Positions 1-57,904 of a stretch of 57,904 nucleotides of DNA are shown here, one piece after another. The notes beneath the pieces were generated by a model. That model saw only the letters and a list, made by a program, of their open reading frames with translations. It ran no database searches and was not told the DNA's origin. Within the stretch, counting starts at the first letter, position 1, and the number at the start of each line of letters is the position of its first letter. The DNA lies in assembly GCA_964472495.1 (NCBI GenBank), contig CAYYLD010000003.1, forward strand, positions 1 to 57,904, read 5' to 3'. The translations under genes were made by a program, and so were the position numbers. The stretch comes from an uncultured Candidatus Saccharibacteria bacterium (lineage in GTDB: Bacteria > Patescibacteriota > Minisyncoccia > Portnoybacterales > UBA2143).

Positions 1-73
1 GCGCCCGTAGCTCAATGGATAGAGCGCCACGCTTCGGACGTGGAAGTTGCGTGTTCGAATCATGCCGGGCGCG
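1..73 (+). tRNA. tRNA-Arg (anticodon TCG)
   Basis: Cloverleaf: acceptor GCGCCCG/CGGGCGC, anticodon arm CCACG-CTTCGGA-CGTGG, T-loop TTCGAAT; no encoded CCA. Confidence 0.93.
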
Positions 74-77
74 CCCG

Positions 78-151
78 GCGCCGTTAGCTCAGCCAGGTAG
101 AGCAGTTGGCTCTTAACCAATTGGTCGGGGGTTCGATTCCCTCACGGCGCA
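78..151 (+). tRNA. tRNA-Lys (anticodon CTT)
   Basis: Acceptor GCGCCGT/ACGGCGC, anticodon arm GTTGG-CTCTTAA-CCAAT, T-loop TTCGATT. Confidence 0.93.
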
Positions 152-196
152 CCCAAGGTGGCTCAGTGCTTGGACGCAGAGAAGGTCCGGACTTGA

Positions 197-228
197 CAAG
201 ATAACCCAATAGGGTTATCTTGCTTTTT
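197..228 (+). terminator. Intrinsic terminator after the tRNA pair
   Basis: Perfect 11-bp stem CAAGATAACCC/GGGTTATCTTG followed by CTTTTT. Confidence 0.75.
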
Positions 229-340
229 AGCTGTTTGAAAATTGAATAAAGAGGCTTAAACTCGAGAATCTATATTTTTAGGAAATGTCAGTTTATAAAA
301 TTAGACCCAAAACAAGTATAGACAAGAAAGGATAAAGATT

Positions 341-748
341 ATGGAATTAAACCGCAAAAAAAATATTTTGGTATTCATTTTTCTTTTTCTCCTGATTTTT
401 ACGACATCTCTACTTGGTTGCCATAAACAACAAGCAAATAAACAAGTAGACGGTTTGGAAATTCAATCAACTGGAGAAGAGAGAAATTATACAGCTGAAC
501 AGGTTCTGGTAAAATTTCAGGAAGAGGCCAGTAAACAAGCTATAAGTAATATCCAGGGAACCTTGAAGCTAAAGACGATAAGAGTAATTTCTCAGCCCAA
601 AAACCTTTATTTAATGGAAATTCTGACTGGAGATTCAGTGGAAGAAGTGATAGAACAATTACAAAAATGTCCAGAAGTACTCCAGGCAGAGCTAAACTAT
701 ATTGTCAATATTAACCAGAAAGAAAGGAGGTTAGACGAACAAGATTGA
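341..748 (+). CDS. Putative lipoprotein consisting of a stand-alone subtilase-propeptide-like domain
   Basis: Basic N-terminus, hydrophobic stretch and lipobox LLGC; YTAEQVLVKF...SVEE...PEVLQAELNY parallels the prodomain of the adjacent protease (YKAGQVLVKY...SVEE...PNVVYAEPNY). Confidence 0.7.
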   Translation: MELNRKKNILVFIFLFLLIFTTSLLGCHKQQANKQVDGLEIQSTGEERNYTAEQVLVKFQEEASKQAISNIQGTLKLKTIRVISQPKNLYLMEILTGDSVEEVIEQLQKCPEVLQAELNYIVNINQKERRLDEQD

Positions 749-898
749 TTACTGCTTGATGAGACCGTGAGACCGTTCTAAATGGGCTAACCCGGCTTCT
801 GACTGGTATCAGCTTTTGTTGGGTGCCTGAACAAGTTGTTTGGTAAGTAACTTAACTGTTATTTAAAGTAAGTTCAGATGACTGAGAAAGGAGACGAG

Positions 899-3082
899 AT
901 GAAAAAGATAAAGATTTTTGTTGGCGTGTTTCTGGTCGTAGCCCTTATCTTCATAGGGGTACCTACCTTTGCGGGGACAACCGATGGCCAGATTGAATTT
1001 GGTGACCAGGTTGTCAGTCCGGATTACAAGGCCGGCCAGGTGTTGGTTAAATACCGGGCTCCAGTTCGGGCCGCGGCGACCAGATATTTTCGTGAAGAAT
1101 ATGCTATTAATACCATTAAGACCCTTAAAAGTGGAATCCAATTGGTCAAGCTACCTCCTGAACTAAGCGTGGAAGAGGCCCTGGTAGTTTATGACAGGAG
1201 TCCAAATGTAGTCTATGCCGAGCCGAATTATCGTTATTTTGCAGAGGTCATCCCTAATGATCCTGGTTTTCCCAAGTTATGGGGACTGCATAACACTGGC
1301 CAGAAAGTAAACGGGACGACTGGCGCGGCCGATGCCGATATGGACCTTCCTGAGGCCTGGGGTATATGTTCTCAATGTACTGGCAGTCAGACAGTCATCG
1401 GCGCTGTTTTAGATACGGGGATTGATTATAACCATCCTGATTTATCAGGGAATATCTGGATTAACCCGGGAGAAATACCTGGCAATGGCCTTGATGATGA
1501 TAATAACGGATATATTGACGATGTTCGGGGGTGGGATTTTGTTGACACTGATAATGACTCCATGGATTACATGGGGCACGGTACTCACGTGGCCGGCACA
1601 GCGGCCGCAGAAGGAAATAATGCTTATGGTTTAAGCGGAGTTTGCTGGAAGGCCAAAATTATTCCTCTTAGAGTATTGGATGCTAGTGGCAGCGGATATA
1701 CTTCGGATATTATTGAAGCGGTTGAATACGCTAATGCTCTTCAGGTTCAGCTGACAGCTATGAATATGAGTTTTGGCGGCGGTGGCTTTAGTCAGTTTCT
1801 TAAAGAGGCCATTGAGGCCTCTTCGGCGGTAGTGGTGTGCTCAGCTGGAAATTCTGCTGATGACAATGACACTATTCCTCATTACCCGTCCAGTTATAAT
1901 TGCCCTAATATCATAGCTGTGGCCGCTACAGACCAAGACGATGAGCTGGCTGCATTCTCAGATTACGGAACGGTCAGCGTGGACCTGGCTGGACCAGGAG
2001 TGAATATTTACAGCGCTATTCCGTCGAGAGCTGTCATCTGGAGTGACGATTTTGATGATGGGAATATGTCCGGCTGGACCACAGGCGGCACTAACAATAC
2101 CTGGGGAATTACTAGTAGCGAATTTTACAGCCCTGCCTATTCGCTTACAGACAGTCCGGTTGGGAATTATCAGAACAATACTAATTCCTGGGCCAGAATT
2201 GGTCCCCTTGACTTTTCTACAGATACTGGTATAAAAGTTAGATTTCAGATCAAGGGAATATGCGAGTATCATTGGGATAAATTGTACATTGAGGCCTCTG
2301 ATGATTTGTTAAATTGGTCTGGAGTATGGCTCACCGGTTCGTCCGCTGGAATGTGGCTTCATATAGATGTAGACTCTACAGATTTTGACGGTGAGTCCGC
2401 CGTCTATTTCAGATTCCGCTTGTCCACTAATTCCTCTATTACCGAAGATGGCTTCTACATTGATGATGTGGCGCTCACCGCCCATTCAGACATTTTTGAT
2501 GGCGATGAATACGCTTTCAATAGCGGTACGTCAATGGCGACCCCACACTTGTTGGGTCTTTGCTTACTGACTCGAGCGTTTGATCCAGATTTAAGCAACC
2601 TGGAGATAAAGGAAGCCATAGAAGGTAATGTGGATGTTATACCGTCTTTAGCCGGCAAGGTGGCTACTAACGGAAGAGCCAATGCTTTTAAGACTATTCT
2701 TTCTTTAGTGAAGGCGCCTATTGCAACTACGGGTGACGCTACTTCAGTGACTGCCAACTCGGCTGTTCTTAATGGTACGGTCAACCCCAATAACAGCAAA
2801 GTGGAGGCCGCTTATTACTTTGAATATGGTCTGACTACCGGTTATAGTTCAAGTACAGCTGAAGCAGAGATTGGCTCAGGGACGAATGGAGTGGCAGTCA
2901 GCGCTAATCTTGCCGGACTGAATCCAGGGACGACCTATCATTTCCGACTGGTCGCCAGAAATGACAAAGGAGCAAGCTATGGTCATGACCAAAGCTTGAC
3001 CACTCTGCCTTCTTCGGTTGGAGGCGGAGGCGGAGGCGGAGGCGGAGGCGGATGCTTTATTAACACGGCATCTGACAGATAA
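899..3082 (+). CDS. Secreted S8 (subtilisin-family) serine protease with prodomain, inserted beta-rich domain, FN3-like domain and poly-Gly/GCFI tail
   Basis: Catalytic motifs VLDTG, HGTHVAG, SAGN and GTSMATPH; signal peptide; start moved to ATG 899 behind an AAAGGAG Shine-Dalgarno. Confidence 0.92.
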   Translation: MKKIKIFVGVFLVVALIFIGVPTFAGTTDGQIEFGDQVVSPDYKAGQVLVKYRAPVRAAATRYFREEYAINTIKTLKSGIQLVKLPPELSVEEALVVYDRSPNVVYAEPNYRYFAEVIPNDPGFPKLWGLHNTGQKVNGTTGAADADMDLPEAWGICSQCTGSQTVIGAVLDTGIDYNHPDLSGNIWINPGEIPGNGLDDDNNGYIDDVRGWDFVDTDNDSMDYMGHGTHVAGTAAAEGNNAYGLSGVCWKAKIIPLRVLDASGSGYTSDIIEAVEYANALQVQLTAMNMSFGGGGFSQFLKEAIEASSAVVVCSAGNSADDNDTIPHYPSSYNCPNIIAVAATDQDDELAAFSDYGTVSVDLAGPGVNIYSAIPSRAVIWSDDFDDGNMSGWTTGGTNNTWGITSSEFYSPAYSLTDSPVGNYQNNTNSWARIGPLDFSTDTGIKVRFQIKGICEYHWDKLYIEASDDLLNWSGVWLTGSSAGMWLHIDVDSTDFDGESAVYFRFRLSTNSSITEDGFYIDDVALTAHSDIFDGDEYAFNSGTSMATPHLLGLCLLTRAFDPDLSNLEIKEAIEGNVDVIPSLAGKVATNGRANAFKTILSLVKAPIATTGDATSVTANSAVLNGTVNPNNSKVEAAYYFEYGLTTGYSSSTAEAEIGSGTNGVAVSANLAGLNPGTTYHFRLVARNDKGASYGHDQSLTTLPSSVGGGGGGGGGGGCFINTASDR

Positions 3083-3184
3083 ATGAGTTGCTTTGGTGGC
3101 TTTGCTTTTTCTGCGGTGGGCTTAATTGGCTTAAAGTCAGGATTTACCTGCCCGATGTTGCTTCTTCAAAAAATGTGAGGAAGG

Positions 3185-3218
3185 ACCGCCCGGTCAAAAT
3201 TAACTGGACGGTTTTTTT
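3185..3218 (+). terminator. Intrinsic terminator after the protease
   Basis: Imperfect stem ACCGCCCGG/CTGGACGGT plus T7. Confidence 0.55.
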
Positions 3219-3297
3219 CTTTTTCTTTTTTCTGTTTTCTGTGATTTTTGTTTTCCCCAGTTGCCTTTTTTTATTTTTCTTGTTAGAATAAATTTAA

Positions 3298-3324
3298 AGA
3301 TTCTTCACTTCGTTCAGAATGACA
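3298..3324. repeat. Half of a REP-like element (AGATTCTTCACTTCGTTCAGAATGACA)
   Basis: Resembles, from recall, the GATTCTTCGCTTCGCTCAGAATGAC arm of a widespread REP-like repeat; partner arm not visible. Confidence 0.4.
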
Positions 3325-3329
3325 ATAAT

Positions 3330-3596
3330 ATGCTAAACCCAACTAAAAAATCCAAGGTGATTAAAGAGTATAAAACCCACGATAAAGATACTGGCTCGGC
3401 CGAAGTCCAGATTGCTATTTTCACCAAGCAGATTGAGGAATTAGCTAAACATCTTAAAAAACATCCCAAGGACAATCATTCCCGCCGGGGTCTTTTAAAA
3501 ATGGTTTCCAAACGAAAGCGGCTGTTGGATTATTTAAAGGAAGAAGACGAGAAGCGCTATAAGAAGATAGTTAAAAAATTGGGATTAAAAAAATGA
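3330..3596 (+). CDS. rpsO: 30S ribosomal protein S15
   Basis: [25 protein letters not shown]; start at ATG 3330. Confidence 0.97.
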
Positions 3597-4099
3597 GTAT
3601 TATCAAACATAAAGAACAACGGGTAGCCGTTTTGATTGACGCGCAAAACATGTATCATTCAGCCAAGAATCTTTACAGGGCCAGGGTGAATTTTAAAGAG
3701 ATTTTGAATACGGCTGTCTCCGGCCGAAAACTGGTTCGGGCCATTGCTTATGTCATTAAGACCGAAAGCGGCGAAGAAAAGAGTTTTTTTGAGGCGTTGA
3801 CCAAATCCAGCATTGAGACAAGAGTTAAAGACCTTCAAATATTTTACGGCGGTTTGAAAAAAGCTGACTGGGACGTTGGCCTGACCGTTGACGCGGTCAA
3901 GTTGTCTGCTCAATTGGATGCCATTGTTCTGGTAACCGGTGACGGAGATTTTTTGCCTTTGGTTGAATACCTGAAAGGACAGGGCCGCCAGGTAGAAGTA
4001 ATTGCTTTTTCTAAAAGCGCTTCGGCCAAGCTAACCGAAGCGGCTGACGATTTTATTGATTTAAGCGAAAATAAAGATAAGTATTTGTTGAAAAAATAA
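3593..4099 (+). CDS. NYN-domain (LabA/DUF88) PIN-like protein
   Basis: [14 protein letters not shown] and GDGDF motifs; ATGA overlap with rpsO stop region. Confidence 0.9.
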
Positions 4100-4107
4100 T
4101 TAATTAG

Positions 4108-4225
4108 GCGCTCTTTAGTTGGTTTTGGTCTCGTTTTTTTCGTTTAGGTTTTTATCCGAATTGTCAATTGATAATTTGGACAGAAACCTGCACGAAAGCC
4201 GATATCAATATTGGCTGGAGGGCGC
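4108..4225 (+). promoter_or_regulatory. Long irregular RNA hairpin in the pnp 5' leader
   Basis: Nested complementarity with many G-U pairs (GCGCTCTTTAGTTGGT/ATTGGCTGGAGGGCGC; TTTCGT/ACGAAA; AGGTTT/AAACCT; TCCGAATT/AATTTGGA); the stem includes the GGAGG SD. Confidence 0.65.
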
Positions 4226-4233
4226 TCGAACTT

Positions 4234-6342
4234 ATGAGTTCCAAACAATTTAAGATTGATTGGGCCGGCCGGGAATTAAAGGTAGAAATCGGCCATTTGG
4301 CTCAACAGGCCAATGGGGCGGTTTTACTTTCTTACGGCCAGACAACCGTTTTGGCCACGGCGGTCATGGACGAGAAGCCCCGCCAGGTTGATTATCTGCC
4401 TCTAACGGTTGATTACGAGGAAAAACTTTACGCGGCTGGCAAGATTAAAAGCGGCCGTTTTCTCAAAAGAGAAGGCCGGGCTTCCGACGAGGCCGTTTTG
4501 ACCGGCCGAATGGTTGACCGGGTTATCCGACCTAACTTTAATCAGAAAATTAGAAACGACCTTCAGGTTATTTTGACGGTTCTTTCATTTGATAAAGAGA
4601 ACGACCCGGATGTTCCGGCTTTGTTGGCCGCTTCTTTGGCTTTGGGCGTTTCTAATATCCCCTGGGACGGGCCGATAGCCGGTCTGCGGATAGGTCGGAC
4701 TACTGAGAATAAAGAAGAATGGCTTTTAAATCCGACTTATCAAGGCCGGGAGAAAAGCGATTTTGATTTGGTTATTGCCGGCAAAAAAGATAAGATTAAC
4801 ATGTTGGAAGGAGGGGCTAATCAGCTGCCCGAAGAAGTTTTGCTGTCAGCTATTGAATTTGCTCAGCCGCATCTTAAAGAAATTATTCAGTGGCAGAAAA
4901 AAATCATTGAAGGGGTTAATCCGGCCAAAGCCGTTTTAGCGACGGCCGAAGCGCCGGCTGAATTAGTTAAAAAAGTTAAGGAGAAAATAGGCGATCGCTT
5001 GGAAAAAGCTCTTTATCAGCCGGGCAAGTCAGAACGATTGGAAGGACTGGGCGTTATCAAAAAAGAGTTAATTGAAGGTTTGGCTCCGGAATCAGAGGAG
5101 GAAACCAATCAAATTGAAGAAATTTTTGAGGAAGAAATTAACCGGATTGTCCATCAGAATATTTTGAAAGCCGCTTCTGGTCAGGAGAAAAGACCTGATG
5201 GCCGTAAGTTAGACGAAGTCCGCTCAATTAAAACACAGGTTGGTCTTTTGGCTCGGACCCACGGCTCAGGTTTATTTGAACGAGGCGAGACCCAAGCTCT
5301 TTCGATAGTCACCTTAGGAGCGCCCGGCGATGAACAGACTATTGAAGGTATGGAAGTTGAGGAGAAAAAGGGTTTTTTCCACCATTACAATTTCCCGCCT
5401 TATTGCACTGGCGAGACCGGCCGCTTAGGCGGCCCGGGCCGTCGGGAAATCGGTCACGGTGCTTTGGCTGAGAGAGCCCTCTTGTCTTTGATTCCTTCCA
5501 AGGAAGAATTCCCCTATACTATTCGCTTGGTTTCAGAAATTCTTTCTTCCAATGGTTCTTCCTCAATGGCTTCGGTCAGCGGTTCTAGTTTAGCCCTGAT
5601 GGATGCCGGCGTGCCCATTAAAAACCACATCAGCGGTATCGCTATGGGCTTAATGATGGAATCGGTTGATAACTATCGTATCTTGACCGATATTCAGGGA
5701 CCGGAAGACCATCATGGCGATATGGACTGCAAGATTGCCGGAACTGAACTGGGGGTGACGGCTTGCCAAATGGATGTTAAAATAGAAGGAGTTACTTTAG
5801 AGATTCTTAAAAAAGTTTTTGCCCAGGCCAAAGAAGCCCGTTTGCACATTCTGAAGGAAATGACTAAGACGATTAGTCAGCCAAAAGAAGATCTTTCGCC
5901 TTTGGCGCCGCGCATCCTTACTCTTAGAATTAATCCGGAAAGAATTAGGGATGTTATCGGACCGGGCGGCAAAGTGATTAACGAAATAACCGGAGAGACC
6001 GGAGTTAAAATTGACATTGAAGACGATGGTTTGGTCAATATTACTTCAACTGACGAAGCGGCTGGTCAAAAAGCCCTGGAATGGGTTAAGAATTTGACTC
6101 GCGAAGTCAAAGTCGGTGAGATTTTTCAAGGCCGGGTGACTAAAATTACTGATTTTGGCGCTTTCGTTGAGATTCTGCCTGGTCAGGAAGGCCTGCTCCA
6201 TATCTCTGAACTGGCTCCTTACCGGGTTCGCCGGGTTGAAGACATCGTTAGAACCGGCCAAATGATTCCGGTCAAAGTAAAAAAGATTGATGAGCAGGGC
6301 CGGATTGGTCTATCAATGAATAAAATTAAAAAGGATAAATAA
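4234..6342 (+). CDS. pnp: Polyribonucleotide nucleotidyltransferase (PNPase)
   Basis: Two RNase PH domains (RREIGHGALAE, SNGSSSMAS, GDMDCK) plus KH and S1 domains; start at ATG 4234. Confidence 0.97.
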   Translation: MSSKQFKIDWAGRELKVEIGHLAQQANGAVLLSYGQTTVLATAVMDEKPRQVDYLPLTVDYEEKLYAAGKIKSGRFLKREGRASDEAVLTGRMVDRVIRPNFNQKIRNDLQVILTVLSFDKENDPDVPALLAASLALGVSNIPWDGPIAGLRIGRTTENKEEWLLNPTYQGREKSDFDLVIAGKKDKINMLEGGANQLPEEVLLSAIEFAQPHLKEIIQWQKKIIEGVNPAKAVLATAEAPAELVKKVKEKIGDRLEKALYQPGKSERLEGLGVIKKELIEGLAPESEEETNQIEEIFEEEINRIVHQNILKAASGQEKRPDGRKLDEVRSIKTQVGLLARTHGSGLFERGETQALSIVTLGAPGDEQTIEGMEVEEKKGFFHHYNFPPYCTGETGRLGGPGRREIGHGALAERALLSLIPSKEEFPYTIRLVSEILSSNGSSSMASVSGSSLALMDAGVPIKNHISGIAMGLMMESVDNYRILTDIQGPEDHHGDMDCKIAGTELGVTACQMDVKIEGVTLEILKKVFAQAKEARLHILKEMTKTISQPKEDLSPLAPRILTLRINPERIRDVIGPGGKVINEITGETGVKIDIEDDGLVNITSTDEAAGQKALEWVKNLTREVKVGEIFQGRVTKITDFGAFVEILPGQEGLLHISELAPYRVRRVEDIVRTGQMIPVKVKKIDEQGRIGLSMNKIKKDK

Positions 6343-6350
6343 TTTTATCT

Positions 6351-8615
6351 GTGGATATCATTAAAGAGCCAATAAAATCAGATAAAGAGAAAAAACCACT
6401 TGAACCGGCCGATGTTTTAAGTTCGGATAAAAGATCTTTTATTCGGACCATGGAGAAAGACTTAGCTGTCTTAAAGAAAAAGGGCCCGGCCGAGCCAGGT
6501 CGGCCAGTAGCTGGGTTAATTAGAGGAGGACCGCCTAAAAAGGTGGTTCCGCCGAGTCCGGCTGAACCATTTAAGAGAGCAGTCCCGCCAGCCGGTTTGC
6601 CTGTGTTTGAACCCGCTAAAAGGCCAGAGATACCTTCACCGCCGCCGGCCCCTCGGCCAACTTTGCCGGTCGCGCCGCCTCAACCAGCCGAAGGATTAAG
6701 AAAAGAGGAAGAGATTAAAAAGAGGATTGAGGAAACGCGAGAAAGGATTGAAGAGGCCAGAAGAAAAGCGGTGGCCCGGGAAAAAGCGGAAAAAGAGAGA
6801 AAACCAGAGGGGGTCGGAAAGGAGATAGAGAAGTTCCGGAAACCCAAAATAGTCAAAAAGAAAAAACCTCTTTTAAGATTCGTTTTCATTAGTTTAGCTG
6901 TCGTCGTGGTTATCGGTGGTCTCGGCGGGTTTATTTACTGGTGGAATTATCTGCGGGTAGTCACGCCGGTTTTCCATTACGAATGTCAGGATAATTTATG
7001 TCTACAGGTAGAAGGAGAAGAGGAGGACCAGTGTCAGATTGACGCTGATTGTCAGCCAACCGAGCCAACTATGCCGGCCTCGCTAATTCCGGTAGCGGAA
7101 ACCAAGGCCATTGAATTAGCTATTGGGCAGGAGGATTTACTGGTCGATGTATTGAAAACAGCAGCCAGCCAAGCACAGGCGGCCAATACTTTCAAACAAG
7201 TTTTGGTCAAATTAGTCAGTCAGACAGAAAAGAAATACGCTGATTTGAATACTTTGTTAACTGCTTTGGGAGTTAGTTTGCCTGATAATGTTCTGGCGGC
7301 CGCGGCAGCTAGCCAGGTGGAGGGCGATAATTATACTTTGTTTTTATATAATCAAACGGCCGGCAATCGCTTAGGTCTGATTATTGAAATGGCTCAAAGC
7401 GAAACTTTGGTGGCTGACCTGAAAAATTGGGAAGCGACCATGGTTGGAGACCTTAAGCCGCTTTTCCTGGAAGACGAAGTACCGGCCGCTTTTACCGAGG
7501 GATTTCAGGATAATATTTATCATGATGTAGCCATTCGTTATCTTAATTTCCCTGACCCGGGTTTGAGCATTGATTACGGCATTGTCGCCGGCCAGTTAAT
7601 TCTGGCCACCTCCCGGGAAAGTATGTATGCGGCTATCGAAGCCCTATTGGCGGCGGAAATAGATATTTCTGATTGGCAAACTTATCATAATGAAGAATAT
7701 GGATTTGAGATAAAATATCCGGAAAATTTTATTGTCCAGGAAGATTGCGGCATAATAGATTGTGAAGGAGTTAGTTTTTGGGATGAAGATTTTTTATCTT
7801 CCCGTGATACTTCGCTCAATAAAATAGTTACTTTTAATGTTTTTGTCACAGCTAGCATTCAAGATGCTGAAAAATATATCGGAGGACATTATAGTTCGCC
7901 AGCCGGGCCAGGGGCTAAGACCTACGAATTTTTAAATCCAGAAATGATTACGATAAATCAGAATGAATTTCTGAAGAAATATTATAGAGATATCGTTCCT
8001 TCTGAAGAATATGACGCCTTTAATTTTTCTTCTTGGCACATAGAAAATAAAGGAACTATCTATACGCTGATATACAATAATCAAATAACCATGAATCCCG
8101 AACCTCACGAACAGTTGTTTAACCGGATTCTCTCTACTTTCAAATTTGTCCCAAGCGAGGAAAATTATAGAGCCGAATCTTTTAGTTGTGGAGCTGGTTT
8201 AGAATGTTCTTTTGAAATTGTAGAAGATTCTTCTCTTGGCTCGTTAGCATTAGCAGAATTAACGATATATGACGAGGAGGGGAATGTTTATATAATAAGA
8301 GGATCAGAGGCTTGTTTAAATGGAATTAGCATAACGAAAGACGAAGAGCTTGATATAAATCAAATCTTAAGCAATAACGAAGTAGCACTAGCTGAAAAAT
8401 TTATTAAAATACAGTTTGCTGATACTAGCCCAAAACAAGTAGTTATGGGAGGTAGTATTAAATGTTCTGAAATTCCGTCATATGTCTTTGGCTATTCAAT
8501 AAAGGAGAATGAATTTTTCTTGATACCTTCTTATGCAGAAGACGACGTTATTATATTAGGTCATTTTTTAAGTGGTGAGGATATAAGCTTGCTCCCTGTG
8601 AAAGTAGTCGAATAA
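6351..8615 (+). CDS. Large modular single-pass membrane protein: Pro-rich/charged N-terminus, TM helix, Cys-rich motif, PsbP-like module
   Basis: One TM (FVFISLAVVVVIGGLGGFIYWW); WQTYHNEEYGFEIKYP...ILSTFKF is typical of CPR PsbP-like surface domains. Confidence 0.6.
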   Translation: MDIIKEPIKSDKEKKPLEPADVLSSDKRSFIRTMEKDLAVLKKKGPAEPGRPVAGLIRGGPPKKVVPPSPAEPFKRAVPPAGLPVFEPAKRPEIPSPPPAPRPTLPVAPPQPAEGLRKEEEIKKRIEETRERIEEARRKAVAREKAEKERKPEGVGKEIEKFRKPKIVKKKKPLLRFVFISLAVVVVIGGLGGFIYWWNYLRVVTPVFHYECQDNLCLQVEGEEEDQCQIDADCQPTEPTMPASLIPVAETKAIELAIGQEDLLVDVLKTAASQAQAANTFKQVLVKLVSQTEKKYADLNTLLTALGVSLPDNVLAAAAASQVEGDNYTLFLYNQTAGNRLGLIIEMAQSETLVADLKNWEATMVGDLKPLFLEDEVPAAFTEGFQDNIYHDVAIRYLNFPDPGLSIDYGIVAGQLILATSRESMYAAIEALLAAEIDISDWQTYHNEEYGFEIKYPENFIVQEDCGIIDCEGVSFWDEDFLSSRDTSLNKIVTFNVFVTASIQDAEKYIGGHYSSPAGPGAKTYEFLNPEMITINQNEFLKKYYRDIVPSEEYDAFNFSSWHIENKGTIYTLIYNNQITMNPEPHEQLFNRILSTFKFVPSEENYRAESFSCGAGLECSFEIVEDSSLGSLALAELTIYDEEGNVYIIRGSEACLNGISITKDEELDINQILSNNEVALAEKFIKIQFADTSPKQVVMGGSIKCSEIPSYVFGYSIKENEFFLIPSYAEDDVIILGHFLSGEDISLLPVKVVE

Positions 8616-8618
8616 TTT

Positions 8619-8638
8619 TAATGCCCAAGATTCCGATT
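8619..8638 (+). repeat. 20-bp direct repeat, left copy (TAATGCCCAAGATTCCGATT)
   Basis: Identical to 9559..9578. Confidence 0.9.
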
Positions 8639-8648
8639 TAAGTTAAAA

Positions 8649-8954
8649 ATGAAGCAAATAAAAAAATCAAATAAATTACCAGAGTTTTTACAGCCATTTT
8701 TATGGTCGGTAAAAGTCAATGAGTTGGATTTAAAAAAAGATAAGGTTTATATTATTAACCAGATTTTGGCGTATGGTAATATGGAAACCTTAAGATGGTT
8801 ATTTTCTAACTATTCCGATAATGAGATAAAAATGATTTTCTTAGAGCATTCAACAAGGATATATAGAGAATCTGCTTTTAATTTTGTTAAAAATATTCTT
8901 TTAGACATTAAAAGGCCGCTTAATTCTAACAAATATGTCGCAACTCCACTTTGA
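8649..8954 (+). CDS. DUF6922-like putative antitoxin
   Basis: FLWS...LDLKKDKVYIINQILAYGNMETLRWL pattern; overlaps the downstream nucleotidyltransferase gene. Confidence 0.7.
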   Translation: MKQIKKSNKLPEFLQPFLWSVKVNELDLKKDKVYIINQILAYGNMETLRWLFSNYSDNEIKMIFLEHSTRIYRESAFNFVKNILLDIKRPLNSNKYVATPL

Positions 8955-9558
8955 TATTTTGGATAAATCCTACGAAGAAGTTTTTCAAAGATTAAAGGTT
9001 TTTAAAAAGGAAGCTGTATTATCGGGCGGCACCGCACTTTCTTTACAAATTAAACATCGCCATTCTTATGATTTTGATTTATTCTTTAGCAAAGAATTAA
9101 GCCGGAATTTAATTGTAGAGGCGAGGAAGGCAATAAAAATAAAGGAAGTTGGTTTAAATACCCAAAAGCAAATAAATCTGATAACAACTAATAATATCTT
9201 ATTGAATTTAGTAAGTTATCCATTTAAACCTCTTTTCGGGAAAGTAATAACTTCTTCATTGCCTCTTTTGTCTATCAAAGATATCGCCCTTGATAAAGCT
9301 TACACCATTGGTAGACGAGCTGTTTGGCGAGATTATGTAGATATTTTTTTTCTGCTTAAAGATAAATATATCAGTTTGTCAGAAATTTCTAAACTGGCTT
9401 TAAAAAAGTTTGGTCCGGAATTTAATGAAAGATTATTTTTAGAACAATTAGTTTATTTTAAAGATTTAGAAGCCACGAAAATTTCCTTTATAAAAGAGAA
9501 ATACTCTAATAAACAAATACAGGGATTTTTACGGAACGCAGTGAAAAAGATTGAATAA
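8935..9558 (+). CDS. AbiEii/AbiGii-family nucleotidyltransferase toxin
   Basis: LSGGTALSLQIKHRHSYDFDLF, K...IGRRAVWRDYVD motifs. Confidence 0.88.
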   Translation: MSQLHFDILDKSYEEVFQRLKVFKKEAVLSGGTALSLQIKHRHSYDFDLFFSKELSRNLIVEARKAIKIKEVGLNTQKQINLITTNNILLNLVSYPFKPLFGKVITSSLPLLSIKDIALDKAYTIGRRAVWRDYVDIFFLLKDKYISLSEISKLALKKFGPEFNERLFLEQLVYFKDLEATKISFIKEKYSNKQIQGFLRNAVKKIE

Positions 9559-9578
9559 TAATGCCCAAGATTCCGATT
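9559..9578 (+). repeat. 20-bp direct repeat, right copy, containing the start of the 9561 gene
   Basis: Identical to 8619..8638. Confidence 0.9.
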
Positions 9579-10253
9579 AAAATTATGAAAGGTCAGTCGG
9601 CTGAAAAAGTGGCTGATGAATTGAAAGTAGATTTGCGGAATAATAGTGTTCAGCCGAAACAAAAACAGCCATCAAAAAAATGGCTGTTTTTGGGAATTCC
9701 AGGTTTGATTATAGTTGTCTTGTTAGTCAGCTGGCTTATTTTCAGTCAGGAAGAAATGCCTTTTGCTGGTTTAATTCCTCAAGAGGCAGTTATTTTCAGT
9801 TTAATTGACCAAACTGGTTTTTATCAACAGACCGCTCCTTTCAGTCAGTTTTTAAAAGATAGTAATTTTTACGGCCAAAGCGTTATTGACAAGCTTAGCA
9901 ATTATCTGACCGAGGCCAATTTGAATTTTGCTAAAGATATTCAGCCGCTTTTTAAGAAAGAAATGGCTTTTATCCTGTTGCCGGCTAATCAAGAGGTTAA
10001 ATTCCCTTTTATTTTAATTTTGGAAAAAGAGGTTTCCGGATCTAAAATAAGCCAAATTTTGGAAAAGATTGAACCGAAACTTAAACAGGACTATAATTTC
10101 TCTTCCCAAACCTATCGCCAGATTAGGATAACCATTTTAGAACCGCTGACCGACTCAAGCAATTATCTTTATGGTCAGATGGAAAATTATTTTGTTATCA
10201 GTAATTGTCAAAATTCTTTAGAAAAAATAATTAACTCCATCATTAACAAATGA
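9561..10253 (+). CDS. Membrane-anchored hypothetical protein (DUF3352-like)
   Basis: N-terminal TM (WLFLGIPGLIIVVLLVSWLIF) followed by a soluble domain. Confidence 0.55.
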   Translation: MPKIPIKIMKGQSAEKVADELKVDLRNNSVQPKQKQPSKKWLFLGIPGLIIVVLLVSWLIFSQEEMPFAGLIPQEAVIFSLIDQTGFYQQTAPFSQFLKDSNFYGQSVIDKLSNYLTEANLNFAKDIQPLFKKEMAFILLPANQEVKFPFILILEKEVSGSKISQILEKIEPKLKQDYNFSSQTYRQIRITILEPLTDSSNYLYGQMENYFVISNCQNSLEKIINSIINK

Positions 10254-10254
10254 T

Positions 10255-10274
10255 TGTGAATAAGTTGTGGATAA
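10255..10274 (-). promoter_or_regulatory. Two tandem DnaA-box matches
   Basis: TGTGAATAA (10255-63) and TGTGGATAA (10266-74) match TTATNCACA on the minus strand. Confidence 0.45.
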
Positions 10275-10367
10275 AGAGATTGATTCTCGGCCCTCTCTTT
10301 ATTTTAATGGCTTAATATAGCCATTTTTCGAATTATTGCTTAAAAGGATAAAAAGGAAAGTTTAAAG

Positions 10368-10396
10368 TTGACAAGAACAATTTCTGATCTCATAAT
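10368..10396 (+). promoter_or_regulatory. Sigma70-type promoter
   Basis: TTGACA-17 bp-CATAAT. Confidence 0.6.
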
Positions 10397-10634
10397 AGTA
10401 TTAGAGTCTTTTGCTGACTATTCTGGCTTTAAAGTAGTTCTTTAATTTCTTTTGACTTTTTCTAGATTCTTTACTGGAGGATGAAGAAGGAGGATAACAA
10501 GTCTGCCAAAGGTAAAAGAATTTAGGAAACAGACCAATAGTGAGCAGAGACAAAAATTGCCTTCTTGGAATCAAAGATAAAATATAATGGCTGTTTCTCG
10601 TCTTTGACGGGAATACCTGTATTCTAAAAAGGCA

Positions 10635-10689
10635 AAAGGGGTCTTGAGCCCTTTGAAGTAACAACTAACGGGCACATCAAGGCCCCTTT
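10635..10689 (+). other. Intergenic stem-loop
   Basis: AAAGGGGTCTTGA/TCAAGGCCCCTTT 13-bp stem with inner GCCC/GGGC. Confidence 0.5.
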
Positions 10690-10792
10690 AATATATCATA
10701 ATTTTGGTAATTAGTCAATGAAAAGTTGGCTTTTTTTTATTTTTTGGTGAAGTATTGTTGACATTATCTTTTTATGTTAAAATAGGAATAAC

Positions 10793-11170
10793 ATGGAGAA
10801 AGATTTACTCAAACAACAGGAGAAGCGATTGGAAGAAGAAAAAAAAAGATTGACTAAAGAGCTTAAATTTTTCGCTAAGAAAGACCCTAAATTAAAAGGG
10901 AACTGGCGAACGCGTTTCCCTTTCTTTGGTTTGAGCCGTTCTCATAAAGACGAGAGCGCTGAAGAAATAGAAGAATATGAGAATTTATTACCGGTTGAGC
11001 ATAGTTTGGAATTACGTCTTAAAGACATTGAAGATGCCTTAGAGAAAATTAAAAAAGGTAATTATGGCCAGTGCGAGAAATGCAAAAAAGAGATTGAATC
11101 GAAACGTCTGGAAGTTGTTCCGGAGGCCAGACTGTGCTTAAAGTGCGGCAAAAAAGAAGAAAAAGCTTAA
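10793..11170 (+). CDS. dksA: DksA/TraR C4 zinc-finger protein
   Basis: Coiled coil plus YGQCEKC...RLEVVPEARLCLKC. Confidence 0.88.
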   Translation: MEKDLLKQQEKRLEEEKKRLTKELKFFAKKDPKLKGNWRTRFPFFGLSRSHKDESAEEIEEYENLLPVEHSLELRLKDIEDALEKIKKGNYGQCEKCKKEIESKRLEVVPEARLCLKCGKKEEKA

Positions 11171-11189
11171 ATTATTTTGATAGTGGGAT

Positions 11190-11219
11190 AAAAACCTGCT
11201 AAAATCATAGCAGGTTTTT
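11190..11219 (+). terminator. Intrinsic terminator
   Basis: AAAAACCTGCTA/TAGCAGGTTTTT inverted repeat. Confidence 0.7.
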
Positions 11220-11238
11220 GATTAGGAGGGATTTTTTT

Positions 11239-12777
11239 ATGTTGGCCAAAGTATATTCAGCCGGCTTGGTCGGTTTAAGGGCTCAGCCGATTGAGGTAGA
11301 AGTTGATTTGCCGACCGGCTTACATTATTTTCATATTGTTGGCTTACCCGATAAAGCAGTTAATGAATCCAGAGAAAGAGTTTCCTCGGCTGTTAAAAAT
11401 AGCGGTTTTCAGCCGCCTGAGCGAAGCCGCCGCCGCGTAATTGTTAATTTAGCTCCAGCCCATTTAAAAAAAGAAGGACCGGCTTATGATTTGCCGATGG
11501 CCATTGCTTTCTTATTAGCCAATAATCAAATTAATCTTGAAAATTTGGAAGATAAACTTTTCCTTGGCGAGCTGTCTCTGGAAGGGAAGGTCCGGCCGGT
11601 TAATGGTCTTTTAGCCATTGCTTTAATGGCTAAAGAGGAAAAGTTTCAGACCCTGTTTGTCCCTCAAGAAAATGCGGCCGAAGCCGCTTTGATTAAGGGA
11701 TTGGAAATTATTCCGGTTGAATCGTTGGGCCAATTAATTGCTCATCTAAAAGGAGAAAAACTAATTCCCCGGCGACCTCGTTTGGAGATTAAACAATTTT
11801 CTTCAGCTAATGATTCCTTAACCGACTTGGCCTATATCAAAGGCCAGGAGCAAGCTAAGCGGGCTTTGGAGATTGCGGCAGCTGGCGGTCATAATATTTT
11901 GATGCATGGGCCGCCCGGGGCCGGTAAAACTTTGTTGGCTCGCGCCTTTCCTTCCATTCTGCCTCCTTTAACTTTTAATGAGGCCTTGGAAGTGACTAGG
12001 ATTTTTAGTGTGGCCGGTTATTTACTTAGTGGACAGCCTTTACTAACCAGTCGGCCTTTCCGGGCGCCTCATCATACTGCTTCGGCTATTTCTTTAATTG
12101 GTGGCGGCTCTTATCCGCGACCGGGTGAAATTACCCTGGCCCATCGGGGTGTTCTTTTTCTGGATGAATTTCCTGAATTTAATCGTCAGGTTTTAGAGAG
12201 TTTGCGTCAGCCCTTAGAAGACGGCCTGATTACTGTTTGTCGAGCCAGGGGCAGTTTAACTTTTCCGGCCAAGTTTATTCTGATCGGCGCGATGAATCCT
12301 TGTCCTTGTGGTAAATTAGACGACCCCCAGCAGTCATGTACCTGTTCACCGGCCCAAGTGACTAAATATCAAAGGAAAATTTCCGGACCGCTTTTGGACA
12401 GGATTGATTTACATATTGAGGTGCCTCGATTAACCTATGATAAATTGGTCAGTCAGAAAGTAGCCCAATCTTCTGATTCAGTCAGACATCGGGTGATTAA
12501 AACCAGGAGGAAACAAAGAGAAAGGTTTGCCGGCCAGCCAGGGATTTTGACCAATAGCGAAATGGGCTTGGGAGAGATTAAAAAATATTGTCAGATTGAT
12601 TTGACCGGTCAAAGTTTATTGAGGCAAGCGATGAATCAACTCCACTTATCGGCTCGTTCCTATCACCGTTTATTAAAATTGGCCCGGACCATCGCTGATT
12701 TAGAGGAAATAGAACAGATTCAAGCTAATCACATTGCCGAAGCAATTCAATACCGACCCAAACAGGAGGAGATATAG
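11239..12777 (+). CDS. comM: YifB/ComM Mg-chelatase-like AAA+ ATPase
   Basis: GLPDKAVNESRERV, GPPGAGKT, PHH, LFLDEFPEF, AMNPCPCG; start at ATG 11239. Confidence 0.95.
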   Translation: MLAKVYSAGLVGLRAQPIEVEVDLPTGLHYFHIVGLPDKAVNESRERVSSAVKNSGFQPPERSRRRVIVNLAPAHLKKEGPAYDLPMAIAFLLANNQINLENLEDKLFLGELSLEGKVRPVNGLLAIALMAKEEKFQTLFVPQENAAEAALIKGLEIIPVESLGQLIAHLKGEKLIPRRPRLEIKQFSSANDSLTDLAYIKGQEQAKRALEIAAAGGHNILMHGPPGAGKTLLARAFPSILPPLTFNEALEVTRIFSVAGYLLSGQPLLTSRPFRAPHHTASAISLIGGGSYPRPGEITLAHRGVLFLDEFPEFNRQVLESLRQPLEDGLITVCRARGSLTFPAKFILIGAMNPCPCGKLDDPQQSCTCSPAQVTKYQRKISGPLLDRIDLHIEVPRLTYDKLVSQKVAQSSDSVRHRVIKTRRKQRERFAGQPGILTNSEMGLGEIKKYCQIDLTGQSLLRQAMNQLHLSARSYHRLLKLARTIADLEEIEQIQANHIAEAIQYRPKQEEI

Positions 12778-12778
12778 A

Positions 12779-12810
12779 ATCAAAAAACTACCCGCGGGTA
12801 GTTTTTTGAT
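12779..12810. terminator. Bidirectional terminator between convergent genes
   Basis: Perfect 32-bp palindrome ATCAAAAAACTACCCGCGGGTAGTTTTTTGAT. Confidence 0.8.
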
Positions 12811-12829
12811 AAAAGATTGAATTTAAAGC

Positions 12830-13933
12830 TTAGTAAATGAATCCCTTGACATTAGAACTGCCAATCGGAATCCAGCGGACACTGACTTGGCCCCAGCCGA
12901 TTCGGTTCATTTCGGAAACTAAGAAGCGGTTAGCTTCTACCTTAATGACATAGGCCACATGCCCATAGAGCAGGGCCAGCCAGCCGCCGTCTTTCAAACT
13001 GACAATTGCCCCGACTGTCGGCTGACAGCCTGAACCCCAGCAAACCGGATAGCCGGCTGCTTGAGCGTTGGCCAGCCAATTTTTAGCGTGGCCGGACCAG
13101 GTGACCACTCTTTTTTGAGCGACATACCAGGTACATTGGCCGTAAGGAAAGGAACGGCTTTGGCCGGTACCTGTCCCGCTGTAACTTGGTTGAGCGACAT
13201 AGCTGTAGCTCGGAGCAGGCATCTGGCCGTCGGGAACGACTAATTTTTGGCCAATTTGGATTGTTCCATCAGCTAGCAGGGCATTAAAGACGATGACCTC
13301 TTCTTCATCGGCTTGGTAATATTTGGCGATGCCGCCGATTGTCTCGCCGCTTTTAACCCGATGAAGAACGCCCGTGACTGGTAAAACAGTTAATTCGTCG
13401 CCCGGCCGGATAATGCTGGTGGCCGAGAGACTGTTAGCCCAAAGCAGGGTATTGGTAGTGATGCCAAAAGAAGCGGCAATACTGGAGACAGTATCGCCTT
13501 CTTGGACCACGTAAGAGATAAGACCACTGCGCGGGTCTTGACTGATGAAGGTAGTTGGACAATTTTGGGCTAAAAGAGCTTGTTCTTGGAGAAGGATTAA
13601 AGAGGTATCTTGAGAGAAGCTTTTTTCAACGGCTAAAGGAACGTCTGGTTGATTAGCTAAACTGGCTAGAGAATTAGCCGTTAAATAGGATTGATTAATT
13701 GAGGAACCTTCTGAGACGGGCTCGATTTCTTTTTTAGCCTCTTCAATAATAATTGACTTGTCTTGGCTAAGACCAAGAAGTAAAAACTGTTCTACTCCCT
13801 TGACCGGATTGGATAGGGAGAAAGTTAGGCCAAATAAAATAACTGCCGCTAAGAGCAGTTTTTTGTTACTTCGTCTGATTTGGCTGTGAAAATACTTAGC
13901 TAGCCGATGAAAAAATTGTCTGATGGTACCCAT
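12830..13933 (-). CDS. LysM x2 + CHAP-domain peptidoglycan hydrolase
   Basis: YVVQEGDTVSSIA and HRVKSGETIGGIA LysM repeats; YGQCTWYV and YGHVAYV CHAP motifs. Confidence 0.9.
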   Translation of the reverse strand: MGTIRQFFHRLAKYFHSQIRRSNKKLLLAAVILFGLTFSLSNPVKGVEQFLLLGLSQDKSIIIEEAKKEIEPVSEGSSINQSYLTANSLASLANQPDVPLAVEKSFSQDTSLILLQEQALLAQNCPTTFISQDPRSGLISYVVQEGDTVSSIAASFGITTNTLLWANSLSATSIIRPGDELTVLPVTGVLHRVKSGETIGGIAKYYQADEEEVIVFNALLADGTIQIGQKLVVPDGQMPAPSYSYVAQPSYSGTGTGQSRSFPYGQCTWYVAQKRVVTWSGHAKNWLANAQAAGYPVCWGSGCQPTVGAIVSLKDGGWLALLYGHVAYVIKVEANRFLVSEMNRIGWGQVSVRWIPIGSSNVKGFIY

Positions 13934-14031
13934 AGGTACTAGTACTAGTCTATCCTAACCCTTTCTTCCTGTCAATCTTTAATTGTGGATACGCTCTCGG
14001 CTTGATTGATGATTGATGCCTTGGACGGTTC

Positions 14032-14295
14032 TTATTTGATCTTTTCAATCGCTTTAGTTAGACGTGATTTTTTACGGCTGGCCGTATTTTTTTTAATTAC
14101 TCCCCGCTTAGCCGCTTTATCAATAGCTTGATAGGTTTTGGGGAGAATTTTGAGGGCTTCTGCTTTTTTCCCTTCTTTAACCAGATCTTTGGCTCGTTTA
14201 ACCAAGCTTCTCATCTTGGTTAACCGACGCAGATTAAAAGTCCGTCGGCGACGGCTTTGACGAAGAGCTTTTTGAGCTGATTTTGTTACAGGCAT
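14032..14295 (-). CDS. rpsT: 30S ribosomal protein S20
   Basis: MPVTKSAQKALRQ...IDKAAKRGVIKKNTASRKKSRL. Confidence 0.96.
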   Translation of the reverse strand: MPVTKSAQKALRQSRRRRTFNLRRLTKMRSLVKRAKDLVKEGKKAEALKILPKTYQAIDKAAKRGVIKKNTASRKKSRLTKAIEKIK

Positions 14296-14353
14296 AATAA
14301 TAGAGTTTAACCCAATCTTTTAATTTAGGCAAGCTTGTGGTAGGATTTTAGGT

Positions 14354-14923
14354 ATGATTGCTCTACTCGAAGGCAAGATTGAATTAAAGACAGACAAATT
14401 TGTTATCCTGAAGTCAGGCGGTGTTGGTTATAAGGTTTTTTGCGGAGTTAATACTTTAGAAAAATTGCCCTCGGCCGGTGCCGAAGCTAAACTGTTCACC
14501 CATCTTTATCCACGGGAAAATATTTTGGATTTATACGGCTTTCTATCATTTGAAGAATTAGAGTTTTTTGAAATGCTTATCTCGGTCAGCGGCATCGGGC
14601 CTAAAGCAGGTTTAGCCGTTTTATCAATTGCTTCCTTGAGAGAGTTAAAGGCCTCGATTGCCAGCGGCCAGGTCAGTTTATTGACCAAGGTCTCCGGCAT
14701 CGGCAAGAAAATGGCCGAAAGAGTCATTTTAGAGTTAGGTAATAAGATTTTGGTTTCCGGGCGGGAGGTTTCTAAATTAGTAGCTGACGATGAAGCAGTT
14801 GAGGCCTTAGTTAGTTTGGGTTATCAGCAGCGGCTGGCTCGGGAAGCTCTTAAACAAATTCCTCCTAAAGTAAAGGGAATCGCTAATCGGCTTAAAGAAG
14901 CCCTCAAAATTTTAGGGAAATAA
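14354..14923 (+). CDS. ruvA: Holliday junction branch migration protein RuvA
   Basis: GGVGYKV, LYGF, VSGIGPK, GIGKKMAERVILEL. Confidence 0.96.
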   Translation: MIALLEGKIELKTDKFVILKSGGVGYKVFCGVNTLEKLPSAGAEAKLFTHLYPRENILDLYGFLSFEELEFFEMLISVSGIGPKAGLAVLSIASLRELKASIASGQVSLLTKVSGIGKKMAERVILELGNKILVSGREVSKLVADDEAVEALVSLGYQQRLAREALKQIPPKVKGIANRLKEALKILGK

Positions 14924-14924
14924 T

Positions 14925-15872
14925 ATGTTAAAAGAGCAGTGGGACCAGTTTGTTATTGAGAATAAGGGGTCCTTTTTACAATCCTGGACTTGGGGCGAGT
15001 TTCAAGAATCTCTGAACGGAAAAATCTGGCGTCTCGAGATAGAAAGATTAAAAGGATTGGTTGTTAAACGCGATTTGCCTTTAGGAAAGAGTTATTTGTA
15101 TTGTCCGCGCGGCCCGGTCGGCCAAGTAGCTGAAGATAATTTCCGGAAATTTTTAGCTCAAGTTAAAAGAATTAGCCAGACAGAAAAAAGTATTTTCTTT
15201 AAAATTGAACCGCCTGTCGGGGCGTCCCTTTTGACCATCCCGGGAACTACACCCTTGAGGAAGTCAGAGAACCAGATTCAGCCGGTTAAAACTCTGATTT
15301 CGGATATTTCTCAACCCGAGGAAGAGCTATTAGCTCAAATGCATCAGAAGACGAGATATAATATTAGATTGGCTCAGCGAAAAGGAGTTAAAATTGAAAT
15401 TTCTTCCGGAAATCATTCTCAAGAAGTAGAAAAATTCTTAGAATTGTCAGCGGCCACCGCCAAACGGGATAAATTCCATCTTCATTCTCAAACATACTAT
15501 CGGAAAATGCTGGAAGTTTTAGGTCAGGAGGGGATAATTAAGTTATTTTTAGCCAGATATCAAAACCGGATTATTGTGGCTAACCTGATTTGTTTTTTCG
15601 GCCAGACGGCTACTTATTTACACGGCGCTTCTGACCATAATTTCCGTCATTTAATGGCCCCTCATTTATGCCAATGGCAGGCCATTTTAGAAGCTAAAAG
15701 GCTTGGCTGTCAGTACTATGATTTCTGGGGCATTGATGAACAAAGATGGCCGGGGGTAACCCGTTTCAAAAAAGGATTTAATGGTCAAGAGGTTGATTAC
15801 CCGGGCAGTTTTGATTTATTTTTTCAGCCATTTTGGTATCGGCTTTATCATTTAGCTAAAAAAGTTCTTTAA
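14925..15872 (+). CDS. FemAB/FemX-family peptidoglycan bridge peptidyltransferase
   Basis: SFLQSWTWGEF, YCPRGP, KTRYNIRLA, YDFWG, GVTRFKKGF. Confidence 0.88.
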   Translation: MLKEQWDQFVIENKGSFLQSWTWGEFQESLNGKIWRLEIERLKGLVVKRDLPLGKSYLYCPRGPVGQVAEDNFRKFLAQVKRISQTEKSIFFKIEPPVGASLLTIPGTTPLRKSENQIQPVKTLISDISQPEEELLAQMHQKTRYNIRLAQRKGVKIEISSGNHSQEVEKFLELSAATAKRDKFHLHSQTYYRKMLEVLGQEGIIKLFLARYQNRIIVANLICFFGQTATYLHGASDHNFRHLMAPHLCQWQAILEAKRLGCQYYDFWGIDEQRWPGVTRFKKGFNGQEVDYPGSFDLFFQPFWYRLYHLAKKVL

Positions 15873-15987
15873 ATCTTTGACAAAGTGTTCTTTTTTGTGA
15901 TATATAAAATTTCAAAAGGGACGCCCTTTAAAGGGACGCCCTTGGAGGAAAAGAAAAAGAACTTTAAGATATTTTAAGGAGGAAATA

Positions 15988-16314
15988 ATGAATGAGAGAC
16001 TGGAAATGGCGGACGAGGAGGTGATAAGAGTTTTGAAAAAGTTTGGCACAGTTGAGAAAGAGCCCTTTCATACCTTCCGAGTCAGAATCCGGAATTTTTG
16101 GGGAAACTGGTTAAGGGGCCGGGGTAACCCCTCTATCTTAGTAGAACTTATAGATAACGGCATATCTTTTTCGCCAATCGTTTCCCTGTCTTTTGGATTG
16201 GGTTCTAAAATAAGAAAGGTGAGTTTTAGGCGAGCCGAGGCGAAGGCCGGAGAGATTAAGAGAGCTGTCCAGCAATTTCTAAGACAAAAGGAAGAAGAAT
16301 TGAAGGGAAAATAA
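15988..16314 (+). CDS. Hypothetical protein
   Basis: Strong AAGGAGG SD, upstream TTGACA and downstream terminator; no recognisable motif. Confidence 0.6.
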   Translation: MNERLEMADEEVIRVLKKFGTVEKEPFHTFRVRIRNFWGNWLRGRGNPSILVELIDNGISFSPIVSLSFGLGSKIRKVSFRRAEAKAGEIKRAVQQFLRQKEEELKGK

Positions 16315-16333
16315 ATTCTCAGTATCTATCCAG

Positions 16334-16361
16334 GGGTCGGCAGTTATCAGCCGGCTCTTTT
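16334..16361 (+). terminator. Intrinsic terminator
   Basis: GGGTCGGC/GCCGGCTC stem with G-U pairs plus T-run. Confidence 0.55.
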
Positions 16362-16393
16362 ATTTTTCCCCGGAAGCTGTTATTTTAAAGATA

Positions 16394-17764
16394 ATGAAGA
16401 ACTTCCTGAGAAAACTTACACCTGATTTTTTGCTAAACTGGTATCATTTTGGCTGGGCTTTACTGGGAGCGATTGTTTATCGCTTTCCCTCAAAGCAGCT
16501 GAAAGTAATTGGCATAACCGGGACCAACGGTAAATCGACGGTTGTTTCTTTGATTAGTCAGATTTTAGAAGAAACTGGCTATCGAGTGGCTTCTCTTTCT
16601 TCGATTCAGTTTAAAATTAAAGATAAGATTTGGCCTAATACTTTAAAAATGACTATGCCCGGCCGTTTGAAGCTGCAGAAATTTCTGCGACAAGCCGTGC
16701 GGGCCGGCTGTCAATACGCTGTTTTGGAAGTGACTTCCGAAGGCATCAAACAGCACCGTCATCAATTTATTGATTTCGGAACAGCTCTTTTGACTAATTT
16801 AACGGCCGAACATTTAGAAAGTCATGGCGGTTTTGATAACTACCGAAGAGCCAAAGGAAAACTTTTTCAGAAAATTGGCCATCAGGGAAAAACAATTGTT
16901 AATCTAGATGACCCATCAGCCGATTATTTTCTCCAATTTAAAGCAGCCGAGAAATACGGCTATGTTATGAATCAAAAAGATGTAGTTGCCGGGGCGTTCC
17001 TTTTTGCTACACCTAAAGGGTCGCCCTTTCGGACACGTCCTTTGCTCCGCAAAGGGCGTGATCCTCAACGGCAACCCTTATTAGTCAAAAGAGACGCCCC
17101 GAGAATTATTCAAGCCAGAAATTGCCGGGTAAGCCGAAAAGGAATCGGCTTTTCAATCGAGGGAGTGGATTTTAATCTAAATCTTTTAGGCAGGTTTAAT
17201 ATCGCTAATGCTTTAGCCGCTATAACCATTGGATTAGCCGAGGAAATCCCTTTGGCTAAAATTAAATTGGCTCTAGAGAAAATCAAAGGCCTGCCCGGTC
17301 GCCTGGAAATAGTAATTAAAGAGCCATATACGGTTATCGTTGATTACGCCCATACGCCTGACGCTTTGGAGAAGGTTTATCAAACGATTAGAGAAGTTTT
17401 TCCGGGGCGGTTAATTGGTCTTTTGGGAGCGGCCGGCGGCGGTCGCGATAAGTGGAAACGGCCTCAATTAGGTCAAATTGCCGAAAAATATTTAGATAAG
17501 ATTGTTATTACCAATGAAGACCCTTATGACGAAGAACCTCGATCAATTATCGACCAGGTAGCCGCCGGTTTAGAACAAAAACAGGCCCAGAAAGTTCTTG
17601 ACCGGCGTCAGGCCATCAGACAAGCTCTCAAGATAGCCCGGGCCGGCGATATTGTTATCATTACGGGCAAAGGTTGTGAGCCGTGGATATGTGTGGCTAA
17701 TGGCAAAAAAATGCCCTGGGATGACCGGCAGGTAGTTAGGGAGGAATTTGGCAAGATACATTAA
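16394..17764 (+). CDS. murE: UDP-N-acetylmuramoyl-tripeptide synthetase (MurE-type Mur ligase) with an in-frame palindromic insert
   Basis: GITGTNGKST, LEVTSEG, TNLTAEHL, VDYAHTPD, GAAGGGRD, NEDPYDE, GKG. Confidence 0.9.
   Translation: MKNFLRKLTPDFLLNWYHFGWALLGAIVYRFPSKQLKVIGITGTNGKSTVVSLISQILEETGYRVASLSSIQFKIKDKIWPNTLKMTMPGRLKLQKFLRQAVRAGCQYAVLEVTSEGIKQHRHQFIDFGTALLTNLTAEHLESHGGFDNYRRAKGKLFQKIGHQGKTIVNLDDPSADYFLQFKAAEKYGYVMNQKDVVAGAFLFATPKGSPFRTRPLLRKGRDPQRQPLLVKRDAPRIIQARNCRVSRKGIGFSIEGVDFNLNLLGRFNIANALAAITIGLAEEIPLAKIKLALEKIKGLPGRLEIVIKEPYTVIVDYAHTPDALEKVYQTIREVFPGRLIGLLGAAGGGRDKWKRPQLGQIAEKYLDKIVITNEDPYDEEPRSIIDQVAAGLEQKQAQKVLDRRQAIRQALKIARAGDIVIITGKGCEPWICVANGKKMPWDDRQVVREEFGKIH
16990..17101. 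repeat. ~112-bp imperfect palindrome inserted in frame in murE
   Basis: Nested arms GGGGCG..TTTTG/CAAAA..CGCCCC, TAAAGGGTCGCC/GGCAACCCTTA and CACGTCCTTTGC-TCC-GCAAAGGGCGTG. Confidence 0.8.
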
Positions 17765-17912
17765 CGCTTGGTCGTATGCTTTTTAGCGACATAGAATTGC
17801 GAACGGGCATGGTTTCGGCCGCCTTAGGCGGGCGGAGAGCGAGCAATTATAAAGAGCGGAAATCCTCGCCGGGGATTTCCGCGTTCGCTAAAAGACATAC
17901 AACTAAGCGTTA
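17762..17912. mobile_element. MITE-like structured element with ~28-bp imperfect terminal inverted repeats
   Basis: TAACGCTTGGTCGTATGCTTTTTAGCGA versus TCGCTAAAAGACATACAACTAAGCGTTA; internal hairpins GCGGAAATCC/GGATTTCCGC and CCGCC-TTA-GGCGG; no ORF. Confidence 0.55.
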
Positions 17913-17919
17913 TTACTAA

Positions 17920-19224
17920 ATGTCAATTTATTTAGAGAAAATCTTTTTTTATCTGCTCATTTTCTGTCTGCCTTTTCAGACCCGGAAGATAGTTTGTCAG
18001 TGGTCAGGTGATTTTAATGAATGGACCAGTGCTTATCTTTATTTAACTGACCTTTTGCTTGTACTGATTTTTCTCTTTTGGGCCTGGCGTAAAAGGAAAG
18101 GAAGATTTTTTAAAGAAGGAATTACTCTTCGATTGGATTGGCTCGCTCAGGGGATAAAAAAAGCCAGCTTTTGGCTGGTTGTTTTTTTAATTGTCAGTTT
18201 AATTTCCTTAATTCAGGCGGAGAATATTCAGCTGGGCTTTTATATCTGGTTTAAGCTTTTAGAAATGGTCGGTTTTTTCTTTTACCTTAAATATAATTTT
18301 AACCGGTTATTTAATTTTAGGCGATTGGCCCAGGTTTTGGTAGCCAGCGGTTTTTTTCAGGCCTTGATCGGCTTGACTCAATATTTTAATCAGAAGAGTT
18401 TAGGTTTGTGGTTTTTCAGGGAGAGCCCTTTAGGTCCGGAAATAGCCGGGGTAGCTAAGATTATCGTTGATAAAATTGCTCTAATCCGGGCTTATGGCAC
18501 TCTGCCTCACCCCAATCTATTGGCTGTTTTTCTTTTCCTGAGCATTTTCTCCCTTTATTTTCTCTGGCTAAAAGAAGATAGTTTTTTTATTAAAGATTGC
18601 TTAAAACTGACTGTTTTCGGTTTCCTCTTAGCTACTCTCTGGCTGACCTTTTCCCGTTTAATTATAGTCACTTTTATCTTAGCCAGTCTTTTATTTTTTA
18701 TCTGGACTTATTTTAAAAAACCCCGGCTTCATAAAAAAATAACTGGTTTATTGATATTGTTTATTGTTTTTTGTTCTTTGTTTACTTTTCTGCTCTGGCC
18801 GGAAATATCGGCCCGCCTTTCCGTTTCCCTAACCGAACAGGCGGTTAGTTTGCGCGCTTTTTATAACCAAACCGCTCTCTCGATAATCAAAGAACAGCCT
18901 TGGTTGGGAGTTGGCTTAGGTAATTTCGTCTGGCAGATAAGAAAAATGCTCTCTCTTTTGGCTGGTTGGCTCCATCAGCCGGTTCATAATGTCTATTTAT
19001 TAATAGCTAGCGAAATGGGTCTTATTGGTTTAGTTATCTTTTTGGTTTTTATTTTTCAGTTGTTAAGAGAAATCCGTCGCCAAGAGTATTTTGGCTGGTT
19101 TATTATTGTTTCCTTTCTTTTTATCGGTCTCTTTGATCATTTTTTCTGGACGCTTCAACAAGGCCAGTTAATCTTTTGGTTAGTCTTAGGGATAATGGCT
19201 AGTCAGCGATTTTCCATAATTTGA
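17920..19224 (+). CDS. O-antigen ligase (Wzy_C) family membrane protein
   Basis: Many TM helices; RAYGTLPHPNLLA, TFSR, GVGLGNF, PVHNVYL. Confidence 0.85.
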   Translation: MSIYLEKIFFYLLIFCLPFQTRKIVCQWSGDFNEWTSAYLYLTDLLLVLIFLFWAWRKRKGRFFKEGITLRLDWLAQGIKKASFWLVVFLIVSLISLIQAENIQLGFYIWFKLLEMVGFFFYLKYNFNRLFNFRRLAQVLVASGFFQALIGLTQYFNQKSLGLWFFRESPLGPEIAGVAKIIVDKIALIRAYGTLPHPNLLAVFLFLSIFSLYFLWLKEDSFFIKDCLKLTVFGFLLATLWLTFSRLIIVTFILASLLFFIWTYFKKPRLHKKITGLLILFIVFCSLFTFLLWPEISARLSVSLTEQAVSLRAFYNQTALSIIKEQPWLGVGLGNFVWQIRKMLSLLAGWLHQPVHNVYLLIASEMGLIGLVIFLVFIFQLLREIRRQEYFGWFIIVSFLFIGLFDHFFWTLQQGQLIFWLVLGIMASQRFSII

Positions 19225-19248
19225 CCCTTGATTGGGAGAGAGTATAAT
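19221..19248 (+). promoter_or_regulatory. Sigma70 promoter for tRNA-Arg(CCG)
   Basis: TTGACC-16 bp-TATAAT. Confidence 0.6.
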
Positions 19249-19259
19249 GAAGGTGAATT

Positions 19260-19332
19260 GTGCCTGTAGCTCAGCGGACAGAGCATCAGCTTCCGGAGCT
19301 GGGGGTCGCAGGTTCAAATCCTGCCAGGCACG
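19260..19332 (+). tRNA. tRNA-Arg (anticodon CCG)
   Basis: Acceptor GTGCCTG/CAGGCAC, anticodon arm TCAGC-TTCCGGA-GCTGG, T-loop TTCAAAT. Confidence 0.92.
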
Positions 19333-19377
19333 CTGTTAATTTAAAGGAGGCTTTTTAATTTTGTCCTTGTCGCTTCT

Positions 19378-20679
19378 ATGCGCTTTCTTGCTGACTTGCA
19401 TATCCATTCTAAATATTCGCGGGCCACTTCCAAGGAAATGGATGTGGAAAATTTGAATAAATGGGCCAAAATTAAGGGGGTTAAAGTTTTAGGAACGGGT
19501 GATTTTACTCACCCCCTTTGGTTAAAAGAACTCAAGGAAAAACTTGAACCAGCTGAACCAGGTCTTTTTAAAGTTAAGAAGAAAAGTCATCTGCGGTCGG
19601 CTAACCATGACTGGTTGCCCAATAACAATCATCATCAAGACGAAGGAACCCGTTTTTTGTTGAGCGCTGAAATCAGTTGTATTTATTCCAAGAATGGCCG
19701 GACCCGCAGAATTCATATTGTTGTTTTAGCTCCTGATTTTCCGATAGTTGAAAAAATCAACACTCGCTTAGGCTGGATTGGTAATCTTAAAGCTGACGGA
19801 CGGCCGATTCTAGGGTTGGACGCTAAAGAGCTGGCTAAAATTGTTTTAAATACTTCTCAAGATTGCTTTATTATTCCGGCTCATATTTGGACGCCCTGGT
19901 TTTCTTTGTTCGGCTCCAATTCCGGCTTTGATTCTTTAAGGGAATGCTTTGACGAATACAGCCAGTATATTTACGCAGCTGAAACCGGTCTTTCTTCCGA
20001 CCCGGCTATGAATTGGCGTTGGTCCGCTTTAGACAGGATGGCTTTGGTCAGTAATTCCGATGCCCATAGCCCTAGTCGGATTGGCCGGGAAGCAAATCTC
20101 TTTGATACCGAATTGAGTTATCCGGCCATTATCCAGGCAATCAAAAGCAAAGATTCCCAGAAGTTTCTGGAGACAATTGAATTTTTTCCCGAAGAAGGTA
20201 GGTATCATTATGACGGCCATCGTAATTGTAAAGTCAGTCTTGCCCCTCAAGAAGCTAAAAAAATAAAAAATATTTGTCCTCAATGCGGCAAGCCCTTGAC
20301 CATTGGAGTACTTCATCGGGTTGATGATTTAGCTGACCGTCAAGAGGGAGACAAGCCAAGCCAAACTATTCCTTTTAAAAAAATAGTCCCTCTGGAAGAA
20401 ATCATTGCTGAAGCTAAGGGAATGGGTGTTGGCAGTAAGGCGGTCGAAGAAGAGTATAAGAATATGATTAAGCACTTCGGTTCCGAATTTAAGATACTTT
20501 TTAACGTTAGCCCGGAACAAATAGAGCAGGCCAGTTCGCCAGAACTGGCCGAGGGGATTAAACGAGTTCGTCAAGAAAAAGTCCAGATCGAGCCGGGCTA
20601 TGATGGCGAATATGGTCGGATTAAAATTTTTAAAGATGAAGAGCGAGGCAATTTTTCCAAACAAGCCAGTTTATTTTAA
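19378..20679 (+). CDS. PHP-domain endonuclease Q-family protein with Zn ribbon
   Basis: DLHIHSKYSRAT, GTGDFTHP, ETGLSSDP, SNSDAHS, CPQCGK, PGYDGEYG. Confidence 0.85.
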   Translation: MRFLADLHIHSKYSRATSKEMDVENLNKWAKIKGVKVLGTGDFTHPLWLKELKEKLEPAEPGLFKVKKKSHLRSANHDWLPNNNHHQDEGTRFLLSAEISCIYSKNGRTRRIHIVVLAPDFPIVEKINTRLGWIGNLKADGRPILGLDAKELAKIVLNTSQDCFIIPAHIWTPWFSLFGSNSGFDSLRECFDEYSQYIYAAETGLSSDPAMNWRWSALDRMALVSNSDAHSPSRIGREANLFDTELSYPAIIQAIKSKDSQKFLETIEFFPEEGRYHYDGHRNCKVSLAPQEAKKIKNICPQCGKPLTIGVLHRVDDLADRQEGDKPSQTIPFKKIVPLEEIIAEAKGMGVGSKAVEEEYKNMIKHFGSEFKILFNVSPEQIEQASSPELAEGIKRVRQEKVQIEPGYDGEYGRIKIFKDEERGNFSKQASLF

Positions 20680-20685
20680 TTGACA

Positions 20686-22242
20686 ATGAGAAAACTTTGG
20701 TTTTCTATTTTTATTATCTTAATTGGAGGAGTTTTTCTCTTCCTTTTTTTAAAAGGGACAGATGAAACCAGTCAAATAACTTCTATGTTAGACAAATCTC
20801 AAGAAAGATATGTTCGTCAACCAGCCGTGGCCGGTCAGTTTTATCCGTCGGACAAAGAAGAGCTGACAGAGGTCATTAACCGGTTCCTGGAACAAGTTGA
20901 ACTGCCGAGGACAACAGGACTAATAAGGGCCTTGGTTGTTCCGCACGCCGGATATGTCTTTTCCGGGCCGGTGGCCGCTTATGGTTTTAAGGCGATTCAG
21001 GGGCAAAAAGTTAAAACAGTTATTTTAATCGGGCCAAGTCATCATCAGTATTTAAATGGAGCGATTATTGATGGAAATGACGTCTGGCAGACGCCCTTGG
21101 GTCAGGTGGATGTGGATACTGATTTAAGAGACATTTTAGTTAAAGAGAGTTCTTTATTTAAAATAGATTCATTGCCTCATCAGCCGGAGCATTGTTTAGA
21201 AGTGGAGATGCCTTTTTTACAAAACGTCTTAGAGGATTTCAAAATTTTGCCGGTTTTAGTTGGTCAACTGACTGATGATGATTTGGAAAAGATCAGTCAA
21301 ACTTTGGCCGGACACATTGATGACAAAACTCTATTAGTTGCTAGTTCGGATATGTCCCACTATCCAACTTATGAGCAGGCTAATTATGCGGATAAAAAAG
21401 TGATTGAGGCGGTCTTGACCGGTCAGGTTTCTAAATTACGGGAGATTATTGACCAATTGACCGGGGAAAATATTGCCAATTTAGATACTTGTTTATGCGG
21501 TCGGGAGGCGGTGGAAATACTGATGACTATTGTTCAAGGAAAAGAAGCGGCTGAGATCAAACTTTTGAAATATGCCAATTCCGGCGACGTATCTGTTGGT
21601 GATAAATCGCAGGTAGTTGGTTACTCATCCATCAGTTTTAGCTGGTCCGGAGAATCAAAGCCGTCTTCAGAAATAACTCTGAATCAGGGGCAAAAAGATA
21701 AGCTTTTAGAGATTGCCAAGACCTCTGTGGAAAAATATATTTTAGAAAGCCAAATACCTCAATTTGAAATTAACGATTCGCTTTTAAACGAACCTCTGGG
21801 TGCTTTTGTCACTTTGAAAAGAGATGGTCAGTTAAAGGGCTGTCTTGGCCGATTTTCCTCCGAAGGCGAATCCGCCTCTGGCGGAGAATCTAATATTCCT
21901 TTATACCAGGTAATTTCTCAAATGGCCGCGGCCGCGGCTACCCAGGATGCTCGTTTTAAACCAATTCAAGCCAGTGAATTAAATGATTTAGAATACGAGA
22001 TTTCTGTTTTAAGTCCCTTGAAGAAGATAGACGACTGGCATCAGATAGAATTAGGTAAACATGGTGTCCAAATCAGGCAGGGACTTCGTTCAGGAGTTTT
22101 CTTGCCGCAAGTAGCCACGGAAAACAATTGGGATTTAGATACTTTTATGGGTCAGCTTTGTTCCCAAAAAGCCGGTCTTACCTGGGATTGCTGGAAGAGC
22201 AGCCAAGTCGATATTTACATTTTCACCGCTCAGGTCTTTTAA
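20686..22242 (+). CDS. Fused MEMO1 (AmmeMemoRadiSam B) + AMMECR1 (AmmeMemoRadiSam A) protein with N-terminal TM
   Basis: RQPAVAGQFYP, PHAGY, EHCLEV, SSDMSHY; then GAFVTL, LKGCLG, EISVLSP, GVFLPQV. Confidence 0.88.
   Translation: MRKLWFSIFIILIGGVFLFLFLKGTDETSQITSMLDKSQERYVRQPAVAGQFYPSDKEELTEVINRFLEQVELPRTTGLIRALVVPHAGYVFSGPVAAYGFKAIQGQKVKTVILIGPSHHQYLNGAIIDGNDVWQTPLGQVDVDTDLRDILVKESSLFKIDSLPHQPEHCLEVEMPFLQNVLEDFKILPVLVGQLTDDDLEKISQTLAGHIDDKTLLVASSDMSHYPTYEQANYADKKVIEAVLTGQVSKLREIIDQLTGENIANLDTCLCGREAVEILMTIVQGKEAAEIKLLKYANSGDVSVGDKSQVVGYSSISFSWSGESKPSSEITLNQGQKDKLLEIAKTSVEKYILESQIPQFEINDSLLNEPLGAFVTLKRDGQLKGCLGRFSSEGESASGGESNIPLYQVISQMAAAAATQDARFKPIQASELNDLEYEISVLSPLKKIDDWHQIELGKHGVQIRQGLRSGVFLPQVATENNWDLDTFMGQLCSQKAGLTWDCWKSSQVDIYIFTAQVF
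21856..21885. repeat. 30-nt double-hairpin repeat (family A) in frame in the AMMECR1 domain
   Basis: TCCTCCGAAGGCGAATCCGCCTCTGGCGGA encodes SSEGESASGG. Confidence 0.8.
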
Positions 22243-22344
22243 ACCAGCCGCTTGATTACTTGACACTTATCAGTCAATTTGTTATTTTTCAGTTAATTTA
22301 AGTTCCTTGTCAATCATGGATTGAAACTTTTTGAGGAGGGGAAG

Positions 22345-23376
22345 ATGGGAAAATTACACCATATTATTGAGGCTCAACAGTTTGATAGAAGGGCGCTTCA
22401 AGAAATTTTCTTATCAGTCGATAAGATGGCTGATTGGATGGTTCAAGAAGATATGTGGATGAAGAAAGAAGCTCAGGTCAGTCTTTCAGCCGAGGAGAAA
22501 AAGGAGAGGCAGAGAAGCAGATTGGAGATGCAAAGAGGGGTCAAGGGAAAAAGGATGTTTTCCGTTTTTTACCAGTCAAGTACCCGGACCCGGGCCTCCT
22601 TTGAGACAGCCATGAAAATCTTGGGCGGTGAGGTAGCTGTTTCTTTCAGCAGCGAACAGGAATTTTCTAATACAGCTAGAAAAAAGGCCTTAGAGGATAC
22701 GGTGAGGGGATTGGGACTTCTCTTCCCGCACGTCATTGTCTTACGTCATCCACATGCAGGGGCGGCTGAAAGAGCCAAAGAAGTTTCTTCCGGGGTGCCG
22801 ATTATCAACGCTGGTGATGGGCCCAATCAACATCCAACCCAAGCTATCGCTGATCTCTACACAATTCGGAATCTCTTCAAGCAGATAGACGGTTTGTCTA
22901 TAGCCTTTGTTGGCAACTTGTTTAGCAGTCGGGAAATCAGATCTTTATGTTATTTGTTAGCTGAATATGACGTAGACATTTATGCTGTCTCGCCAGATAT
23001 GTTAAAGCTGCGTCAGGATGTTAGGGACTGCCTGAATAAGGCGGCTGGTGTTCGTCTATTTGAGGTTGATAATTTGGAAGAAATAGTTGGTAAAGTCAAA
23101 GTACTTTATCAGGCTCGTATTCCGGGAAAGGCTTCGGGGGGCGATACGTTCGTTGTTGAAGATCAGATGTTTTCATATCGGGAAATCAAAAAGAGATATA
23201 CCATCAATGACCAGGTTTTGAAAAAGCTGCTCAAGGGGTCAATTGTCATGGATTTATCTTTCCGGCCGGAAGATTCTTTAGATCTCAAGAATGTCCCGTT
23301 GGTCTGTTATACACAAATTCAGAATGGCCTTTTCGTCCGAATGGCTCTCTTAAAGATGATCTTGGATTCAATATAA
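22345..23376 (+). CDS. Divergent aspartate carbamoyltransferase (PyrB)-like protein
   Basis: STRT, LRHP, NAGDG and HPTQ retained; RxQ and HPLP motifs degenerate; start at ATG 22345. Confidence 0.75.
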   Translation: MGKLHHIIEAQQFDRRALQEIFLSVDKMADWMVQEDMWMKKEAQVSLSAEEKKERQRSRLEMQRGVKGKRMFSVFYQSSTRTRASFETAMKILGGEVAVSFSSEQEFSNTARKKALEDTVRGLGLLFPHVIVLRHPHAGAAERAKEVSSGVPIINAGDGPNQHPTQAIADLYTIRNLFKQIDGLSIAFVGNLFSSREIRSLCYLLAEYDVDIYAVSPDMLKLRQDVRDCLNKAAGVRLFEVDNLEEIVGKVKVLYQARIPGKASGGDTFVVEDQMFSYREIKKRYTINDQVLKKLLKGSIVMDLSFRPEDSLDLKNVPLVCYTQIQNGLFVRMALLKMILDSI

Positions 23377-23406
23377 GATAAGCCTGAAGGAAGAAGGAGG
23401 GATAGC

Positions 23407-23622
23407 GTGGCCGAAAATGAGATAGGAGATTATCAATGCCCTAATTGCCTAGAGAATGGTATTTCCTTCGGAGAATTGGAGACTGAATTTGATCGCCCCC
23501 GTCTTCCACGGCTTATGATTAAATTTTATTGCCGTCGTTGTCGAAAAGAATTTGCGGTGGAAGCTGGGGTATGGATCTATCAGGTTAGTCTGGTTTGGTT
23601 TCTTAGTGGGAAATATCCATGA
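23407..23622 (+). CDS. Small putative zinc-ribbon protein
   Basis: CPNC...CRRC; SD-like GAAGGAGG upstream. Confidence 0.55.
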   Translation: MAENEIGDYQCPNCLENGISFGELETEFDRPRLPRLMIKFYCRRCRKEFAVEAGVWIYQVSLVWFLSGKYP

Positions 23623-23625
23623 GAC

Positions 23626-23668
23626 AGGCCTTTGGCTGGTTGAATGCTAGACCAAAGGCCTTTTTTTT
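23626..23668 (+). terminator. Intrinsic terminator
   Basis: AGGCCTTTGG/CCAAAGGCCT perfect 10-bp stem plus T-run. Confidence 0.75.
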
Positions 23669-23700
23669 ATTTTCCTGGTCAAGAGCGTATAATAGAGGTA

Positions 23701-24831
23701 ATGAGAACTGGCATTGCCTATTTCCCCTTAGATTATGGTCAGTGTCCGCGCTGGCTTTTTGAGCGAATGACCCGTTTGGCTCGATTGATTAGTTTGGCCG
23801 TTGTTGAAGAATTTGGGCCGGAAGAATTTTTGAAACGTTTGGCTGACCCGATTTGGTTTCAGTCCTTTGGCTGTGTCAGTGGTTTTGACTGGAATAGCAG
23901 CGGCCTGACGACGACCACCTTGGGCGCTTTAAAGATGGGAGTGGCTGGCTTAGAAAATGAATTGGGCATTTTTGTCTGCGGCGGCAAGGGAAAAACTTCC
24001 AAAAAGACGCCTCAGAATATTGAGGACTGGGGTCAATTTTTGGGCTGGCCAATGAAAAAAATTGACCATTTGGTTGAAGCCAGCAAAATGAGCGCTAAAG
24101 TTGATAATACGGCCTTACAAGATGGTTTTCAGCTTTATCATCATAACTTAATTTTTAGTAAAAAAGGTACTTGGACAGTTATCCAGCAGGGAATGAATGT
24201 CCAGGCCAAAAAGGCGCGCCGTTACCATTGGCTTTCTTCAAATCTTGGTCAGCGGGCCGGCCAAGAAGATTTTGTTGAAGAACCGCATAGCGGGATTGCT
24301 TCCCAAATCAAGGTTAAGCCGCTTAATCTGACTGCCAAACAAAGCAGAAACAACCGTCAAATTTCCAGTCAATTAGTCAAAGAAGGACCGAAAACCTTTT
24401 TAAAGGATATCGATTTAATCCAGAAGAGGAAAGAGGGTCAGTTAACTTTAATGGAATTGCCTAATTTGGAATTTCATCATCACGCGGTTGAAGAAGAAAA
24501 ATTTGATTTAAAGCGGCTTCAAAAAACTGTTTTCCTGGCTCATCAATGCCAACCGGAAAATTTTGGACAGTTATTAAGGATTAAGGGTGTCGGACCGCGG
24601 ACCATCCGGGCTTTATCATTGGTCGCTGAATTAATTTACGGAGCCAGACCGTCTTATGATGACCCGGCTCGTTATTCTTTTGCTCATGGCGGCAAGGACG
24701 GCACGCCTTTTCCGGTTGACCGCAAGTCCTATGACCGAACCTTGGCCGTTATGGAAAAGGCGATTAAAAAGAGCAAGATTAGGTATCATGAAAAATCAGC
24801 GGCCTTGCAAAGATTAAATAAATTTACTTAA
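23701..24831 (+). CDS. DUF763 family protein
   Basis: PRWLFERM, DPIWFQSFGCV.GFDWNSSG.TT, AHGGKDG; start moved to ATG 23701 (past the terminator). Confidence 0.85.
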   Translation: MRTGIAYFPLDYGQCPRWLFERMTRLARLISLAVVEEFGPEEFLKRLADPIWFQSFGCVSGFDWNSSGLTTTTLGALKMGVAGLENELGIFVCGGKGKTSKKTPQNIEDWGQFLGWPMKKIDHLVEASKMSAKVDNTALQDGFQLYHHNLIFSKKGTWTVIQQGMNVQAKKARRYHWLSSNLGQRAGQEDFVEEPHSGIASQIKVKPLNLTAKQSRNNRQISSQLVKEGPKTFLKDIDLIQKRKEGQLTLMELPNLEFHHHAVEEEKFDLKRLQKTVFLAHQCQPENFGQLLRIKGVGPRTIRALSLVAELIYGARPSYDDPARYSFAHGGKDGTPFPVDRKSYDRTLAVMEKAIKKSKIRYHEKSAALQRLNKFT

Positions 24832-24840
24832 TCCATATCA

Positions 24841-25566
24841 ATGGCTAAAATATACATTGGCACCAGCGGCTTTTCTTATCCTCATTGGGGAAAAGGAATC
24901 TTTTATCCAAGAGGTTTAGTTAAAACTGAGCAATTAGAATATTACAGTCAACATTTTCAGACGGTTGAACTGAACAATTCTTTTTATCGTTTGCCGGCCA
25001 TTAAGACTTTCCAAGGCTGGCATCAGCGGACGCCCCAGAACTTTATTTTCGCCGCCAAAGCCAGCCGCTATATCAGTCATGTCAAAAAGCTTAAGGACTG
25101 TTCTTCGGCTTGGCGGCTTTTCATTAGCCGGGCGGCCAAACTGAAAGAGAAATTGGGACCGATTTTGTTTCAATTACCACCGAGCTGGCAAGTTAACGTT
25201 CAGAGATTGGAGAATTTTTTAAAAATTTTACCTAAAAAATATGATTATGCTTTTGAATTTCGCCACCCAAGCTGGTTTTCTCCGGAAGTTTATCGGTTGT
25301 TGAAGAAATATAAAGTAGCTTTGTGTTTGGCTGACTCGGCTGACTGGCCTCATCAGGAAGGTTTAACGGCTAATTTTGTTTATTTACGTCTGCACGGCCG
25401 GCCTTCTCTTTATTCTTCCAATTATACTGATGAAGAATTAAAAAATTGGGCTGTTAAGATAAAGAAGTGGGCTAAGGTCAAAGATATTTACGTTTATTTC
25501 AACAATGATGCTTGTGGTTACGCGGTCAAGAATGCTCAAAAACTCAAAGAATTGATTGAAAAATAA
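24841..25566 (+). CDS. DUF72 family protein
   Basis: IGTSGFSYPHW, TVELNNSFY, LFQLPPS, FEFRHPSW, YLRLHG, YFNND. Confidence 0.92.
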   Translation: MAKIYIGTSGFSYPHWGKGIFYPRGLVKTEQLEYYSQHFQTVELNNSFYRLPAIKTFQGWHQRTPQNFIFAAKASRYISHVKKLKDCSSAWRLFISRAAKLKEKLGPILFQLPPSWQVNVQRLENFLKILPKKYDYAFEFRHPSWFSPEVYRLLKKYKVALCLADSADWPHQEGLTANFVYLRLHGRPSLYSSNYTDEELKNWAVKIKKWAKVKDIYVYFNNDACGYAVKNAQKLKELIEK

Positions 25567-25588
25567 TAAGGGTTAGTTTTGCTAACCC

Positions 25589-26458
25589 TTATTGATGTTC
25601 TTTTAGAAGATGCCCCCTGCGACGACGAAGTTTTTTAAGCCCTTGTTCTTTATACTTTCTGGTTCGTTCACGGCTAACATTAAAATCTTTTCCTATATCC
25701 GTTAAGGTGCGATTTCGGCCGTAATCTGTTCCACCGTCTTGGCCGATGCCATAATAATCACGGAGAGTTTTCTCTTCGCGAGGCCTGAGGCGGGGAAGAT
25801 TATTAATTATTTCTTCTCTTAATTCTTCCATTTGGGCAAATTCTTCTGGGCTGATTGAACTTTCGTTAGCAATCAGGCTGCCAAAAACCTCGTCGGTGCT
25901 ATCGCTAATGGGTTCATCTAAGGAGATTACTGATTGGGAGGCTTGAAGTAGCGTCTTAACTCTTTCTACAGGGAGTCTGCTTAGCTTGCTTAATTCTTCG
26001 GCTGTCAGCCAGCGACCATTGTCTTGAAAGAAACTGTCTCTCAATCGCTTGATTCGGTTGAGGGCTGTCCAGGCGTGGGTGTCGGAAATAGGAAATTCTT
26101 TCTGATTTTCCAAGAATTTATTAACTTCGGCTCGAATCCACCACCTGACATAAGTAGAAAATTTGGATCTTTTTGGTTCGAATCTTTTTAAGGCCTCGAG
26201 AACTCCTAAATTACCTGCCTGGATTAAATCCAAAAAGAGTTTGCCAAATTTTCCATCAAGCTTAGCCCGGTAGTATTTTTTGATAATATAGATAACCAAC
26301 TTTAAGTTACCTTCGACTAGTTGGTTTCGGGCTTCTCTATCACCGCCTCTTGCTTTCAGGAATAATTCTTTTACTTTTTCTTCTGGTAAATGGTCAGGCA
26401 AGCAATCCAGTTCTTCTGAATAGATATCTAATAAACTTTTTCTCTCTCCTGTCTCCAT
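25589..26458 (-). CDS. Sigma70-family RNA polymerase sigma factor (RpoD/RpoS-like paralog without region 1.1)
   Basis: NLKLV, DLIQAGNLG, FSTYVRWWIR, SLDEP, TLTDIGKDFNVSRER; ATG 26458 follows an AAGGAGGT SD. Confidence 0.88.
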   Translation of the reverse strand: METGERKSLLDIYSEELDCLPDHLPEEKVKELFLKARGGDREARNQLVEGNLKLVIYIIKKYYRAKLDGKFGKLFLDLIQAGNLGVLEALKRFEPKRSKFSTYVRWWIRAEVNKFLENQKEFPISDTHAWTALNRIKRLRDSFFQDNGRWLTAEELSKLSRLPVERVKTLLQASQSVISLDEPISDSTDEVFGSLIANESSISPEEFAQMEELREEIINNLPRLRPREEKTLRDYYGIGQDGGTDYGRNRTLTDIGKDFNVSRERTRKYKEQGLKKLRRRRGHLLKEHQ

Positions 26459-26536
26459 GTCCACCTCCTTAATTGTTAAATAACCACTATTTTTAATCAG
26501 ATAATCTACCTAAATAATTAACAAAAGTCAATAGAG

Positions 26537-26752
26537 ATGTTTAAAAAAATTGTTCTCGCTTTAATTAAGATTTATCAAAAAACCATCTCGCCGGACCATG
26601 GTTGGCTGCCGATTTTGCGACTTTTGGGTCAATGTCGTCATTATCCGACTTGTTCTCAATATACCTATCAGGCCGTAAAGGAGAAAGGTATCTTTAAAGG
26701 TCTTTGGTTAGGATTAAAGAGAGTAGCTACTTGTCATCCCTGGAGGAATTGA
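26537..26752 (+). CDS. yidD: Membrane protein insertion efficiency factor YidD
   Basis: IKIYQKTISP, CRHYPTCSQY, RVATCHPW. Confidence 0.9.
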   Translation: MFKKIVLALIKIYQKTISPDHGWLPILRLLGQCRHYPTCSQYTYQAVKEKGIFKGLWLGLKRVATCHPWRN

Positions 26753-26779
26753 CATTTATTAGATTATTTTATATTAAGA

Positions 26780-26917
26780 GTGTTGTGCGTCAGTTGTCAA
26801 AGATATGTACACGTTAGGGTGTAAAAACACGGAGAGGACTACTTAGCTGTCTGTCCGATGCGTGGGGAACTTGCCTATGACGATAGGGAATTGCCTCCGG
26901 ATATGGAAGAGAAATAA
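26780..26917 (+). pseudogene. Possible degraded zinc-ribbon mini-gene (or structured ncRNA)
   Basis: One frame reads VLCVSCQRYVHVRV*KHGEDYLAVCPMRGELAYDDRELPPDMEEK*, with a single internal TAA and CPxR in place of CPxC. Confidence 0.35.
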
Positions 26918-26943
26918 TAATCTTTTTCCGGAGCCGACCGTCG

Positions 26944-26973
26944 GGGTAATCACAAACAGATTACCCTTTTTTT
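26944..26973 (+). terminator. Intrinsic terminator
   Basis: GGGTAATC/GATTACCC plus T7. Confidence 0.75.
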
Positions 26974-27000
26974 ATTGAGCCAATCTTGGTATGATAGAAG

Positions 27001-27648
27001 ATGATGAAAACAGTCATCAATAAAGTAATCAAAATCTTAATTCTTTCTGATTTCACTTTAATTAGCGGAATCGGTTTTATCTCTCCTATCTTTGCTATTT
27101 TTTTGACTAGCCAGATTCAAGGCGGCAGTGTCAAAGTAGCTGGTTATGCGGCGGCTATTTATTGGGTTATTGTGTCTCTGGTTGTTATCCCCTTTGGCCG
27201 GTATTTAGATAAAAATCATGGCGAGAAAGACGACCTTTGGTTTATTATTATCGGCAATAGTTTAGCTGCTTTGGCTGTTTTCGGTTATCTCTTTTCTCGT
27301 CTTCCCTGGCATATCTATCTGCTCCAAGCGATTTATGCTTTTGGCATGGGAATGAATATTCCCGGCTATACGGCTATCTTCACCAGGCACATCGATAAAG
27401 GCCGCGAGGCCTTTGATTGGAGCGTTAGAAGCGCTTTGGCTGGCATAGGAGCCGGGACGACCGGTGCCTTAGGAGGAATAATTGCTCAACGATTTGGCTT
27501 TGATGCTCTTTTCGTCGGCGTCAGTATCTTTATTCTGTTAAGTGCCTTTTGGCCTTTGTTTATCGCTAAAGAAATGATTCCTAGAGATAACCGGGTCGTT
27601 AAAGTGCCGGAAACTAAAGGCATCCAACCATTCCAAACAAAAGGATGA
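27001..27648 (+). CDS. Half-size (about 6 TM) MFS-type transporter
   Basis: FISPIFAIF, GRYLDK loop motif, hydrophobic helices. Confidence 0.75.
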   Translation: MMKTVINKVIKILILSDFTLISGIGFISPIFAIFLTSQIQGGSVKVAGYAAAIYWVIVSLVVIPFGRYLDKNHGEKDDLWFIIIGNSLAALAVFGYLFSRLPWHIYLLQAIYAFGMGMNIPGYTAIFTRHIDKGREAFDWSVRSALAGIGAGTTGALGGIIAQRFGFDALFVGVSIFILLSAFWPLFIAKEMIPRDNRVVKVPETKGIQPFQTKG

Positions 27649-27740
27649 AAAACTTGGAATTGGCTCAGATTTTTTATCTACCACAGCCCCTCCCACCACC
27701 CGTTCTTTTTGCTCCGCAAAAAGAACAATACTTAAGGTAA
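27645..27740 (+). pseudogene. Orphaned duplicate of the polX 5' end (MKNLELAQIFY...) running into a palindromic insert
   Basis: First 33 nt match 27790..27822 (MRNLELAQIFY) with 5 mostly synonymous differences; ATGA-coupled to the MFS stop. Confidence 0.7.
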
Positions 27741-27789
27741 TTTTTATTCGTCCCGTAATTTTACGGGAAATAAATACCAACAGAATCGC

Positions 27790-29535
27790 ATGAGAAACTT
27801 AGAACTCGCCCAGATTTTTTATCAAATGGCTGATTTGTTAGAGATGAAGGAAATTTCTTTTAAGCCGCGGGCTTTTGAAAAAGTGGCCCGGGTTTTAGAA
27901 TCTTTAGAAAAGGATGTCGCCGATATTTATCGGGAAGGCGGCTTGGCCGCCTTAGAAAAGATTCCCGGGGTCGGTAAAAATATTGCCAAGAGGGTTGAAG
28001 AGTTTATCAAAACGGGCCGGATTAAGGATTACCAAAAACTAAAAAAGGAATGCCCGGTTGATTTAGAATCATTGATGGCTGTTGAGGGTCTCGGTTCACA
28101 AAAAATTAAAGTTCTTTACAAGAAGCTGAAAATCAAGAACCTTAGGGATTTGGAAAAGGCGGCTAAAGCGGGGAAGATAAGAAAGCTAGAGGGCTTTGGT
28201 CAAAAGAGCGAAAAGAATATCTTGCAGGGAATTGCTTTTGTCAAATCAAGTAAAGGAAGATTTTTGCTTGGTTTAATTTTGCCGGCCGTTAGAGAAATAG
28301 TCAGTCAGCTTAAAAATCTGCCCGAAACAGGCAAAGTTGAAGTAGCTGGTTCAATCAGACGAATGAAAGAGACCATTGGCGATATTGATATTCTGATTAC
28401 TTCAAATAAACCGGACAAAGTGATGAATTTTTTTGTCCGGATGCCTGCCTCGCCTGACGGCGGGCAAGACGGGCCTGAAGTAGTCAAGGTTTGGGCCAAG
28501 GGACCGACTAAATCGTCTGTTCGTCTTAAAGACGGCTTTGATTGCGATTTGAGAGTTATCAAAAGAGAGAGTTTTGGCGCCGCTTTGCAATATTTTACCG
28601 GCAATAAGGACCACAACATTCTGACTCGGCGTTTGGCCATCAAGAAAGGATTAAAATTGAATGAATACGGTATTTTCAGGGGCAGAAAGAGAATAGCCGG
28701 CAAAAATGAAAAAGAGGTTTATCAAACCATCGGCCTGCCCTATATTGAACCGGAATTGAGAACCAACAGCGGCGAAATTGAAGCGGCCTTGGCTGGTCAG
28801 CTGCCTAAAATAATTGACTATAGCGATATAAAGGGAGAGACACATTGTCATACTAATTGGAGTGATGGAGTTGAGACGATTGCCCAGATGGCCAAGGCAG
28901 CTAAAAAAATGGGTTATCGATATATAGTCATTACTGACCACGCCGGCTTTTTGAAGATAGCCCACGGCTTAGACGAAAAGCGCCTCTTGAAACAAATGGC
29001 TGAAATTGATAGAGTTAATCGACTGGTTTCCGGGATTAAAATTCTTAGGGGTTGCGAGGTCGATATTAAAGATGATGGTTCTTTAGCCATTAAGGACGAA
29101 GTTTTAGCCAAGTTGGACATTGTTCTGGGAGCTATTCATTCCAGTTTTAAAATGAGCAGAGCAGATATGACTACAAGATTATTACGAGCAATCAAAAATC
29201 CTCATATTGATATTATTGCTCATCCGACCGGTCGGCGTATTCAAAGGAGAGAAAGTTATCAATTCGACTTTGGTAAAATTTTTAAAGCGGCTAAGGAAAC
29301 CAAGACCGCTTTGGAAATTAACGCTCATTTTGACCGATTGGATTTGAAAGATACAGACGCTCGACAGGCCGTCCAGGCAGGTGTTAAACTGACTATCGGC
29401 ACGGATGCTCATAGTCCGCAGCACTTACCAATAATAGAGTTGGGCATTGCTCAGGCCCGCCGCGGCTGGGCGACAAAAAAGGATATTTTGAATACCCGTC
29501 CTTTAAAAGATTTTTTAGATTATTTTAAAAAATAG
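27790..29535 (+). CDS. polX: DNA polymerase X / PHP 3'-5' exonuclease
   Basis: HhH (IPGVGK), AGSIRR.KETIGDIDIL, YFTGNK, PHP HCHTNWSDG, TDH, GTDAH. Confidence 0.93.
   Translation: MRNLELAQIFYQMADLLEMKEISFKPRAFEKVARVLESLEKDVADIYREGGLAALEKIPGVGKNIAKRVEEFIKTGRIKDYQKLKKECPVDLESLMAVEGLGSQKIKVLYKKLKIKNLRDLEKAAKAGKIRKLEGFGQKSEKNILQGIAFVKSSKGRFLLGLILPAVREIVSQLKNLPETGKVEVAGSIRRMKETIGDIDILITSNKPDKVMNFFVRMPASPDGGQDGPEVVKVWAKGPTKSSVRLKDGFDCDLRVIKRESFGAALQYFTGNKDHNILTRRLAIKKGLKLNEYGIFRGRKRIAGKNEKEVYQTIGLPYIEPELRTNSGEIEAALAGQLPKIIDYSDIKGETHCHTNWSDGVETIAQMAKAAKKMGYRYIVITDHAGFLKIAHGLDEKRLLKQMAEIDRVNRLVSGIKILRGCEVDIKDDGSLAIKDEVLAKLDIVLGAIHSSFKMSRADMTTRLLRAIKNPHIDIIAHPTGRRIQRRESYQFDFGKIFKAAKETKTALEINAHFDRLDLKDTDARQAVQAGVKLTIGTDAHSPQHLPIIELGIAQARRGWATKKDILNTRPLKDFLDYFKK
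28444..28473. repeat. 30-nt hairpin insert (family B, CCTGCC-type) in frame in polX
   Basis: CCTGCCTCGCCTGACGGCGGGCAAGACGGG encodes PASPDGGQDG; stem TGCCTCGCC/GGCGGGCA. Confidence 0.65.
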
Positions 29536-29545
29536 GGAGGTTGTC

Positions 29546-29812
29546 ATGAAATCTAAGAAAGAATTGTTTGAAGAGACCGAACAGGTTCGGAAAGAGATTG
29601 TTGACTTAGTCAGAGCGCTTGATGGAGCCAATAATAGATTGCTTGCAGCACTTAACAGATTGGAGCAAGATAAACTTAGGCCAAATGAGCTGGTTAGAGT
29701 TCTTGAGGAGATAAGCGGGGACCAAAAATTTATTTCGTCAGACAGGGAAGAAGCAGTCCACGATATCCGTGGCTTAATAACTGCTCTAACAGCCGAACTC
29801 GAAAATGTTTAA
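29546..29812 (+). CDS. Hypothetical coiled-coil protein
   Basis: GGGAGG SD and helical heptad-like sequence; no motif. Confidence 0.55.
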   Translation: MKSKKELFEETEQVRKEIVDLVRALDGANNRLLAALNRLEQDKLRPNELVRVLEEISGDQKFISSDREEAVHDIRGLITALTAELENV

Positions 29813-29838
29813 AGATACTTTATCCAATTCTCTCAAAG

Positions 29839-29876
29839 GTCGCATTATGCTAAACTTGGTAATGCGGCTTTTGTTT
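29839..29876 (+). terminator. Probable intrinsic terminator
   Basis: GTCGCATTA/TAATGCGGC plus TTTTGTTTT. Confidence 0.5.
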
Positions 29877-29878
29877 TT

Positions 29879-30259
29879 ATGACGGTTCGAAAAACTCGCC
29901 AAACAATTAAAAACTGGCTTTTGGTTTTCTTTTGGGCTGGCTTTATTTTTTTTCTTTCCCATCAGCCAGATTTAAGTTCGGGCTTATCGCGGAACTGGGA
30001 TTTTCTTTTGAGTAATCTGGCCCATTTTTTAGAATACGCTGTTTTAACTTTTCTCTTGATTGAGGCTCTTCGGGGACATCAATCAGTCCGGAGAATAATT
30101 TTAATTTTGGCTGTTGTTTTGGCTGTCGGCTATGCCTTTTCCGATGAGTACCACCAGAGTTTTGTTTTCGGACGTCAGGCCTCCGGTCAGGATATCTTGA
30201 TTGACAGTTTAGGCGTCTTTTTGACTGTTTGGCTGGCTAAAAGGAAAGTGATGAAATGA
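29879..30259 (+). CDS. VanZ family membrane protein
   Basis: IFFLSHQP, AHFLEYAVL, YAFSDEYHQSFVFGRQAS..DILID. Confidence 0.9.
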   Translation: MTVRKTRQTIKNWLLVFFWAGFIFFLSHQPDLSSGLSRNWDFLLSNLAHFLEYAVLTFLLIEALRGHQSVRRIILILAVVLAVGYAFSDEYHQSFVFGRQASGQDILIDSLGVFLTVWLAKRKVMK

Positions 30260-30356
30260 CCAGAAATAACGTTGAAGCAAATAAATTTAGAAAAATATTA
30301 TCTTCTTATTTCGGGAATAATTTTTGCTTTGCTAATTTAAAGAAAAGATATTATCT

Positions 30357-30385
30357 TTGACTTTTTAATCATTTTTGGGTATATT
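30357..30385 (+). promoter_or_regulatory. Sigma70 promoter for the tRNA pair
   Basis: TTGACT-17 bp-TATATT. Confidence 0.55.
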
Positions 30386-30394
30386 TATAGTTAA

Positions 30395-30470
30395 GCGCCT
30401 GTAGCTCAGTGGATAGAGCGAAGGTTTTCTAAACCTTAGGTCGCGGGTTCGAGTCCTGCCAGGCGCTCCA
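30395..30470 (+). tRNA. tRNA-Arg (anticodon TCT)
   Basis: Acceptor GCGCCTG/CAGGCGC, anticodon arm AAGGT-TTTCTAA-ACCTT, encoded CCA. Confidence 0.93.
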
Positions 30471-30471
30471 T

Positions 30472-30544
30472 GGTACCCATAGCTTAACGGTTAGAGCTCT
30501 AGTCTGTGGAACTAGCGATGTGGGTTCAATTCCCGCTGGGTACC
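30472..30544 (+). tRNA. tRNA-His (anticodon GTG)
   Basis: G-1:C73 pair, acceptor GTACCCA/TGGGTAC, anticodon arm CTAGT-CTGTGGA-ACTAG. Confidence 0.93.
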
Positions 30545-30660
30545 CAAAGCTGATAATCGAGACCAATTCGGCTTGACAATATTTTAAATGTGATATACTA
30601 ACATTAGGTCAAAATTGACAGAAGGAAGTGAAATTGTACCTTTACAATAGGAGGAAATTC

Positions 30661-31896
30661 ATGAAAAGATTATTTGTTTTTCTGTTGGTATTATTTGGTT
30701 TTTGTTTCTTGGAAATCGGGATAATTAATGCTGTGAGTACTCCAGGCACTCTGAGGTGGACATTTCAAACTAAGGGTTGTGTGCAATCCTCTCCAGCCAT
30801 AGACTCCGACGGCACAATCTATATCGGCTCGAATGACCACAATGTCTACGCCGTCAATCCTGATGGAACGCTCAAGTGGGAATTTGTTACGGGTGGTCTA
30901 ATACATTCCTCTCCAGCCATAGACTCCGACGGCACAATCTATATCGGCTCGAATGACCACAATGTCTACGCCGTCAATCCTGATGGAACGCTCAAGTGGG
31001 AATTTGTTACGGGTGGTGGAATAGATTCTTCGCCAGCCATAGGCCTTGATGGCACTATCTATGTTGGTTCATATGACCACAATGTCTATGCCATCAATCC
31101 AGATGGTACTAAAAAATGGGAATTTTGGGCCGGTTATAAGGTTTCATCGTCTCCAGCAGTAAGATTTGACGGCATGGTCTATATTGGTTCCGATTGCGAC
31201 AGGCTTTTTGCTATCAACCAGGATGGAATTTGTGTGTGGAATTTTATAGGATTAGACATTCGCTCCTCTCCGGCTATAGATTCTGATAATACGGTCTATA
31301 TTAGCTCGGCTGATGATAAGATCTATGCTTTCAACCCTGACGGGACGCTCAAATGGGAGTTTGCTACTGGAAGTGGCTGGGACCTTGAGTGGGCAATATC
31401 CTCTCCGGTCATTGGAACAGATAATACAGTTTATGTTGGCTCGTATGATGGAAATGTCTATGCCATCAACCCTGACGGAACGCTCAAATGGGAGTTTCTC
31501 ACTGGAGCTAAGGTACGTTCTTCGCCGGCCATAGGCCTTGATGGCACGATCTATGTCGGCTCACGTGATGACAAGGTATACGCCATCAACCCTGACGGCA
31601 CTCTCAAATGGGACTTTACGGCTATAGCAGTCTATTCCTCGCCAGCTATTGGAGCTGACGGTACTATCTATATGGGAGCGGATGATGGGAAGTTATACGC
31701 GATATACGGAGATTCAGGAGGATTAGCAGATTCGCCTTGGCCTATGTTTGGTCATGATTTGAGACATACCAGTAGCGGCGGAAATAATCAGGCTCCAATT
31801 GACAATGGAGGAAATGGTGATAATGGACATCTTACCACCTCAAGCGACTTGGATAATGATGGCGGATGTTTCGTTTCTATAGTAGCCTTACCATAA
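30661..31896 (+). CDS. Secreted PQQ-like (BamB-type repeat) beta-propeller protein with GGCF tail
   Basis: About eight SSPAI.xDGTIYxGSxDxxVYAINPDGTLKWxF repeats; signal peptide; start at ATG 30661. Confidence 0.88.
   Translation: MKRLFVFLLVLFGFCFLEIGIINAVSTPGTLRWTFQTKGCVQSSPAIDSDGTIYIGSNDHNVYAVNPDGTLKWEFVTGGLIHSSPAIDSDGTIYIGSNDHNVYAVNPDGTLKWEFVTGGGIDSSPAIGLDGTIYVGSYDHNVYAINPDGTKKWEFWAGYKVSSSPAVRFDGMVYIGSDCDRLFAINQDGICVWNFIGLDIRSSPAIDSDNTVYISSADDKIYAFNPDGTLKWEFATGSGWDLEWAISSPVIGTDNTVYVGSYDGNVYAINPDGTLKWEFLTGAKVRSSPAIGLDGTIYVGSRDDKVYAINPDGTLKWDFTAIAVYSSPAIGADGTIYMGADDGKLYAIYGDSGGLADSPWPMFGHDLRHTSSGGNNQAPIDNGGNGDNGHLTTSSDLDNDGGCFVSIVALP
30787..31017 (+). repeat. Exact 111-bp tandem duplication with 120-bp period
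   Basis: 30787..30897 is identical to 30907..31017. Confidence 0.92.
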
Positions 31897-31955
31897 CAAT
31901 AATTTAAGTTTCAGTAAATTCAAATAATCACCAGACTTCCTTTATATGTCCTCAA

Positions 31956-31986
31956 GGCAGAGTCAAAGACGGCTCTGCCCTTTTTT
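31956..31986 (+). terminator. Intrinsic terminator
   Basis: GGCAGAGTC/GGCTCTGCC plus T6. Confidence 0.65.
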
Positions 31987-32026
31987 ATTGTCAAATTATT
32001 AGAATCTGTTATACTATATACAATCT

Positions 32027-32884
32027 ATGTCAGAGATTATAGAAAATTTTCTTAATCAATTAGGACCCTGGTTTTTTTCGCACGGCCTAAAAATTATTGC
32101 CGTTATTGTCGTTGCTTATTTCATCCGTCGTTTTGGCGATGTTTTTATTGAAAAGATTGTTAGAAAAGCCGTCATCAGTGACCATTTCTTGAGTAGAGAA
32201 GCAGAGAAAAAAAGAGAGAATACTTTAATTAAAGTATTTGAAGGAACTTTAGGAATGGTTATTTGGGCAGTAGTTAGCCTGATAATTTTATCGGAGTTTG
32301 ATATTAATATCGGGCCACTTTTAGCCGGGGCCGGAATTGCCGGAGTGGCCTTTGGCTTTGGCGCTCAATATATCGTCCGCGACTTTTTAAGCGGTTTTTT
32401 CCTTATTTTAGAAAATCAATACCGAGTCGGCGATATCATCTGTGTTGACGATACTTGTGGCAGTGTTGAAAATATTAATTTGAGGATGACTATTTTACGA
32501 GATGTTGACGGGACAGTCCACTATATTCCCAATGGCGAGATAAAAAAGGCAGCTAATTTATCTAAAGAATTCGCCCGAGTTAATTTGAAAGTAGGTATTG
32601 CTTATGATTCAAATTTGGAAAAAGTGGTTAGAACAGTTGATCAGATTGGTCAAGAAATCAGTCAAGACAAAGAATGGAAGGATAAAATTATCAAGCGACC
32701 GGAATTTGTTCGAGTCGATGATTTCGCTGATTCAGCAATAATAATCAGGATATCAGGCGAGGTTAAACCCTTGGAGCAATGGGGAGTGCTTGGTGAATTG
32801 AGGAAAAGATTAAAAATCGCCTTTGATAAAGAAGGCATTGAAATTCCTTTCCCTCAAAGGGTCATTCATCAGGCTAAAGATTAA
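32027..32884 (+). CDS. mscS: Small-conductance mechanosensitive channel
   Basis: LLAGAGIAGVAFGFGAQ, ENQYRVGD, IPNG, GIEIPFPQ. Confidence 0.93.
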   Translation: MSEIIENFLNQLGPWFFSHGLKIIAVIVVAYFIRRFGDVFIEKIVRKAVISDHFLSREAEKKRENTLIKVFEGTLGMVIWAVVSLIILSEFDINIGPLLAGAGIAGVAFGFGAQYIVRDFLSGFFLILENQYRVGDIICVDDTCGSVENINLRMTILRDVDGTVHYIPNGEIKKAANLSKEFARVNLKVGIAYDSNLEKVVRTVDQIGQEISQDKEWKDKIIKRPEFVRVDDFADSAIIIRISGEVKPLEQWGVLGELRKRLKIAFDKEGIEIPFPQRVIHQAKD

Positions 32885-32887
32885 AGG

Positions 32888-32976
32888 ATAATTTATTATC
32901 TGAGCTTGTCGAAGATAATAAATTATTTATGGCAGATAAAATTTCATCCCTCGACCAGCTCAAGAGATAAAATTTC
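32888..32976. repeat. Palindromic element with pseudoknot potential
   Basis: 14-bp perfect stem ATAATTTATTATCT/AGATAATAAATTAT; loop TGAGCTTGTCGA complementary (11/12) to TCGACCAGCTCA at 32951-62; direct repeats AGATAAAATTTC. Confidence 0.6.
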
Positions 32977-32986
32977 GCCTATTCGT

Positions 32987-33015
32987 TTGACATTACAATA
33001 ATAATCTGCTATTTT
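32987..33015 (+). promoter_or_regulatory. Promoter of the str operon
   Basis: TTGACA-17 bp-TATTTT with an extended TG. Confidence 0.55.
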
Positions 33016-33048
33016 GAGAAAGGCGGGTTATTTTTTTTGCTTTAAATT

Positions 33049-33534
33049 ATGCCGACTATTCATCAGCTAGTTAAAAATTCGAGAAAAAAGACAAAGAAGA
33101 AACCGAAGGCGCCGGCTCTTTGGCGAGGTTTTAATTTACTTAAAAACAAACCAAAGAAATATCCTTCACCTTTTAAGCGAGGTGTTTGTTTGCAAGTTAA
33201 AACAGTGGCCCCCAAGAAACCGAATTCAGCTTTACGAAAAGTGGCCCGGGTCAGATTAACTAATGGTATGGAAGTAACTGCCTATATTCCCGGTATCGGT
33301 CATAATTTACAGGAGCACTCGGTGGTTTTGTTGCGGGGCGGTCGGGTTAAAGACCTGCCCGGCGTTCGTTATCACGTTGTCCGCGGCGTTTTAGACACGG
33401 AGGGAGTGGAAGGTCGTAAACAAAAAAGGAGTCGTTACGGAGCCAAAAGGCCGGGTAGAGAAAAAAAAGCGGGAACCGAGGCAACTGAGCCAGCTGAGGA
33501 AAAAGAAACTAAACCAGAAGAGGAACAAAAATAA
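33049..33534 (+). CDS. rpsL: 30S ribosomal protein S12 with acidic C-terminal extension
   Basis: [27 protein letters not shown]. Confidence 0.98.
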
Positions 33535-33536
33535 TT

Positions 33537-34007
33537 ATGAGAAGAAAGAAAAAAGTTAAAAGAATAATTAATCCTGACCCCAAATATGACAATACTTTGG
33601 TGGCTAAGTTTATTAATCAGCTGATGAAAAAAGGCAAGAAGTCAGTCGCCCAAAGAGTCCTTTATCGGTCATTTGAAATATTAGCTGAGAAAAATAAAGA
33701 CAAGGACCCCTTGGAGATATTTGACCAAGCGATTAAAAATGTTTCTCCCCTGGTCGAGGTAAAATCGCGGCGAATCGGCGGGGCTCATTATCAAGTGCCT
33801 CGGGAAGTGCATGGTGAGAGGCGGACTACTTTAGCTATCCGTTGGCTGCTTCAGGCCGCCCGGAGCAAAAAAGGCAAGCCAATGGCTGAAAAATTAGCCG
33901 CTGAATTATTGGACGCTTCTAAAAATACCGGGGCGGCCGTCAAGAAAAAAGAAGATACTCACCGAATGGCTGAAGCCAACAAGGCCTTCGCCCATTTCGC
34001 TTGGTAG
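33537..34007 (+). CDS. rpsG: 30S ribosomal protein S7
   Basis: PDPKY, SRRIGGAHYQVP, HRMAEANKAFAHF. Confidence 0.98.
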   Translation: MRRKKKVKRIINPDPKYDNTLVAKFINQLMKKGKKSVAQRVLYRSFEILAEKNKDKDPLEIFDQAIKNVSPLVEVKSRRIGGAHYQVPREVHGERRTTLAIRWLLQAARSKKGKPMAEKLAAELLDASKNTGAAVKKKEDTHRMAEANKAFAHFAW

Positions 34008-34010
34008 TTT

Positions 34011-36131
34011 ATGCCCAGACAATATCAGATTGAGAAAATTAGAGATATTGGCATCATCGCTCACATTGATGCTGGCAAAACAACCGTGACCGAACGGGTC
34101 CTTTTTTATACGGGCATTTCCCATAAGATTGGTGAAGTCCACGAAGGCGAGGCGATTATGGACTGGATGGCCCAAGAGAAAGAAAGGGGCATTACCATTA
34201 CTTCGGCCGCGACCACTTGTTTTTGGACGCCGCGTGATTATCTATCTAAAGAACCGGGCCAGTATCGGATTAATATTATTGATACACCCGGTCATATTGA
34301 TTTTACGGTCGAGGTCCAGCGTTCTTTGAGAGTGCTTGATGGAGCCGTAGTTATCTTTGATGGGGTAGCTGGTGTAGAACCGCAATCGGAAACAGTCTGG
34401 CGGCAGGCCGATAAATTTAAGGTGCCGCGGCTTTGTTTTATTAACAAACTCGACCGAGTTGGCGCTGATTTCGAAAAAAGTTTGGAGTCAATTTGGCAGA
34501 GATTAACTCCCAAGGCGGTCGCCTTGACCATACCGATTGGCTTGGAAGAAAAGCATCAAGGGATAATTGACTTGATTACCATGAAAGCCTATAAGTTTGA
34601 AGGCGATTATGGAGAGAAAGTTAGCCAGGAGGAAATTCCTGAAGAGTTAAAAAAAGAAGCTGAAGATTATCGGAATAAATTGCTGGAAAAAATTGCTGAC
34701 CAGGATGACCAAATCGCCGGAAAATATTTAGAAGGTCAATCAATAGAGGAAGAAGAAATCAGGCGGGTCTTGCGTCAAGCAACTATTGATTACCAATTAG
34801 TGCCGGTTTTTTGCGGTTCGGCTTTGAAAAATAAAGGAGTCCAGCTTTTACTGGACGGAGTGATTGATTATTTACCTTCGCCAATTGATTTACCAGCCGT
34901 GGAAGGTTTTGACCTTAAGGACGAAACTAAGAAATTAACCAGGGAAAGCAAAGATGAAGCTCCTCTGGCTGCTTTGGTTTTTAAAATTGCCACCGACCCT
35001 TTTGTTGGACAATTAGCTTATCTAAGAATTTACTCAGGTACCTTGACGTCTAGTTCTTATGTGTTAAACTCTAGCACAGGCCAGAAAGAGAGAATCGGCC
35101 GCCTCTTGAGAATGCACGCCGATAAAAGAGAAGAAGCTAAAGAATTTTATGCCGGTGATATCGGAGCAGTTATCGGCCTAAAAGAAACAACCACCGGTGA
35201 TACCCTCAGTGATTCCCAGGAGCCAATTATTTTAGAAAAAATAGTTTTCCCCGAACCAGTTATTTCTATTGCCATTGAACCAAAGACCAAGGCCGACCAG
35301 GAAAAAATGGGTATCGCCTTAAAAAGATTAGCCGAAGAAGACCCGACTTTCCAAATTAAAGGCGATCCGGAGACCGGTCAAACAATTATCTCCGGCATGG
35401 GCGAGTTGCATTTAGAGGTAATCGTTGACCGGATGTTAAGGGAATTCAAGGTGGGAGCCAATATTGGCCAGCCGCAGGTGGCTTACAAAGAAACGGTCAA
35501 AAAGATGGCTGAAGCTGAAGGTAAATACATCCGGCAGACCGGCGGTCGCGGTCAATACGGTCATGTTTGGTTGAAAGTAGAACCTCAGGAGCGCGGTCAA
35601 GGTTTTACTTTTGTTAATGCGATTAAAGGAGGCATTATTCCACAGGAATTTATTCCGGCTGTTGAGAAAGGAATTAAGGAAGCATTAGATAAAGGAGTTT
35701 TAGCTGGTTATCCGTTGGTTGATTTGAAGACAACTCTTTATGACGGTTCTTTCCATGAAGTAGATTCTTCGGAAGCGGCTTTCAAGATTGCCGGCTCAAT
35801 TGCTTTACAAGCGGCCGTCAAACAAGCTGATTTGATTTTATTAGAACCGATTATGAAGTTAGAAGTAGTTACTCCGGAGCAGTTTATGGGTGACGTTATT
35901 GGCGATCTTAATTCCAAGCGAGGTAAAATTTCTAAGATGGAAGATAGAGGCGAGGGAGTCAGTCAGGTCAAAGTGATTGATGCCCAAGTCCCCTTGGCTG
36001 GTATGTTCGGTTACGCTACTCAATTACGTTCAATGACTCAAGGTCGAGCCACCTTCACCATGGAATTTGACCATTACGCTGAAGTGCCTAAGAATGTAGC
36101 TGAAGGGATTGTTGGCGGAGGAAAGAAATAA
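34011..36131 (+). CDS. fusA: Elongation factor G
   Basis: [30 protein letters not shown]. Confidence 0.98.
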
Positions 36132-36147
36132 GTGTATAATTAAAGAT

Positions 36148-36393
36148 ATGTGGGAAAAAATTAAAAAAATCTTGCAAAAAGAGGGCGGTAAGTGTATTAT
36201 AGTAGAAAACAACCAGCCGACTTATTTAGTTATGAAGCTGGAAGATTACCAAAAGACGGTTCAGTCAAACGATGAGACAGAAAAGGCCAATCGCGACATC
36301 GACCAGTGGAAAGCTGTTGAAGAAGAAAGAGAAGAATCAGGTTTAGTTGAAGCCGAGAACGAAGAAGTCAAAGTAGAGGATTTACCATTTTAA
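36148..36393 (+). CDS. Small hypothetical protein with a Phd/YefM-like N-terminus
   Basis: KCIIVENNQPTYLVMKLEDY resembles the Phd pattern; acidic tail ending EDLPF; start at ATG 36148. Confidence 0.6.
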   Translation: MWEKIKKILQKEGGKCIIVENNQPTYLVMKLEDYQKTVQSNDETEKANRDIDQWKAVEEEREESGLVEAENEEVKVEDLPF

Positions 36394-36431
36394 TCAATAA
36401 ACAGCAAACGCATTCATTGTTCGCGAAAGTA

Positions 36432-36460
36432 TTGACTAAATGGAGAATATTTTGTAAACT
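36432..36460 (+). promoter_or_regulatory. Promoter upstream of tuf
   Basis: TTGACT-17 bp-TAAACT. Confidence 0.5.
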
Positions 36461-36536
36461 TTATATAAACAAGATTGTTAAAAAAATAAAATTAATCTAA
36501 GTGAATGAAGAATATGAATAGCGAATTTTTTTATTG

Positions 36537-36557
36537 CCTGCCTTGCCGGTAGGCAGG
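36537..36557. repeat. Family B hairpin in the tuf leader
   Basis: CCTGCCT-TGCCGGT-AGGCAGG. Confidence 0.65.
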
Positions 36558-36590
36558 TTCGTTGTTCATTATCCATTGTTCACTGTTATC

Positions 36591-37790
36591 ATGGCCGAAA
36601 AATTTGAACGGACCAAGCCACACCTTAATATAGGAACCATTGGTCATGTCGACCACGGCAAAACCACTTTAACGGCGGCTATTTTAAAATGTTTAAAGGC
36701 GGCTGGTTTCAAGTCCCAAGATAAGGGGGTTGACGATATTGACAATGCGCCGGAAGAAAAGGCGCGTGGCTTAACTATTGCCGTCGCTCACGTTGAGTAT
36801 GAGACGGAAAAACGCCACTATGCTCATATTGACTGTCCTGGTCATGCTGATTACATCAAAAATATGATTACCGGGGCAGCCCAGATGGACGGAGCCATTT
36901 TAGTTGTTTCGGCTCCGGATGGGCCGATGCCTCAAACACGAGAACATATTCTTTTGGCTCGTCAGGTTGGCTTGCCAGCCCTGGTTGTTTTTTTGAACAA
37001 GACCGACCAAGTTGACGATTCGGAATTGGTTGATTTGGTTGAACAGGAAATTAGAGAATTGTTGAGCAAATACGAGTTTGAAGGAGAGAAAATCCCGATT
37101 ATCCGAGGCTCGGCTTTGCAGGCTTTAGAGTGTGGTTGCGGCAAAGCAGATTGCCCCAAATGCGGACCGATTATGCAATTAGTCAAAGCGATTGATGAGA
37201 ATATTCCCGAGCCGGTTCGGCAAATAGATAAACCTTTCTTAATGCCTATTGAAGATGTTTTCTCAATTGAGGGGCGAGGCACCGTGGCTACCGGCCGTAT
37301 TGAGCGAGGAGTGGTCAAGCTTAACGAAGAAGTAGAAATAATTGGTTTGGCTGATACCCAGAAGACGGTCGTTACCGGCATCGAAATGTTTAATAAGTCG
37401 CTTGACGAAGGTAGAGCTGGCGACAACGCTGGTATCTTATTGAGAGGAGTTAAGCGGGAAGATGTTCAGCGAGGCCAGGTTCTGGCCAAACCGGGCTCAG
37501 TTACTCCTCATCAGGATTTTGAAGGCGAGGTTTATATCTTAAGCAAAGAGGAAGGCGGTCGTCATACCCCTTTCTTTAGCGGCTATAAACCCCAGTTCTA
37601 CATTAGAACAACTGATGTCACTGGTGAAGTTACTTTACCCGAAGGGACAGAGATGGTTATGCCCGGCGATACAGTTAATCTAAAGATTAAGCTAATGTCA
37701 CCGGTTGCCTTAGAGCAAAAGCAGCGTTTTGCTATTCGAGAAGGCGGTAAGACAGTCGGGGCCGGTGTAGTCACTAAGATAGTTAAGTAA
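36591..37790 (+). CDS. tuf: Elongation factor Tu
   Basis: [18 protein letters not shown]; start at ATG 36591 ([11 protein letters not shown]). Confidence 0.98.
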
Positions 37791-37800
37791 GTTGAAATTT

Positions 37801-37834
37801 GAGAGTTTAACTTTAGAAACGGAGTTAAACTCTC
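37801..37834 (+). promoter_or_regulatory. Stem-loop between tuf and rpsJ
   Basis: Perfect 12-bp stem GAGAGTTTAACT/AGTTAAACTCTC. Confidence 0.5.
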
Positions 37835-37866
37835 TTCGTCTTATCTTTTAAATTTCAGTTTTAACG

Positions 37867-38196
37867 ATGGCACCTAAAAAAGAGGAAGAAGTTAAGCAGC
37901 GAATTCGCATTAAAATTCAGGCCTACGATCATAAATTGATTGACCAGTCAATCAAACAGATTGTTGAGACGATTGAGCGTTACGGCGCCGAAATCAGAGG
38001 GCCAGTCCCTCTGCCGACCCAAATCCATAAATACACGGTCAATCGTTCTACTTTTGTTCATAAGGATTCGCGGGAGCAATATGAAATGCGGGTTCACAAA
38101 CGGCTGATTGACATTATCAATCCCAATGCTAAAATAATTGATGCCTTAATGGGATTAAATTTACCAGCCGGTATTGACATTGAGATAAAAATGTAA
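37867..38196 (+). CDS. rpsJ: 30S ribosomal protein S10
   Basis: [29 protein letters not shown]. Confidence 0.98.
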
Positions 38197-38262
38197 TTTA
38201 TGAAGACGATTTCTTCACTAGATTAAATGGCAATTGACCATGAGGCAACTATCCGTTGATTG

Positions 38263-38287
38263 ATACCGGGCTAGTGCCCGGTATTTT
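38263..38287 (+). terminator. Terminator/attenuator-like hairpin after rpsJ
   Basis: ATACCGGGC-TAGT-GCCCGGTAT plus TTT. Confidence 0.5.
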
Positions 38288-38306
38288 ATTAGCCATCATT
38301 CAGCGA

Positions 38307-38470
38307 GAGTTACCCTAACCATTTCTCGAAGACGCCGCCGCCGTGACACCATTGTTTTCTATTTATTATTTAAGCGGCTGCTCTGAGATGACAAAAGAGT
38401 TCCTTATACCCATTCCTTCTTAGTTATTATCTTTTGTCATCTAAGCTTCTTGAAATGGTTAGGGTAACTC
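38307..38470. other. 164-bp structured element bounded by perfect 19-bp inverted repeats
   Basis: GAGTTACCCTAACCATTTC/GAAATGGTTAGGGTAACTC; inner perfect 13-bp AGATGACAAAAGA/TCTTTTGTCATCT. Confidence 0.75.
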
Positions 38471-38503
38471 CTTCAGTGCTAGAGAAAAGATAAAGCCAAC
38501 ATT

Positions 38504-39271
38504 ATGAAATTTATCCTCGGTAAAAAATTAGGGATGAGTCAGATATTTGATGAACAGAAGAAGATTGTGCCGGTTACTCTGATTGAAGCCGGGCCCTGTT
38601 TTGTCGTTCAGTTGAAGACCAAAGAAAAAGACGGTTATCAGGCAGTTCAGATCGGCTTTGAGGAAATTAAAGATAAAAAGATTAAAAAGCCCCAAAAGGG
38701 TCATTTCAAAAAAGCTGGTTTAGAAAAAGGATTCCGTTATTTAATAGAATTTGCCAATAGTAGTTTAAAAATAGGCGATAAAATAGATGTTTCTATATTT
38801 CAGGAAGGAGAGATAGTTAAAGTAAGCGGAGTTTCTAAAGGAAAGGGTTTTCAGGGCGTAGTTAAAAGGCATGGTTTTTCCGGTTTTCCGGCCACGCATG
38901 GCACTAAACACGGTCTACGAGCCCCCGGTTCAATTGGTTCATCTTGGCCAGAAAGGGTTTTCAAAGGCAGAAAAATGGCTGGTCGGATGGGCGGCCAACG
39001 AGTGACTACCTCGGGATTAAAAATCGTTCAGATAGATAAAGAAAATAATTTATTGGCTGTTAGAGGAGCTGTTCCCGGCAGGAAAGGGATCATTTTGGAG
39101 GTTGTGGCCACTAAAGAGATTGAGGTCGTTGAGAAAGAAAAAGAGGAAAAACTAATGGCCGAGTTAGAAAAAGAAGAAAAAGAAGCTCAGGAGAAAAAAG
39201 GCAAGGGTAAAGCCGGGGAGCCGAAGAAGGAAGAAGAAAAACAGCCTCAAAAAGATTCTCAAGGTAAATAA
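38504..39271 (+). CDS. rplC: 50S ribosomal protein L3 with charged C-terminal extension
   Basis: GKKLGMSQIF, SKGKGFQGVVKRH, GRKMAGRMG. Confidence 0.97.
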   Translation: MKFILGKKLGMSQIFDEQKKIVPVTLIEAGPCFVVQLKTKEKDGYQAVQIGFEEIKDKKIKKPQKGHFKKAGLEKGFRYLIEFANSSLKIGDKIDVSIFQEGEIVKVSGVSKGKGFQGVVKRHGFSGFPATHGTKHGLRAPGSIGSSWPERVFKGRKMAGRMGGQRVTTSGLKIVQIDKENNLLAVRGAVPGRKGIILEVVATKEIEVVEKEKEEKLMAELEKEEKEAQEKKGKGKAGEPKKEEEKQPQKDSQGK

Positions 39272-39279
39272 TAGATATT

Positions 39280-39924
39280 ATGCCGGAATTAATTTACAAT
39301 CAGCAGGGAGAGAAAGTTGGTCAGGTTAGTCTGCCGGCTGATATTTTTGAAGTGGCTGTAAATCAGGATTTGATTCATCAGGTAGCGGTTAGTCAGATGG
39401 CTAATTCACGGCAGGTGCTGGCTCACACCAAGGACAGAAGCGAAGTCCGTGGTGGCGGGATCAAGCCCTGGCGTCAGAAAGGGACTGGTCGAGCTCGTCA
39501 CGGTTCAATTCGTTCGCCGATTTGGATTGGCGGCGGCGTCGCTTTCGGACCGACCAAAGAAAGAGTTTTTGCTAAAAAAATCAATAAGAGGATGAAACGA
39601 CAGGCCCTTTTTATGGTTTTATCTTCCAAAGCGAAAGACAAAGAGATGGTTCTCTTAGATAAAATAGAATTAGCCGAAGCTAAAACCAAACAAATGGTTG
39701 CTATAGTTGATAATTTAGGAAAAAAGCTAAAGAAGGACTTGATTAAAGGGACTCTGGTTGTTTTACCGACAACCGACCAAAAGATAATCAGAGCCAGCCA
39801 GAATATCCCTAAAATTAAAATTATCAGGGCTGATAGTTTGAACGTCTTGGATATTTTATCTCATCAATATTTGTTAATTTTTCAAGGGTCTATTGAGACA
39901 ATTAAGAAAACTTACCTGAAATAG
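39280..39924 (+). CDS. rplD: 50S ribosomal protein L4
   Basis: RGGGIKPWRQKGTGRARHGS. Confidence 0.97.
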   Translation: MPELIYNQQGEKVGQVSLPADIFEVAVNQDLIHQVAVSQMANSRQVLAHTKDRSEVRGGGIKPWRQKGTGRARHGSIRSPIWIGGGVAFGPTKERVFAKKINKRMKRQALFMVLSSKAKDKEMVLLDKIELAEAKTKQMVAIVDNLGKKLKKDLIKGTLVVLPTTDQKIIRASQNIPKIKIIRADSLNVLDILSHQYLLIFQGSIETIKKTYLK

Positions 39925-39925
39925 T

Positions 39926-40441
39926 ATGGCTTTATTAGACAGATTAAAGAAGAAAATCAAAAAAGAGGAACCTGCCAAGGGTGGACCTGTCTCCGGCGGG
40001 AAAGAAAAGAAAGAGAAAGTTGAGAAATCTGCCAGAGGCAGACCCGCTTTTGGCGAGAAAGAAAAACCTCAATTAAAAGAAGAATCTTTAGTCAGTCCGA
40101 AAGAAGCCGAAAAAGCAAAGCCCGAGAAAATTATTGCCAAACAAGTTCCTCAAGCCTATCGATTAATTAAAGAACCGCAGATTACCGAAAAGGCGACTTT
40201 TTTGAGTGACCAAAACAAGTATGTTTTTAAAATTTCTTCCCGGGCTAATAAGACGGAAATCAGGAAGACGATTGAGGCGCTTTACGGCGTCAAAGTAGTT
40301 AAGGTTCATTTAATTCATGCGGCGGCCAAGAGAAGACGGTTAGGACGCAGTCAGGGCTGGCGCGGTGGCTTAAAAAAGGGCTTTAAGAAAGCAGTGGTCA
40401 CTTTAGCTCAGGGAGAAAAAATAGAATTATTGCCGAGATAA
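39926..40441 (+). CDS. rplW: 50S ribosomal protein L23 with long N-terminal extension
   Basis: [26 protein letters not shown]. Confidence 0.95.
39971..40000. repeat. Family A repeat in rplW (copy 1)
   Basis: CCTGCCAAGGGTGGACCTGTCTCCGGCGGG encodes [10 protein letters not shown]. Confidence 0.75.
40028..40057. repeat. Family A repeat in rplW (copy 2)
   Basis: TCTGCCAGAGGCAGACCCGCTTTTGGCGAG encodes [10 protein letters not shown]. Confidence 0.75.
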
Positions 40442-40445
40442 ATAT

Positions 40446-41285
40446 ATGAAAAGATATAAGCCAACTAGTCCTGGTAGGAGAGGAATGAGTTCAGTAGATT
40501 TTTCTGTTTTAACCAAGAAGAAACCGGAGAAAAAATTGACCAAGAAGTTAGTCAGAAGTTTTGGTCGGGGCTATAAAGGAAGAATTACTACCCGCCATAA
40601 AGGGGGCGGCCATAAAAGAAAATATCGACTGATTGATTTCAAAAGGTTTGATAAATTGGATATCCCGGCTAAGGTAATTGCTCTGGAATACGACCCTAAT
40701 CGCAGCTGCTTTATTGCCCTGCTCAATTACCGAGATGGCCAAAAAAGATATAGTCTGGCTCCCGATGGCTTAAAGGTCGGTGATGAAATTGTTTGTCAGG
40801 AAAAGGCCTCGCTTAAAAAAGGCAATCGGCTAAGATTGAAAAACGTTCCGGTGGGCAGCCAGGTTTACAATATTGAGCTTCAACCGGATAAGGGGGGGCA
40901 AATGATCAGGTCGGCCGGCAGCGCTGCCCAGGTCATGGCCCATGAGGGTGGCTATGCTCATCTTAAATTGGCTTCCGGCGAGGTGAGAATGGTTAAGGAA
41001 GATTGCTGGGCCAGCTTGGGTCAGTTAGCTAATCCGGAACATGGCATGGTCGTTTTGGGCAAGGCTGGTCGGAATCGTTGGCTGGGTCGTCGGCCGGCTG
41101 TCCGTGGTTCGGCCATGAATCCGGTTGACCATCCGCACGGCGGCGGTGAAAATCGGCAGTCAATCGGTTTAAGAAAAGGACCGAAGACGCCTTGGGGCAA
41201 GTTAGCTTATGGGGTCAAAACACGGAAAAAGAGAGCTAGTGATAAGTTAATTTTAAAAAGAAGGACTAAGAAGAAAAGGAAATAA
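40446..41285 (+). CDS. rplB: 50S ribosomal protein L2
   Basis: [23 protein letters not shown]. Confidence 0.98.
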
Positions 41286-41290
41286 ATAAT

Positions 41291-41596
41291 ATGTCACGTT
41301 CACTTAAAAAAGGTCCCTATGTTGACAGTAAACTATTGAAAAAGATAGCTGAGTTAAAGCCGGGCGACAAAACATTGATTAAGACCTGGGCCAGAAGTTC
41401 TACCATCACTCCTGAAATGGTCGGCTTCTCTTTCGGTGTTCATAATGGCAAGGAACATATCCCTGTTTTGATTACTGAAGATATGGTTGGCCATAAATTA
41501 GGTGAGTTTGCTCCCACCCGGAAATTTATTAGACACGGTGGCAAAATGCAACGAGAACAAGAGACAGTTGCCCGCCAGAAAGCGGCGACTAAATAA
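41291..41596 (+). CDS. rpsS: 30S ribosomal protein S19
   Basis: [22 protein letters not shown]. Confidence 0.98.
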
Positions 41597-41601
41597 TTAA
41601 T

Positions 41602-42189
41602 ATGATTACGGCCAAATTACGCTATCTTAGAATATCACCTCGCAAAGTCAGATTAGTCACAGATTTAATTAAGGGTTTGCCGGTTGAGGAAGCCGAAAGA
41701 CAGCTGAGGTTTTTGACCAAACGAGCCGCTCGGCCTGTTTTGAAATTACTCAATTCGGCTCTGGCTAATGCTCAAAGTAATAATAAATTAGCCAAAGAGA
41801 ATCTCTATATTGATAAGATTATCGTTGAAGGAGGGCCGATGCTAAAAAGATGGCAACCGAGAGCCATGGGACGAGCCACCCCGATTAGAAAAAGAACCAG
41901 TCATATTACTTTGATTTTGAATGAAAAAGAGGGTTCGGTTGCTCCAGAAAAAAAAGAGACAGAGCCAACCAAAGTTAAAATAGAGAAGCCTCCAGTCAAG
42001 CCAGAAAAGAAAGAAACAGACTTATTAGAAGAGCTTGGACGGGTTGAAGAAGAGAAAAAGCCGGCGGCCAGACCCAAGCCGGCTCCAGTTCATCGGCCTT
42101 ATCCGATGACCTCCCAAGCCAAGAAGAAGTTTTTCAGCCGGCAGACCTTTGGTAATATAAAAAAATATTTCAGACGAAAAAGTATTTAA
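41602..42189 (+). CDS. rplV: 50S ribosomal protein L22 with long C-terminal extension
   Basis: RISPRKVRLV, PRAMGRA, RTSHI. Confidence 0.96.
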   Translation: MITAKLRYLRISPRKVRLVTDLIKGLPVEEAERQLRFLTKRAARPVLKLLNSALANAQSNNKLAKENLYIDKIIVEGGPMLKRWQPRAMGRATPIRKRTSHITLILNEKEGSVAPEKKETEPTKVKIEKPPVKPEKKETDLLEELGRVEEEKKPAARPKPAPVHRPYPMTSQAKKKFFSRQTFGNIKKYFRRKSI

Positions 42190-42191
42190 TT

Positions 42192-42881
42192 ATGGGACAA
42201 AAAGTTCATCCACTATCTTTACGTATCGGCTTAGGGACTGATTGGAAGTCTCATTGGTTTGGTAAAAAAAGAAAGTACCGGGAATTTTTAGAGCAAGATG
42301 TCAAATTGCGGAGTTTTATTATTAAAAAATTAGATAAAGCTGGATTTAATTCAGTCAAAATAGAACGGTCAGCTAACTCAATTAATATTATCGTTCAGGC
42401 GGCTCGACCCGGTCTGGTTATTGGCCGCGGCGGTAGCGGGGTCGAGGAATTGAAGGGTGAAATTAAAAAATTCCTTCAAAGAATCGATCCGGCCTTAGCT
42501 TCTGCCAGAGGCGGATTCGCCTCTGGCGAAAAGTTGGAGATTCGTTTAGAAATCGAAGAAATTAAGCAGGCCAATTCCCAGGCAGCTGTCGTGGCGGCTG
42601 ATATGGCTAGCCAAATAGAAAAACGTTTGCCTTATCGACGGGTAATCAAACAGGCCTTGAGTAAGATAACCCAGAACAAAGGAGTTCAAGGGGCTAAGAT
42701 AATGGTTAAAGGCAGATTAAACGGAGCGGAAATAGCACGTAAGGAATGGCTTAAAAAAGGAAGAATTCCTTTACAGACTTTGCGTTCTGATATTGATTAT
42801 GCCCAGGCAACCGCTTATACTACTTACGGCACCATCGGGATTAAAGTTTGGATTTATAGAGGAGAGGTTTTTAATCAATAA
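42192..42881 (+). CDS. rpsC: 30S ribosomal protein S3
   Basis: MGQKVHP, RPGLVIGRGG, GRLNGAEIAR, PLQTLR. Confidence 0.97.
   Translation: MGQKVHPLSLRIGLGTDWKSHWFGKKRKYREFLEQDVKLRSFIIKKLDKAGFNSVKIERSANSINIIVQAARPGLVIGRGGSGVEELKGEIKKFLQRIDPALASARGGFASGEKLEIRLEIEEIKQANSQAAVVAADMASQIEKRLPYRRVIKQALSKITQNKGVQGAKIMVKGRLNGAEIARKEWLKKGRIPLQTLRSDIDYAQATAYTTYGTIGIKVWIYRGEVFNQ
42501..42530. repeat. Family A repeat in rpsC
   Basis: TCTGCCAGAGGCGGATTCGCCTCTGGCGAA encodes SARGGFASGE. Confidence 0.85.
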
Positions 42882-42884
42882 ATT

Positions 42885-43292
42885 ATGCTTTTCCCTAAGA
42901 AAGTTAAACATCGCAAATGGCAGAAAGGCCGGGCCCGCAGTCAACAAGCTAAGCGGGGAGATTATCTTGCCTTTGGTTCTTACGGCCTGAAGGCCTTGGA
43001 TAACTGTTGGTTGACCGCTCGTCAGATTGAAGCGGCCCGCCGGGCGATGACTAGATATGTTCAACGCGGCGGCAAGATTTGGATTAGAGTTTTTCCAGAT
43101 AAACCGGTGACCAAAAAGGGCGTTGAGGTGCCTATGGGTGGCGGTAAAGGCAGTCCAGACCATTACGTTATGCCGATAAAACCAGGTCGAATTCTTTTTG
43201 AGATGGATGGTGTTCCCGAAGAAATGGCCAAAGAAGCGATGCGCCGAGCCAGCCACAAATTACCAATTAAGACGAAATTTATTAGCAGATAG
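42885..43292 (+). CDS. rplP: 50S ribosomal protein L16
   Basis: [25 protein letters not shown]. Confidence 0.98.
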
Positions 43293-43299
43293 TTTACTT

Positions 43300-43500
43300 A
43301 TGAAGATTAAAGAATTACGTCGAAAAACAACTAAAGAGCTGGAGGAGCTTTTAAAGGAAAACCGGCATAAACTCGGTCAACTTAAGTTTGATTTAGCGGC
43401 TAAAAAACTGAAAAACATTCGGGAAATTAGGGGATTACGCAGAGAAATCGCCCAAATTTTAACTGTTTTAAATAAAGAAAAAAATGGACAAAAAGAATAA
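43300..43500 (+). CDS. rpmC: 50S ribosomal protein L29
   Basis: MKIKELR, RREIAQILT; start at ATG 43300. Confidence 0.92.
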   Translation: MKIKELRRKTTKELEELLKENRHKLGQLKFDLAAKKLKNIREIRGLRREIAQILTVLNKEKNGQKE

Positions 43501-43768
43501 ACTCAGAAAAGAAAATTCTGTCGAAAAGAAGAAAGGAAGCGGTCGCTTGCTCAAAGGAAAAGTGGTTAGTGATAAAATGGATAAAACCATCGTTGTTCTG
43601 GTTTCTCGGTTAAGAAGACATCCTCGTTATCAGAGAAGATATAAGATTGATAAGAGGTATAAAGTTGATGATGAAAAGAACGAGTACAAGGTTGGTGACC
43701 AGGTAGTAATCAAAGAAGGACGGCCAATGAGTAAGAGTAAAAAGTGGCGAGTGGTTAATAAAGAGTAA
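43484..43768 (+). CDS. rpsQ: 30S ribosomal protein S17
   Basis: GKVVSDKMDKTIVV, RPMSKSKKW. Confidence 0.95.
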   Translation: MDKKNKLRKENSVEKKKGSGRLLKGKVVSDKMDKTIVVLVSRLRRHPRYQRRYKIDKRYKVDDEKNEYKVGDQVVIKEGRPMSKSKKWRVVNKE

Positions 43769-43784
43769 TCCGCCAGAGGCGGAT
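43768..43784. repeat. Half copy of the family A repeat, intergenic
   Basis: ATCCGCC-AGA-GGCGGAT directly after the rpsQ stop. Confidence 0.75.
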
Positions 43785-43825
43785 GCTTAGTTTTATTACA
43801 AAATTAAAATTTTGATAAAATTAGC

Positions 43826-44191
43826 ATGATTCAAGCTGGGACAAAATTGAAGGTAGCTGATAATACTGGAGCTAAAATTATCCAGTGCTTTAAGGTCTTG
43901 GGCGGCAGCCGCCGGCGTTATGCTCAAATCGGCGACGTTATCGTTGCTTCGGTTAAAGAAGCCGAGCCAAGAAAAACGGTAAAGAAGAAAGATATTGTCC
44001 GAGCGGTCGTCGTTCGTCAAAAGAAGTCCTATCGTCGGGCTGACGGCTCCTATATTCGTTTTGATGAAAATGCAGCCGTTATTTTAGAAGGGCTTAACCC
44101 CAAAGGTGGTCGTATTTTTGGTCCGGTACCGCGGGAACTAAAAGAGAGGGGATTTGATAAAATAGTTTCCCTGGCTCCAGAAGTTTTGTAA
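43826..44191 (+). CDS. rplN: 50S ribosomal protein L14
   Basis: [23 protein letters not shown]. Confidence 0.98.
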
Positions 44192-44192
44192 T

Positions 44193-44498
44193 ATGAAAAT
44201 CAAAAAAGGAGACACAGTTTTAATTATTAGCGGTAAAGATAAAGGCAAAAAGGCAAAGGTCTTAGAATCTTTTCCTCGACAAAATAAAATAATTGTTGAG
44301 GGAATTAATCTTGTCAAAAGACACCGCCGACCGCGCCGCGAAAGAGAAAAGGGACAAATTGTTGAGGTGCCTAAGCCGATTAATGTTTCCAATGTCAAAT
44401 TGGTTTGTCCCAAATGCGGCCGACCGACCCGCCTCGGTTATCGGTTGACCGAAAAAGGTAAGCATCGGATTTGTAAAAAATGTAATCAAGAAATATAG
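44193..44498 (+). CDS. rplX: 50S ribosomal protein L24
   Basis: IKKGDTVLIISGKDKGK, SNVKLVCPKC. Confidence 0.97.
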   Translation: MKIKKGDTVLIISGKDKGKKAKVLESFPRQNKIIVEGINLVKRHRRPRREREKGQIVEVPKPINVSNVKLVCPKCGRPTRLGYRLTEKGKHRICKKCNQEI

Positions 44499-44510
44499 TT
44501 TTAAATATTT

Positions 44511-45047
44511 ATGATTCGATTAAAAGAAAAATATGTTAAAGAGGTTATCCCGGCCATGAAAGAAAAGTTTGGTTATCAAAACGATTTAGCGGTGCCCAAA
44601 ATTGTTAAGGTTGTGGTCAATACCGGTTTTAATCCCAACATTAAAGACGAAAAAAGACGGCAGGAGGTTGCTCACGATTTGGCTCTGATTACCGGTCAAA
44701 AAACAAAATCTTCTCCGGCTAAGAAAGCAATTTCTTCTTTCAAAACCAGGCAGGGAATGATTATCGGTCTGACAGTCACCTTGCGTGGTCAACGGATGTA
44801 TGACTTTTTAGACAGATTAATCCACGTTGCCTTACCGCGCGGCCGTGACTTCCATGGTTTGGCCGAAGAGAATATTGACCAGGCTGGCAACTTGAATGTC
44901 GGTATTAAAGAACAGATTATTTTTCCGGAAATTGCCGCCGAAAGCACTAAAAATATCTTTGGTTTGGAAGTGGCCGTCGTCACTTCAGCTAAAAATCATC
45001 AACAAGGGGTCGCATTGTTAAAATTATTAGGATTTCCTCTCAAGTAA
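44511..45047 (+). CDS. rplE: 50S ribosomal protein L5
   Basis: [20 protein letters not shown]. Confidence 0.96.
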
Positions 45048-45049
45048 TC

Positions 45050-45235
45050 ATGGCTAAAAAATCGGTTATCGCTCGAGCCCAAAAAAAACCTAAATTCTCT
45101 AGCCGGATAGTCCGGCGTTGTTTTCGCTGTGGTCGTAAAAGAGCTTATCTGCGTAAATTTGGCTTGTGTCGGATATGCTTTCGGGAATTAGCCAGAAAAG
45201 GGGAAATCCCGGGAGTTAAAAAAAGTAGTTGGTAA
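45050..45235 (+). CDS. rpsN: 30S ribosomal protein S14, zinc-binding type Z
   Basis: [22 protein letters not shown]. Confidence 0.96.
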
Positions 45236-45240
45236 ATAAT

Positions 45241-45630
45241 ATGACTGATCCAATCTCTGATATGCTCACCAGAATAAGAAATGCCCAAGCTGTCTCTCAT
45301 CAGACAGTTAATATTCCTTTTTCCGAGTTAAGACTTAGTTTAGCTAGGGTTTTAGAAAGAGAAGGACTGGTTGAGTCAATAAATACTCGCGGTCGTAAGG
45401 TCAAAAAAATTATTAAAATCAAATTAAAATATCAAAAAGGTCGACCAGTCATCAATGGATTAAAGAGGATAAGCAAACCCGGTCAACGGATTTATCTTAA
45501 AAAAAGCCAGGTCAAACCAGTTAAACAAGGCTATGGCTTAGCCATCCTCTCCACCTCGCGAGGATTGATGACTGATAAAGAGGCCAGGCAAAAAGGCTTG
45601 GGCGGGGAAATTCTATGTCAAATTTGGTAA
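45241..45630 (+). CDS. rpsH: 30S ribosomal protein S8
   Basis: MTDPISDMLTRIRNA, ISKPG.RIY, GGEI. Confidence 0.97.
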   Translation: MTDPISDMLTRIRNAQAVSHQTVNIPFSELRLSLARVLEREGLVESINTRGRKVKKIIKIKLKYQKGRPVINGLKRISKPGQRIYLKKSQVKPVKQGYGLAILSTSRGLMTDKEARQKGLGGEILCQIW

Positions 45631-45634
45631 ATCT

Positions 45635-46192
45635 ATGTCAAAAGTCGGCAAACAACCAATTATTATTCCAGCTGGCGTTCAGCTGATTATTGGCGATAAC
45701 CAGCTTAAAATTAAAGGCCCGAAAGGAGAATTGAGTCAATCAATCCCGAATCAAATTAAATTAGAGTTGAAAGATTTAGCCGATAAACAGAAGGAGTTAA
45801 CGGTTATCCCTAAAGGAGAGATAAAAAACGGTTCAGCCCTCTGGGGCTCATTAAGGGCTTTGATTTTCAATATGGTTAAGGGAGTAACTGAGGGCTTTGA
45901 AAGAAAGTTAGAAATTGAAGGTGTCGGTTACAGGGCTTCTTTACAGGATAATAAATTGGTTTTGAATCTTGGTCTTTCTCATCCGATTGAAATAGAAGCA
46001 CCTCCGGAGATTGAATTTAAAGTAGATAGGAATATTATTACTGTTTCGGGCATTGACAAACAATCGGTTGGTCAGCTAGCTGCTCGAATCAGGGCCTTTC
46101 GTAAACCAGAACCATATAAAGGGAAAGGGATTAGGTACGCTGACGAGATAGTCAGGAGGAAAGCCGGTAAGAAAGCGGCTAGCGCTGAATAA
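45635..46192 (+). CDS. rplF: 50S ribosomal protein L6
   Basis: [17 protein letters not shown]. Confidence 0.97.
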
Positions 46193-46197
46193 AACTT

Positions 46198-57904: not shown

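Follow-up and report, generated by a model that had tools for sequence, protein, structure and literature searches.

Organization of the locus

The window, meaning here the whole stretch of DNA that was analysed, is 57,904 nucleotides of contig CAYYLD010000003.1 from an uncultured Candidatus Saccharibacteria bacterium. Two genes described in an earlier note on this DNA were confirmed at the positions given there, the first encoding a small protein with a lipobox and the second an S8 protease (Table 1). The sigma-70-like matches that form the candidate promoter are no more numerous than expected from shuffled sequence.

Table 1. Features of the small gene, the protease gene and their flanking sequences.
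Feature	Position	Strand	Basis or remark
Candidate operon promoter, two overlapping sigma-70-like matches	193..262	+	Consensus scan only
Terminator-like hairpin	197-222		After tRNA genes, just before the promoter matches at 193..262
Gene for free-standing propeptide-like putative lipoprotein, 135 aa, including stop codon	341..748	+	ORF, PF22148, orthologs, dN/dS
Lipoprotein signal peptide ending in lipobox L-L-G-C	341..421	+	Cys invariant in 5 orthologs
Tether from putative lipid anchor to domain, aa 28-48	422..484	+	Low-confidence, probably flexible
Propeptide-like domain of small protein, ending at P1-aligned position	485..712	+	AF2, Foldseek, tail lengths, BPN' register
Lineage-specific C-terminal extension, 11 aa (QKERRLDEQD and the residue before)	713..745	+	Ortholog DNA alignment
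Spacer between small gene and protease gene, 150 nt	749..898	+	Without terminator-like site
Ribosome-binding site within spacer, GAAAGGAG	886-893	+	6 nt upstream of ATG 899
S8 (subtilisin-family) pre-pro-protease, 727 aa	899..3082	+	Peptidase_S8 E 4.9e-48
Protease signal peptide, aa 1-25, ...PTFA|G	899..973	+	Inferred from sequence
Protease cis Fervidolysin_NPro-like prodomain, aa 38-116	1010..1246	+	PF22148
Insert of ~160 aa in catalytic domain, between oxyanion Asn region and catalytic Ser	2030..2503	+	Split Pfam S8 match
Fibronectin type III-like domain	2747..2977	+	fn3 E 3e-4, Pur_ac_phosph_N E 8.9e-5, both under cut-off
Poly-Gly linker, (GGA GGC)n, then CFINTASDR	3020..3079	+	CFI-box-type putative sorting motif
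Terminator-like hairpin and T-run after protease gene	3190..3215	+	Kept in orthologs

The genes are 150 nt apart in the window, as against only 16 nt in the other orthologs, and no terminator-like site was found in a scan of the sequence between them (749..898). The hairpin following the protease gene is the probable end of a bicistronic unit. Several readings of the spacer were considered and rejected. It is not a repeated mobile element, there being no second copy in the window and a sole match elsewhere, in the closest relative; it contains no protease-like sequence that would mark it as a protease pseudogene remnant; and it is not a structured RNA, with a folding z-score of -0.44.

The protease

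The closest solved relative of the protease is deseasin MCP-01 (3vv3, E 4e-77). The catalytic residues D172, H227, and S545 and the oxyanion residue N318 are all present and in order. Translation most likely begins at the ATG at 899 rather than at 878, judging from the GAAAGGAG site 6 nt upstream and the MKK or MRK starts of the orthologs. The PF22148 match in the protease covers aa 47-117 (E 7.2e-11, Pfam). Processing is predicted around A115/E116, before VIPNDP; E116 is the residue aligned with position 1 of the mature deseasin chain, and the BPN' register places P1 at E116. The insert in the catalytic domain weakly resembles InhA-like_MAM (E 0.0068) and CBM_4_9 (E 0.029), both under cut-off, and the fibronectin type III-like domain is absent from a 629-aa ortholog in L001.

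The CFI-type ending of the protease is kept in the orthologs. Of the two CFI-box families, NF041763 and NF041770, the former scores 14.9 bits on this ending against a cut-off of 15.9. In the lineage of the window the motif stands without a membrane helix and basic tail, whereas relatives carry the motif plus both. A hydrophobic segment is present in frame after the TAA of the protease gene in the window. Stop-codon read-through and a truncating nonsense mutation were both rejected for this end, because all of the orthologs end in CFINT[AV]SD[RQ] without a downstream hydrophobic segment.

A free-standing relative of the protease prodomain

The small protein can be aligned with the N-terminus of the protease at 26% identity over 115 aa (BLASTP, E 3e-6). 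This alignment includes the motifs from which the earlier note had drawn the resemblance, and PF22148 (Fervidolysin_NPro-like) is matched by both proteins, in the small one over aa 41-119 (E 2.6e-9; 37.8 bits, cut-off 21; Pfam). The similarity is well beyond chance, and homology with the protease prodomain is established. A six-frame scan of the window found just these two PF22148-like copies. The small protein ends at aa 135 and is not N-terminal to an S8 catalytic domain in one polypeptide.

The small protein begins with a Lys/Arg-rich segment and a hydrophobic stretch, followed by the lipobox LLGC with Cys27 at nt 419-421. Cys27 is predicted from this arrangement to be the lipidated first residue of the mature protein. 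Structural confidence is low just beyond the lipobox (AF2 pLDDT <50 for aa 26-50), and across the family the median distance from the Cys to LVKF, where the domain starts, is 42 aa.

Other searches with the small protein returned little. There was no match to Inhibitor_I9 (PF05922) in Pfam at E up to 1 and no meaningful match to an NCBIfam family, and a search of PDB sequences gave only noise (TAL-effector repeats, E >0.02). The family profile found fervidolysin (1r6v) in the PDB only at E 0.48. In the comparison with I9 and fervidolysin prodomains suggested in the earlier note, the PF22148 profile passed its cut-off and the modelled fold was prodomain-like, with the I9 profile unmatched.

That fold is E-H-E-E-H-E in its order of secondary structure, with a pLDDT of 84-91 over aa 51-120 in an AF2 model built on only five sequences. 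The top Foldseek matches of the model are the furin-bound PC1/3 prodomain and the subtilisin prosegments 3cnq_P and 1spb_P, at a TM of 0.64-0.71 when normalised to target length. The fold being small and common, these matches have weak E-values (2.7e-3).

Distribution and gene linkage

A profile of the small protein has 362 matches among 1.84 billion cluster representatives. Within the best 150 of the 362, 142 are proteins of 60-220 aa whose domain occupies the extreme C-terminus. Nearly all of the top matches are about 130 aa long, and most of these bear a lipobox. A strict lipobox (PS51257-like pattern) is present in 168 of 227 family members. All 70 aligned members match PF22148, and one of the 70 matches Inhibitor_I9, weakly (E 0.0044). 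The family is found in Desulfobacterota, Nitrospirota, Gammaproteobacteria, Chloroflexota, Saccharibacteria, and archaea. Only two species representatives were found among the Saccharibacteria, nested among sequences from Desulfobacterota. The archaeal copies L072 and L073 resemble recent partial duplicates with a remnant of the catalytic N-terminus.

The survey of gene neighbourhoods that the earlier note had called for was made by scanning species-representative genomes with a 14-sequence alignment. Directly downstream of 22 of the 23 free-standing copies is a same-strand protease gene with its own prodomain, leaving a single orphan, and the arrangement is repeated in all three metagenome contigs checked. 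In many pairs the two genes overlap or have 1-16 nt between them; apart from the pair, the neighbouring genes are unrelated. Every partner protease examined has a cis prodomain of the PF22148 type. The two-gene module of the earlier note, a free-standing lipobox-bearing propeptide homolog followed by an S8 protease with a propeptide of its own, is real and conserved.

The free-standing copies group in a clade of their own, and their divergence parallels that of the cognate prodomains (Mantel r 0.83, 0/5000 permutations), which indicates an old duplication that has been inherited jointly with the protease. It has been reported that Potempin A also inhibits a host protease (PMC9890683) and that some propeptides inhibit heterologous subtilases (PMC6993865), so a small protein directed against foreign subtilases of competitors, hosts, or predators, rather than against the neighbouring enzyme, can be envisaged. 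Such a role is very unlikely given the strict linkage to, and co-divergence with, one protease gene across unrelated contexts, with one orphan in 23.

Conservation and selection

The small gene has the same synteny in four orthologs. Its ORF is intact in five lineages, with the signal peptide and lipobox conserved, and its dN/dS is about 0.3 (0.22-0.57), similar to the 0.25-0.37 of the protease prodomain. Purifying selection on the small gene is thus established. The earlier note had considered that the small ORF could be a decayed fragment of a duplicated protease gene, accompanied by pseudogene remnants; none were found. The small gene is not such a fragment.

The copy in the window does have features that a functionless, decaying remnant would show, as it has lost its ancestral stop codon and a nearly invariant Pro has changed, and the two archaeal copies noted above do look like recent partial duplicates. 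Set against the intact ORF, signal peptide, and lipobox in five lineages, a dN/dS well below 1, hundreds of free-standing relatives of fixed length, and a spacer free of protease-like remnants, decay is scarcely credible.

The C-terminal register and a possible inhibitory role

The C-terminus is exactly 5 residues past AEPNY in 139 of 235 family members and 5-7 residues past it in 200. This register is that of the end of the BPN' prosegment (...YVEEDHVAHAY), the last residue of which is P1, and it also corresponds to the mature N-terminus of deseasin. Residue E117 is invariant and N119 nearly invariant across the family; they align with the helix-capping residues of the subtilisin BPN' propeptide, the counterparts described as Glu69 and Asp71 (PMC6993865).

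Because the C-terminus at P1 and the helix-capping Glu and Asn are conserved, an inhibitory or controlling role is the best-supported mechanism. The small protein is proposed to be a tethered, product-like inhibitor of its cognate protease within an operon-like module, with a probability of about 0.6. After export and lipidation at Cys27, a flexible tether would keep it attached to the cytoplasmic membrane on the outer face. The domain itself would mimic an already cleaved propeptide and bind the catalytic domain of the protease from the adjacent gene in the same way, its sheet packing on two surface helices of the protease that Glu117 and Asn119 would cap, and its C-terminal strand occupying the S4-S1 subsites. 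In that pose it would be a tight, product-like competitive inhibitor, and a protease that had shed its propeptide near the cell may be kept latent or harmless. There are precedents for these steps. Propeptides inhibit cognate subtilases in trans (PMC10580911), potent inhibition of subtilases is known for stand-alone proteins that resemble propeptides (PMC6993865; bioRxiv 10.64898/2026.05.05.722857), and the cell surface of Tannerella is protected by small inhibitory lipoproteins whose genes immediately precede those of secreted proteases (PMC9890683). The same propeptide-type mode of binding would also suit a folding chaperone.

It is possible, if rather unlikely, that the small protein does not restrain the exported protease and instead aids it at the membrane as a trans-acting foldase or maturation factor, as for lactococcal PrtM or Aeromonas ORF2. 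Besides being inhibitors, subtilase propeptides serve as intramolecular chaperones (PMC10580911; PMC6993865), a chaperone role toward the cognate protease is also reported for the yeast and Pleurotus stand-alone inhibitors (bioRxiv 10.64898/2026.05.05.722857), and PrtP depends on the maturation protein PrtM (PMC7783315). A gene placed upstream would fit this role too, and a weak match to Pfam ORF_2_N (E 0.0012) is seen in one family member. However, all partner proteases keep a cis prodomain, so a second folding template looks redundant, and the external chaperones of the ASP type serve propeptide-less proteases. The strict C-terminal length, mimicking a cleaved product, is a requirement for an inhibitor.

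The proteases of the Saccharibacteria lineage, whose sequence stops at the CFI motif and which lack the membrane helix and basic tail of their relatives, suggest another role. With its flexible tether, the small protein may serve as a surface tether in place of the lost protease anchor, inhibition being partial or incidental. This is improbable, since most partner proteases of other phyla retain a C-terminal anchor and the lipoprotein has been kept nonetheless, and binding in the propeptide mode would necessarily block the active site.

Divergence of the copy in the window

The C-terminal extension arose by loss of the ancestral stop, TAG becoming CAG at 719-721, with the former ribosome-binding site read through in the DNA alignment. 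Its sequence is identical across four independent metagenome assemblies, and the extended tail is a length outlier, present in 2 of 235 family members. The window copy runs 10-11 residues beyond the P1 position; the protease may therefore trim the small protein first, or binding may be less tight. The nearly invariant Pro is Leu in this copy (AELNY rather than AEPNY), and the highest dN/dS, 0.57, is on its branch. These two features and the extension past P1 suggest that the local copy could be weakened.

A further possibility, to which little credence is given, is that the anchored copy captures the protease after its propeptide has been cut and stores it in latent form at the surface, until a trigger releases active enzyme locally. 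Such a trigger could be, for example, another protease degrading the lipoprotein, or a partner or prey cell making contact. In the Saccharibacteria lineage, where the protease no longer has its own membrane anchor and the lipoprotein has acquired an extension, cleavable in this reading, that spans the scissile bond, this could amount to a contact-site activation switch for an episymbiont.

Comparison with known systems

Stand-alone MEROPS I9 inhibitors and their mimics include yeast PBI2, Pleurotus POIA1, Arabidopsis SPI-1, Toxoplasma MIC5, Plasmodium SUB1-ProM, and Trichoderma TrI9. As with the pair in the window, each is a small, independent gene product of propeptide fold whose target protease retains a propeptide of its own. 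Helix-capping acidic or amide residues (Glu-x-Asp/Asn) are present too, and the active-site cleft is where the C-terminal segment would be expected to lie. SUB1-ProM is likewise encoded beside its target genes (PMC6993865; bioRxiv 10.64898/2026.05.05.722857). The characterised examples found are all eukaryotic and soluble, whereas the window protein is prokaryotic, with a lipoprotein signal and tether, and is part of an operon-like pair; it matches PF22148 and not Inhibitor_I9.

The potempins of Tannerella forsythia and their KLIKK-peptidases have the same layout, in which the gene for a small lipoprotein immediately precedes, on the same strand, that for a secreted, prodomain-bearing protease. 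They are lipoproteins of 98-132 residues, co-transcribed with downstream proteases that include the S8 enzyme mirolase; inhibition is one-to-one between each potempin and its linked protease, and the potempins protect the cell surface (PMC9890683). However, the potempin scaffold is a beta-barrel, OB-fold or eight-stranded, whose loops enter the cleft, and potempins are unrelated to the propeptide and confined to one species. The fold modelled for the window protein is the alpha/beta propeptide fold, and this protein is a paralog of the propeptide of its protease, with relatives in many phyla.

The Spi protein of Streptococcus pyogenes resembles the propeptide of the protease SpeB. As in the window, a gene next to that of the bacterial protease encodes its endogenous inhibitor (cited in PMC1298937, reference 28). 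Unlike the proteins of the window, SpeB is a cysteine protease (C10) and Spi is cytoplasmic and not a lipoprotein.

An accessory gene also adjoins the subtilase gene in the case of lactococcal PrtM, Treponema PrcB, Aeromonas ORF2, and Myxococcus PopD. PrtM is a lipoprotein, as is PrcB. These helpers control the maturation, stability, or release of the enzyme, and the lipoprotein nature of PrcB is described (PMC7783315, PMC8167434, PMC6434023). None is documented in these sources as homologous to a propeptide; PrtM is a prolyl isomerase and PopD acts in the cytoplasm. The protease served by ORF2 (ASP) lacks a propeptide, whereas the window protease carries one.

Implications

Protein inhibitors of proteases have been described as sparse in prokaryotes (PMC6993865), and the characterised stand-alone propeptide-like subtilase inhibitors are, as far as could be found, a handful of eukaryotic proteins. 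Here there is a large prokaryotic family, annotated merely as 'hypothetical protein', that combines a propeptide fold with a predicted lipid anchor and a fixed operon partner. The pair belongs to a widespread and unstudied two-gene module of prokaryotes, in which the protease is most likely kept inhibited at the cell surface.

The earlier note had likened the pair to an effector and its immunity protein and saw a particular relevance to an episymbiont in contact with its host. The first is overstated, as self-protection or latency control of a cell-surface protease would suffice as an explanation. The second is not supported, with most family members in Desulfobacterota, Nitrospirota, Gammaproteobacteria, Chloroflexota, and archaea, and the finding by itself says nothing specific about episymbiosis.

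If the small protein is indeed an inhibitor, the module would explain how many bacteria spare their own envelope from cell-surface subtilases, and it would be a source of ready-to-use inhibitors specific to a group of environmental S8 proteases. It would also mean that duplication has turned a protease prodomain into a separate regulator on at least three separate occasions.

The gene pair and its setting

The earlier note had observed that the small lipoprotein resembles the prodomain of the S8 protease encoded after it. This is confirmed, since PF22148 (Fervidolysin_NPro-like) is present in both proteins (aa 41-119 of the small protein, E 2.6e-9, above the Pfam gathering score; N-terminus of the protease, E 7.2e-11), the two copies align directly with 26% identity (E 3e-6), and neither a further PF22148 copy nor another S8 gene was found in the window. 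The small protein begins MELNRKKNILVFIFLFLLIFTTSLLGC; its start is positively charged and is followed by a hydrophobic core and a lipobox that contains Cys27. A spacer of 150 nt, in which no terminator-like site was found, separates its gene from that of the protease. The protease start is placed at ATG 899, not 878, because a GAAAGGAG ribosome-binding site lies 6 nt upstream and the orthologs begin with MKK or MRK there. The genes after the pair keep the same order on every orthologous contig; it is unusual for a NYN gene to have a fixed place between rpsO and pnp.

Features of the window and of related contigs
Feature	Sequence	Coordinates	Remark
tRNA-Arg(TCG) and tRNA-Lys(CTT)	window	1-153	at window start
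Terminator-like hairpin	window	197-222	after tRNA genes, promoter-like matches beside it
Small-protein ORF	window	341-748	135 aa
Ancestral stop codon, now CAG	window	719-721	
Read-through into former ribosome-binding site	window	713-898 (region)	11 more codons
Protease ORF	window	899-3082	727 aa
Insert in S8 domain	window	2030-2503	~160 aa, between oxyanion Asn region and catalytic Ser
Poly-Gly and CFINTASDR	window	3020-3136 (region)	protease C-terminus
rpsO, NYN-domain (LabA-like) gene, pnp	window	3261-6342	after protease gene
Tandem-domain free-standing member	L028	3123-3830	
Small ORF, archaeal	L072	4899-5354	Methanobacteriota, Methanophagales
Small ORF, archaeal	L073	3253-3798	Methanobacteriota, Methanophagales

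Conservation of the small gene

A word-indexed search identified four intact orthologs of the small protein (116 to 127 aa, 64 to 69% identity). PF22148, the signal peptide and the lipobox cysteine are retained in all four, and the gene order on their contigs is always small gene, S8 protease, rpsO, NYN-domain gene, pnp. Pairwise dN/dS of the small gene is 0.22 to 0.57, mostly near 0.3, which is on par with the signal peptide and prodomain of the protease (0.25 to 0.37) and somewhat higher than the whole protease (0.20 to 0.27). No protease-like remnant was found in the inter-gene spacer, nor is the spacer repeated elsewhere. That the small gene might be a decayed fragment of a duplicated protease gene, as the earlier note had allowed, is largely refuted by ortholog synteny, dN/dS well under 1 and the remnant-free spacer.

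The window copy has lost the ancestral stop codon, which is TAG in orthologs L005, L007 and L008 and TAA in L001, its closest relative, and the nearly invariant proline of the family motif AEPNY is leucine. Between the genes, about 150 to 190 nt with a second ribosome-binding site have been inserted in the window and L001; the distance in the other orthologs is 16 nt. The highest dN/dS value, 0.57, is on the window branch. These peculiarities are not assembly errors, as the window copy is identical in four independent assemblies. The window sequence is present in many salt-marsh metagenomes.

The family and its gene neighbourhoods

Searching 1.84 billion cluster representatives with a profile built from the five orthologs gave 362 matches (E ≤ 1e-3). 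Among the best 150, 142 are 60 to 220 aa (mode ~130) and carry the domain at their C-terminal end, and only seven are long proteins. A second search with 70 diverse members as query (E ≤ 1e-5) gave 446 proteins; all 120 among the matches listed carry PF22148 and are 74 to 216 aa. The consensus has a signal peptide and lipobox Cys, then a tether, with a median of 42 residues separating the Cys from LVKF where the domain begins, and lastly the domain itself, Y.PGEILVKFK...NLYLMKI..G.SVE..I..L....EV.YAEPNY. Of 227 members, 168 fit a strict PS51257-like lipobox pattern, and several others are near misses. Source names, where given, are 'hypothetical protein' or evident mis-annotations, and no published description of this prokaryotic family was found in the literature, which is limited evidence of absence. 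Some free-standing members of 207 to 236 aa have two tandem propeptide-like domains (L028, P0034, P0065, P0112). One member, in alignment A2, has a weak match (E 0.0012) to Pfam ORF_2_N, the domain with which the Aeromonas ASP external chaperone begins, a hint that this chaperone, too, may resemble a propeptide.

Scanning one genome for each GTDB species gave 80 loci. In 57 of them (56 plus L039, recognised on inspection) the domain serves as cis prodomain of an S8 protease, and in 23 it is free-standing. The proposed two-gene module is borne out, with 22 of the 23 free-standing copies directly upstream, on the same strand, of an ORF that has its own copy of the domain; the sole orphan is L034. 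In phmmer searches with the window catalytic domain, 21 of the 22 partners matched as S8, and the other, in L026, is divergent but has D-S-G, H-G-T and G-T-S motifs. The paired genes are often 1 to 16 nt apart or overlapping. The same pairing, in gene surroundings that are otherwise unrelated, is seen for three further distant members on metagenome contigs.

Named hosts are several orders of Desulfobacterota, then Nitrospirota, Gammaproteobacteria and Chloroflexota, two 'Candidatus Saccharibacteria' genomes, to which the window is most closely related, and two archaea (methanogen or ANME). The particular relevance to an episymbiont that had been suggested is not upheld: the module is mostly in lineages not known as episymbionts and no tie to host contact was found, with Saccharibacteria contributing only two species representatives to the scan.

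A neighbour-joining tree was built from the free-standing domains together with cognate and cis-only prodomains. Most free-standing copies, that of the window among them, group in one clade apart from all prodomains, and the branching order is similar in the clade of cognate prodomains, a pattern consistent with a single old duplication passed down along with the protease. Distances of free-standing copies and partners are correlated (r 0.83, reached by 0 of 5000 permutations), although this mainly reflects shared descent and alone is no proof of physical co-evolution. L036, L066 and the archaeal L072 and L073 are separate, younger duplications. In the last two, the small ORF runs past the prodomain into a degenerate catalytic-domain start, which looks like recent partial duplication and not membership of the old clade. 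Horizontal acquisition by Saccharibacteria is plausible, since their copies nest beside those of Desulfobacterota.

Fold and C-terminus

In the AlphaFold2 model of the small protein, built on a five-sequence alignment, the signal peptide is helical, the tether (aa 26-50) is of low confidence and the domain runs strand-helix-strand-strand-helix-strand, with mean pLDDT per ten-residue block of 84 to 91 over aa 51-120. Against the PDB, Foldseek ranked subtilase and convertase prodomains highest: that of PC1/3 bound to furin (9fid), prosubtilisin (3cnq_P, 3whi) and the subtilisin BPN' prosegment (1spb_P), with target-normalised TM-scores of 0.64 to 0.71, rmsd of 1.8 to 2.5 Å and weak E-values (from 2.7e-3), as expected of a small ferredoxin-like fold.

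The most telling feature of the family is where the protein ends. Of 235 short AEPNY-bearing members, 139 end exactly five residues past the motif and 200 five to seven past. The BPN' prosegment ends ...PSVAYVEEDHVAHAY, its last residue being P1 of the autoprocessing site, and aligns without gaps to the family ending ...PEV.YAEPNY plus five residues. Glu117, invariant in the family, and the nearly invariant Asn119 align with BPN' Glu69 and Asp71, which in the BPN' complex cap the two helices of the catalytic domain (PMC6993865). In this register, the protease's own prodomain is predicted to be cut after RYFAE and before VIPNDP, at most one residue away from where the deseasin chain starts. Because of this match to the BPN' P1 residue, the free-standing proteins, as judged from sequence, have the form of propeptides after cleavage, with a C-terminal strand able to fill the non-primed subsites. 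Subtilases are blocked in this way by cleaved propeptides and by eukaryotic stand-alone inhibitors (PMC10580911; PMC6993865; bioRxiv 10.64898/2026.05.05.722857). The C-terminal extension of the window copy crosses the scissile-bond position, and may be trimmed by the protease or weaken binding.

The S8 protease

The protease has a full set of catalytic residues (D172, H227, N318, S545), and deseasin MCP-01 is the nearest protein of known structure (catalytic domain, 3vv3, E 4e-77). The insert in its S8 domain gives only weak, MAM and CBM_4_9-like matches, and an fn3-like domain follows. Eleven Gly, encoded by (GGA GGC)n, precede CFINTASDR; orthologs have 8 to 11, one run being interrupted. The tail scores near threshold (14.9 bits, cut-off 15.9) against the NCBIfam 'CFI-box putative sorting motif'. 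Since relatives in other phyla end in the CFI motif plus a membrane helix and basic tail, or have CFI_box_CTERM, a longer domain (E 5e-28 in L028), these proteases appear to be cell-surface enzymes. The window protease lacks the helix and basic tail of its relatives. A hydrophobic stretch, MSCFGGFAFSAVGLIGLK, lies in frame after its TAA stop, in the window only; it is not conserved in orthologs.

Among proteases of loci L010-L093, a CFI-box-type C-terminus is commoner with a free-standing partner (11-13 of 18) than without (11 of 54), in a sample that is not phylogenetically independent. Partnerless Nitrospira S8 proteases (L022, L023, L031, L032 and many others) end in GGGGC-T[LV]APGATGD, a membrane helix and RRR, which looks like a different Gly-Cys C-terminal sorting signal.

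Probable function

Homology, fold, lipobox, gene linkage, selection and the register of the C-terminus are the observed part of the proposed mechanism. In the inferred part, the small protein would be exported and acylated, bind the neighbouring protease in propeptide mode and act as a competitive, product-like inhibitor, keeping a surface-associated protease off the producer's own envelope until released or needed. The small gene is upstream, so the inhibitor would be made first, as with potempins (PMC9890683). This mechanism as a whole is favoured, with a probability of roughly 0.6. The main rival, a trans-acting folding helper, is weakened by the fact that every partner protease keeps its own prodomain, and is unlikely. 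Lower probabilities go to a tethering role, to inhibition of foreign proteases and to lack of function.

In fold and in its probable mode of action, the small protein comes nearest to the known stand-alone propeptide-like subtilase inhibitors PBI2, POIA1, SPI-1, TgMIC5, SUB1-ProM and TrI9. However, these, all the characterised examples found, are eukaryotic and soluble, whereas the window protein is prokaryotic and a predicted lipoprotein; it has no match to the Inhibitor_I9 profile. By gene layout and cellular logic, the nearest is the potempin/KLIKK-peptidase system, although potempins are unrelated beta-barrels found in one species (PMC9890683). The sole lineage-specific point of interest is that the Saccharibacteria-lineage protease is without its own C-terminal anchor. 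As this has been lost, the lipoprotein may, speculatively, be the only means by which the protease stays at the surface in this lineage.

What the first reader, a model, noticed from the sequence alone, without database searches (positions are those of the whole stretch)
8619..9578. Minimal toxin-antitoxin cassette flanked by a 20-bp duplication of a gene start, with no integrase
Seen: TAATGCCCAAGATTCCGATT occurs at 8619 and 9559 and brackets only the DUF6922-like and AbiEii genes. The left copy reads MPKIPI-stop just 7 nt before the antitoxin ATG. The right copy is the real start (MPKIPIKIMK...) of the 9561 gene. Established: AbiEii nucleotidyltransferases are type IV TA/abortive-infection toxins, and att-like direct repeats mark integration. 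Inference: a ~0.94-kb cassette integrated into a gene start, restored it, and borrowed its expression signals. It could excise by recombination between the repeats.
Basis: partly seen in the sequence, partly recalled or inferred. Interest (0 to 1): 0.65.

Follow-up and report, generated by a model that had tools for sequence, protein, structure and literature searches.

The report
Toxin-antitoxin cassette inserted with gene-start duplication
A two-gene toxin-antitoxin cassette with no recombinase has inserted between two conserved genes of an uncultivated salt-marsh bacterium and duplicated the start of the downstream gene; related cassettes show the same pattern at other genes, which hints at how such modules move.

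Summary
TAATGCCCAAGATTCCGATT occurs exactly twice, at 8619 and 9559. It brackets only a DUF6922 gene and a short AbiEii/MenT-type nucleotidyltransferase gene.

Forty-two related Patescibacteria loci keep the synteny PNPase, upstream gene, DUF3352-like gene, DksA, ComM. None has the cassette, and their single-copy junction matches the repeat. This is therefore a lineage-specific insertion with a target duplication: 20 bp perfect, about 45 bp imperfect. The duplication runs from the upstream gene's stop into the first codons of the downstream gene.

The structure is not a misassembly; independent assemblies reproduce it. All conspecific contigs carry the cassette, and I found no excised or empty form in this population.

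The pattern recurs. Of 11 related cassettes at 11 different loci, 3 have perfect flanking repeats of at least 20 bp, against 0 of 5,791 control placements. One more has a 150-nt diverged copy of the downstream gene's 5' end. Each repeat comes from its own target and differs in length, so this is not a conserved att site or a fixed transposon duplication.

The closest known precedent is "insertion with long target duplication" of restriction-modification systems. The two repeat copies look like reciprocal hybrids of two diverged alleles. This favours recombination between a cassette-borne copy of the target and the chromosome.

The parts
6351..8615 (+). Upstream host gene (754 aa, secreted or membrane protein). 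Its stop codon (GAA TAA, 8610-8615) lies at the left edge of the duplicated junction. Residues beyond about 436 are a variable, low-GC C-terminal extension.
   Evidence: ORF. Homologues sit next to the DUF3352-like gene in 42 loci. Relatives end ...STFKFIE* = ...ATTGAATAA, 5 nt before the downstream ATG. GC 47.6% for residues 1-436 against 33.9% for residues 437-754.
8598..8645 (+). Left copy of the duplicated target junction. The perfect core is 8619-8638. The copy is collinear with the empty site of relatives, from GAATAA through about 10 codons of the downstream gene.
   Evidence: Register-fixed comparison with empty sites. A contig of a co-occurring relative matches 8610-8649 with 3 mismatches and then continues as the uninterrupted gene.
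8621..8641 (+). Relic gene start turned into a 6-codon mini-ORF (MPKIPI-stop; Lys7 AAA changed to TAA). It ends 7 nt before the antitoxin ATG and is a likely translational-coupling leader.
   Evidence: Sequence. L053 has an analogous 12-codon relic ORF ending 6-9 nt before its DUF6922 ATG. The function is inferred.
8649..8954 (+). DUF6922 gene (101 aa), the putative antitoxin or partner. It overlaps the toxin gene by 20 nt.
   Evidence: Pfam PF21956, E 2.8e-12. It lies immediately upstream of, and overlaps, the AbiEii gene at all 11 cassette loci examined. A single-sequence model is all-helical (pLDDT 70) with no PDB match.
8935..9558 (+). Short AbiEii/MenT-type nucleotidyltransferase toxin gene (207 aa). 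Its stop codon is 2 nt from the restored start of the next gene.
   Evidence: Pfam PF08843, 52.9 bits against a cut-off of 22.5. PADLOC AbiEii. More than 2,320 homologues of about 210 aa. The AlphaFold model (pLDDT 94) matches JHP933, MenT4 and MenT1. G31-G32-T33 and D46/D48 are invariant in 35 homologues.
9541..9585 (+). Right copy of the duplicated junction. The perfect core is 9559-9578. ATTGAATAA at 9550-9558 is identical to the ancestral end of the upstream gene and supplies the toxin's last codons and its stop.
9561..10253 (+). Intact target gene: a DUF3352-like membrane protein (230 aa), conserved in length and N-terminus in relatives.
   Evidence: Pfam PF11832. 42 homologues of about 229 aa with an MPKIPIK start.

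Best explanation
A 0.92-kb two-gene addiction/defence cassette was acquired horizontally by one Patescibacteria lineage. It encodes a DUF6922 putative antitoxin and a short AbiEii/MenT-type nucleotidyltransferase toxin, and no recombinase.

Shown:
- The cassette lies exactly at the junction of two conserved co-oriented genes.
- The junction is duplicated on both sides. The duplication runs from the last codons and stop of the upstream gene to about codon 10 of the downstream gene. About 45 bp are duplicated, and 20 bp are still identical.
- Both host genes therefore remain intact.

Inferred, expression:
- The cassette has no promoter or terminator of its own and is read as part of the host operon.
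- The relic start is a 6-codon mini-ORF that stops 7 nt before the antitoxin ATG.
- The toxin stop abuts the restored start, which allows translational coupling.

Inferred, integration:
- The cassette arrived carrying its own short copy of this junction from another lineage.
- It recombined with the chromosomal junction inside the 20-bp identical core. This would be a Campbell-type single crossover by host recombination after DNA uptake.
- The result is two reciprocal hybrid repeats.
- The toxin-antitoxin pair then favours retention.

Related cassettes show the same pattern at other gene starts and promoters, so this is a recurrent way for this family to move.
For: Insertion:
- The synteny PNPase, upstream gene, DUF3352-like gene, DksA, ComM holds in 42 loci, with no DUF6922 or AbiEii hit in any.
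- The empty-site consensus ...TTTATTGAATAATT[C/T]AAATGCCnAA[A/G]ATTCCnATTAAA... is collinear with both copies.
- The cassette has 28.7% GC and ranks 1 of 1,140 windows.

Expression:
- No promoter- or terminator-like site lies next to the cassette.
- No recombinase lies within 6 kb on either side.

The structure is real:
- Single contigs span it at 6-34x depth in independent per-run assemblies, and in 10 assembled JGI and Logan contigs.

Recurrence:
- The longest exact flanking repeats at 10 of the 11 cassette loci are 20, 22, 12, 9, 11, 20, 9, 8, 8 and 14 nt. The eleventh locus, L074, has none.
- None of 5,791 control placements reached 16 nt.
- L053: 22 bp perfect, 46 nt in all, covering the start of its downstream gene.
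- L060: a 45-nt copy of the downstream pheS promoter.
- L057: a 150-nt copy, 69% identical, of the 5' end of the downstream transketolase gene.
- L070 still carries about 50 nt of a pheS 3' end. This matches at 91% the site where its 81%-identical relative L062 sits.

Hybrid-allele signature:
- The left relic tail tAAGTTAAAAA is the K-V-K-K allele type. This type is seen in distant relatives and in a co-occurring relative's empty site.
- The window's own right copy and its three nearest relatives are K-I-x-K.
- The spacer also differs between the copies (TTTTA against TA).
- In L057 the differences between copies fall 8:8:28 by codon position. This is divergence of functional orthologues, not decay in place.
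Against: - No circular form, excision junction or empty allele of this species was seen in the contigs of 12 runs. Contigs hide rare variants, and no raw reads or RNA runs were available.
- Five of the 11 cassettes have no detectable flanking repeat.
- The allele-type argument in the window rests on about 3 nucleotides in an AT-rich tail.
- In L070 the hitch-hiked pheS relic lies left of the cassette, which a simple circle model does not predict.
- L057 could also arise by later allelic replacement of the functional copy.
- How a cassette first gains a copy of a new target is not explained.
- Toxicity, neutralisation by DUF6922 and translational coupling are untested.
Confidence: 0.55

Rival explanations
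1. Simple in-place "insertion with long target duplication". Foreign linear DNA was joined illegitimately into a staggered break about 45 nt wide at the junction, and fill-in duplicated the target. The differences between the two copies are later mutations: AAA to TAA, a 3-nt deletion, and changes in the tail.
For: - This is the same overall anatomy as described for restriction-modification systems: variable long repeats, often spanning translation starts and stops, with no mobility genes (PMC2853133).
- Empty sites exist in relatives.
- Repeat lengths vary between loci.
Against: - The core has 0 of 20 differences while the adjoining tail has about 5 of 14, and the tail changes recreate the allele of another clade.
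- The L057 copies differ mainly at third codon positions (8:8:28), more than a neutral relic allows.
- The L060 copies have two identical blocks around a diverged spacer.
Confidence: 0.3
2. A site-specific integrative element. The 20-mer is the core of attL/attR, recognised by a tyrosine or serine recombinase encoded elsewhere and acting in trans.
For: - There is a perfect 20-bp core with imperfect arms.
- Integration restores the target gene, as with elements that integrate into gene ends.
Against: - No recombinase lies in the cassette or within 6 kb on either side.
- The flanking repeats of related cassettes, even one whose AbiEii is 74% identical, share no sequence and range from 20 to 150 nt.
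- Eleven cassettes sit at 11 different targets.
Confidence: 0.07
3. A non-autonomous transposon (MITE-like) mobilised by a transposase in trans, with the repeat as its target-site duplication.
For: Direct repeats flank a small element that has no mobility gene.
Against: - There are no terminal inverted repeats at the cassette ends.
- The duplications are far longer than usual transposase duplications and vary in length between loci.
- The cassette boundaries fall inside coding ends and differ between loci.
Confidence: 0.03
4. The cassette is ancestral at this locus and was lost in all relatives by deletion between the repeats. Alternatively, the repeat is a chance or assembly artefact.
For: Recombination between direct repeats would leave exactly the empty site that is observed.
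Against: - All 42 relatives lack the cassette, including the nearest (82%, 71% and 69% protein identity) and distant clades.
- The cassette's GC content is the lowest in the window.
- Chance is excluded by 0 of 100 shuffles and 0 of 5,791 controls.
- Ten assemblies and 12 runs agree on the structure.
Confidence: 0.03

Closest known systems
"Insertion with long target duplication" of restriction-modification gene complexes (Nobusato et al. 2000, Gene 259:99; Furuta, Abe & Kobayashi 2010, NAR, PMC2853133)
   Same: - A small addiction-type gene complex with no integrase or transposase.
- Present in one genome, with an empty site in relatives.
- Flanked by direct repeats that are a duplication of the single-copy target.
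- Repeat length varies from case to case.
- Repeats often span a translation start or stop, so the target genes stay intact.
- Reported mostly in naturally competent species, with the mechanism unknown.
   Different: - The cargo here is a nucleotidyltransferase toxin-antitoxin pair, not a restriction-modification system. DNA cleavage by the cargo, the property those authors suggested as causal, cannot explain it.
- The perfect repeat is 20 bp, below their 30-bp criterion, and about 45 bp only when imperfect.
- The host is a Patescibacterium.
- The two copies look like hybrids of diverged alleles.
- The searchable literature contains no paper naming DUF6922, and among the papers using the phrase "long target duplication" the two toxin-antitoxin reviews I opened only cite it for restriction-modification systems.
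AbiE (AbiEi/AbiEii) type IV toxin-antitoxin/abortive-infection systems and MenAT (MenT nucleotidyltransferase toxins) of Mycobacterium tuberculosis
   Same: - The toxin matches Pfam AbiEii (PF08843) and PADLOC AbiEii models.
- Its predicted fold matches MenT4, MenT1 and JHP933.
- The nucleotidyltransferase motifs are conserved.
- It is a two-gene operon with the partner gene upstream and overlapping.
   Different: - The toxin is short (207 aa) and has no sequence-level PDB match.
- The partner is DUF6922 (about 100 aa, helical), not the COG5340-type AbiEi, and it has no detectable relative in the PDB.
- The cassette has no promoter of its own here, whereas classical AbiE is autoregulated from its own promoter (the latter from my own knowledge).
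Integrative elements that carry a replacement copy of the end of their target gene, such as tRNA-gene integrating islands and phage 21/e14 in icd (from my own knowledge; tRNA cases are also discussed in PMC2853133)
   Same: - Integration duplicates a gene end and leaves an intact gene.
- The displaced and replacement copies can be diverged alleles with an identical crossover core, as seen in the window and in L057.
   Different: - Those elements encode their own integrase and always use the same att site.
- Here there is no recombinase, the gene's 5' end or promoter is duplicated, and every family member has a different target.
Laboratory insertion-duplication (Campbell-type) integration of a circular DNA carrying a short chromosomal fragment (from my own knowledge)
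   Same: - It produces direct repeats equal to the carried fragment.
- Genes survive only if the fragment spans a gene end, which would explain why the repeats here cover starts or promoters.
   Different: No natural equivalent has been demonstrated here; no circular form was observed.

Membership tests
AbiEii / DUF1814 (MenT-like) nucleotidyltransferase toxins | Match to the family profile above the curated threshold | tested here: met
   Pfam PF08843: 52.9 bits against a cut-off of 22.5, E 6.2e-14. Nine PADLOC AbiEii models, best E 7.1e-8.
AbiEii / DUF1814 (MenT-like) nucleotidyltransferase toxins | Nucleotidyltransferase fold with a glycine-rich motif and a DxD catalytic motif | tested here: met
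   The model has pLDDT 94.2. Foldseek matches JHP933 (E 5e-8), MenT4 (1.3e-5) and MenT1 (1e-4). G31, G32, T33, D46 and D48 are invariant in 35 homologues.
AbiEii / DUF1814 (MenT-like) nucleotidyltransferase toxins | Growth inhibition that the adjacent gene product neutralises | not testable with these tools
   Only gene order is available: DUF6922 overlaps the toxin gene at 11 of 11 loci.
AbiE system (AbiEi + AbiEii) | The partner is an AbiEi-type (COG5340, winged-helix) antitoxin with an autoregulated promoter | tested here: not met
   The partner matches only DUF6922. It has no AbiEi match in PADLOC or NCBIfam, and no promoter-like site lies upstream.
Insertion with long target duplication (Nobusato/Furuta) | Insert in one genome, with an empty site of single-copy target in related genomes | tested here: met
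   42 related loci lack the cassette, and their junction is collinear with both repeat copies.
Insertion with long target duplication (Nobusato/Furuta) | Flanking direct repeat longer than 30 bp (criterion in PMC2853133) | tested here: inconclusive
   20 bp perfect; 45-48 nt only with mismatches and a 3-nt gap. Family members have 46, 45 and 150 nt.
Insertion with long target duplication (Nobusato/Furuta) | No mobility gene in or beside the insert | tested here: met
   There are only two ORFs in the insert. The neighbours within 6 kb are S15, NYN, PNPase, DksA-type zinc finger, ComM, LysM-CHAP, S20, RuvA and FemAB.
Insertion with long target duplication (Nobusato/Furuta) | The cargo is a restriction-modification system | tested here: not met
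   The cargo is DUF6922 + AbiEii.
Integrase-dependent integrative element (att sites) | A recombinase gene, and an att core conserved among related elements | tested here: not met
   No recombinase nearby. Flanking repeats of related cassettes are unrelated in sequence and length.
Transposon / IS / MITE | Terminal inverted repeats and a short target duplication of fixed length | tested here: not met
   No inverted repeat pairs the cassette ends. Duplications range from 20 to 150 nt.

The most novel reading that the evidence does not exclude
DUF6922-AbiEii cassettes are a large family of recombinase-less mobile addiction modules. They spread among Patescibacteria by carrying a short "portable att": a captured copy of a host gene start or promoter. 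They integrate by host homologous recombination after DNA uptake. Each integration regenerates flanking repeats and gives the cassette a copy of the host's expression signals. This would be a general, so far undescribed answer to how chromosomal toxin-antitoxin modules move without mobile-element genes. The second relic gene start in this window (27645/27790) could be a scar of the same process.
Probability: 0.3. Interest if true: 0.8.

Novelty: new variant of a known kind. Interest (0 to 1): 0.6.

Why it matters
Chromosomal toxin-antitoxin modules are known to move between genomes very often, yet how they move when they are not inside a phage, plasmid, integron or transposon is largely unknown.

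This case gives a clean, base-resolved example with empty sites, and shows that the same footprint recurs in one large cassette family of more than 2,300 homologues. That makes the question testable by a large survey and by simple recombination assays.

It also bears on the older puzzle of "insertion with long target duplication" of restriction-modification systems. The cargo here does not cut DNA, so the cause is more likely host recombination plus selection than the cargo's own activity.

Finally, it shows how a selfish cassette can enter a tightly packed operon of a tiny genome without harming either neighbour.

Tried and rejected
- Excision products or empty alleles: I laid contigs of 16 runs on the locus. 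There was no joint at the repeats. The single skip in X14 (8649 to 9598) is a contig of a different co-occurring relative with an uninterrupted gene.
- RNA runs: none available.
- AbiEii relatives in viral contigs and in plasmids: none found.
- Sequence search of the PDB with the AbiEii profile and with DUF6922: nothing significant.
- DUF6922 fold: the single-sequence model (pLDDT 70) has no meaningful structural match.
- Second syntenic empty site for L053: its nearest homologue's contig (L073, 60% identity) has an unrelated upstream gene, so it could not be used.
- L070's 32-nt flanking similarity is only marginally above a null built from gene starts (21.4 against 18.6), so I count it as doubtful.
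- Window repeat D9 (52902/53622) looked like another gene-start copy but is an internal motif of the ThrRS gene.
- Low GC of the DUF3352-like gene and the following intergenic region is not evidence of co-import. Relatives without the cassette have the same low GC there.
Full report
**Observation.** The 20-mer TAATGCCCAAGATTCCGATT is present exactly twice in the 57.9-kb window, at 8619-8638 and 9559-9578 on the same strand. No further copy appears even with 3 mismatches. Dinucleotide-preserving shuffles expect 0.02 matches, and 0 of 100 shuffles reached two. The left copy reads ATG CCC AAG ATT CCG ATT TAA, and its stop is 7 nt before the ATG at 8649. The right copy is the start of ORF 9561-10253. 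With gaps the similarity extends to 8598-8645 against 9541-9585:

GTGAAAGTAGTCGAATAATTTTAATGCCC...TTA
GTGAAAAAGATTGAATAA---TAATGCCC...TTA

This alignment scores 24.6 against a shuffle maximum of 15.8.

**Gene content.**
- ORF 8649-8954 (101 aa) matches Pfam DUF6922 (E 2.8e-12).
- ORF 8935-9558 (207 aa) matches Pfam AbiEii (52.9 bits, cut-off 22.5) and nine PADLOC AbiEii models. An AlphaFold model built on 35 homologues (pLDDT 94) matches the nucleotidyltransferases JHP933, MenT4 and MenT1. The glycine motif and D46/D48 are invariant.
- DUF6922 has no relative in the PDB by sequence or by a modest single-sequence model. Its role as antitoxin rests on gene order only, but it overlaps the toxin gene at all 11 cassette loci I examined.
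- ORF 9561-10253 is a DUF3352-like membrane protein. Its length (about 229 aa) and MPKIPIK start are conserved in 42 homologues from Patescibacteria; one is named Candidatus Portnoybacteria.
- The source is a salt-marsh metagenome.

**It is an insertion.** Forty-two related loci from metagenomes and species-representative genomes keep the order PNPase, upstream gene, DUF3352-like gene, DksA-type protein, ComM. None has a DUF6922 or AbiEii hit. This includes the nearest relatives, at 82%, 71% and 69% protein identity. In many of them the upstream gene ends ...STFKFIE* (...TTTATTGAATAA), followed by a 5-nt spacer and ATGCCnAA[A/G]ATTCCnATTAAA.

Both window copies are collinear with this single-copy junction:
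- The left copy matches from GAATAA to about codon 10. Lys7 is changed to a stop.
- The right copy matches from ATTGAATAA onward, with a 3-nt shorter spacer.

The toxin's last two codons and its stop are therefore most likely target-derived, and the duplicated segment was about 45 bp.

The cassette is the lowest-GC 920-nt stretch of the window: 28.7% against a median of 41.8%, rank 1 of 1,140. The lower GC of the DUF3352-like gene and the next intergenic region is intrinsic to the locus, because relatives show it as well.

**Expression context.**
- No promoter-like or terminator-like site separates the upstream gene, the cassette and the downstream gene.
- The two cassette genes overlap by 20 nt.
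- The toxin stop is 2 nt from the restored start.
- The relic start forms a 6-codon ORF that ends 7 nt before the antitoxin ATG.

From this I infer read-through transcription from the host operon and translational coupling. This has not been shown.

No recombinase or transposase gene lies within 6 kb on either side, and no inverted repeat pairs the cassette ends.

**Real, fixed, no sign of excision.** Ten independently assembled JGI and Logan contigs with the identical downstream protein all carry the cassette. Per-run contigs from the higher-coverage runs span the locus at 6-34x depth without any joint, and the lower-coverage runs give only fragments, also without a joint. One 2025 run holds a slightly different strain. 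A common non-synonymous polymorphism in the toxin gene (9389 C>A, S152Y) segregates in the population. Contigs hide rare variants, and no raw reads or RNA runs were on hand. Excision is therefore untested rather than excluded.

A low-depth contig of a different co-occurring relative is an empty site. It matches 8610-8649 with 3 mismatches and then continues AGGCGAGCTGGCGGCTGATAAAGTGGCTGA, which encodes MPKIPIKVKKGELAADKVA.

**The pattern recurs in the cassette family.** The toxin has more than 2,320 homologues of about 210 aa. The nearest is 74% identical. I retrieved 10 further distinct cassette loci, each in a different genomic context.

| Locus | Flanking repeat | What it copies |
|---|---|---|
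| L053 (nearest relative) | 22 bp perfect, 46 nt in all | Start of its own downstream PKD-protein gene; the relic forms a 12-codon ORF ending just before the antitoxin ATG |
| L060 | 20 bp perfect, 45 nt in all | Promoter region of the downstream pheS, ending at the start codon, so antitoxin and pheS each have a copy |
| L057 | 150 nt, 69% identical | 5' end of the downstream transketolase gene |
| L054 | 59 nt | Relic of a toxin-gene 3' end, 120 nt upstream |
| L070 | 32 nt, marginal | Doubtful against a gene-start null |
| L055, L061, L062, L066, L074 | none | |

The longest exact flanking matches at 10 of the 11 loci (the window plus nine others) are 20, 22, 12, 9, 11, 20, 9, 8, 8 and 14 nt. 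The eleventh, L074, has no flanking repeat. In 5,791 control placements of a 910-nt pseudo-cassette in the same kind of genomes, none reached 16 nt and 0.1% reached 14 nt.

L070 also carries, left of its cassette, about 50 nt of a pheS 3' end. This is 91% identical to the site in L062, where an 81%-identical cassette sits between pheS and pheT. That cassette therefore moved and took a piece of its former flank with it.

The repeats differ in sequence and length at every locus. They are target-derived, not a conserved recombinase site.

**Mechanism.** Two observations favour recombination between two diverged copies of the target over a plain duplication that later decayed.

First, in the window the copies are identical over 20 bp and differ on both sides:
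- The spacer is TTTTA in one copy and TA in the other.
- The left relic's tail, tAAGTTAAAAA, is the K-V-K-K allele type of distant relatives and of the co-occurring relative.
- The window's own gene and its three nearest relatives are K-I-x-K (AAAAT[TC]A[TG]GAAAGG).

This is what a single crossover inside the identical core would produce. One partner would be a chromosomal junction. The other would be a cassette-borne junction: toxin end, relic junction, antitoxin start.

Second, in L057 the 44 differences between the copies fall 8:8:28 by codon position. This is the signature of two functional orthologues, not of a decaying relic.

I therefore favour Campbell-type integration of a cassette that carries a short copy of its target, by host recombination after DNA uptake, followed by retention through addiction. 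These bacteria carry competence genes; comM lies 1.7 kb downstream of the cassette.

This remains an inference for several reasons:
- No circular form was seen.
- The window argument rests on about three nucleotides.
- The L070 relic lies on the side a simple circle does not predict.
- Later allelic replacement could mimic the L057 pattern.
- The first capture of a new target is unexplained.

The main rival is a simple in-place long target duplication.

**Comparison with what is known.** The closest precedent is "insertion with long target duplication" of restriction-modification systems. Its features are small addiction-type gene complexes without mobility genes, empty sites in relatives, and long variable direct repeats that often span translation starts or stops. 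It occurs mostly in naturally competent species, and the mechanism is unknown. The authors suggested DNA breakage by the cargo as the cause (PMC2853133).

The present case has the same anatomy but a toxin-antitoxin cargo that does not cut DNA. The two toxin-antitoxin reviews I opened among the papers using that phrase cite the restriction-modification phenomenon only by analogy. No paper in the library mentions DUF6922.

The toxin belongs to the AbiEii/MenT fold family. The system is not a classical AbiE pair, because the partner is not AbiEi. The cassette is also not an integrase-dependent element, a transposon or an integron cassette; the defining features I tested were not met.

**Verdict.** The recurrence across the family and the hybrid-allele signature add to it and make it moderately interesting. 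It is a new variant of a known but poorly understood kind of gene mobility, with a concrete and testable mechanism.

**Seen in passing.**
- A second gene-start relic lies in the window, at the PolX-like gene (27645/27790) with a 111-nt hairpin-rich insert. It is the only other outlier among 330 ORF starts.
- A conserved, promoter-flanked, probably structured non-coding region lies at 10254-10792 and has no Rfam match.
- A 13-bp hairpin plus U-run inside the DUF3352-like ORF is kept at synonymous sites across relatives.
- The upstream gene has a variable, low-GC C-terminal extension.

Noticed in passing
window 27639-27823: A second duplicated gene start. ATGAAAAACTTGGAATTGGCTCAGATTTTTTATC (27645) begins a 31-aa ORF overlapping the stop of gene 27001-27648. 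It is 29/34 identical to the true start of the 581-aa PolX/PHP-type gene (27790). The differences are mostly synonymous-type. The 111 nt between the copies hold two hairpins and no ORF. It is the only other outlier in a scan of 330 ORF starts. It may be the scar of a lost cassette or a small element.
   Followed up: partly
window 10254-10792: The intergenic region between the DUF3352-like gene and dksA is conserved at nucleotide level in relatives whose flanking proteins are only 59-71% identical. It has an invariant promoter-like TTGACA-17-CATAAT (10368-10396), conserved GC-rich stems, a T-run near 10720-10735, and a second invariant promoter before dksA. It looks like an unannotated non-coding RNA of about 330 nt; Rfam finds nothing.
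   Followed up: partly
window 9660-9692: A perfect 13-bp hairpin (CAAAAACAGCCAT N7 ATGGCTGTTTTTG) followed by a U-run lies inside the DUF3352-like ORF (codons about 33-44). It is kept, including at synonymous sites, in about 18 of 22 relatives, with G-U or compensated changes in three. It could be an intragenic attenuator or a DNA-level site.
   Followed up: partly
window 7659-8615: The C-terminal third of the upstream gene (beyond residue about 436) has low GC (33.9%, GC3 25.7%). Relatives (L011, L043, L044) have different domains or none in its place. In the window an extra domain of about 155 aa follows the usual C-terminal motif STFKF. This is a second variable spot directly beside the cassette.
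   Followed up: partly
window 9389: A non-synonymous polymorphism C>A (S152Y) in the AbiEii toxin gene. Most runs carry A; the window and two runs carry C. The position is variable in the family.
   Followed up: no
L066-L069, 3410-4039: A second, very diverged (27% identity) and fragmented AbiEii gene lies directly downstream of the intact cassette. This is a tandem or degenerate cassette at the same spot.
   Followed up: no
window 30787-31626: An array of 120-nt direct repeat units (4-6 copies, 62-87% identical), presumably a repeated domain in a coding region.
   Followed up: no
window 39971, 40028, 42501, 47298: Four copies of a 32-nt GC-rich palindromic motif (TCTGCCAGAGGCAGACC...GGCGAGAA type, 66-81% identical). 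They are possibly REP-like or terminator elements.
   Followed up: no

What the first reader, a model, noticed from the sequence alone, without database searches (positions are those of the whole stretch)
16990..17101. ~112-bp long hairpin inserted in frame within murE (RPE-like)
Seen: three nested inverted-repeat pairs span the whole segment, with core CACGTCCTTTGC-TCC-GCAAAGGGCGTG. It translates as about 37 atypical Pro/Arg-rich residues (AGAFLFATPKGSPFRTRPLLRKGRDPQRQPLLVKRDAP) in the central ATP-binding domain, without breaking the frame. Established: this resembles in size and behaviour the Rickettsia RPEs. Inference: a second, larger coding-tolerant element family (family C).
Basis: partly seen in the sequence, partly recalled or inferred. 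Interest (0 to 1): 0.75.

Follow-up and report, generated by a model that had tools for sequence, protein, structure and literature searches.

The report
Palindromic repeat element inserted in-frame in murE
A roughly 120-base hairpin-forming repeat, one copy of a small family of such repeats in this Patescibacteria (CPR) genome, sits in frame inside the essential cell-wall gene murE and adds about 35 to 40 disordered residues to a variable surface loop; this kind of selfish DNA is already known from Rickettsia and REP/REPIN elements, but I found no description of it in this bacterial group.

Summary
Window 16982-17101 folds into one long imperfect hairpin (dG -65.4 kcal/mol, z = -8.9). It lies in frame in murE. 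Of 120 orthologs, only this lineage has it.

The nearest relative (L001) lacks exactly 105 nt (35 codons). The allele is identical in at least five independent assemblies. AlphaFold2 models MurE confidently everywhere except residues 195-232, which is the insert.

It proved correct just outside it. In the same genome, 1.5-3.3 kb left of the window, and in a strain 85-89% identical, I found three more loci:
- Each copy abuts the stop codon of the gene upstream.
- All copies share a 5' AAGGGT|GTAGTT tag.
- The three long copies keep the hairpin through five compensatory pair changes.
- Independent assemblies repeatedly break inside these copies.
- Eroded in-frame remnants sit in the neighbouring femAB-like gene.

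The murE/L001 indel is asymmetric. It keeps GTAGTT on one side and the last 9 nt of the right arm on the other, like published REPIN excision footprints.

Best reading: a lineage-specific REP/REPIN-like palindromic repeat, tolerated in a dispensable MurE loop. It behaves like an RPE but is not homologous to one. The mobilising enzyme was not found. This is a new member of a known kind and of moderate interest.

The parts
16394..17764 (+). murE-like gene (UDP-MurNAc-tripeptide synthetase, 456 aa) that hosts the element
   Evidence: ORF. Pfam Mur_ligase_M (E 1.5e-40) and Mur_ligase_C (E 3.2e-29). 7930 homologs. dN/dS of 0.10 against L001 with the insert removed.
16982..17101 (+). Full repeat unit as defined by the family: GTAGTT tag, long imperfect palindrome, closing ...GACGCCCCG
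   Evidence: nhmmer profile of the copies hits 16974-17102 at E 1.4e-37. Hairpin z = -8.9.
16988..17092 (+). The 105 nt (codons 199-233) present here and absent from the closest ortholog (L001); the junction is ambiguous by 1 nt (G)
   Evidence: blastn and MAFFT against L001. In 120 orthologs the loop between conserved residues 185 and 262 has a modal length of 43 aa; here it is 78 aa, the longest by 20 aa.
16982..16987 (+). GTAGTT tag at the 5' end of the unit; also present in the L001 allele
   Evidence: AAGGGT|GTAGTT(C/G)CC precedes the palindrome at all four loci.
16990..17009 (+). Left outer arm, CGGGGCGTTCCTTTTTGCTA
   Evidence: It matches GGGGCGTCCCTTTTT of the other copies.
17082..17101 (+). 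Right outer arm, TAGTCAAAAGAGACGCCCCG; its last 9 nt (GACGCCCCG) are also present in L001 as GATGCCCCG
17034..17060 (+). Apical stem-loop, CACGTCCTTTGC-TCC-GCAAAGGGCGTG; three adjacent pairs differ from the other copies by compensatory double changes
   Evidence: pair I4.
15217..15256 (-). Eroded remnant of the same repeat inside the femAB-like gene, in frame (left arm plus tag: CGGGGCGTCCCTTTTGAC-CAT-CCCGGGAACTACACCCTT on the + strand)
   Evidence: L001 lacks 12 nt immediately next to it. L208 carries an 18-aa cluster of the 13-nt unit at the same place.
15914..15943 (+). Two tandem 15-nt units, AAAGGGACGCCCTT(T), in the femAB-murE spacer; this is the short motif that builds the arms of the element
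   Evidence: The 11-mer AAGGGACGCCC (up to 1 mismatch) occurs 6 times in the window, all between 15220 and 17099, against 0.23 expected.

Best explanation
Window 16982-17101 is one copy of a lineage-specific family of non-coding palindromic repeats, each about 120-135 nt, in a Patescibacteria genome.

**Architecture.** Each unit has a GTAGTT tag and two inverted arms, GGGGCGTCCCTTTTT.../...AAAAAGGGACGCCCC. Between the arms is an inner region that is itself palindromic, so a single strand folds into one long hairpin. Architecture and behaviour match REP doublets (REPINs) and REP clusters.

**Position in MurE.** This copy lies inside murE in a multiple of three bases, in the one frame without stops. 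It falls in the most length-variable surface excursion of the central Mur-ligase domain. It is therefore translated as about 35-40 extra disordered residues that leave the fold intact, and it persists as tolerated selfish or neutral DNA.

**What is shown:**
- the hairpin;
- the presence/absence difference from the closest relative, with all more distant orthologs lacking the segment;
- the family, with conserved pairing;
- the placement in a disordered loop;
- purifying selection on the host gene.

**What is inferred:**
- Copies spread, or are lost, as single-stranded hairpins handled by a trans-acting enzyme of the HUH tyrosine-transposase (RAYT) type. Replication slippage across the hairpin is the alternative route.
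- The L001 allele is either the product of such an asymmetric excision or deletion, or a pre-insertion site that pairs with the 5' tail of the element.
- The intergenic copies, each abutting a stop codon in sense orientation, act as 3' mRNA hairpins, as REPs do.
For: **Hairpin.** z = -8.9.

**Insertion relative to orthologs.** 105 nt are absent from L001, whose flanks are 89-94% identical. This is the only one of 120 orthologs with a 78-aa loop; the modal length is 43 aa.

**Not an artefact.** The sequence is identical in L002-L005, which come from four further JGI samples. A second 456-aa allele also carries it.

**Family.**
- L127 overlaps the window at 100% identity over 10,748 nt, so it is the same genome.
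- L127 carries a long copy at 1-124 (80-81% identity to the murE copy; blastn E 2e-25, nhmmer E 5e-38) and a short allele at 1650-1727.
- L213, a strain 85-89% identical, carries a long copy at 3239-3376 (E 2.8e-30) and the start of another at 4390-4424.

**Structure is conserved.** Across the three long copies there are 46 predicted pairs, 5 of them with compensatory double changes. Between the murE copy and copy 2, none of 42 predicted pairs is broken.

**Sign of multiple copies.** Five independent assemblies end inside the copy that follows the rubrerythrin-like gene. Two Logan contigs end inside the copy next to the CCA-enzyme gene.

**Shared tag.** AAGGGT|GTAGTT is present at all four loci.

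**Asymmetric indel.** L001 retains GTAGTT and GATGCCCCG. The first bases of the missing segment (CCGGGGCGT) are complementary to the retained ACGCCCCG(G). Bertels and Rainey describe the same pattern for REPIN excision (PMC3116915).

**The hairpins are prone to deletion.** The short allele at the CCA-enzyme locus lacks about 52 apical nt between TTRAGG micro-repeats.

**Tolerance in MurE.**
- AlphaFold2 gives mean pLDDT 85.9, with only residues 195-232 below 50.
- Region 182-258 does not align with any solved MurE.
- 16 of the 120 orthologs have only 16 aa between the flanking conserved residues 185 and 262, about 27 fewer than the mode.
- dN/dS is 0.10.

**Survivorship.** Compared with intergenic copy 2, the murE copy has +5 nt and +1 nt indels and a TAA-to-TCA change. 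Together these remove the stops that copy 2 has in that frame.
Against: - **No transposase.** No Y1/HUH (RAYT) or other transposase was found in about 63 kb of this genome. That covers ten unassigned ORFs scanned and the precomputed Pfam lists. The rest of the genome could not be reached.
- **Copy number unknown.** Only four loci are known, so the genome-wide count is open. The public-collection scans were uninformative.
- **No duplication or terminator.** No target-site duplication is visible, and no T-run follows the intergenic copies.
- **Polarity unresolved.** The murE/L001 difference could be an insertion in this lineage or a deletion in L001. L001 keeps 15-21 nt that match the ends of the element, yet its loop has the normal length.
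- **Thin covariation evidence.** Compensatory changes among three copies are few. They could reflect subfamily ancestry rather than selection acting in place.
- **Expression untested.** Translation of the insert is inferred, not observed.
Confidence: 0.72

Rival explanations
1. The hairpin is a selected RNA element inside the murE mRNA. It could be, for example, an RNase III or other processing site, a translational pause, or a stability element that tunes expression of murE or the downstream genes. The peptide would then be a by-product.
For: - The hairpin is very stable (-65.4 kcal/mol).
- Pairing is preserved among copies, including G-U pairs on the sense strand.
- The other copies lie in sense orientation directly after stop codons, where REP-type hairpins are thought to act on mRNA (PMC3733652).
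- The murE copy has its own set of compensatory changes in the apical stem.
Against: - The closest relative and all 119 other orthologs do without it.
- The minus strand folds just as well, so the symmetry is at the DNA level.
- Nothing in Rfam matches it.
- A family of dispersed copies explains the structure without any local function.
Confidence: 0.1
2. The insert has been co-opted as a functional protein loop. A basic, proline-rich tail on MurE could, for example, mediate an interaction.
For: - The frame is kept open by indels and a TAA-to-TCA change relative to an intergenic copy.
- The allele is fixed in all sampled contigs of this population.
Against: - The segment is predicted to be disordered, with pLDDT below 50.
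- No related peptide turned up among 1.84 billion representative proteins.
- An open frame is required for any insertion to survive in an essential gene, so it is not evidence of function.
- No sequence variation is available to test for selection on the peptide.
Confidence: 0.07
3. The hairpin is a one-off local product, made by template switching or snap-back synthesis from nearby sequence, and not a copy of a repeat.
For: - The last 14 nt of the insert are an exact inverted copy of murE 16785-16798.
- The outer arms resemble a 21-nt stretch of femAB 1.8 kb upstream.
- The left arm pairs with sequence already present at the site in L001.
Against: - The 14-mer match is at chance level for the window (blastn E 0.03-0.08; about 0.06 expected).
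- Full-length copies at 80-85% identity exist at unrelated loci.
- The femAB stretch is itself a remnant of the family.
Confidence: 0.03
4. The segment is removed before the mature protein is made, by RNA excision, ribosomal bypass or protein splicing.
For: None directly. The idea comes only from the size and structure of the segment.
Against: - The frame is open and in phase, so no removal is needed.
- There is no intron or other RNA family match.
- 35 residues with no intein-like features are too few for an intein; this rests on established knowledge of intein size.
Confidence: 0.03
5. The segment is an assembly artefact.
For: Palindromes can be created by mis-assembly.
Against: - The 105 nt are identical in contigs from five different samples.
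- It lies within a 45-kb and a 58-kb contig.
- It preserves the reading frame of an essential gene under purifying selection.
Confidence: 0.01

Closest known systems
[quoted passage not shown] 2013, PMC3733652)
   Same: - The unit is about 100-130 nt, with two conserved inverted ends around a less conserved spacer, and folds into one long hairpin.
- Compensatory changes occur in the stem.
- There is a GTAG tetranucleotide at the end, followed by two unpaired bases, as in the GTAG-1 and GTAG-2 REP families.
- Most copies are extragenic and lie close behind stop codons.
- Copies are inherited vertically across related strains.
- The presence/absence indel is asymmetric. It leaves the last bases of the right arm, and the 5' end of the missing piece is complementary to them.
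- REP dimers and clusters inside genes that encode 20-82 extra residues have been reported.
   Different: - No RAYT gene has been found so far.
- The copy number is unknown and looks low: four loci in about 63 kb plus relatives.
- The arms are built from a very short unit, AAGGGACGCCCTT, not a classical 20-40-nt REP stem-loop.
- The host is a Patescibacteria genome, a group absent from the phyla surveyed in those papers.
- This copy lies in the middle of an essential gene.
Rickettsia palindromic elements (RPE; Ogata et al. 2000 and 2002, as summarised in PMC10969869)
   Same: - Palindromic repeats of about 100-150 bp inserted in frame in unrelated housekeeping genes.
- They encode an extra peptide at a position compatible with the protein fold.
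- Intergenic copies also exist.
   Different: - No sequence relationship: the encoded peptide has no relative in an exhaustive search.
- Only one full intragenic copy, plus remnants, is known here, whereas nearly half of RPE copies are intragenic.
- The GTAG tag and asymmetric indel seen here are not features that define RPE-1.
Bacterial MITEs (Correia/NEMIS, ERIC, BOX, RUP and others; review PMC10969869)
   Same: - Short non-autonomous repeats with inverted ends.
- They can fold in RNA and sometimes fuse in frame with host ORFs.
   Different: - No target-site duplication is visible.
- No parent insertion sequence with matching ends is known.

Membership tests
REPIN / REP-doublet elements | Two inverted conserved end sequences separated by a spacer, the whole folding into a hairpin | tested here: met
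   The arms are GGGGCGTCCCTTTTT / AAAAAGGGACGCCCC. Hairpin z-scores range from -6.2 to -8.9.
REPIN / REP-doublet elements | A multi-copy family within one genome, with ends more conserved than the spacer and compensatory changes in the stem | tested here: inconclusive
   Four loci are known across two strains. The outer arms are nearly identical, while the apical stem differs through compensatory changes (5 of 46 pairs). Contigs break inside copies in at least five assemblies. The genome-wide copy number could not be measured.
REPIN / REP-doublet elements | A cognate RAYT (HUH/Y1 transposase, Pfam Y1_Tnp) gene in the genome, usually flanked by the repeats | not testable with these tools
   None was found among the ten unassigned ORFs scanned, nor in the precomputed Pfam lists for the about 63 kb reachable.
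REPIN / REP-doublet elements | Asymmetric excision footprint that leaves the last bases of the right end | tested here: met
   L001 lacks 105 nt but keeps GTAGTT and GATGCCCCG. The 5' bases of the missing piece are complementary to the retained end. The criterion comes from PMC3116915. Whether the event was an excision or an insertion is unresolved.
REPIN / REP-doublet elements | Extragenic location | tested here: not met
   This copy is intragenic. The other three loci are extragenic and abut stop codons.
GTAG-tagged REP superfamily (Di Nocera 2013) | GTAG tetranucleotide at one end of the palindromic unit | tested here: met
   GTAGTT immediately precedes the left arm at all four loci and in the femAB remnant.
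GTAG-tagged REP superfamily (Di Nocera 2013) | A 20-40-bp unit with a 6-13-bp stem and a short loop next to the tag | tested here: inconclusive
   The basic unit here is AAGGG-ACG-CCCTT, with a 5-6-bp stem. The long hairpin is built from several such units in alternating orientation, and no single classical REP stem-loop sits next to the tag.
Rickettsia palindromic elements (RPE) | In-frame insertion of a 100-150-bp palindromic repeat in a housekeeping gene, at a site compatible with the fold | tested here: met
Rickettsia palindromic elements (RPE) | Sequence membership in one of the RPE families (a conserved encoded peptide) | tested here: not met
   Exhaustive phmmer with the 39-aa peptide against 1.84 billion representative proteins gave one low-complexity hit (E 5.6e-4), a tandem-repeat ORF, and no Rickettsia-like peptide. 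Caveat: only cluster representatives were searched.
MITE (transposase-dependent, cut-and-paste type) | Terminal inverted repeats flanked by a target-site duplication | tested here: not met
   Inverted ends are present, but the flanks (...AAAGAT|GTAGTT and CCCCG|AGAATT) are not direct repeats. The junction ambiguity against L001 is only 1 nt.

The most novel reading that the evidence does not exclude
The pair of murE alleles (window versus L001) may be a natural snapshot of REPIN-type single-strand transposition inside an essential coding sequence. On that reading, an asymmetric hairpin intermediate whose 5' tail pairs with the retained 3' end is cut out of, or pasted into, the site by a still unidentified HUH-type enzyme. 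The family would then be the first REPIN-RAYT-like system in the reduced genomes of Patescibacteria. It would also act as a generator of in-frame loop variation in their proteins, as seen in murE here and in femAB in three genomes.
Probability: 0.25. Interest if true: 0.65.

Novelty: new member of a known kind. Interest (0 to 1): 0.45.

Why it matters
Patescibacteria have very small, gene-dense genomes, and repeat families are not among their recognised features. In the paper library I searched I found no description of REP, REPIN, MITE or RPE-like elements in this group.

This case shows several things:
- Such a family exists there and is inherited across strains.
- It changes length between close relatives.
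- It can lodge in frame in essential cell-wall genes without destroying them.

That matters for annotation, because unexplained basic or proline-rich loops in CPR proteins, and contig breaks in their MAGs, may have this cause. It also adds an independent example of proteins acquiring new surface loops from selfish DNA. If a cognate enzyme is found, the asymmetric murE/L001 indel gives a concrete, testable footprint for the mechanism.

Tried and rejected
**Searches that led nowhere**
- Self-comparison of the window (blastn; nhmmer) found no second full copy inside the 57.9 kb. The family only appeared once flanking DNA of the same genome had been fetched (then).
- A six-frame concatenated peptide query to the word-indexed protein search returned nothing. 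It did not even recover MurE itself, although local phmmer gives E 5e-14 for that pair. The negative is therefore uninformative.
- The exhaustive peptide search gave one hit, a tandem-repeat ORF of low complexity, which I rejected.
- The genome-contig scan with the 20-nt apical core gave two hits, in Thermodesulfobacteriota and delta-proteobacterial MAGs. Neither shows similarity beyond 20-22 nt, so both are chance matches. The species itself was not retrieved.
None extends beyond about 30 nt, and the known murE loci were not reached.
- Two viral-contig scans gave chance matches only.
- Rfam gave no match, at either the gathering threshold or E up to 5.

**Ideas considered and dropped**
- Template-switch origin. 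It was suggested by a 14-nt inverted match to murE 16785-16798 and a 21-nt match to femAB. I rejected it once full-length copies were found elsewhere.
- PARCEL repeats (PMC2996958). Rejected, because those are tandem 25-residue coding repeats.
- CGTC-tagged REPs. Rejected, because their tag, stem and CCA-tail layout is not present here.

**Incomplete lines**
- Search for a RAYT among ten unassigned ORFs found none.
- Walking left past the rubrerythrin-side copy failed. Every contig that carries that gene ends inside the repeat.
Full report
**1. The observation**

The segment is as described. The repeat finder reports three nested inverted-repeat pairs:
- 16983-17009 with 17082-17108;
- 17016-17033 with 17062-17079;
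- the core 17034-17045 with 17049-17060.

Folded as RNA, 16980-17110 forms one continuous imperfect hairpin of -65.4 kcal/mol. Two hundred dinucleotide shuffles give -34.0 +/- 3.5, so z = -8.9 and none folds as well. The opposite strand folds equally well, so the symmetry is a property of the DNA. In a sliding 120-nt scan of the whole window it is the second strongest structure.

It lies in ORF 16394..17764 (+), 456 aa, which carries the Mur ligase middle and C-terminal domains. It is read through without a stop. Only that one of the six frames is fully open. Local G+C rises to 0.53 against about 0.41 for the gene.

**2. It is an insertion relative to orthologs, and it is real**

- Among 120 homologs, the stretch between conserved residues 185 and 262 has a modal length of 43 aa. 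Here it is 78 aa, and the next longest is 58 aa.
- The closest ortholog (P0002, locus L001) has flanks 89-94% identical at the DNA level and lacks exactly 105 nt, or 35 codons: window 16988-17092, movable by one G.
- The same 105 nt are identical in contigs from four further samples (L002-L005). A second allele of the protein, differing at one distant residue, also has it.
- With the insert removed, dN/dS between the window and L001 genes is 0.10 at dS 0.42. The gene is therefore under purifying selection in both lineages.

**3. Where it sits in the protein**

- An AlphaFold2 model built on the 120-sequence alignment is confident overall (mean pLDDT 85.9, pTM 0.85). The single exception is residues 195-232, which fall below 50 and have no secondary structure. 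They lie between strand 186-191 and the beta-hairpins at 237-262.
- Solved MurE structures align with residues 22-181 and 259-453 but not with the stretch between them.
- In sixteen of the 120 orthologs this stretch is only 16 aa long, about 27 residues fewer than the modal 43.

The element has therefore landed in the most dispensable part of the central domain.

**4. It belongs to a repeat family**

*Finding the copies.* The window has no second copy, and my scans of public collections failed for technical reasons (see section 8). The family surfaced when I fetched DNA flanking the window from other assemblies. L127 overlaps the window at 100% identity over 10,748 nt, so it is the same genome, and it extends 3.3 kb further left. 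It contains two copies:
- a long copy at 1-124, 80-81% identical to the murE copy over 117-125 nt (blastn E 2e-25; nhmmer E 5e-38), cut by the contig end;
- a short version at about 1650-1727 with a perfect 20-bp stem.

A strain 85-89% identical (L213) has a long copy at the second locus (3239-3376, E 2.8e-30) and the beginning of a copy at the first. The short allele equals the long one minus about 52 apical nt, lost between TTRAGG micro-repeats.

*Position and tag.* Both intergenic loci begin at the stop codon of the gene upstream, in sense orientation: TAA|AAGGGYGTAGTT after a rubrerythrin-like gene, and TAAGGGTGTAGTT after the CCA-adding enzyme gene. All loci, including murE and a remnant in femAB, share AAGGGT|GTAGTT(C/G)CC in front of the left arm GGGGCGTCCCTTTTT. 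A more distant strain without the element after the rubrerythrin-like gene (L214) still reads TAAAAGGGT at that point. AAGGGT may therefore be flank or target rather than part of the element.

*Conserved pairing.* The three long copies share 46 predicted pairs, five of them with compensatory double changes. Between the murE copy and copy 2, none of 42 predicted pairs is broken. The substitutions that separate them are of three kinds: compensatory (three adjacent apical pairs, TTG/CAA against CGC/GCG), wobble-preserving, or located in loops.

*Contig breaks.* Five independent assemblies end inside the copy after the rubrerythrin-like gene, and two Logan contigs end inside the other copy. That is what a multi-copy repeat does to short-read assembly.

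*Distribution.* Relatives at about 71-75% MurE identity (L206, L207, and L208 apart from its femAB gene) have no full copy.

**5. A short building block and in-frame remnants**

- The arms are built from a 13-15-nt unit, AAGGG-ACG-CCCTT.
- The 11-mer AAGGGACGCCC, allowing one mismatch, occurs six times in the window against 0.23 expected. All six lie between 15220 and 17099.
- Two tandem units sit in the femAB-murE spacer (15914-15943).
- The femAB-like gene carries, in frame, a left arm plus tag (15217-15256, minus orientation). L001 lacks 12 nt directly next to it.
- L208 has, at the same place, an 18-residue insertion made of several such units in both orientations.

The family therefore has a history of in-frame residence and erosion in at least two cell-wall genes.

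**6. The indel is asymmetric**

L001 reads ...AAAAGGGTGTAGTT|GATGCCCCGAAAATT... It keeps the tag and the last nine bases of the right arm. The first bases of the missing piece (CCGGGGCGT) are complementary to that retained end.

Bertels and Rainey described the same asymmetry for REPIN excision in Pseudomonas. In their data the deletion starts at the left conserved end and stops short of the right end, leaving about 6 bp. The excised hairpin has a 5' tail complementary to the retained 3' end, and they proposed that this tail guides re-integration (PMC3116915).

The direction of the event here is unresolved. The more distant orthologs (L206, L208) have neither GTAGTT nor GAYGCCCCG at the site. 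That suggests the ancestor of the window and L001 lineages already carried element sequence, and that L001 lost the interior. Against this, L001's loop has the normal length. The short allele at the CCA-enzyme locus shows that internal deletions of these hairpins do occur.

**7. How it most likely works**

*Shown:*
- It is a palindromic repeat of a lineage-specific family.
- It lies in frame within a disordered, dispensable loop of an essential enzyme that is under purifying selection.

*Inferred:*
- It is translated and tolerated. Compared with intergenic copy 2, the murE copy differs by +5 nt, +1 nt and a TAA-to-TCA change, which together clear the stops in the frame that is read. That is the pattern expected if only open, in-phase variants survive in an essential gene.
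- Spread and loss occur through single-stranded hairpin intermediates. A RAYT-like HUH transposase is the obvious candidate, given the GTAG tag and the asymmetric footprint. None was found in the about 63 kb I could reach (Pfam lists), so slippage across the hairpin remains an alternative.
- The intergenic copies probably act as 3' mRNA hairpins, as proposed for REPs (PMC3733652). No T-run follows them, so they are not classical intrinsic terminators.

**8. Comparison with known elements, and what failed**

*Known elements.* In behaviour this is what Ogata and colleagues described for Rickettsia RPEs (summarised in PMC10969869). It also matches what Di Nocera and colleagues catalogued as intragenic REP dimers and clusters encoding 20-82 residues. 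In architecture it is closest to REPINs and GTAG-tagged REPs.
- It is not a sequence relative of the RPEs: the peptide has no homolog among 1.84 billion representative proteins.
- It lacks the target-site duplication of classical MITEs.
- Membership of the REPIN-RAYT system cannot be claimed without the transposase and a copy census.

*Searches that failed.*
- The word-indexed peptide search missed even the query's own protein.
- The genome-collection scan found only two chance hairpins.
- The viral scans gave noise.
- Rfam has nothing.

**9. Verdict**

It is a new member of a known kind of element, in a bacterial group where the literature I searched does not describe such repeats. Interest is moderate. 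It would rise if the asymmetric indel and a cognate enzyme turned out to define an active REPIN-like system in these reduced genomes.

Noticed in passing
window 17762-17912: A 151-nt hairpin (28-nt outer arms, 86% complementary; dG -71.6, z = -7.4) fills the spacer right after the murE stop. It is conserved at the same position in a more distant relative: 83% identity over 139 nt in L206/L207, where MurE is only 71% identical. In the closest relative, L001, different sequence takes its place. It has no Rfam match. It may be a conserved structured RNA or another hairpin element.
   Followed up: partly
window 4111-4223: A 113-nt near-perfect hairpin lies in the spacer upstream of the PNPase gene. 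It is the most structured segment of the window (z = -5.3 in the scan). It has many G-U pairs on the + strand, which suggests an RNA-level structure. It is identical in L127, and no other copy was found.
   Followed up: partly
window 38307-38470: A 164-nt hairpin (25-nt arms, 92% complementary, with an inner 16-nt pair) sits between the S10 gene and the start of the L3 ribosomal-protein operon (dG -62, z = -7.3). No other copy occurs in the loci fetched.
   Followed up: partly
window 21855-21903, 42500-42548, 55305-55353; related 39974-40003, 47301-47330, 40031-40060: Short G+C-rich palindromes of the type GCCAGAGGCGGATYCGCCTCTGGCGG recur inside protein-coding genes, among them ribosomal protein genes, the DNA polymerase III alpha gene and the Memo/AMMECR1 gene. 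They may be a separate, smaller family of repeats that tolerate coding positions.
   Followed up: no
L208 3340-3435 (femAB-like gene of a related genome): An 18-residue in-frame insertion is made of several AAGGGACGCCCTT units in both orientations. It lies at the same position as the remnant in the window's femAB-like gene.
   Followed up: partly
L127 about 3000-3600 (just left of window position 1) and window 1-151: GC skew changes sign and gene orientation switches from minus to plus next to a pair of tRNA genes. This could mark a replication origin, or it could simply reflect coding-strand bias. All repeat copies have their GTAG tag on the sense strand of the adjacent gene.
   Followed up: partly
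window 30787-31626: Repeats with a 120-nt period lie inside a 422-aa gene. They correspond to the blades of a PQQ/BamB-like beta-propeller, which is an ordinary protein repeat.
   Followed up: yes
window 16394-17764: This MurE and its relatives (modal length about 421-435 aa) match only the middle and C-terminal Mur-ligase Pfam domains. There is no hit to the N-terminal domain, and the alignment to solved MurE structures starts near residue 22.
   Followed up: no
window 15988-16314: A 108-aa ORF with no Pfam match lies between femAB and murE. In L001 the same stretch was called as two short ORFs (40 and 34 aa), so it may not be a real gene.
   Followed up: no

What the first reader, a model, noticed from the sequence alone, without database searches (positions are those of the whole stretch)
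22345..23376. PyrB-like protein that keeps the carbamoyl-phosphate site but has lost aspartate-site motifs
Seen: STRT, R(HP) and HPTQ are retained. The RxQxER motif reads RIPGK, HPLPR reads DLSFR, the KGES lysine aligns to R, and there is an extra ~25-aa charged N-terminal segment. No pyrC, carAB or pyrI lies nearby, and the gene has its own promoter-like TTGACA. Established: RxQ binds aspartate and HPLP shapes the active site in ATCases, and CPR bacteria mostly lack de novo pyrimidine synthesis. Inference: a carbamoyltransferase with a new acceptor, or a pseudo-enzyme.
Basis: partly seen in the sequence, partly recalled or inferred. Interest (0 to 1): 0.55.

Follow-up and report, generated by a model that had tools for sequence, protein, structure and literature searches.

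The report
Remodelled orphan PyrB-like protein, tiny bacterium
An ultra-small (Saccharibacteria-like, CPR) bacterium that has no genes for making pyrimidines or carbamoyl phosphate still keeps, under purifying selection, a copy of the pyrimidine enzyme aspartate transcarbamoylase; its phosphate-binding half is intact but its second-substrate half has been rewritten, including a loop motif that I recall as conserved in all characterised family members, so it very probably no longer does the textbook reaction.

Summary
It keeps S52-T53-R54-T55-R56, S80, R105, H134-P-T-Q137, and also R167 and R229 (E. coli numbering). It has Q231P, E233K, R234A, T168E, D162N, K84R and H265-P-L-P268 replaced by D-L-S-F. 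There is also a 26-aa helical-hairpin insertion and a 7-aa insertion in the Asp loop.

Only two further species-level relatives are known (65-67% identity). They share every new motif.

- dN/dS against the congener is 0.13-0.18, like the neighbouring genes.
- The promoter and 5'UTR are conserved.
- The gene sits in the same syntenic slot as canonical-motif ATCases in sister genomes, so it is a maintained positional orthologue and not a decaying gene.
- The 630-kb, 99%-complete genome has no second pyrB, and no CPSase, carbamate kinase, pyrC, pyrD, pyrF, acetyl-phosphate or ureido-compound genes.

Best reading: a neofunctionalised, non-ATCase protein that still binds a phosphate-bearing ligand. 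Whether it is a ligand-binding pseudoenzyme (my lean) or a transferase with a new acceptor cannot be settled in silico.

The scan has already reported the same kind of object in another genome (e1-5045206). I class it as a new variant of a known kind, with moderate interest.

The parts
22260..22288 (+). Promoter-like site: TTGACA, 17-nt spacer, extended -10 (TG-n-TATTTT)
   Evidence: 10 of 12 matches. Conserved in the congener G027 and upstream of clade-C ATCase genes in four other genomes, while synonymous sites of the coding regions are saturated.
22289..22344 (+). Conserved 5' leader with TGTCAA (the inverted copy of the -35 hexamer) and Shine-Dalgarno GAGGAGG at 22334-22340
22345..23376 (+). 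CDS of the remodelled PyrB orthologue (343 aa, P0001)
   Evidence: The identical protein is recorded on 9 contigs from NCBI, JGI and Logan.
22450..22527 (+). Charged insertion of about 26 aa (aa ~36-61) that turns helix 1 into a helical hairpin
   Evidence: Alignments. AF2 gives H15-44 and H49-63 with pLDDT ~95. About half of it is shared with clade B. It is the least conserved region within the clade (38% invariant).
22579..22593 (+). S79-T-R-T-R83, the carbamoyl-phosphate/phosphate-binding motif (Ec 52-56), retained
   Evidence: invariant in the clade.
22663..22692 (+). 80s/CP loop, aa 107-116 (F-S-N-T-A-R-K-K-A-L). F and S80 are kept. K84 is replaced by R, and G85-E86-T87 by K-K-A
   Evidence: The loop varies within the clade: R, K, or a 4-aa deletion. 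K114 (Ec 86) is invariant. AF2 pLDDT is ~70.
22741..22752 (+). L-R134-H-P (Ec R105), retained
22831..22842 (+). H163-P-T-Q166 (Ec 134-137), retained; it is followed by A-I-A instead of A-L-L
22912..22944 (+). G-N191-L-F-S-S-R196-E197-I-R-S. R167 is kept; D162 becomes N and T168 becomes E
23116..23130 (+). R258-I-P260-G-K262. R229 is kept, Q231 becomes P and E233 becomes K; the next residue is R234 replaced by A
23137..23157 (+). 7-aa insertion (G-G-D-T-F-V-V) in the Asp (240s) loop, modelled as part of a small beta-hairpin
   Evidence: AF2 gives E268-271 and E274-277 with pLDDT 63-72. G-G-D-x-F-x-V is invariant in the clade.
23251..23265 (+). D303-L-S-F-R307 in place of H265-P-L-P-R269
   Evidence: M-D-L-S-F-R-P is invariant in the clade. 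AF2 pLDDT is ~60 here.
23407..23622 (+). Downstream 71-aa four-Cys zinc-ribbon gene (GTG start, SD GAAGGAGGG). It is a syntenic companion of the ATCase slot, and a functional link is not shown
   Evidence: There is no Pfam family, hhalign against E. coli PyrI gives probability 16% over 21 columns, and the best fold match is the NrdR ribbon at Z 4.7. It is also present in genomes without any ATCase gene.

Best explanation
The gene is the positional orthologue of pyrB in a Saccharibacteria-like CPR genus that has no carbamoyl-phosphate source and no other pyrimidine-synthesis gene.

Shown:
- After a burst of change on its stem branch, the protein has been held by purifying selection in a new form.
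- The N-domain phosphate/carbamoyl-phosphate pocket (S52, T53, R54, T55, R56, R105, H134, Q137, S80) and the two C-domain arginines (R167, R229) are invariant.
- Rewritten and then fixed: Q231, E233, R234, T168, D162, the whole H-P-L-P loop, and the Asp loop (7-aa insertion).
- The catalytic K84 position is variable within the clade: R in this protein, K in the congener, and a 4-aa deletion in a third lineage.

Inferred:
- It is no longer an aspartate transcarbamoylase.
- It still binds a phosphate-bearing ligand in the preserved pocket.
- The rebuilt pocket recognises something other than aspartate.

My lean: it works as a ligand-binding, catalytically dead or nearly dead 'pseudo-ATCase' trimer. 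For example, it could be a sensor or buffer for a nucleoside monophosphate such as UMP. In the plant enzyme UMP is held by the equivalents of R54, T55, R105, H134 (phosphate), R167 (ribose) and R229 (base), all of which are kept here. The PLP loop and CP-loop residues that also touch UMP are changed. The residues needed only for aspartate binding and carbamoyl transfer are the ones that were replaced.
For: Fold and family:
-. The TIGR00670 score of 207 bits is below its 237-bit cut-off.

Residue states:
-.
- All 15 retained ligand residues and all 7 new pocket residues are invariant in a clade where 59% of positions are invariant.

Selection:
- Omega is 0.13-0.18, within the neighbours' range of 0.05-0.35.
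- Amino-acid identity is 66.7%, against 70-85% for the neighbours.

Expression signals:
- Promoter, leader and SD are conserved.

Burst of change, then conservation:
- The clade's stem is 0.62-0.75 changes per site, against 0.08 for the nearest canonical clade.
- Clade support is 100/100.

Orthology by position:
- The gene order unk433, Memo/AMMECR1, ATCase, Zn ribbon, DUF72, sigma-70, MFS, PolX is shared with loci that carry canonical-motif ATCases.

No pathway in the genome:
-.

Plant ATCase contacts for PALA and UMP:
- PMC7878868, read.

Rarity of losing the HxLP loop:
- Among about 250 family representatives, none of the full-length sequences had lost all four residues.
Against: - No ligand was tested. 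The UMP idea is an analogy to the plant enzyme.
- The PLP loop that touches the uracil ring in the plant complex is also changed here.
- H134, Q137 and T55, which polarise the carbamoyl carbonyl, are strictly kept. A lysine (K114, Ec position 86) is invariant in the 80s loop. Both facts fit a still-active transferase.
- As far as I know, every divergent branch of this superfamily characterised so far has proved to be an enzyme with a new acceptor, not a pseudoenzyme (my recollection, not tested here).
- Canonical-motif ATCases in sister genomes also lack any recognisable carbamoyl-phosphate source. Absence of CPSase or carbamate kinase therefore does not by itself argue against catalysis.
- Only three species-level sequences exist, so the conservation statistics are thin.
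- AF2 confidence is lowest in the remodelled loops.
Confidence: 0.4

Rival explanations
1. It is an active transferase (or phosphorylase) of the ATCase/OTCase superfamily with a new second substrate. Carbamoyl phosphate, or in the reverse direction phosphate, binds the intact N-domain site. The rebuilt C-domain pocket (E197, P260, K262, D303-L-S-F, 7-aa hairpin) takes an amine or ureido compound other than aspartate or carbamoyl-aspartate. This could be one lacking the alpha-carboxylate or carrying a cationic group, since two new acidic residues (E197, D303) appear in the pocket.
For: - All residues that bind and polarise carbamoyl phosphate are strictly retained, along with R167 and R229.
- The new pocket residues and the loop insertion are fixed rather than drifting.
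- An invariant lysine at Ec position 86 could replace K84.
- Precedent, from my own knowledge: AOTCase, SOTCase, PTCase and YgeW-type enzymes arose by re-tooling the second-substrate pocket.
- Sister genomes keep canonical ATCases without a recognisable CP source, so CP or a ureido substrate may come from the host.
Against: - The genome has no CPSase, carbamate kinase, agmatine or arginine deiminase, CN-hydrolase, dihydroorotase or dihydropyrimidinase-type gene that could supply or use a carbamoyl compound.
- The H-x-L-P loop is entirely replaced. Its backbone positions the carbamoyl nitrogen (L350 in the plant enzyme). By my recollection it is kept in all characterised members.
- The K84 position is not conserved: R, K or deleted.
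- No neighbouring gene suggests a substrate.
Confidence: 0.3
2. It is still a working, if unusual, aspartate transcarbamoylase. R167 and R229 hold aspartate, and the lost contacts are compensated by new residues.
For: - The best family match is ATCase and the best structures are ATCases.
- R167 and R229 are kept.
- Q231 is not universal among family representatives: K, E, H, S and R all occur.
- It occupies the pyrB slot of its relatives.
Against: - Its score is below the equivalog cut-off.
- 30 of 120 near-invariant ATCase positions are switched, concentrated in the Asp loop, the PLP loop and the CP loop.
- The HPLP motif is fully lost. By my recollection the single P268A change in E. coli (PDB 1EZZ, listed) already impairs the enzyme.
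- E50 and R234, the domain-closure partners, are both lost.
- There is no pathway to use carbamoyl-aspartate and no CP source.
Confidence: 0.12
3. It is a relic in slow decay after loss of the pyrimidine pathway. It would be an open frame not yet broken, with no function.
For: - The pathway partners are absent.
- Its amino-acid identity to the congener is the lowest of ten syntenic genes, 66.7% against 70-85%.
- The 80s loop and the N-terminal insertion are variable.
Against: - Omega is 0.13-0.18, with dS of 1.4-1.7.
- The frame is intact in three lineages and on at least 12 contigs.
- The new motifs are invariant.
- Promoter, leader and SD are conserved.
- A 630-kb genome under strong reduction would be expected to delete a useless gene, as G032 has done at the same slot.
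Confidence: 0.05

Closest known systems
Plant-type, UMP-inhibited aspartate transcarbamoylase (Arabidopsis PYRB; PDB 6YPO, 6YS6, 6YW9; Bellin et al. 2021, PMC7878868)
   Same: - Best sequence match (E 1.6e-59) and best fold match (TM 0.80/0.87).
- Same two-domain fold.
- Same STRTR, R105, HPTQ, R167 and R229.
- Same 'E-F-S' start of the CP loop, with the Phe that the paper shows is needed for UMP binding.
   Different: - Q312 (Ec Q231) is replaced by P.
- The P349-L-P351 loop is replaced by L-S-F, and the preceding His by Asp.
- K166 (Ec K84) is replaced by R.
- It has an extra helical hairpin and a 7-aa Asp-loop insertion.
- It has no pathway context.
- Neither activity nor UMP binding has been tested.
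Canonical-motif ATCases of related CPR genomes (clade B: P0004-P0009 and G033; clade C: 10 genomes of the same family)
   Same: - Same syntenic slot, and for clade C the same promoter and leader.
- Clade B is the most similar group (46-55% identity by BLASTP or MAFFT) and shares part of the N-terminal insertion.
- These genomes also lack CPSase and carbamate kinase.
   Different: - Clades B and C keep K84, T168, Q231, E233 and HPLP.
- Clade B sits directly behind a DHO_dh (pyrD-type) gene.
- The stem branch of the remodelled clade is 8-9 times longer than that of clade B.
Transcarbamylases with other acceptors (OTCase, PTCase, N-acetyl- and N-succinyl-ornithine TCases, YgeW)
   Same: Same superfamily. 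The logic is the same: a conserved CP half-site combined with a re-tooled second-substrate half-site.
   Different: - NCBIfam scores for these families are far below their cut-offs (16-93 bits against 281-559 bits).
- By my recollection those enzymes keep an H-x-L-P loop and occur with a CP source; here the loop is gone and no CP source exists.
- The D-x-x-x-S-M-G and H-C-L-P motifs are absent from the sequence.
Inactive dihydroorotase-like PyrC' of Pseudomonas ATCase complexes (from my own knowledge, not tested here)
   Same: It is a precedent for a pyrimidine-pathway enzyme fold that is retained as a non-catalytic protein.
   Different: PyrC' has a different fold and still serves an active pathway as a structural subunit. 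Here the pathway itself is absent.

Membership tests
ATCase/OTCase superfamily (Pfam PF02729 + PF00185) | Both domains score above the gathering thresholds, and the protein has the two-domain fold | tested here: met
   OTCace_N scores 112.9 bits (cut-off 29.9) and OTCace scores 45.4 bits (cut-off 29.4). The AF2 model has pTM 0.89, and ATCase structures are the top fold matches.
Aspartate carbamoyltransferase catalytic chain, PyrB (NCBIfam TIGR00670 / NF002032 equivalogs) | Score above the curated equivalog cut-off | tested here: not met
   207.3 bits against 236.95 for TIGR00670, and 186.9 against 263 for NF002032.
Aspartate carbamoyltransferase catalytic chain, PyrB | Carbamoyl-phosphate site: S52-T53-R54-T55, R105, H134, Q137 (E. 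coli numbering) | tested here: met
   All are present and invariant in the clade.
Aspartate carbamoyltransferase catalytic chain, PyrB | Aspartate carboxylate ligands R167, R229 and Q231 | tested here: not met
   R167 and R229 are present. Q231 is Pro in all clade members. The plant equivalents R248, R310 and Q312 bind the two carboxylates.
Aspartate carbamoyltransferase catalytic chain, PyrB | K84 from the 80s (CP) loop of the adjacent chain | tested here: not met
   It is Arg in this protein, Lys in P0002, and removed by a 4-aa deletion in P0003 and P0271.
Aspartate carbamoyltransferase catalytic chain, PyrB | H265-P-L-P268 loop (the backbone of L267 contacts the carbamoyl nitrogen) | tested here: not met
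   It reads D-L-S-F in all clade members. The L350 contact is described in PMC7878868.
Aspartate carbamoyltransferase catalytic chain, PyrB | Genomic pathway context: a CP source plus pyrC, pyrD, pyrE and pyrF | tested here: not met
   There is no CPSase_L_D2, AA_kinase/arcC, pyrC_multi, DHO_dh or OMPdecase in a 99%-complete genome. pyrE was not searched.
Aspartate carbamoyltransferase catalytic chain, PyrB | Catalysis of CP + L-aspartate to N-carbamoyl-L-aspartate | not testable with these tools
   This needs an enzyme assay or complementation of a pyrB mutant.
OTCase / PTCase / AOTCase / YgeW families | Family-specific HMM score above the cut-off | tested here: not met
   The best is OTCase TIGR00658 at 93 bits against 281. 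PTCase scores 67 against 500, and YgeW scores 16-19 against 453-500.
PyrI regulatory chain, zinc domain (PF02748), for the downstream 71-aa ORF | Sequence or fold similarity to PyrI_C | tested here: inconclusive
   There is no PF02748 hit even at E<=10, while E. coli PyrI scores 67.5 bits in the same run. hhalign gives probability 16% over 21 columns around the second CxxC. No PyrI appears among the VIA-align matches, and the best is the NrdR ribbon at Z 4.7. The ORF also occurs in genomes without an ATCase.

The most novel reading that the evidence does not exclude
This would be the first branch of the ATCase/OTCase superfamily to be maintained by selection without the H-x-L-P loop and without any carbamoyl-phosphate metabolism in the cell. 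It could be a non-catalytic sensor or buffer for a phosphorylated metabolite (UMP-type nucleotide binding inherited from a plant-like, UMP-inhibited ancestor). Alternatively it could be an enzyme with a new donor/acceptor pair acting on a host-derived compound. Either way it would show how an epibiotic CPR bacterium repurposes the last remnant of a lost pathway.
Probability: 0.3. Interest if true: 0.7.

Novelty: new variant of a known kind. Interest (0 to 1): 0.5.

Why it matters
Transcarbamylases are a textbook family. As far as I know, every characterised member keeps the same carbamoyl-phosphate half-site and the H-x-L-P loop. A member held under selection with that loop replaced, in a cell with no carbamoyl-phosphate source, is a natural experiment on what else this fold can do.

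It also bears on a wider puzzle seen here. All 15 ATCase-carrying genomes in this CPR order, most of them with canonical active sites, lack CPSase and carbamate kinase. The role of 'pyrB' in these epibionts is therefore unclear in general. Genome-based calls of 'pyrimidine synthesis present' that rest on a pyrB annotation (JGI names a relative, P0003, 'aspartate carbamoyltransferase catalytic subunit') would be wrong for this clade.

The clade is very small: three species-level lineages among 1.84 billion cluster representatives. That limits its reach.

Tried and rejected
Contexts were obtained through the genome search, the search for related loci and the fetch from genomes instead. The DNA of P0003 and P0271 could not be fetched, so dN/dS rests on one pair.

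2. Metagenome and genome pattern scans found no further member beyond G027. The all-against-all representative search found only the P0002 cluster, plus a 152-aa fragment identical to the query's own C-terminus; the next hit was at 45% identity.

3. Mini-PyrI idea for the downstream zinc ribbon. The 'CxxC-x-K-E-F' knuckle looked like E. coli PyrI, but Pfam, hhalign and the fold search gave no support. The ribbon also persists in genomes with no ATCase (G032; G057, where it lies next to an OMPdecase gene). It is not an obligate partner.

4. Acyl-phosphate donor idea (acetyl phosphate in place of CP). The genome has no acetate kinase or phosphotransacetylase.

5. Catabolic ureido-compound route. 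The genome has no carbamate kinase, agmatine deiminase, arginine deiminase or CN-hydrolase. The only large amidohydrolase is of the MTA/SAH-deaminase type, not a dihydroorotase.

6. Operon logic. The neighbours (Memo-AMMECR1 fusion, DUF763, DUF72, sigma-70, MFS, PolX) are syntenic across the family whichever ATCase clade is present, and they give no substrate hint.

7. Strict sisterhood of the remodelled clade and clade B. Support was 90 SH-aLRT in a first quick tree. It was only 38 in a second quick tree and 32/41 in the careful tree, where a long-branch sequence intrudes. The relationship rests on highest identity and the shared partial insertion.

8. The wide alignment misplaced the clade's own Q231 and HPLP columns because of the insertion. 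I used it only for the other sequences.

9. Literature searches for ATCase in Saccharibacteria or CPR, and for transcarbamylase pseudoenzymes, found nothing specific.
Full report
**1. What is there**

window:22345-23376(+) is an intact 343-aa ORF. It has a strong Shine-Dalgarno sequence (GAGGAGG, 22334-22340) and a promoter-like TTGACA, 17-nt spacer and extended -10 at 22260-22288. Pfam finds both transcarbamylase domains. NCBIfam's best match is the ATCase equivalog TIGR00670, but at 207 bits it is below the 237-bit cut-off. All OTCase, PTCase, AOTCase and YgeW models score far lower.

The nearest solved structures are Arabidopsis PYRB (E 1.6e-59), then archaeal, E. coli and human ATCases. 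An AlphaFold2 model built on a 15-sequence alignment has pLDDT 87 and pTM 0.89. It superposes best on Arabidopsis ATCase (TM 0.80/0.87).

**2. Residue-level check**

I fetched E. coli pyrB and aligned it with the protein and its relatives (printed positions are +1 relative to mature numbering).

Retained residues:
- S52-T53-R54-T55-R56
- S80
- R105
- H134-P-T-Q137
- R167
- R229
- R269

Changed residues:

| E. coli position | State in this protein or clade |
|---|---|
| E50 | Q (R in the two relatives) |
| K84 | R |
| G85-E86-T87 | K-K-A |
| D162 | N |
| T168 | E |
| Q231 | P |
| E233 | K |
| R234 | A |
| H265-P-L-P268 | D-L-S-F |

There are also three length changes:
- A 7-aa insertion after position 235, modelled as a small beta-hairpin.
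- A 1-aa deletion with altered residues in the D-P-R-A-x-Y-F segment.
- A 26-aa charged insertion that turns helix 1 into a helical hairpin (pLDDT ~95).

However, the two arginines that hold the aspartate carboxylates are kept. The plant equivalents are R248 and R310 (PMC7878868).

**3. Is it a family or a one-off?**

A word-indexed search of 5.8 billion proteins and a full HMMER search of 1.84 billion cluster representatives found only two more lineages:
- P0002, 66-67% identical, from a MAG labelled uncultured Candidatus Saccharibacteria.
- P0003 and P0271, 65% identical, from two JGI contigs.

All share R-I-P-(G/S)-(K/R), M-D-L-S-F-R-P, G-N-L-x-x-x-R-E-I-R, the G-G-D-x-F-x-V insertion and the long N-terminal insertion. 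The 80s loop is the exception. K84 is R, K, or removed by a 4-aa deletion that appears on two independent contigs.

Against the 117 nearest ATCases, 30 of the 120 columns that are >=93% conserved are switched in all three members. Nineteen of these are fixed to a single new residue. They cluster in the segment before and within the CP loop, after HPTQ, around R167, in the Asp loop, and from the PLP loop onward.

Within the clade 59% of positions are invariant. All 15 retained ligand residues and all 7 new pocket residues are invariant. In a survey of about 250 family representatives, none of the full-length sequences had lost all four residues of the H-P-L-P loop, and P268 is almost universal. 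Q231 is more variable.

**4. Decay or selection?**

Against the congener G027 the gene has dN 0.22, dS 1.4-1.7 and omega 0.13 (NG86) or 0.18 (YN00). Nine syntenic neighbours give 0.05-0.14 (NG86) and 0.06-0.35 (YN00). dS is near saturation, so the values are approximate, but omega is far from 1.

Amino-acid identity is 66.7%. That is the lowest of the ten genes but close to the others, which range from 70% to 85%.

The promoter, leader and SD are about 88% identical between the two genomes, although synonymous sites are saturated.

In trees the clade has 100/100 support. Its stem is 0.62-0.75 changes per site, against 0.08 for the nearest canonical clade, and it has ordinary internal branches. 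This is a burst of change followed by conservation, which is not the pattern of decay.

**5. Genomic setting**

The assembly is 630 kb in 23 contigs and is estimated 99% complete. It has:
- One OTCace_N gene only.
- No OMPdecase, DHO_dh, CPSase ATP-grasp or AA_kinase/carbamate kinase.
- No dihydroorotase. The one candidate is an MTA/SAH-deaminase-type amidohydrolase.
- No acetate kinase or phosphotransacetylase.
- No agmatine deiminase, arginine deiminase or CN-hydrolase.

**6. Relatives and orthology**

Fifteen of the 59 genomes of the same order carry an ATCase-type gene:
- The remodelled clade (A) is in G000 and G027.
- A canonical-motif clade B is in G033 (53%, P0004-P0009 type).
- A canonical-motif clade C (32-34%, about 375 aa) is in ten genomes, including the same-genus G026.
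- Two further canonical forms occur in another family.

All three clades occupy one syntenic slot: unk433, Memo/AMMECR1, ATCase, zinc ribbon, (DUF763), DUF72, sigma-70 on the minus strand, MFS, PolX. In G033 a DHO_dh (pyrD-type) gene replaces Memo/AMMECR1 and directly precedes the ATCase.

The promoter and 5'UTR are shared between clade A and clade C loci, although the coding regions are only about 30% identical. This includes G026, which is in the same genus as G000. The coding sequence was therefore exchanged in place at some point.

The remodelled gene is the positional orthologue of pyrB and not an extra paralogue. Its closest sequence relatives are clade B, by identity and by a shared partial N-terminal insertion. 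Strict sisterhood is only weakly supported.

No genome in the order has a bona fide CPSase. Carbamate kinase occurs only in two genomes that lack an ATCase gene. Even the canonical-looking ATCases here are therefore orphans.

**7. Mechanism**

Shown:
- The phosphate/carbamoyl-phosphate pocket and R167/R229 are conserved.
- The second-substrate side has been rewritten and then fixed.
- Selection is purifying.
- The pathway is absent.

Inferred: the protein is not an ATCase, it still binds a phosphate-bearing ligand, and its second pocket recognises something else.

The plant ATCase paper (PMC7878868) shows how UMP occupies the active site. Its phosphate is held by R136, T137, R187 and H215, its ribose by R248 and its base by R310. 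Those six residues correspond to ones retained here.

The same paper shows that UMP also contacts the PLP loop and CP-loop residues S162, A164 and A165, and these are largely changed here.

It further shows that Q312, the L350 backbone and K166 serve aspartate binding and carbamoyl transfer. Those are the positions changed here. The CP loop of clade B (E-F-S-S-A-A-K-G-E-T) is identical to the plant loop, including the Phe that UMP inhibition requires.

I therefore lean (0.4) to a ligand-binding pseudoenzyme derived from a UMP-inhibited ancestor.

The main rival (0.3) is an active transferase or phosphorylase with a new acceptor. In its favour are the strict retention of the carbonyl-polarising residues, an invariant lysine at position 86, two new acidic pocket residues (E197, D303) and precedent in the superfamily. 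A still-working ATCase (0.12) and a decaying relic (0.05) are unlikely.

**8. The downstream zinc ribbon**

A 71-aa ORF (23407-23622) has a C-P-x-C ... C-x-x-C-x-K-E-F pattern and a conserved I-L-K-x-K-Y-P end. It follows the ATCase gene in clades A, B and C.

It is not recognisably PyrI. It also persists at the same slot in genomes that have no ATCase. I treat it as a syntenic companion of unknown function.

**9. Relation to earlier scan notes**

A follow-up on another genome (e1-5045206) described a remodelled ATCase-like gene with a zinc-ribbon partner. It reached the same two conclusions: the active site is rewritten, including the universal motif, and the ribbon is not a recognisable PyrI. 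I saw this note only after I had reached both conclusions from my own calls (12, 42, 68, 69).

**10. Verdict**

- It is a new variant of a known kind and a very small clade.
- Function is unresolved but testable by simple biochemistry.

Noticed in passing
window:23407-23622 (+); also L005:1270-1482(-), L006:2495-2713(+), L011:2435-2656(+), L018:895-1089(-): A 59-74-aa four-Cys zinc-ribbon protein (C-P-x-C ... C-x-x-C, ending I-L-K-x-K-Y-P) is conserved just downstream of the ATCase slot in all three ATCase clades. It is also present in genomes without an ATCase, and in G057 it lies next to an OMPdecase gene. It has no Pfam family, and its best fold match is the NrdR N-terminal ribbon (Z 4.7).
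   Followed up: partly
window:22243-22344 compared with L018:2255-2345(-), L011:1213-1308(+), L009:2560-2640(-): The same promoter (TTGACA, 17-nt spacer, TGnTATTTT), leader and SD precede ATCase genes that are only about 30% identical. This includes two species of one genus (G000 with clade A, G026 with clade C). It looks like in-place replacement of a coding sequence behind a fixed promoter.
   Followed up: partly
Order-level census: All 15 ATCase-carrying genomes of this CPR order lack CPSase and carbamate kinase, although most of their ATCases have canonical active sites. Pyrimidine genes are patchy: a few genomes have pyrC-like, DHO_dh and OMPdecase genes. The role of these orphan ATCases is unexplained.
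   Followed up: partly
L006:571-1497 (+) and L006:1501-2481 (+) (G033): In the genome with the nearest canonical ATCase, a DHO_dh (pyrD-type) gene sits 3 bp upstream of the ATCase gene, in the place where Memo/AMMECR1 lies in other genomes. The same genome has a second DHO_dh but no pyrC, pyrF or CPSase.
   Followed up: no
window:22260-22312: The -35 hexamer TTGACA and a downstream TGTCAA form an inverted repeat that spans the promoter and leader. Both arms are conserved in the congener. It could be an operator.
   Followed up: no
Whole genome G000: There is no AA_kinase-family gene at all, so no recognisable PyrH UMP kinase, in a 99%-complete genome.
   Followed up: no
window:23623-23660: A 9-bp-arm inverted repeat (GGCCTTTGG ... 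CCAAAGGCC) lies directly after the zinc-ribbon stop codon and overlaps the start of the DUF763 gene. It has no T-tract and was not called as a terminator.
   Followed up: no
G044:C7:4675-8180 and G030:C3:68-3721: Single open frames of 841-880 aa carry both DHO_dh-like and OMPdecase-like matches, next to a short (346-aa) pyrC-like gene. These may be fused pyrimidine enzymes in CPR genomes.
   Followed up: no
Family f1 genomes: An ATP-grasp protein of about 500 aa, with weak CPSase_L_D2 matches limited to its first ~70 profile positions, occurs in most genomes of the family. It is absent from the genus of the window.
   Followed up: no
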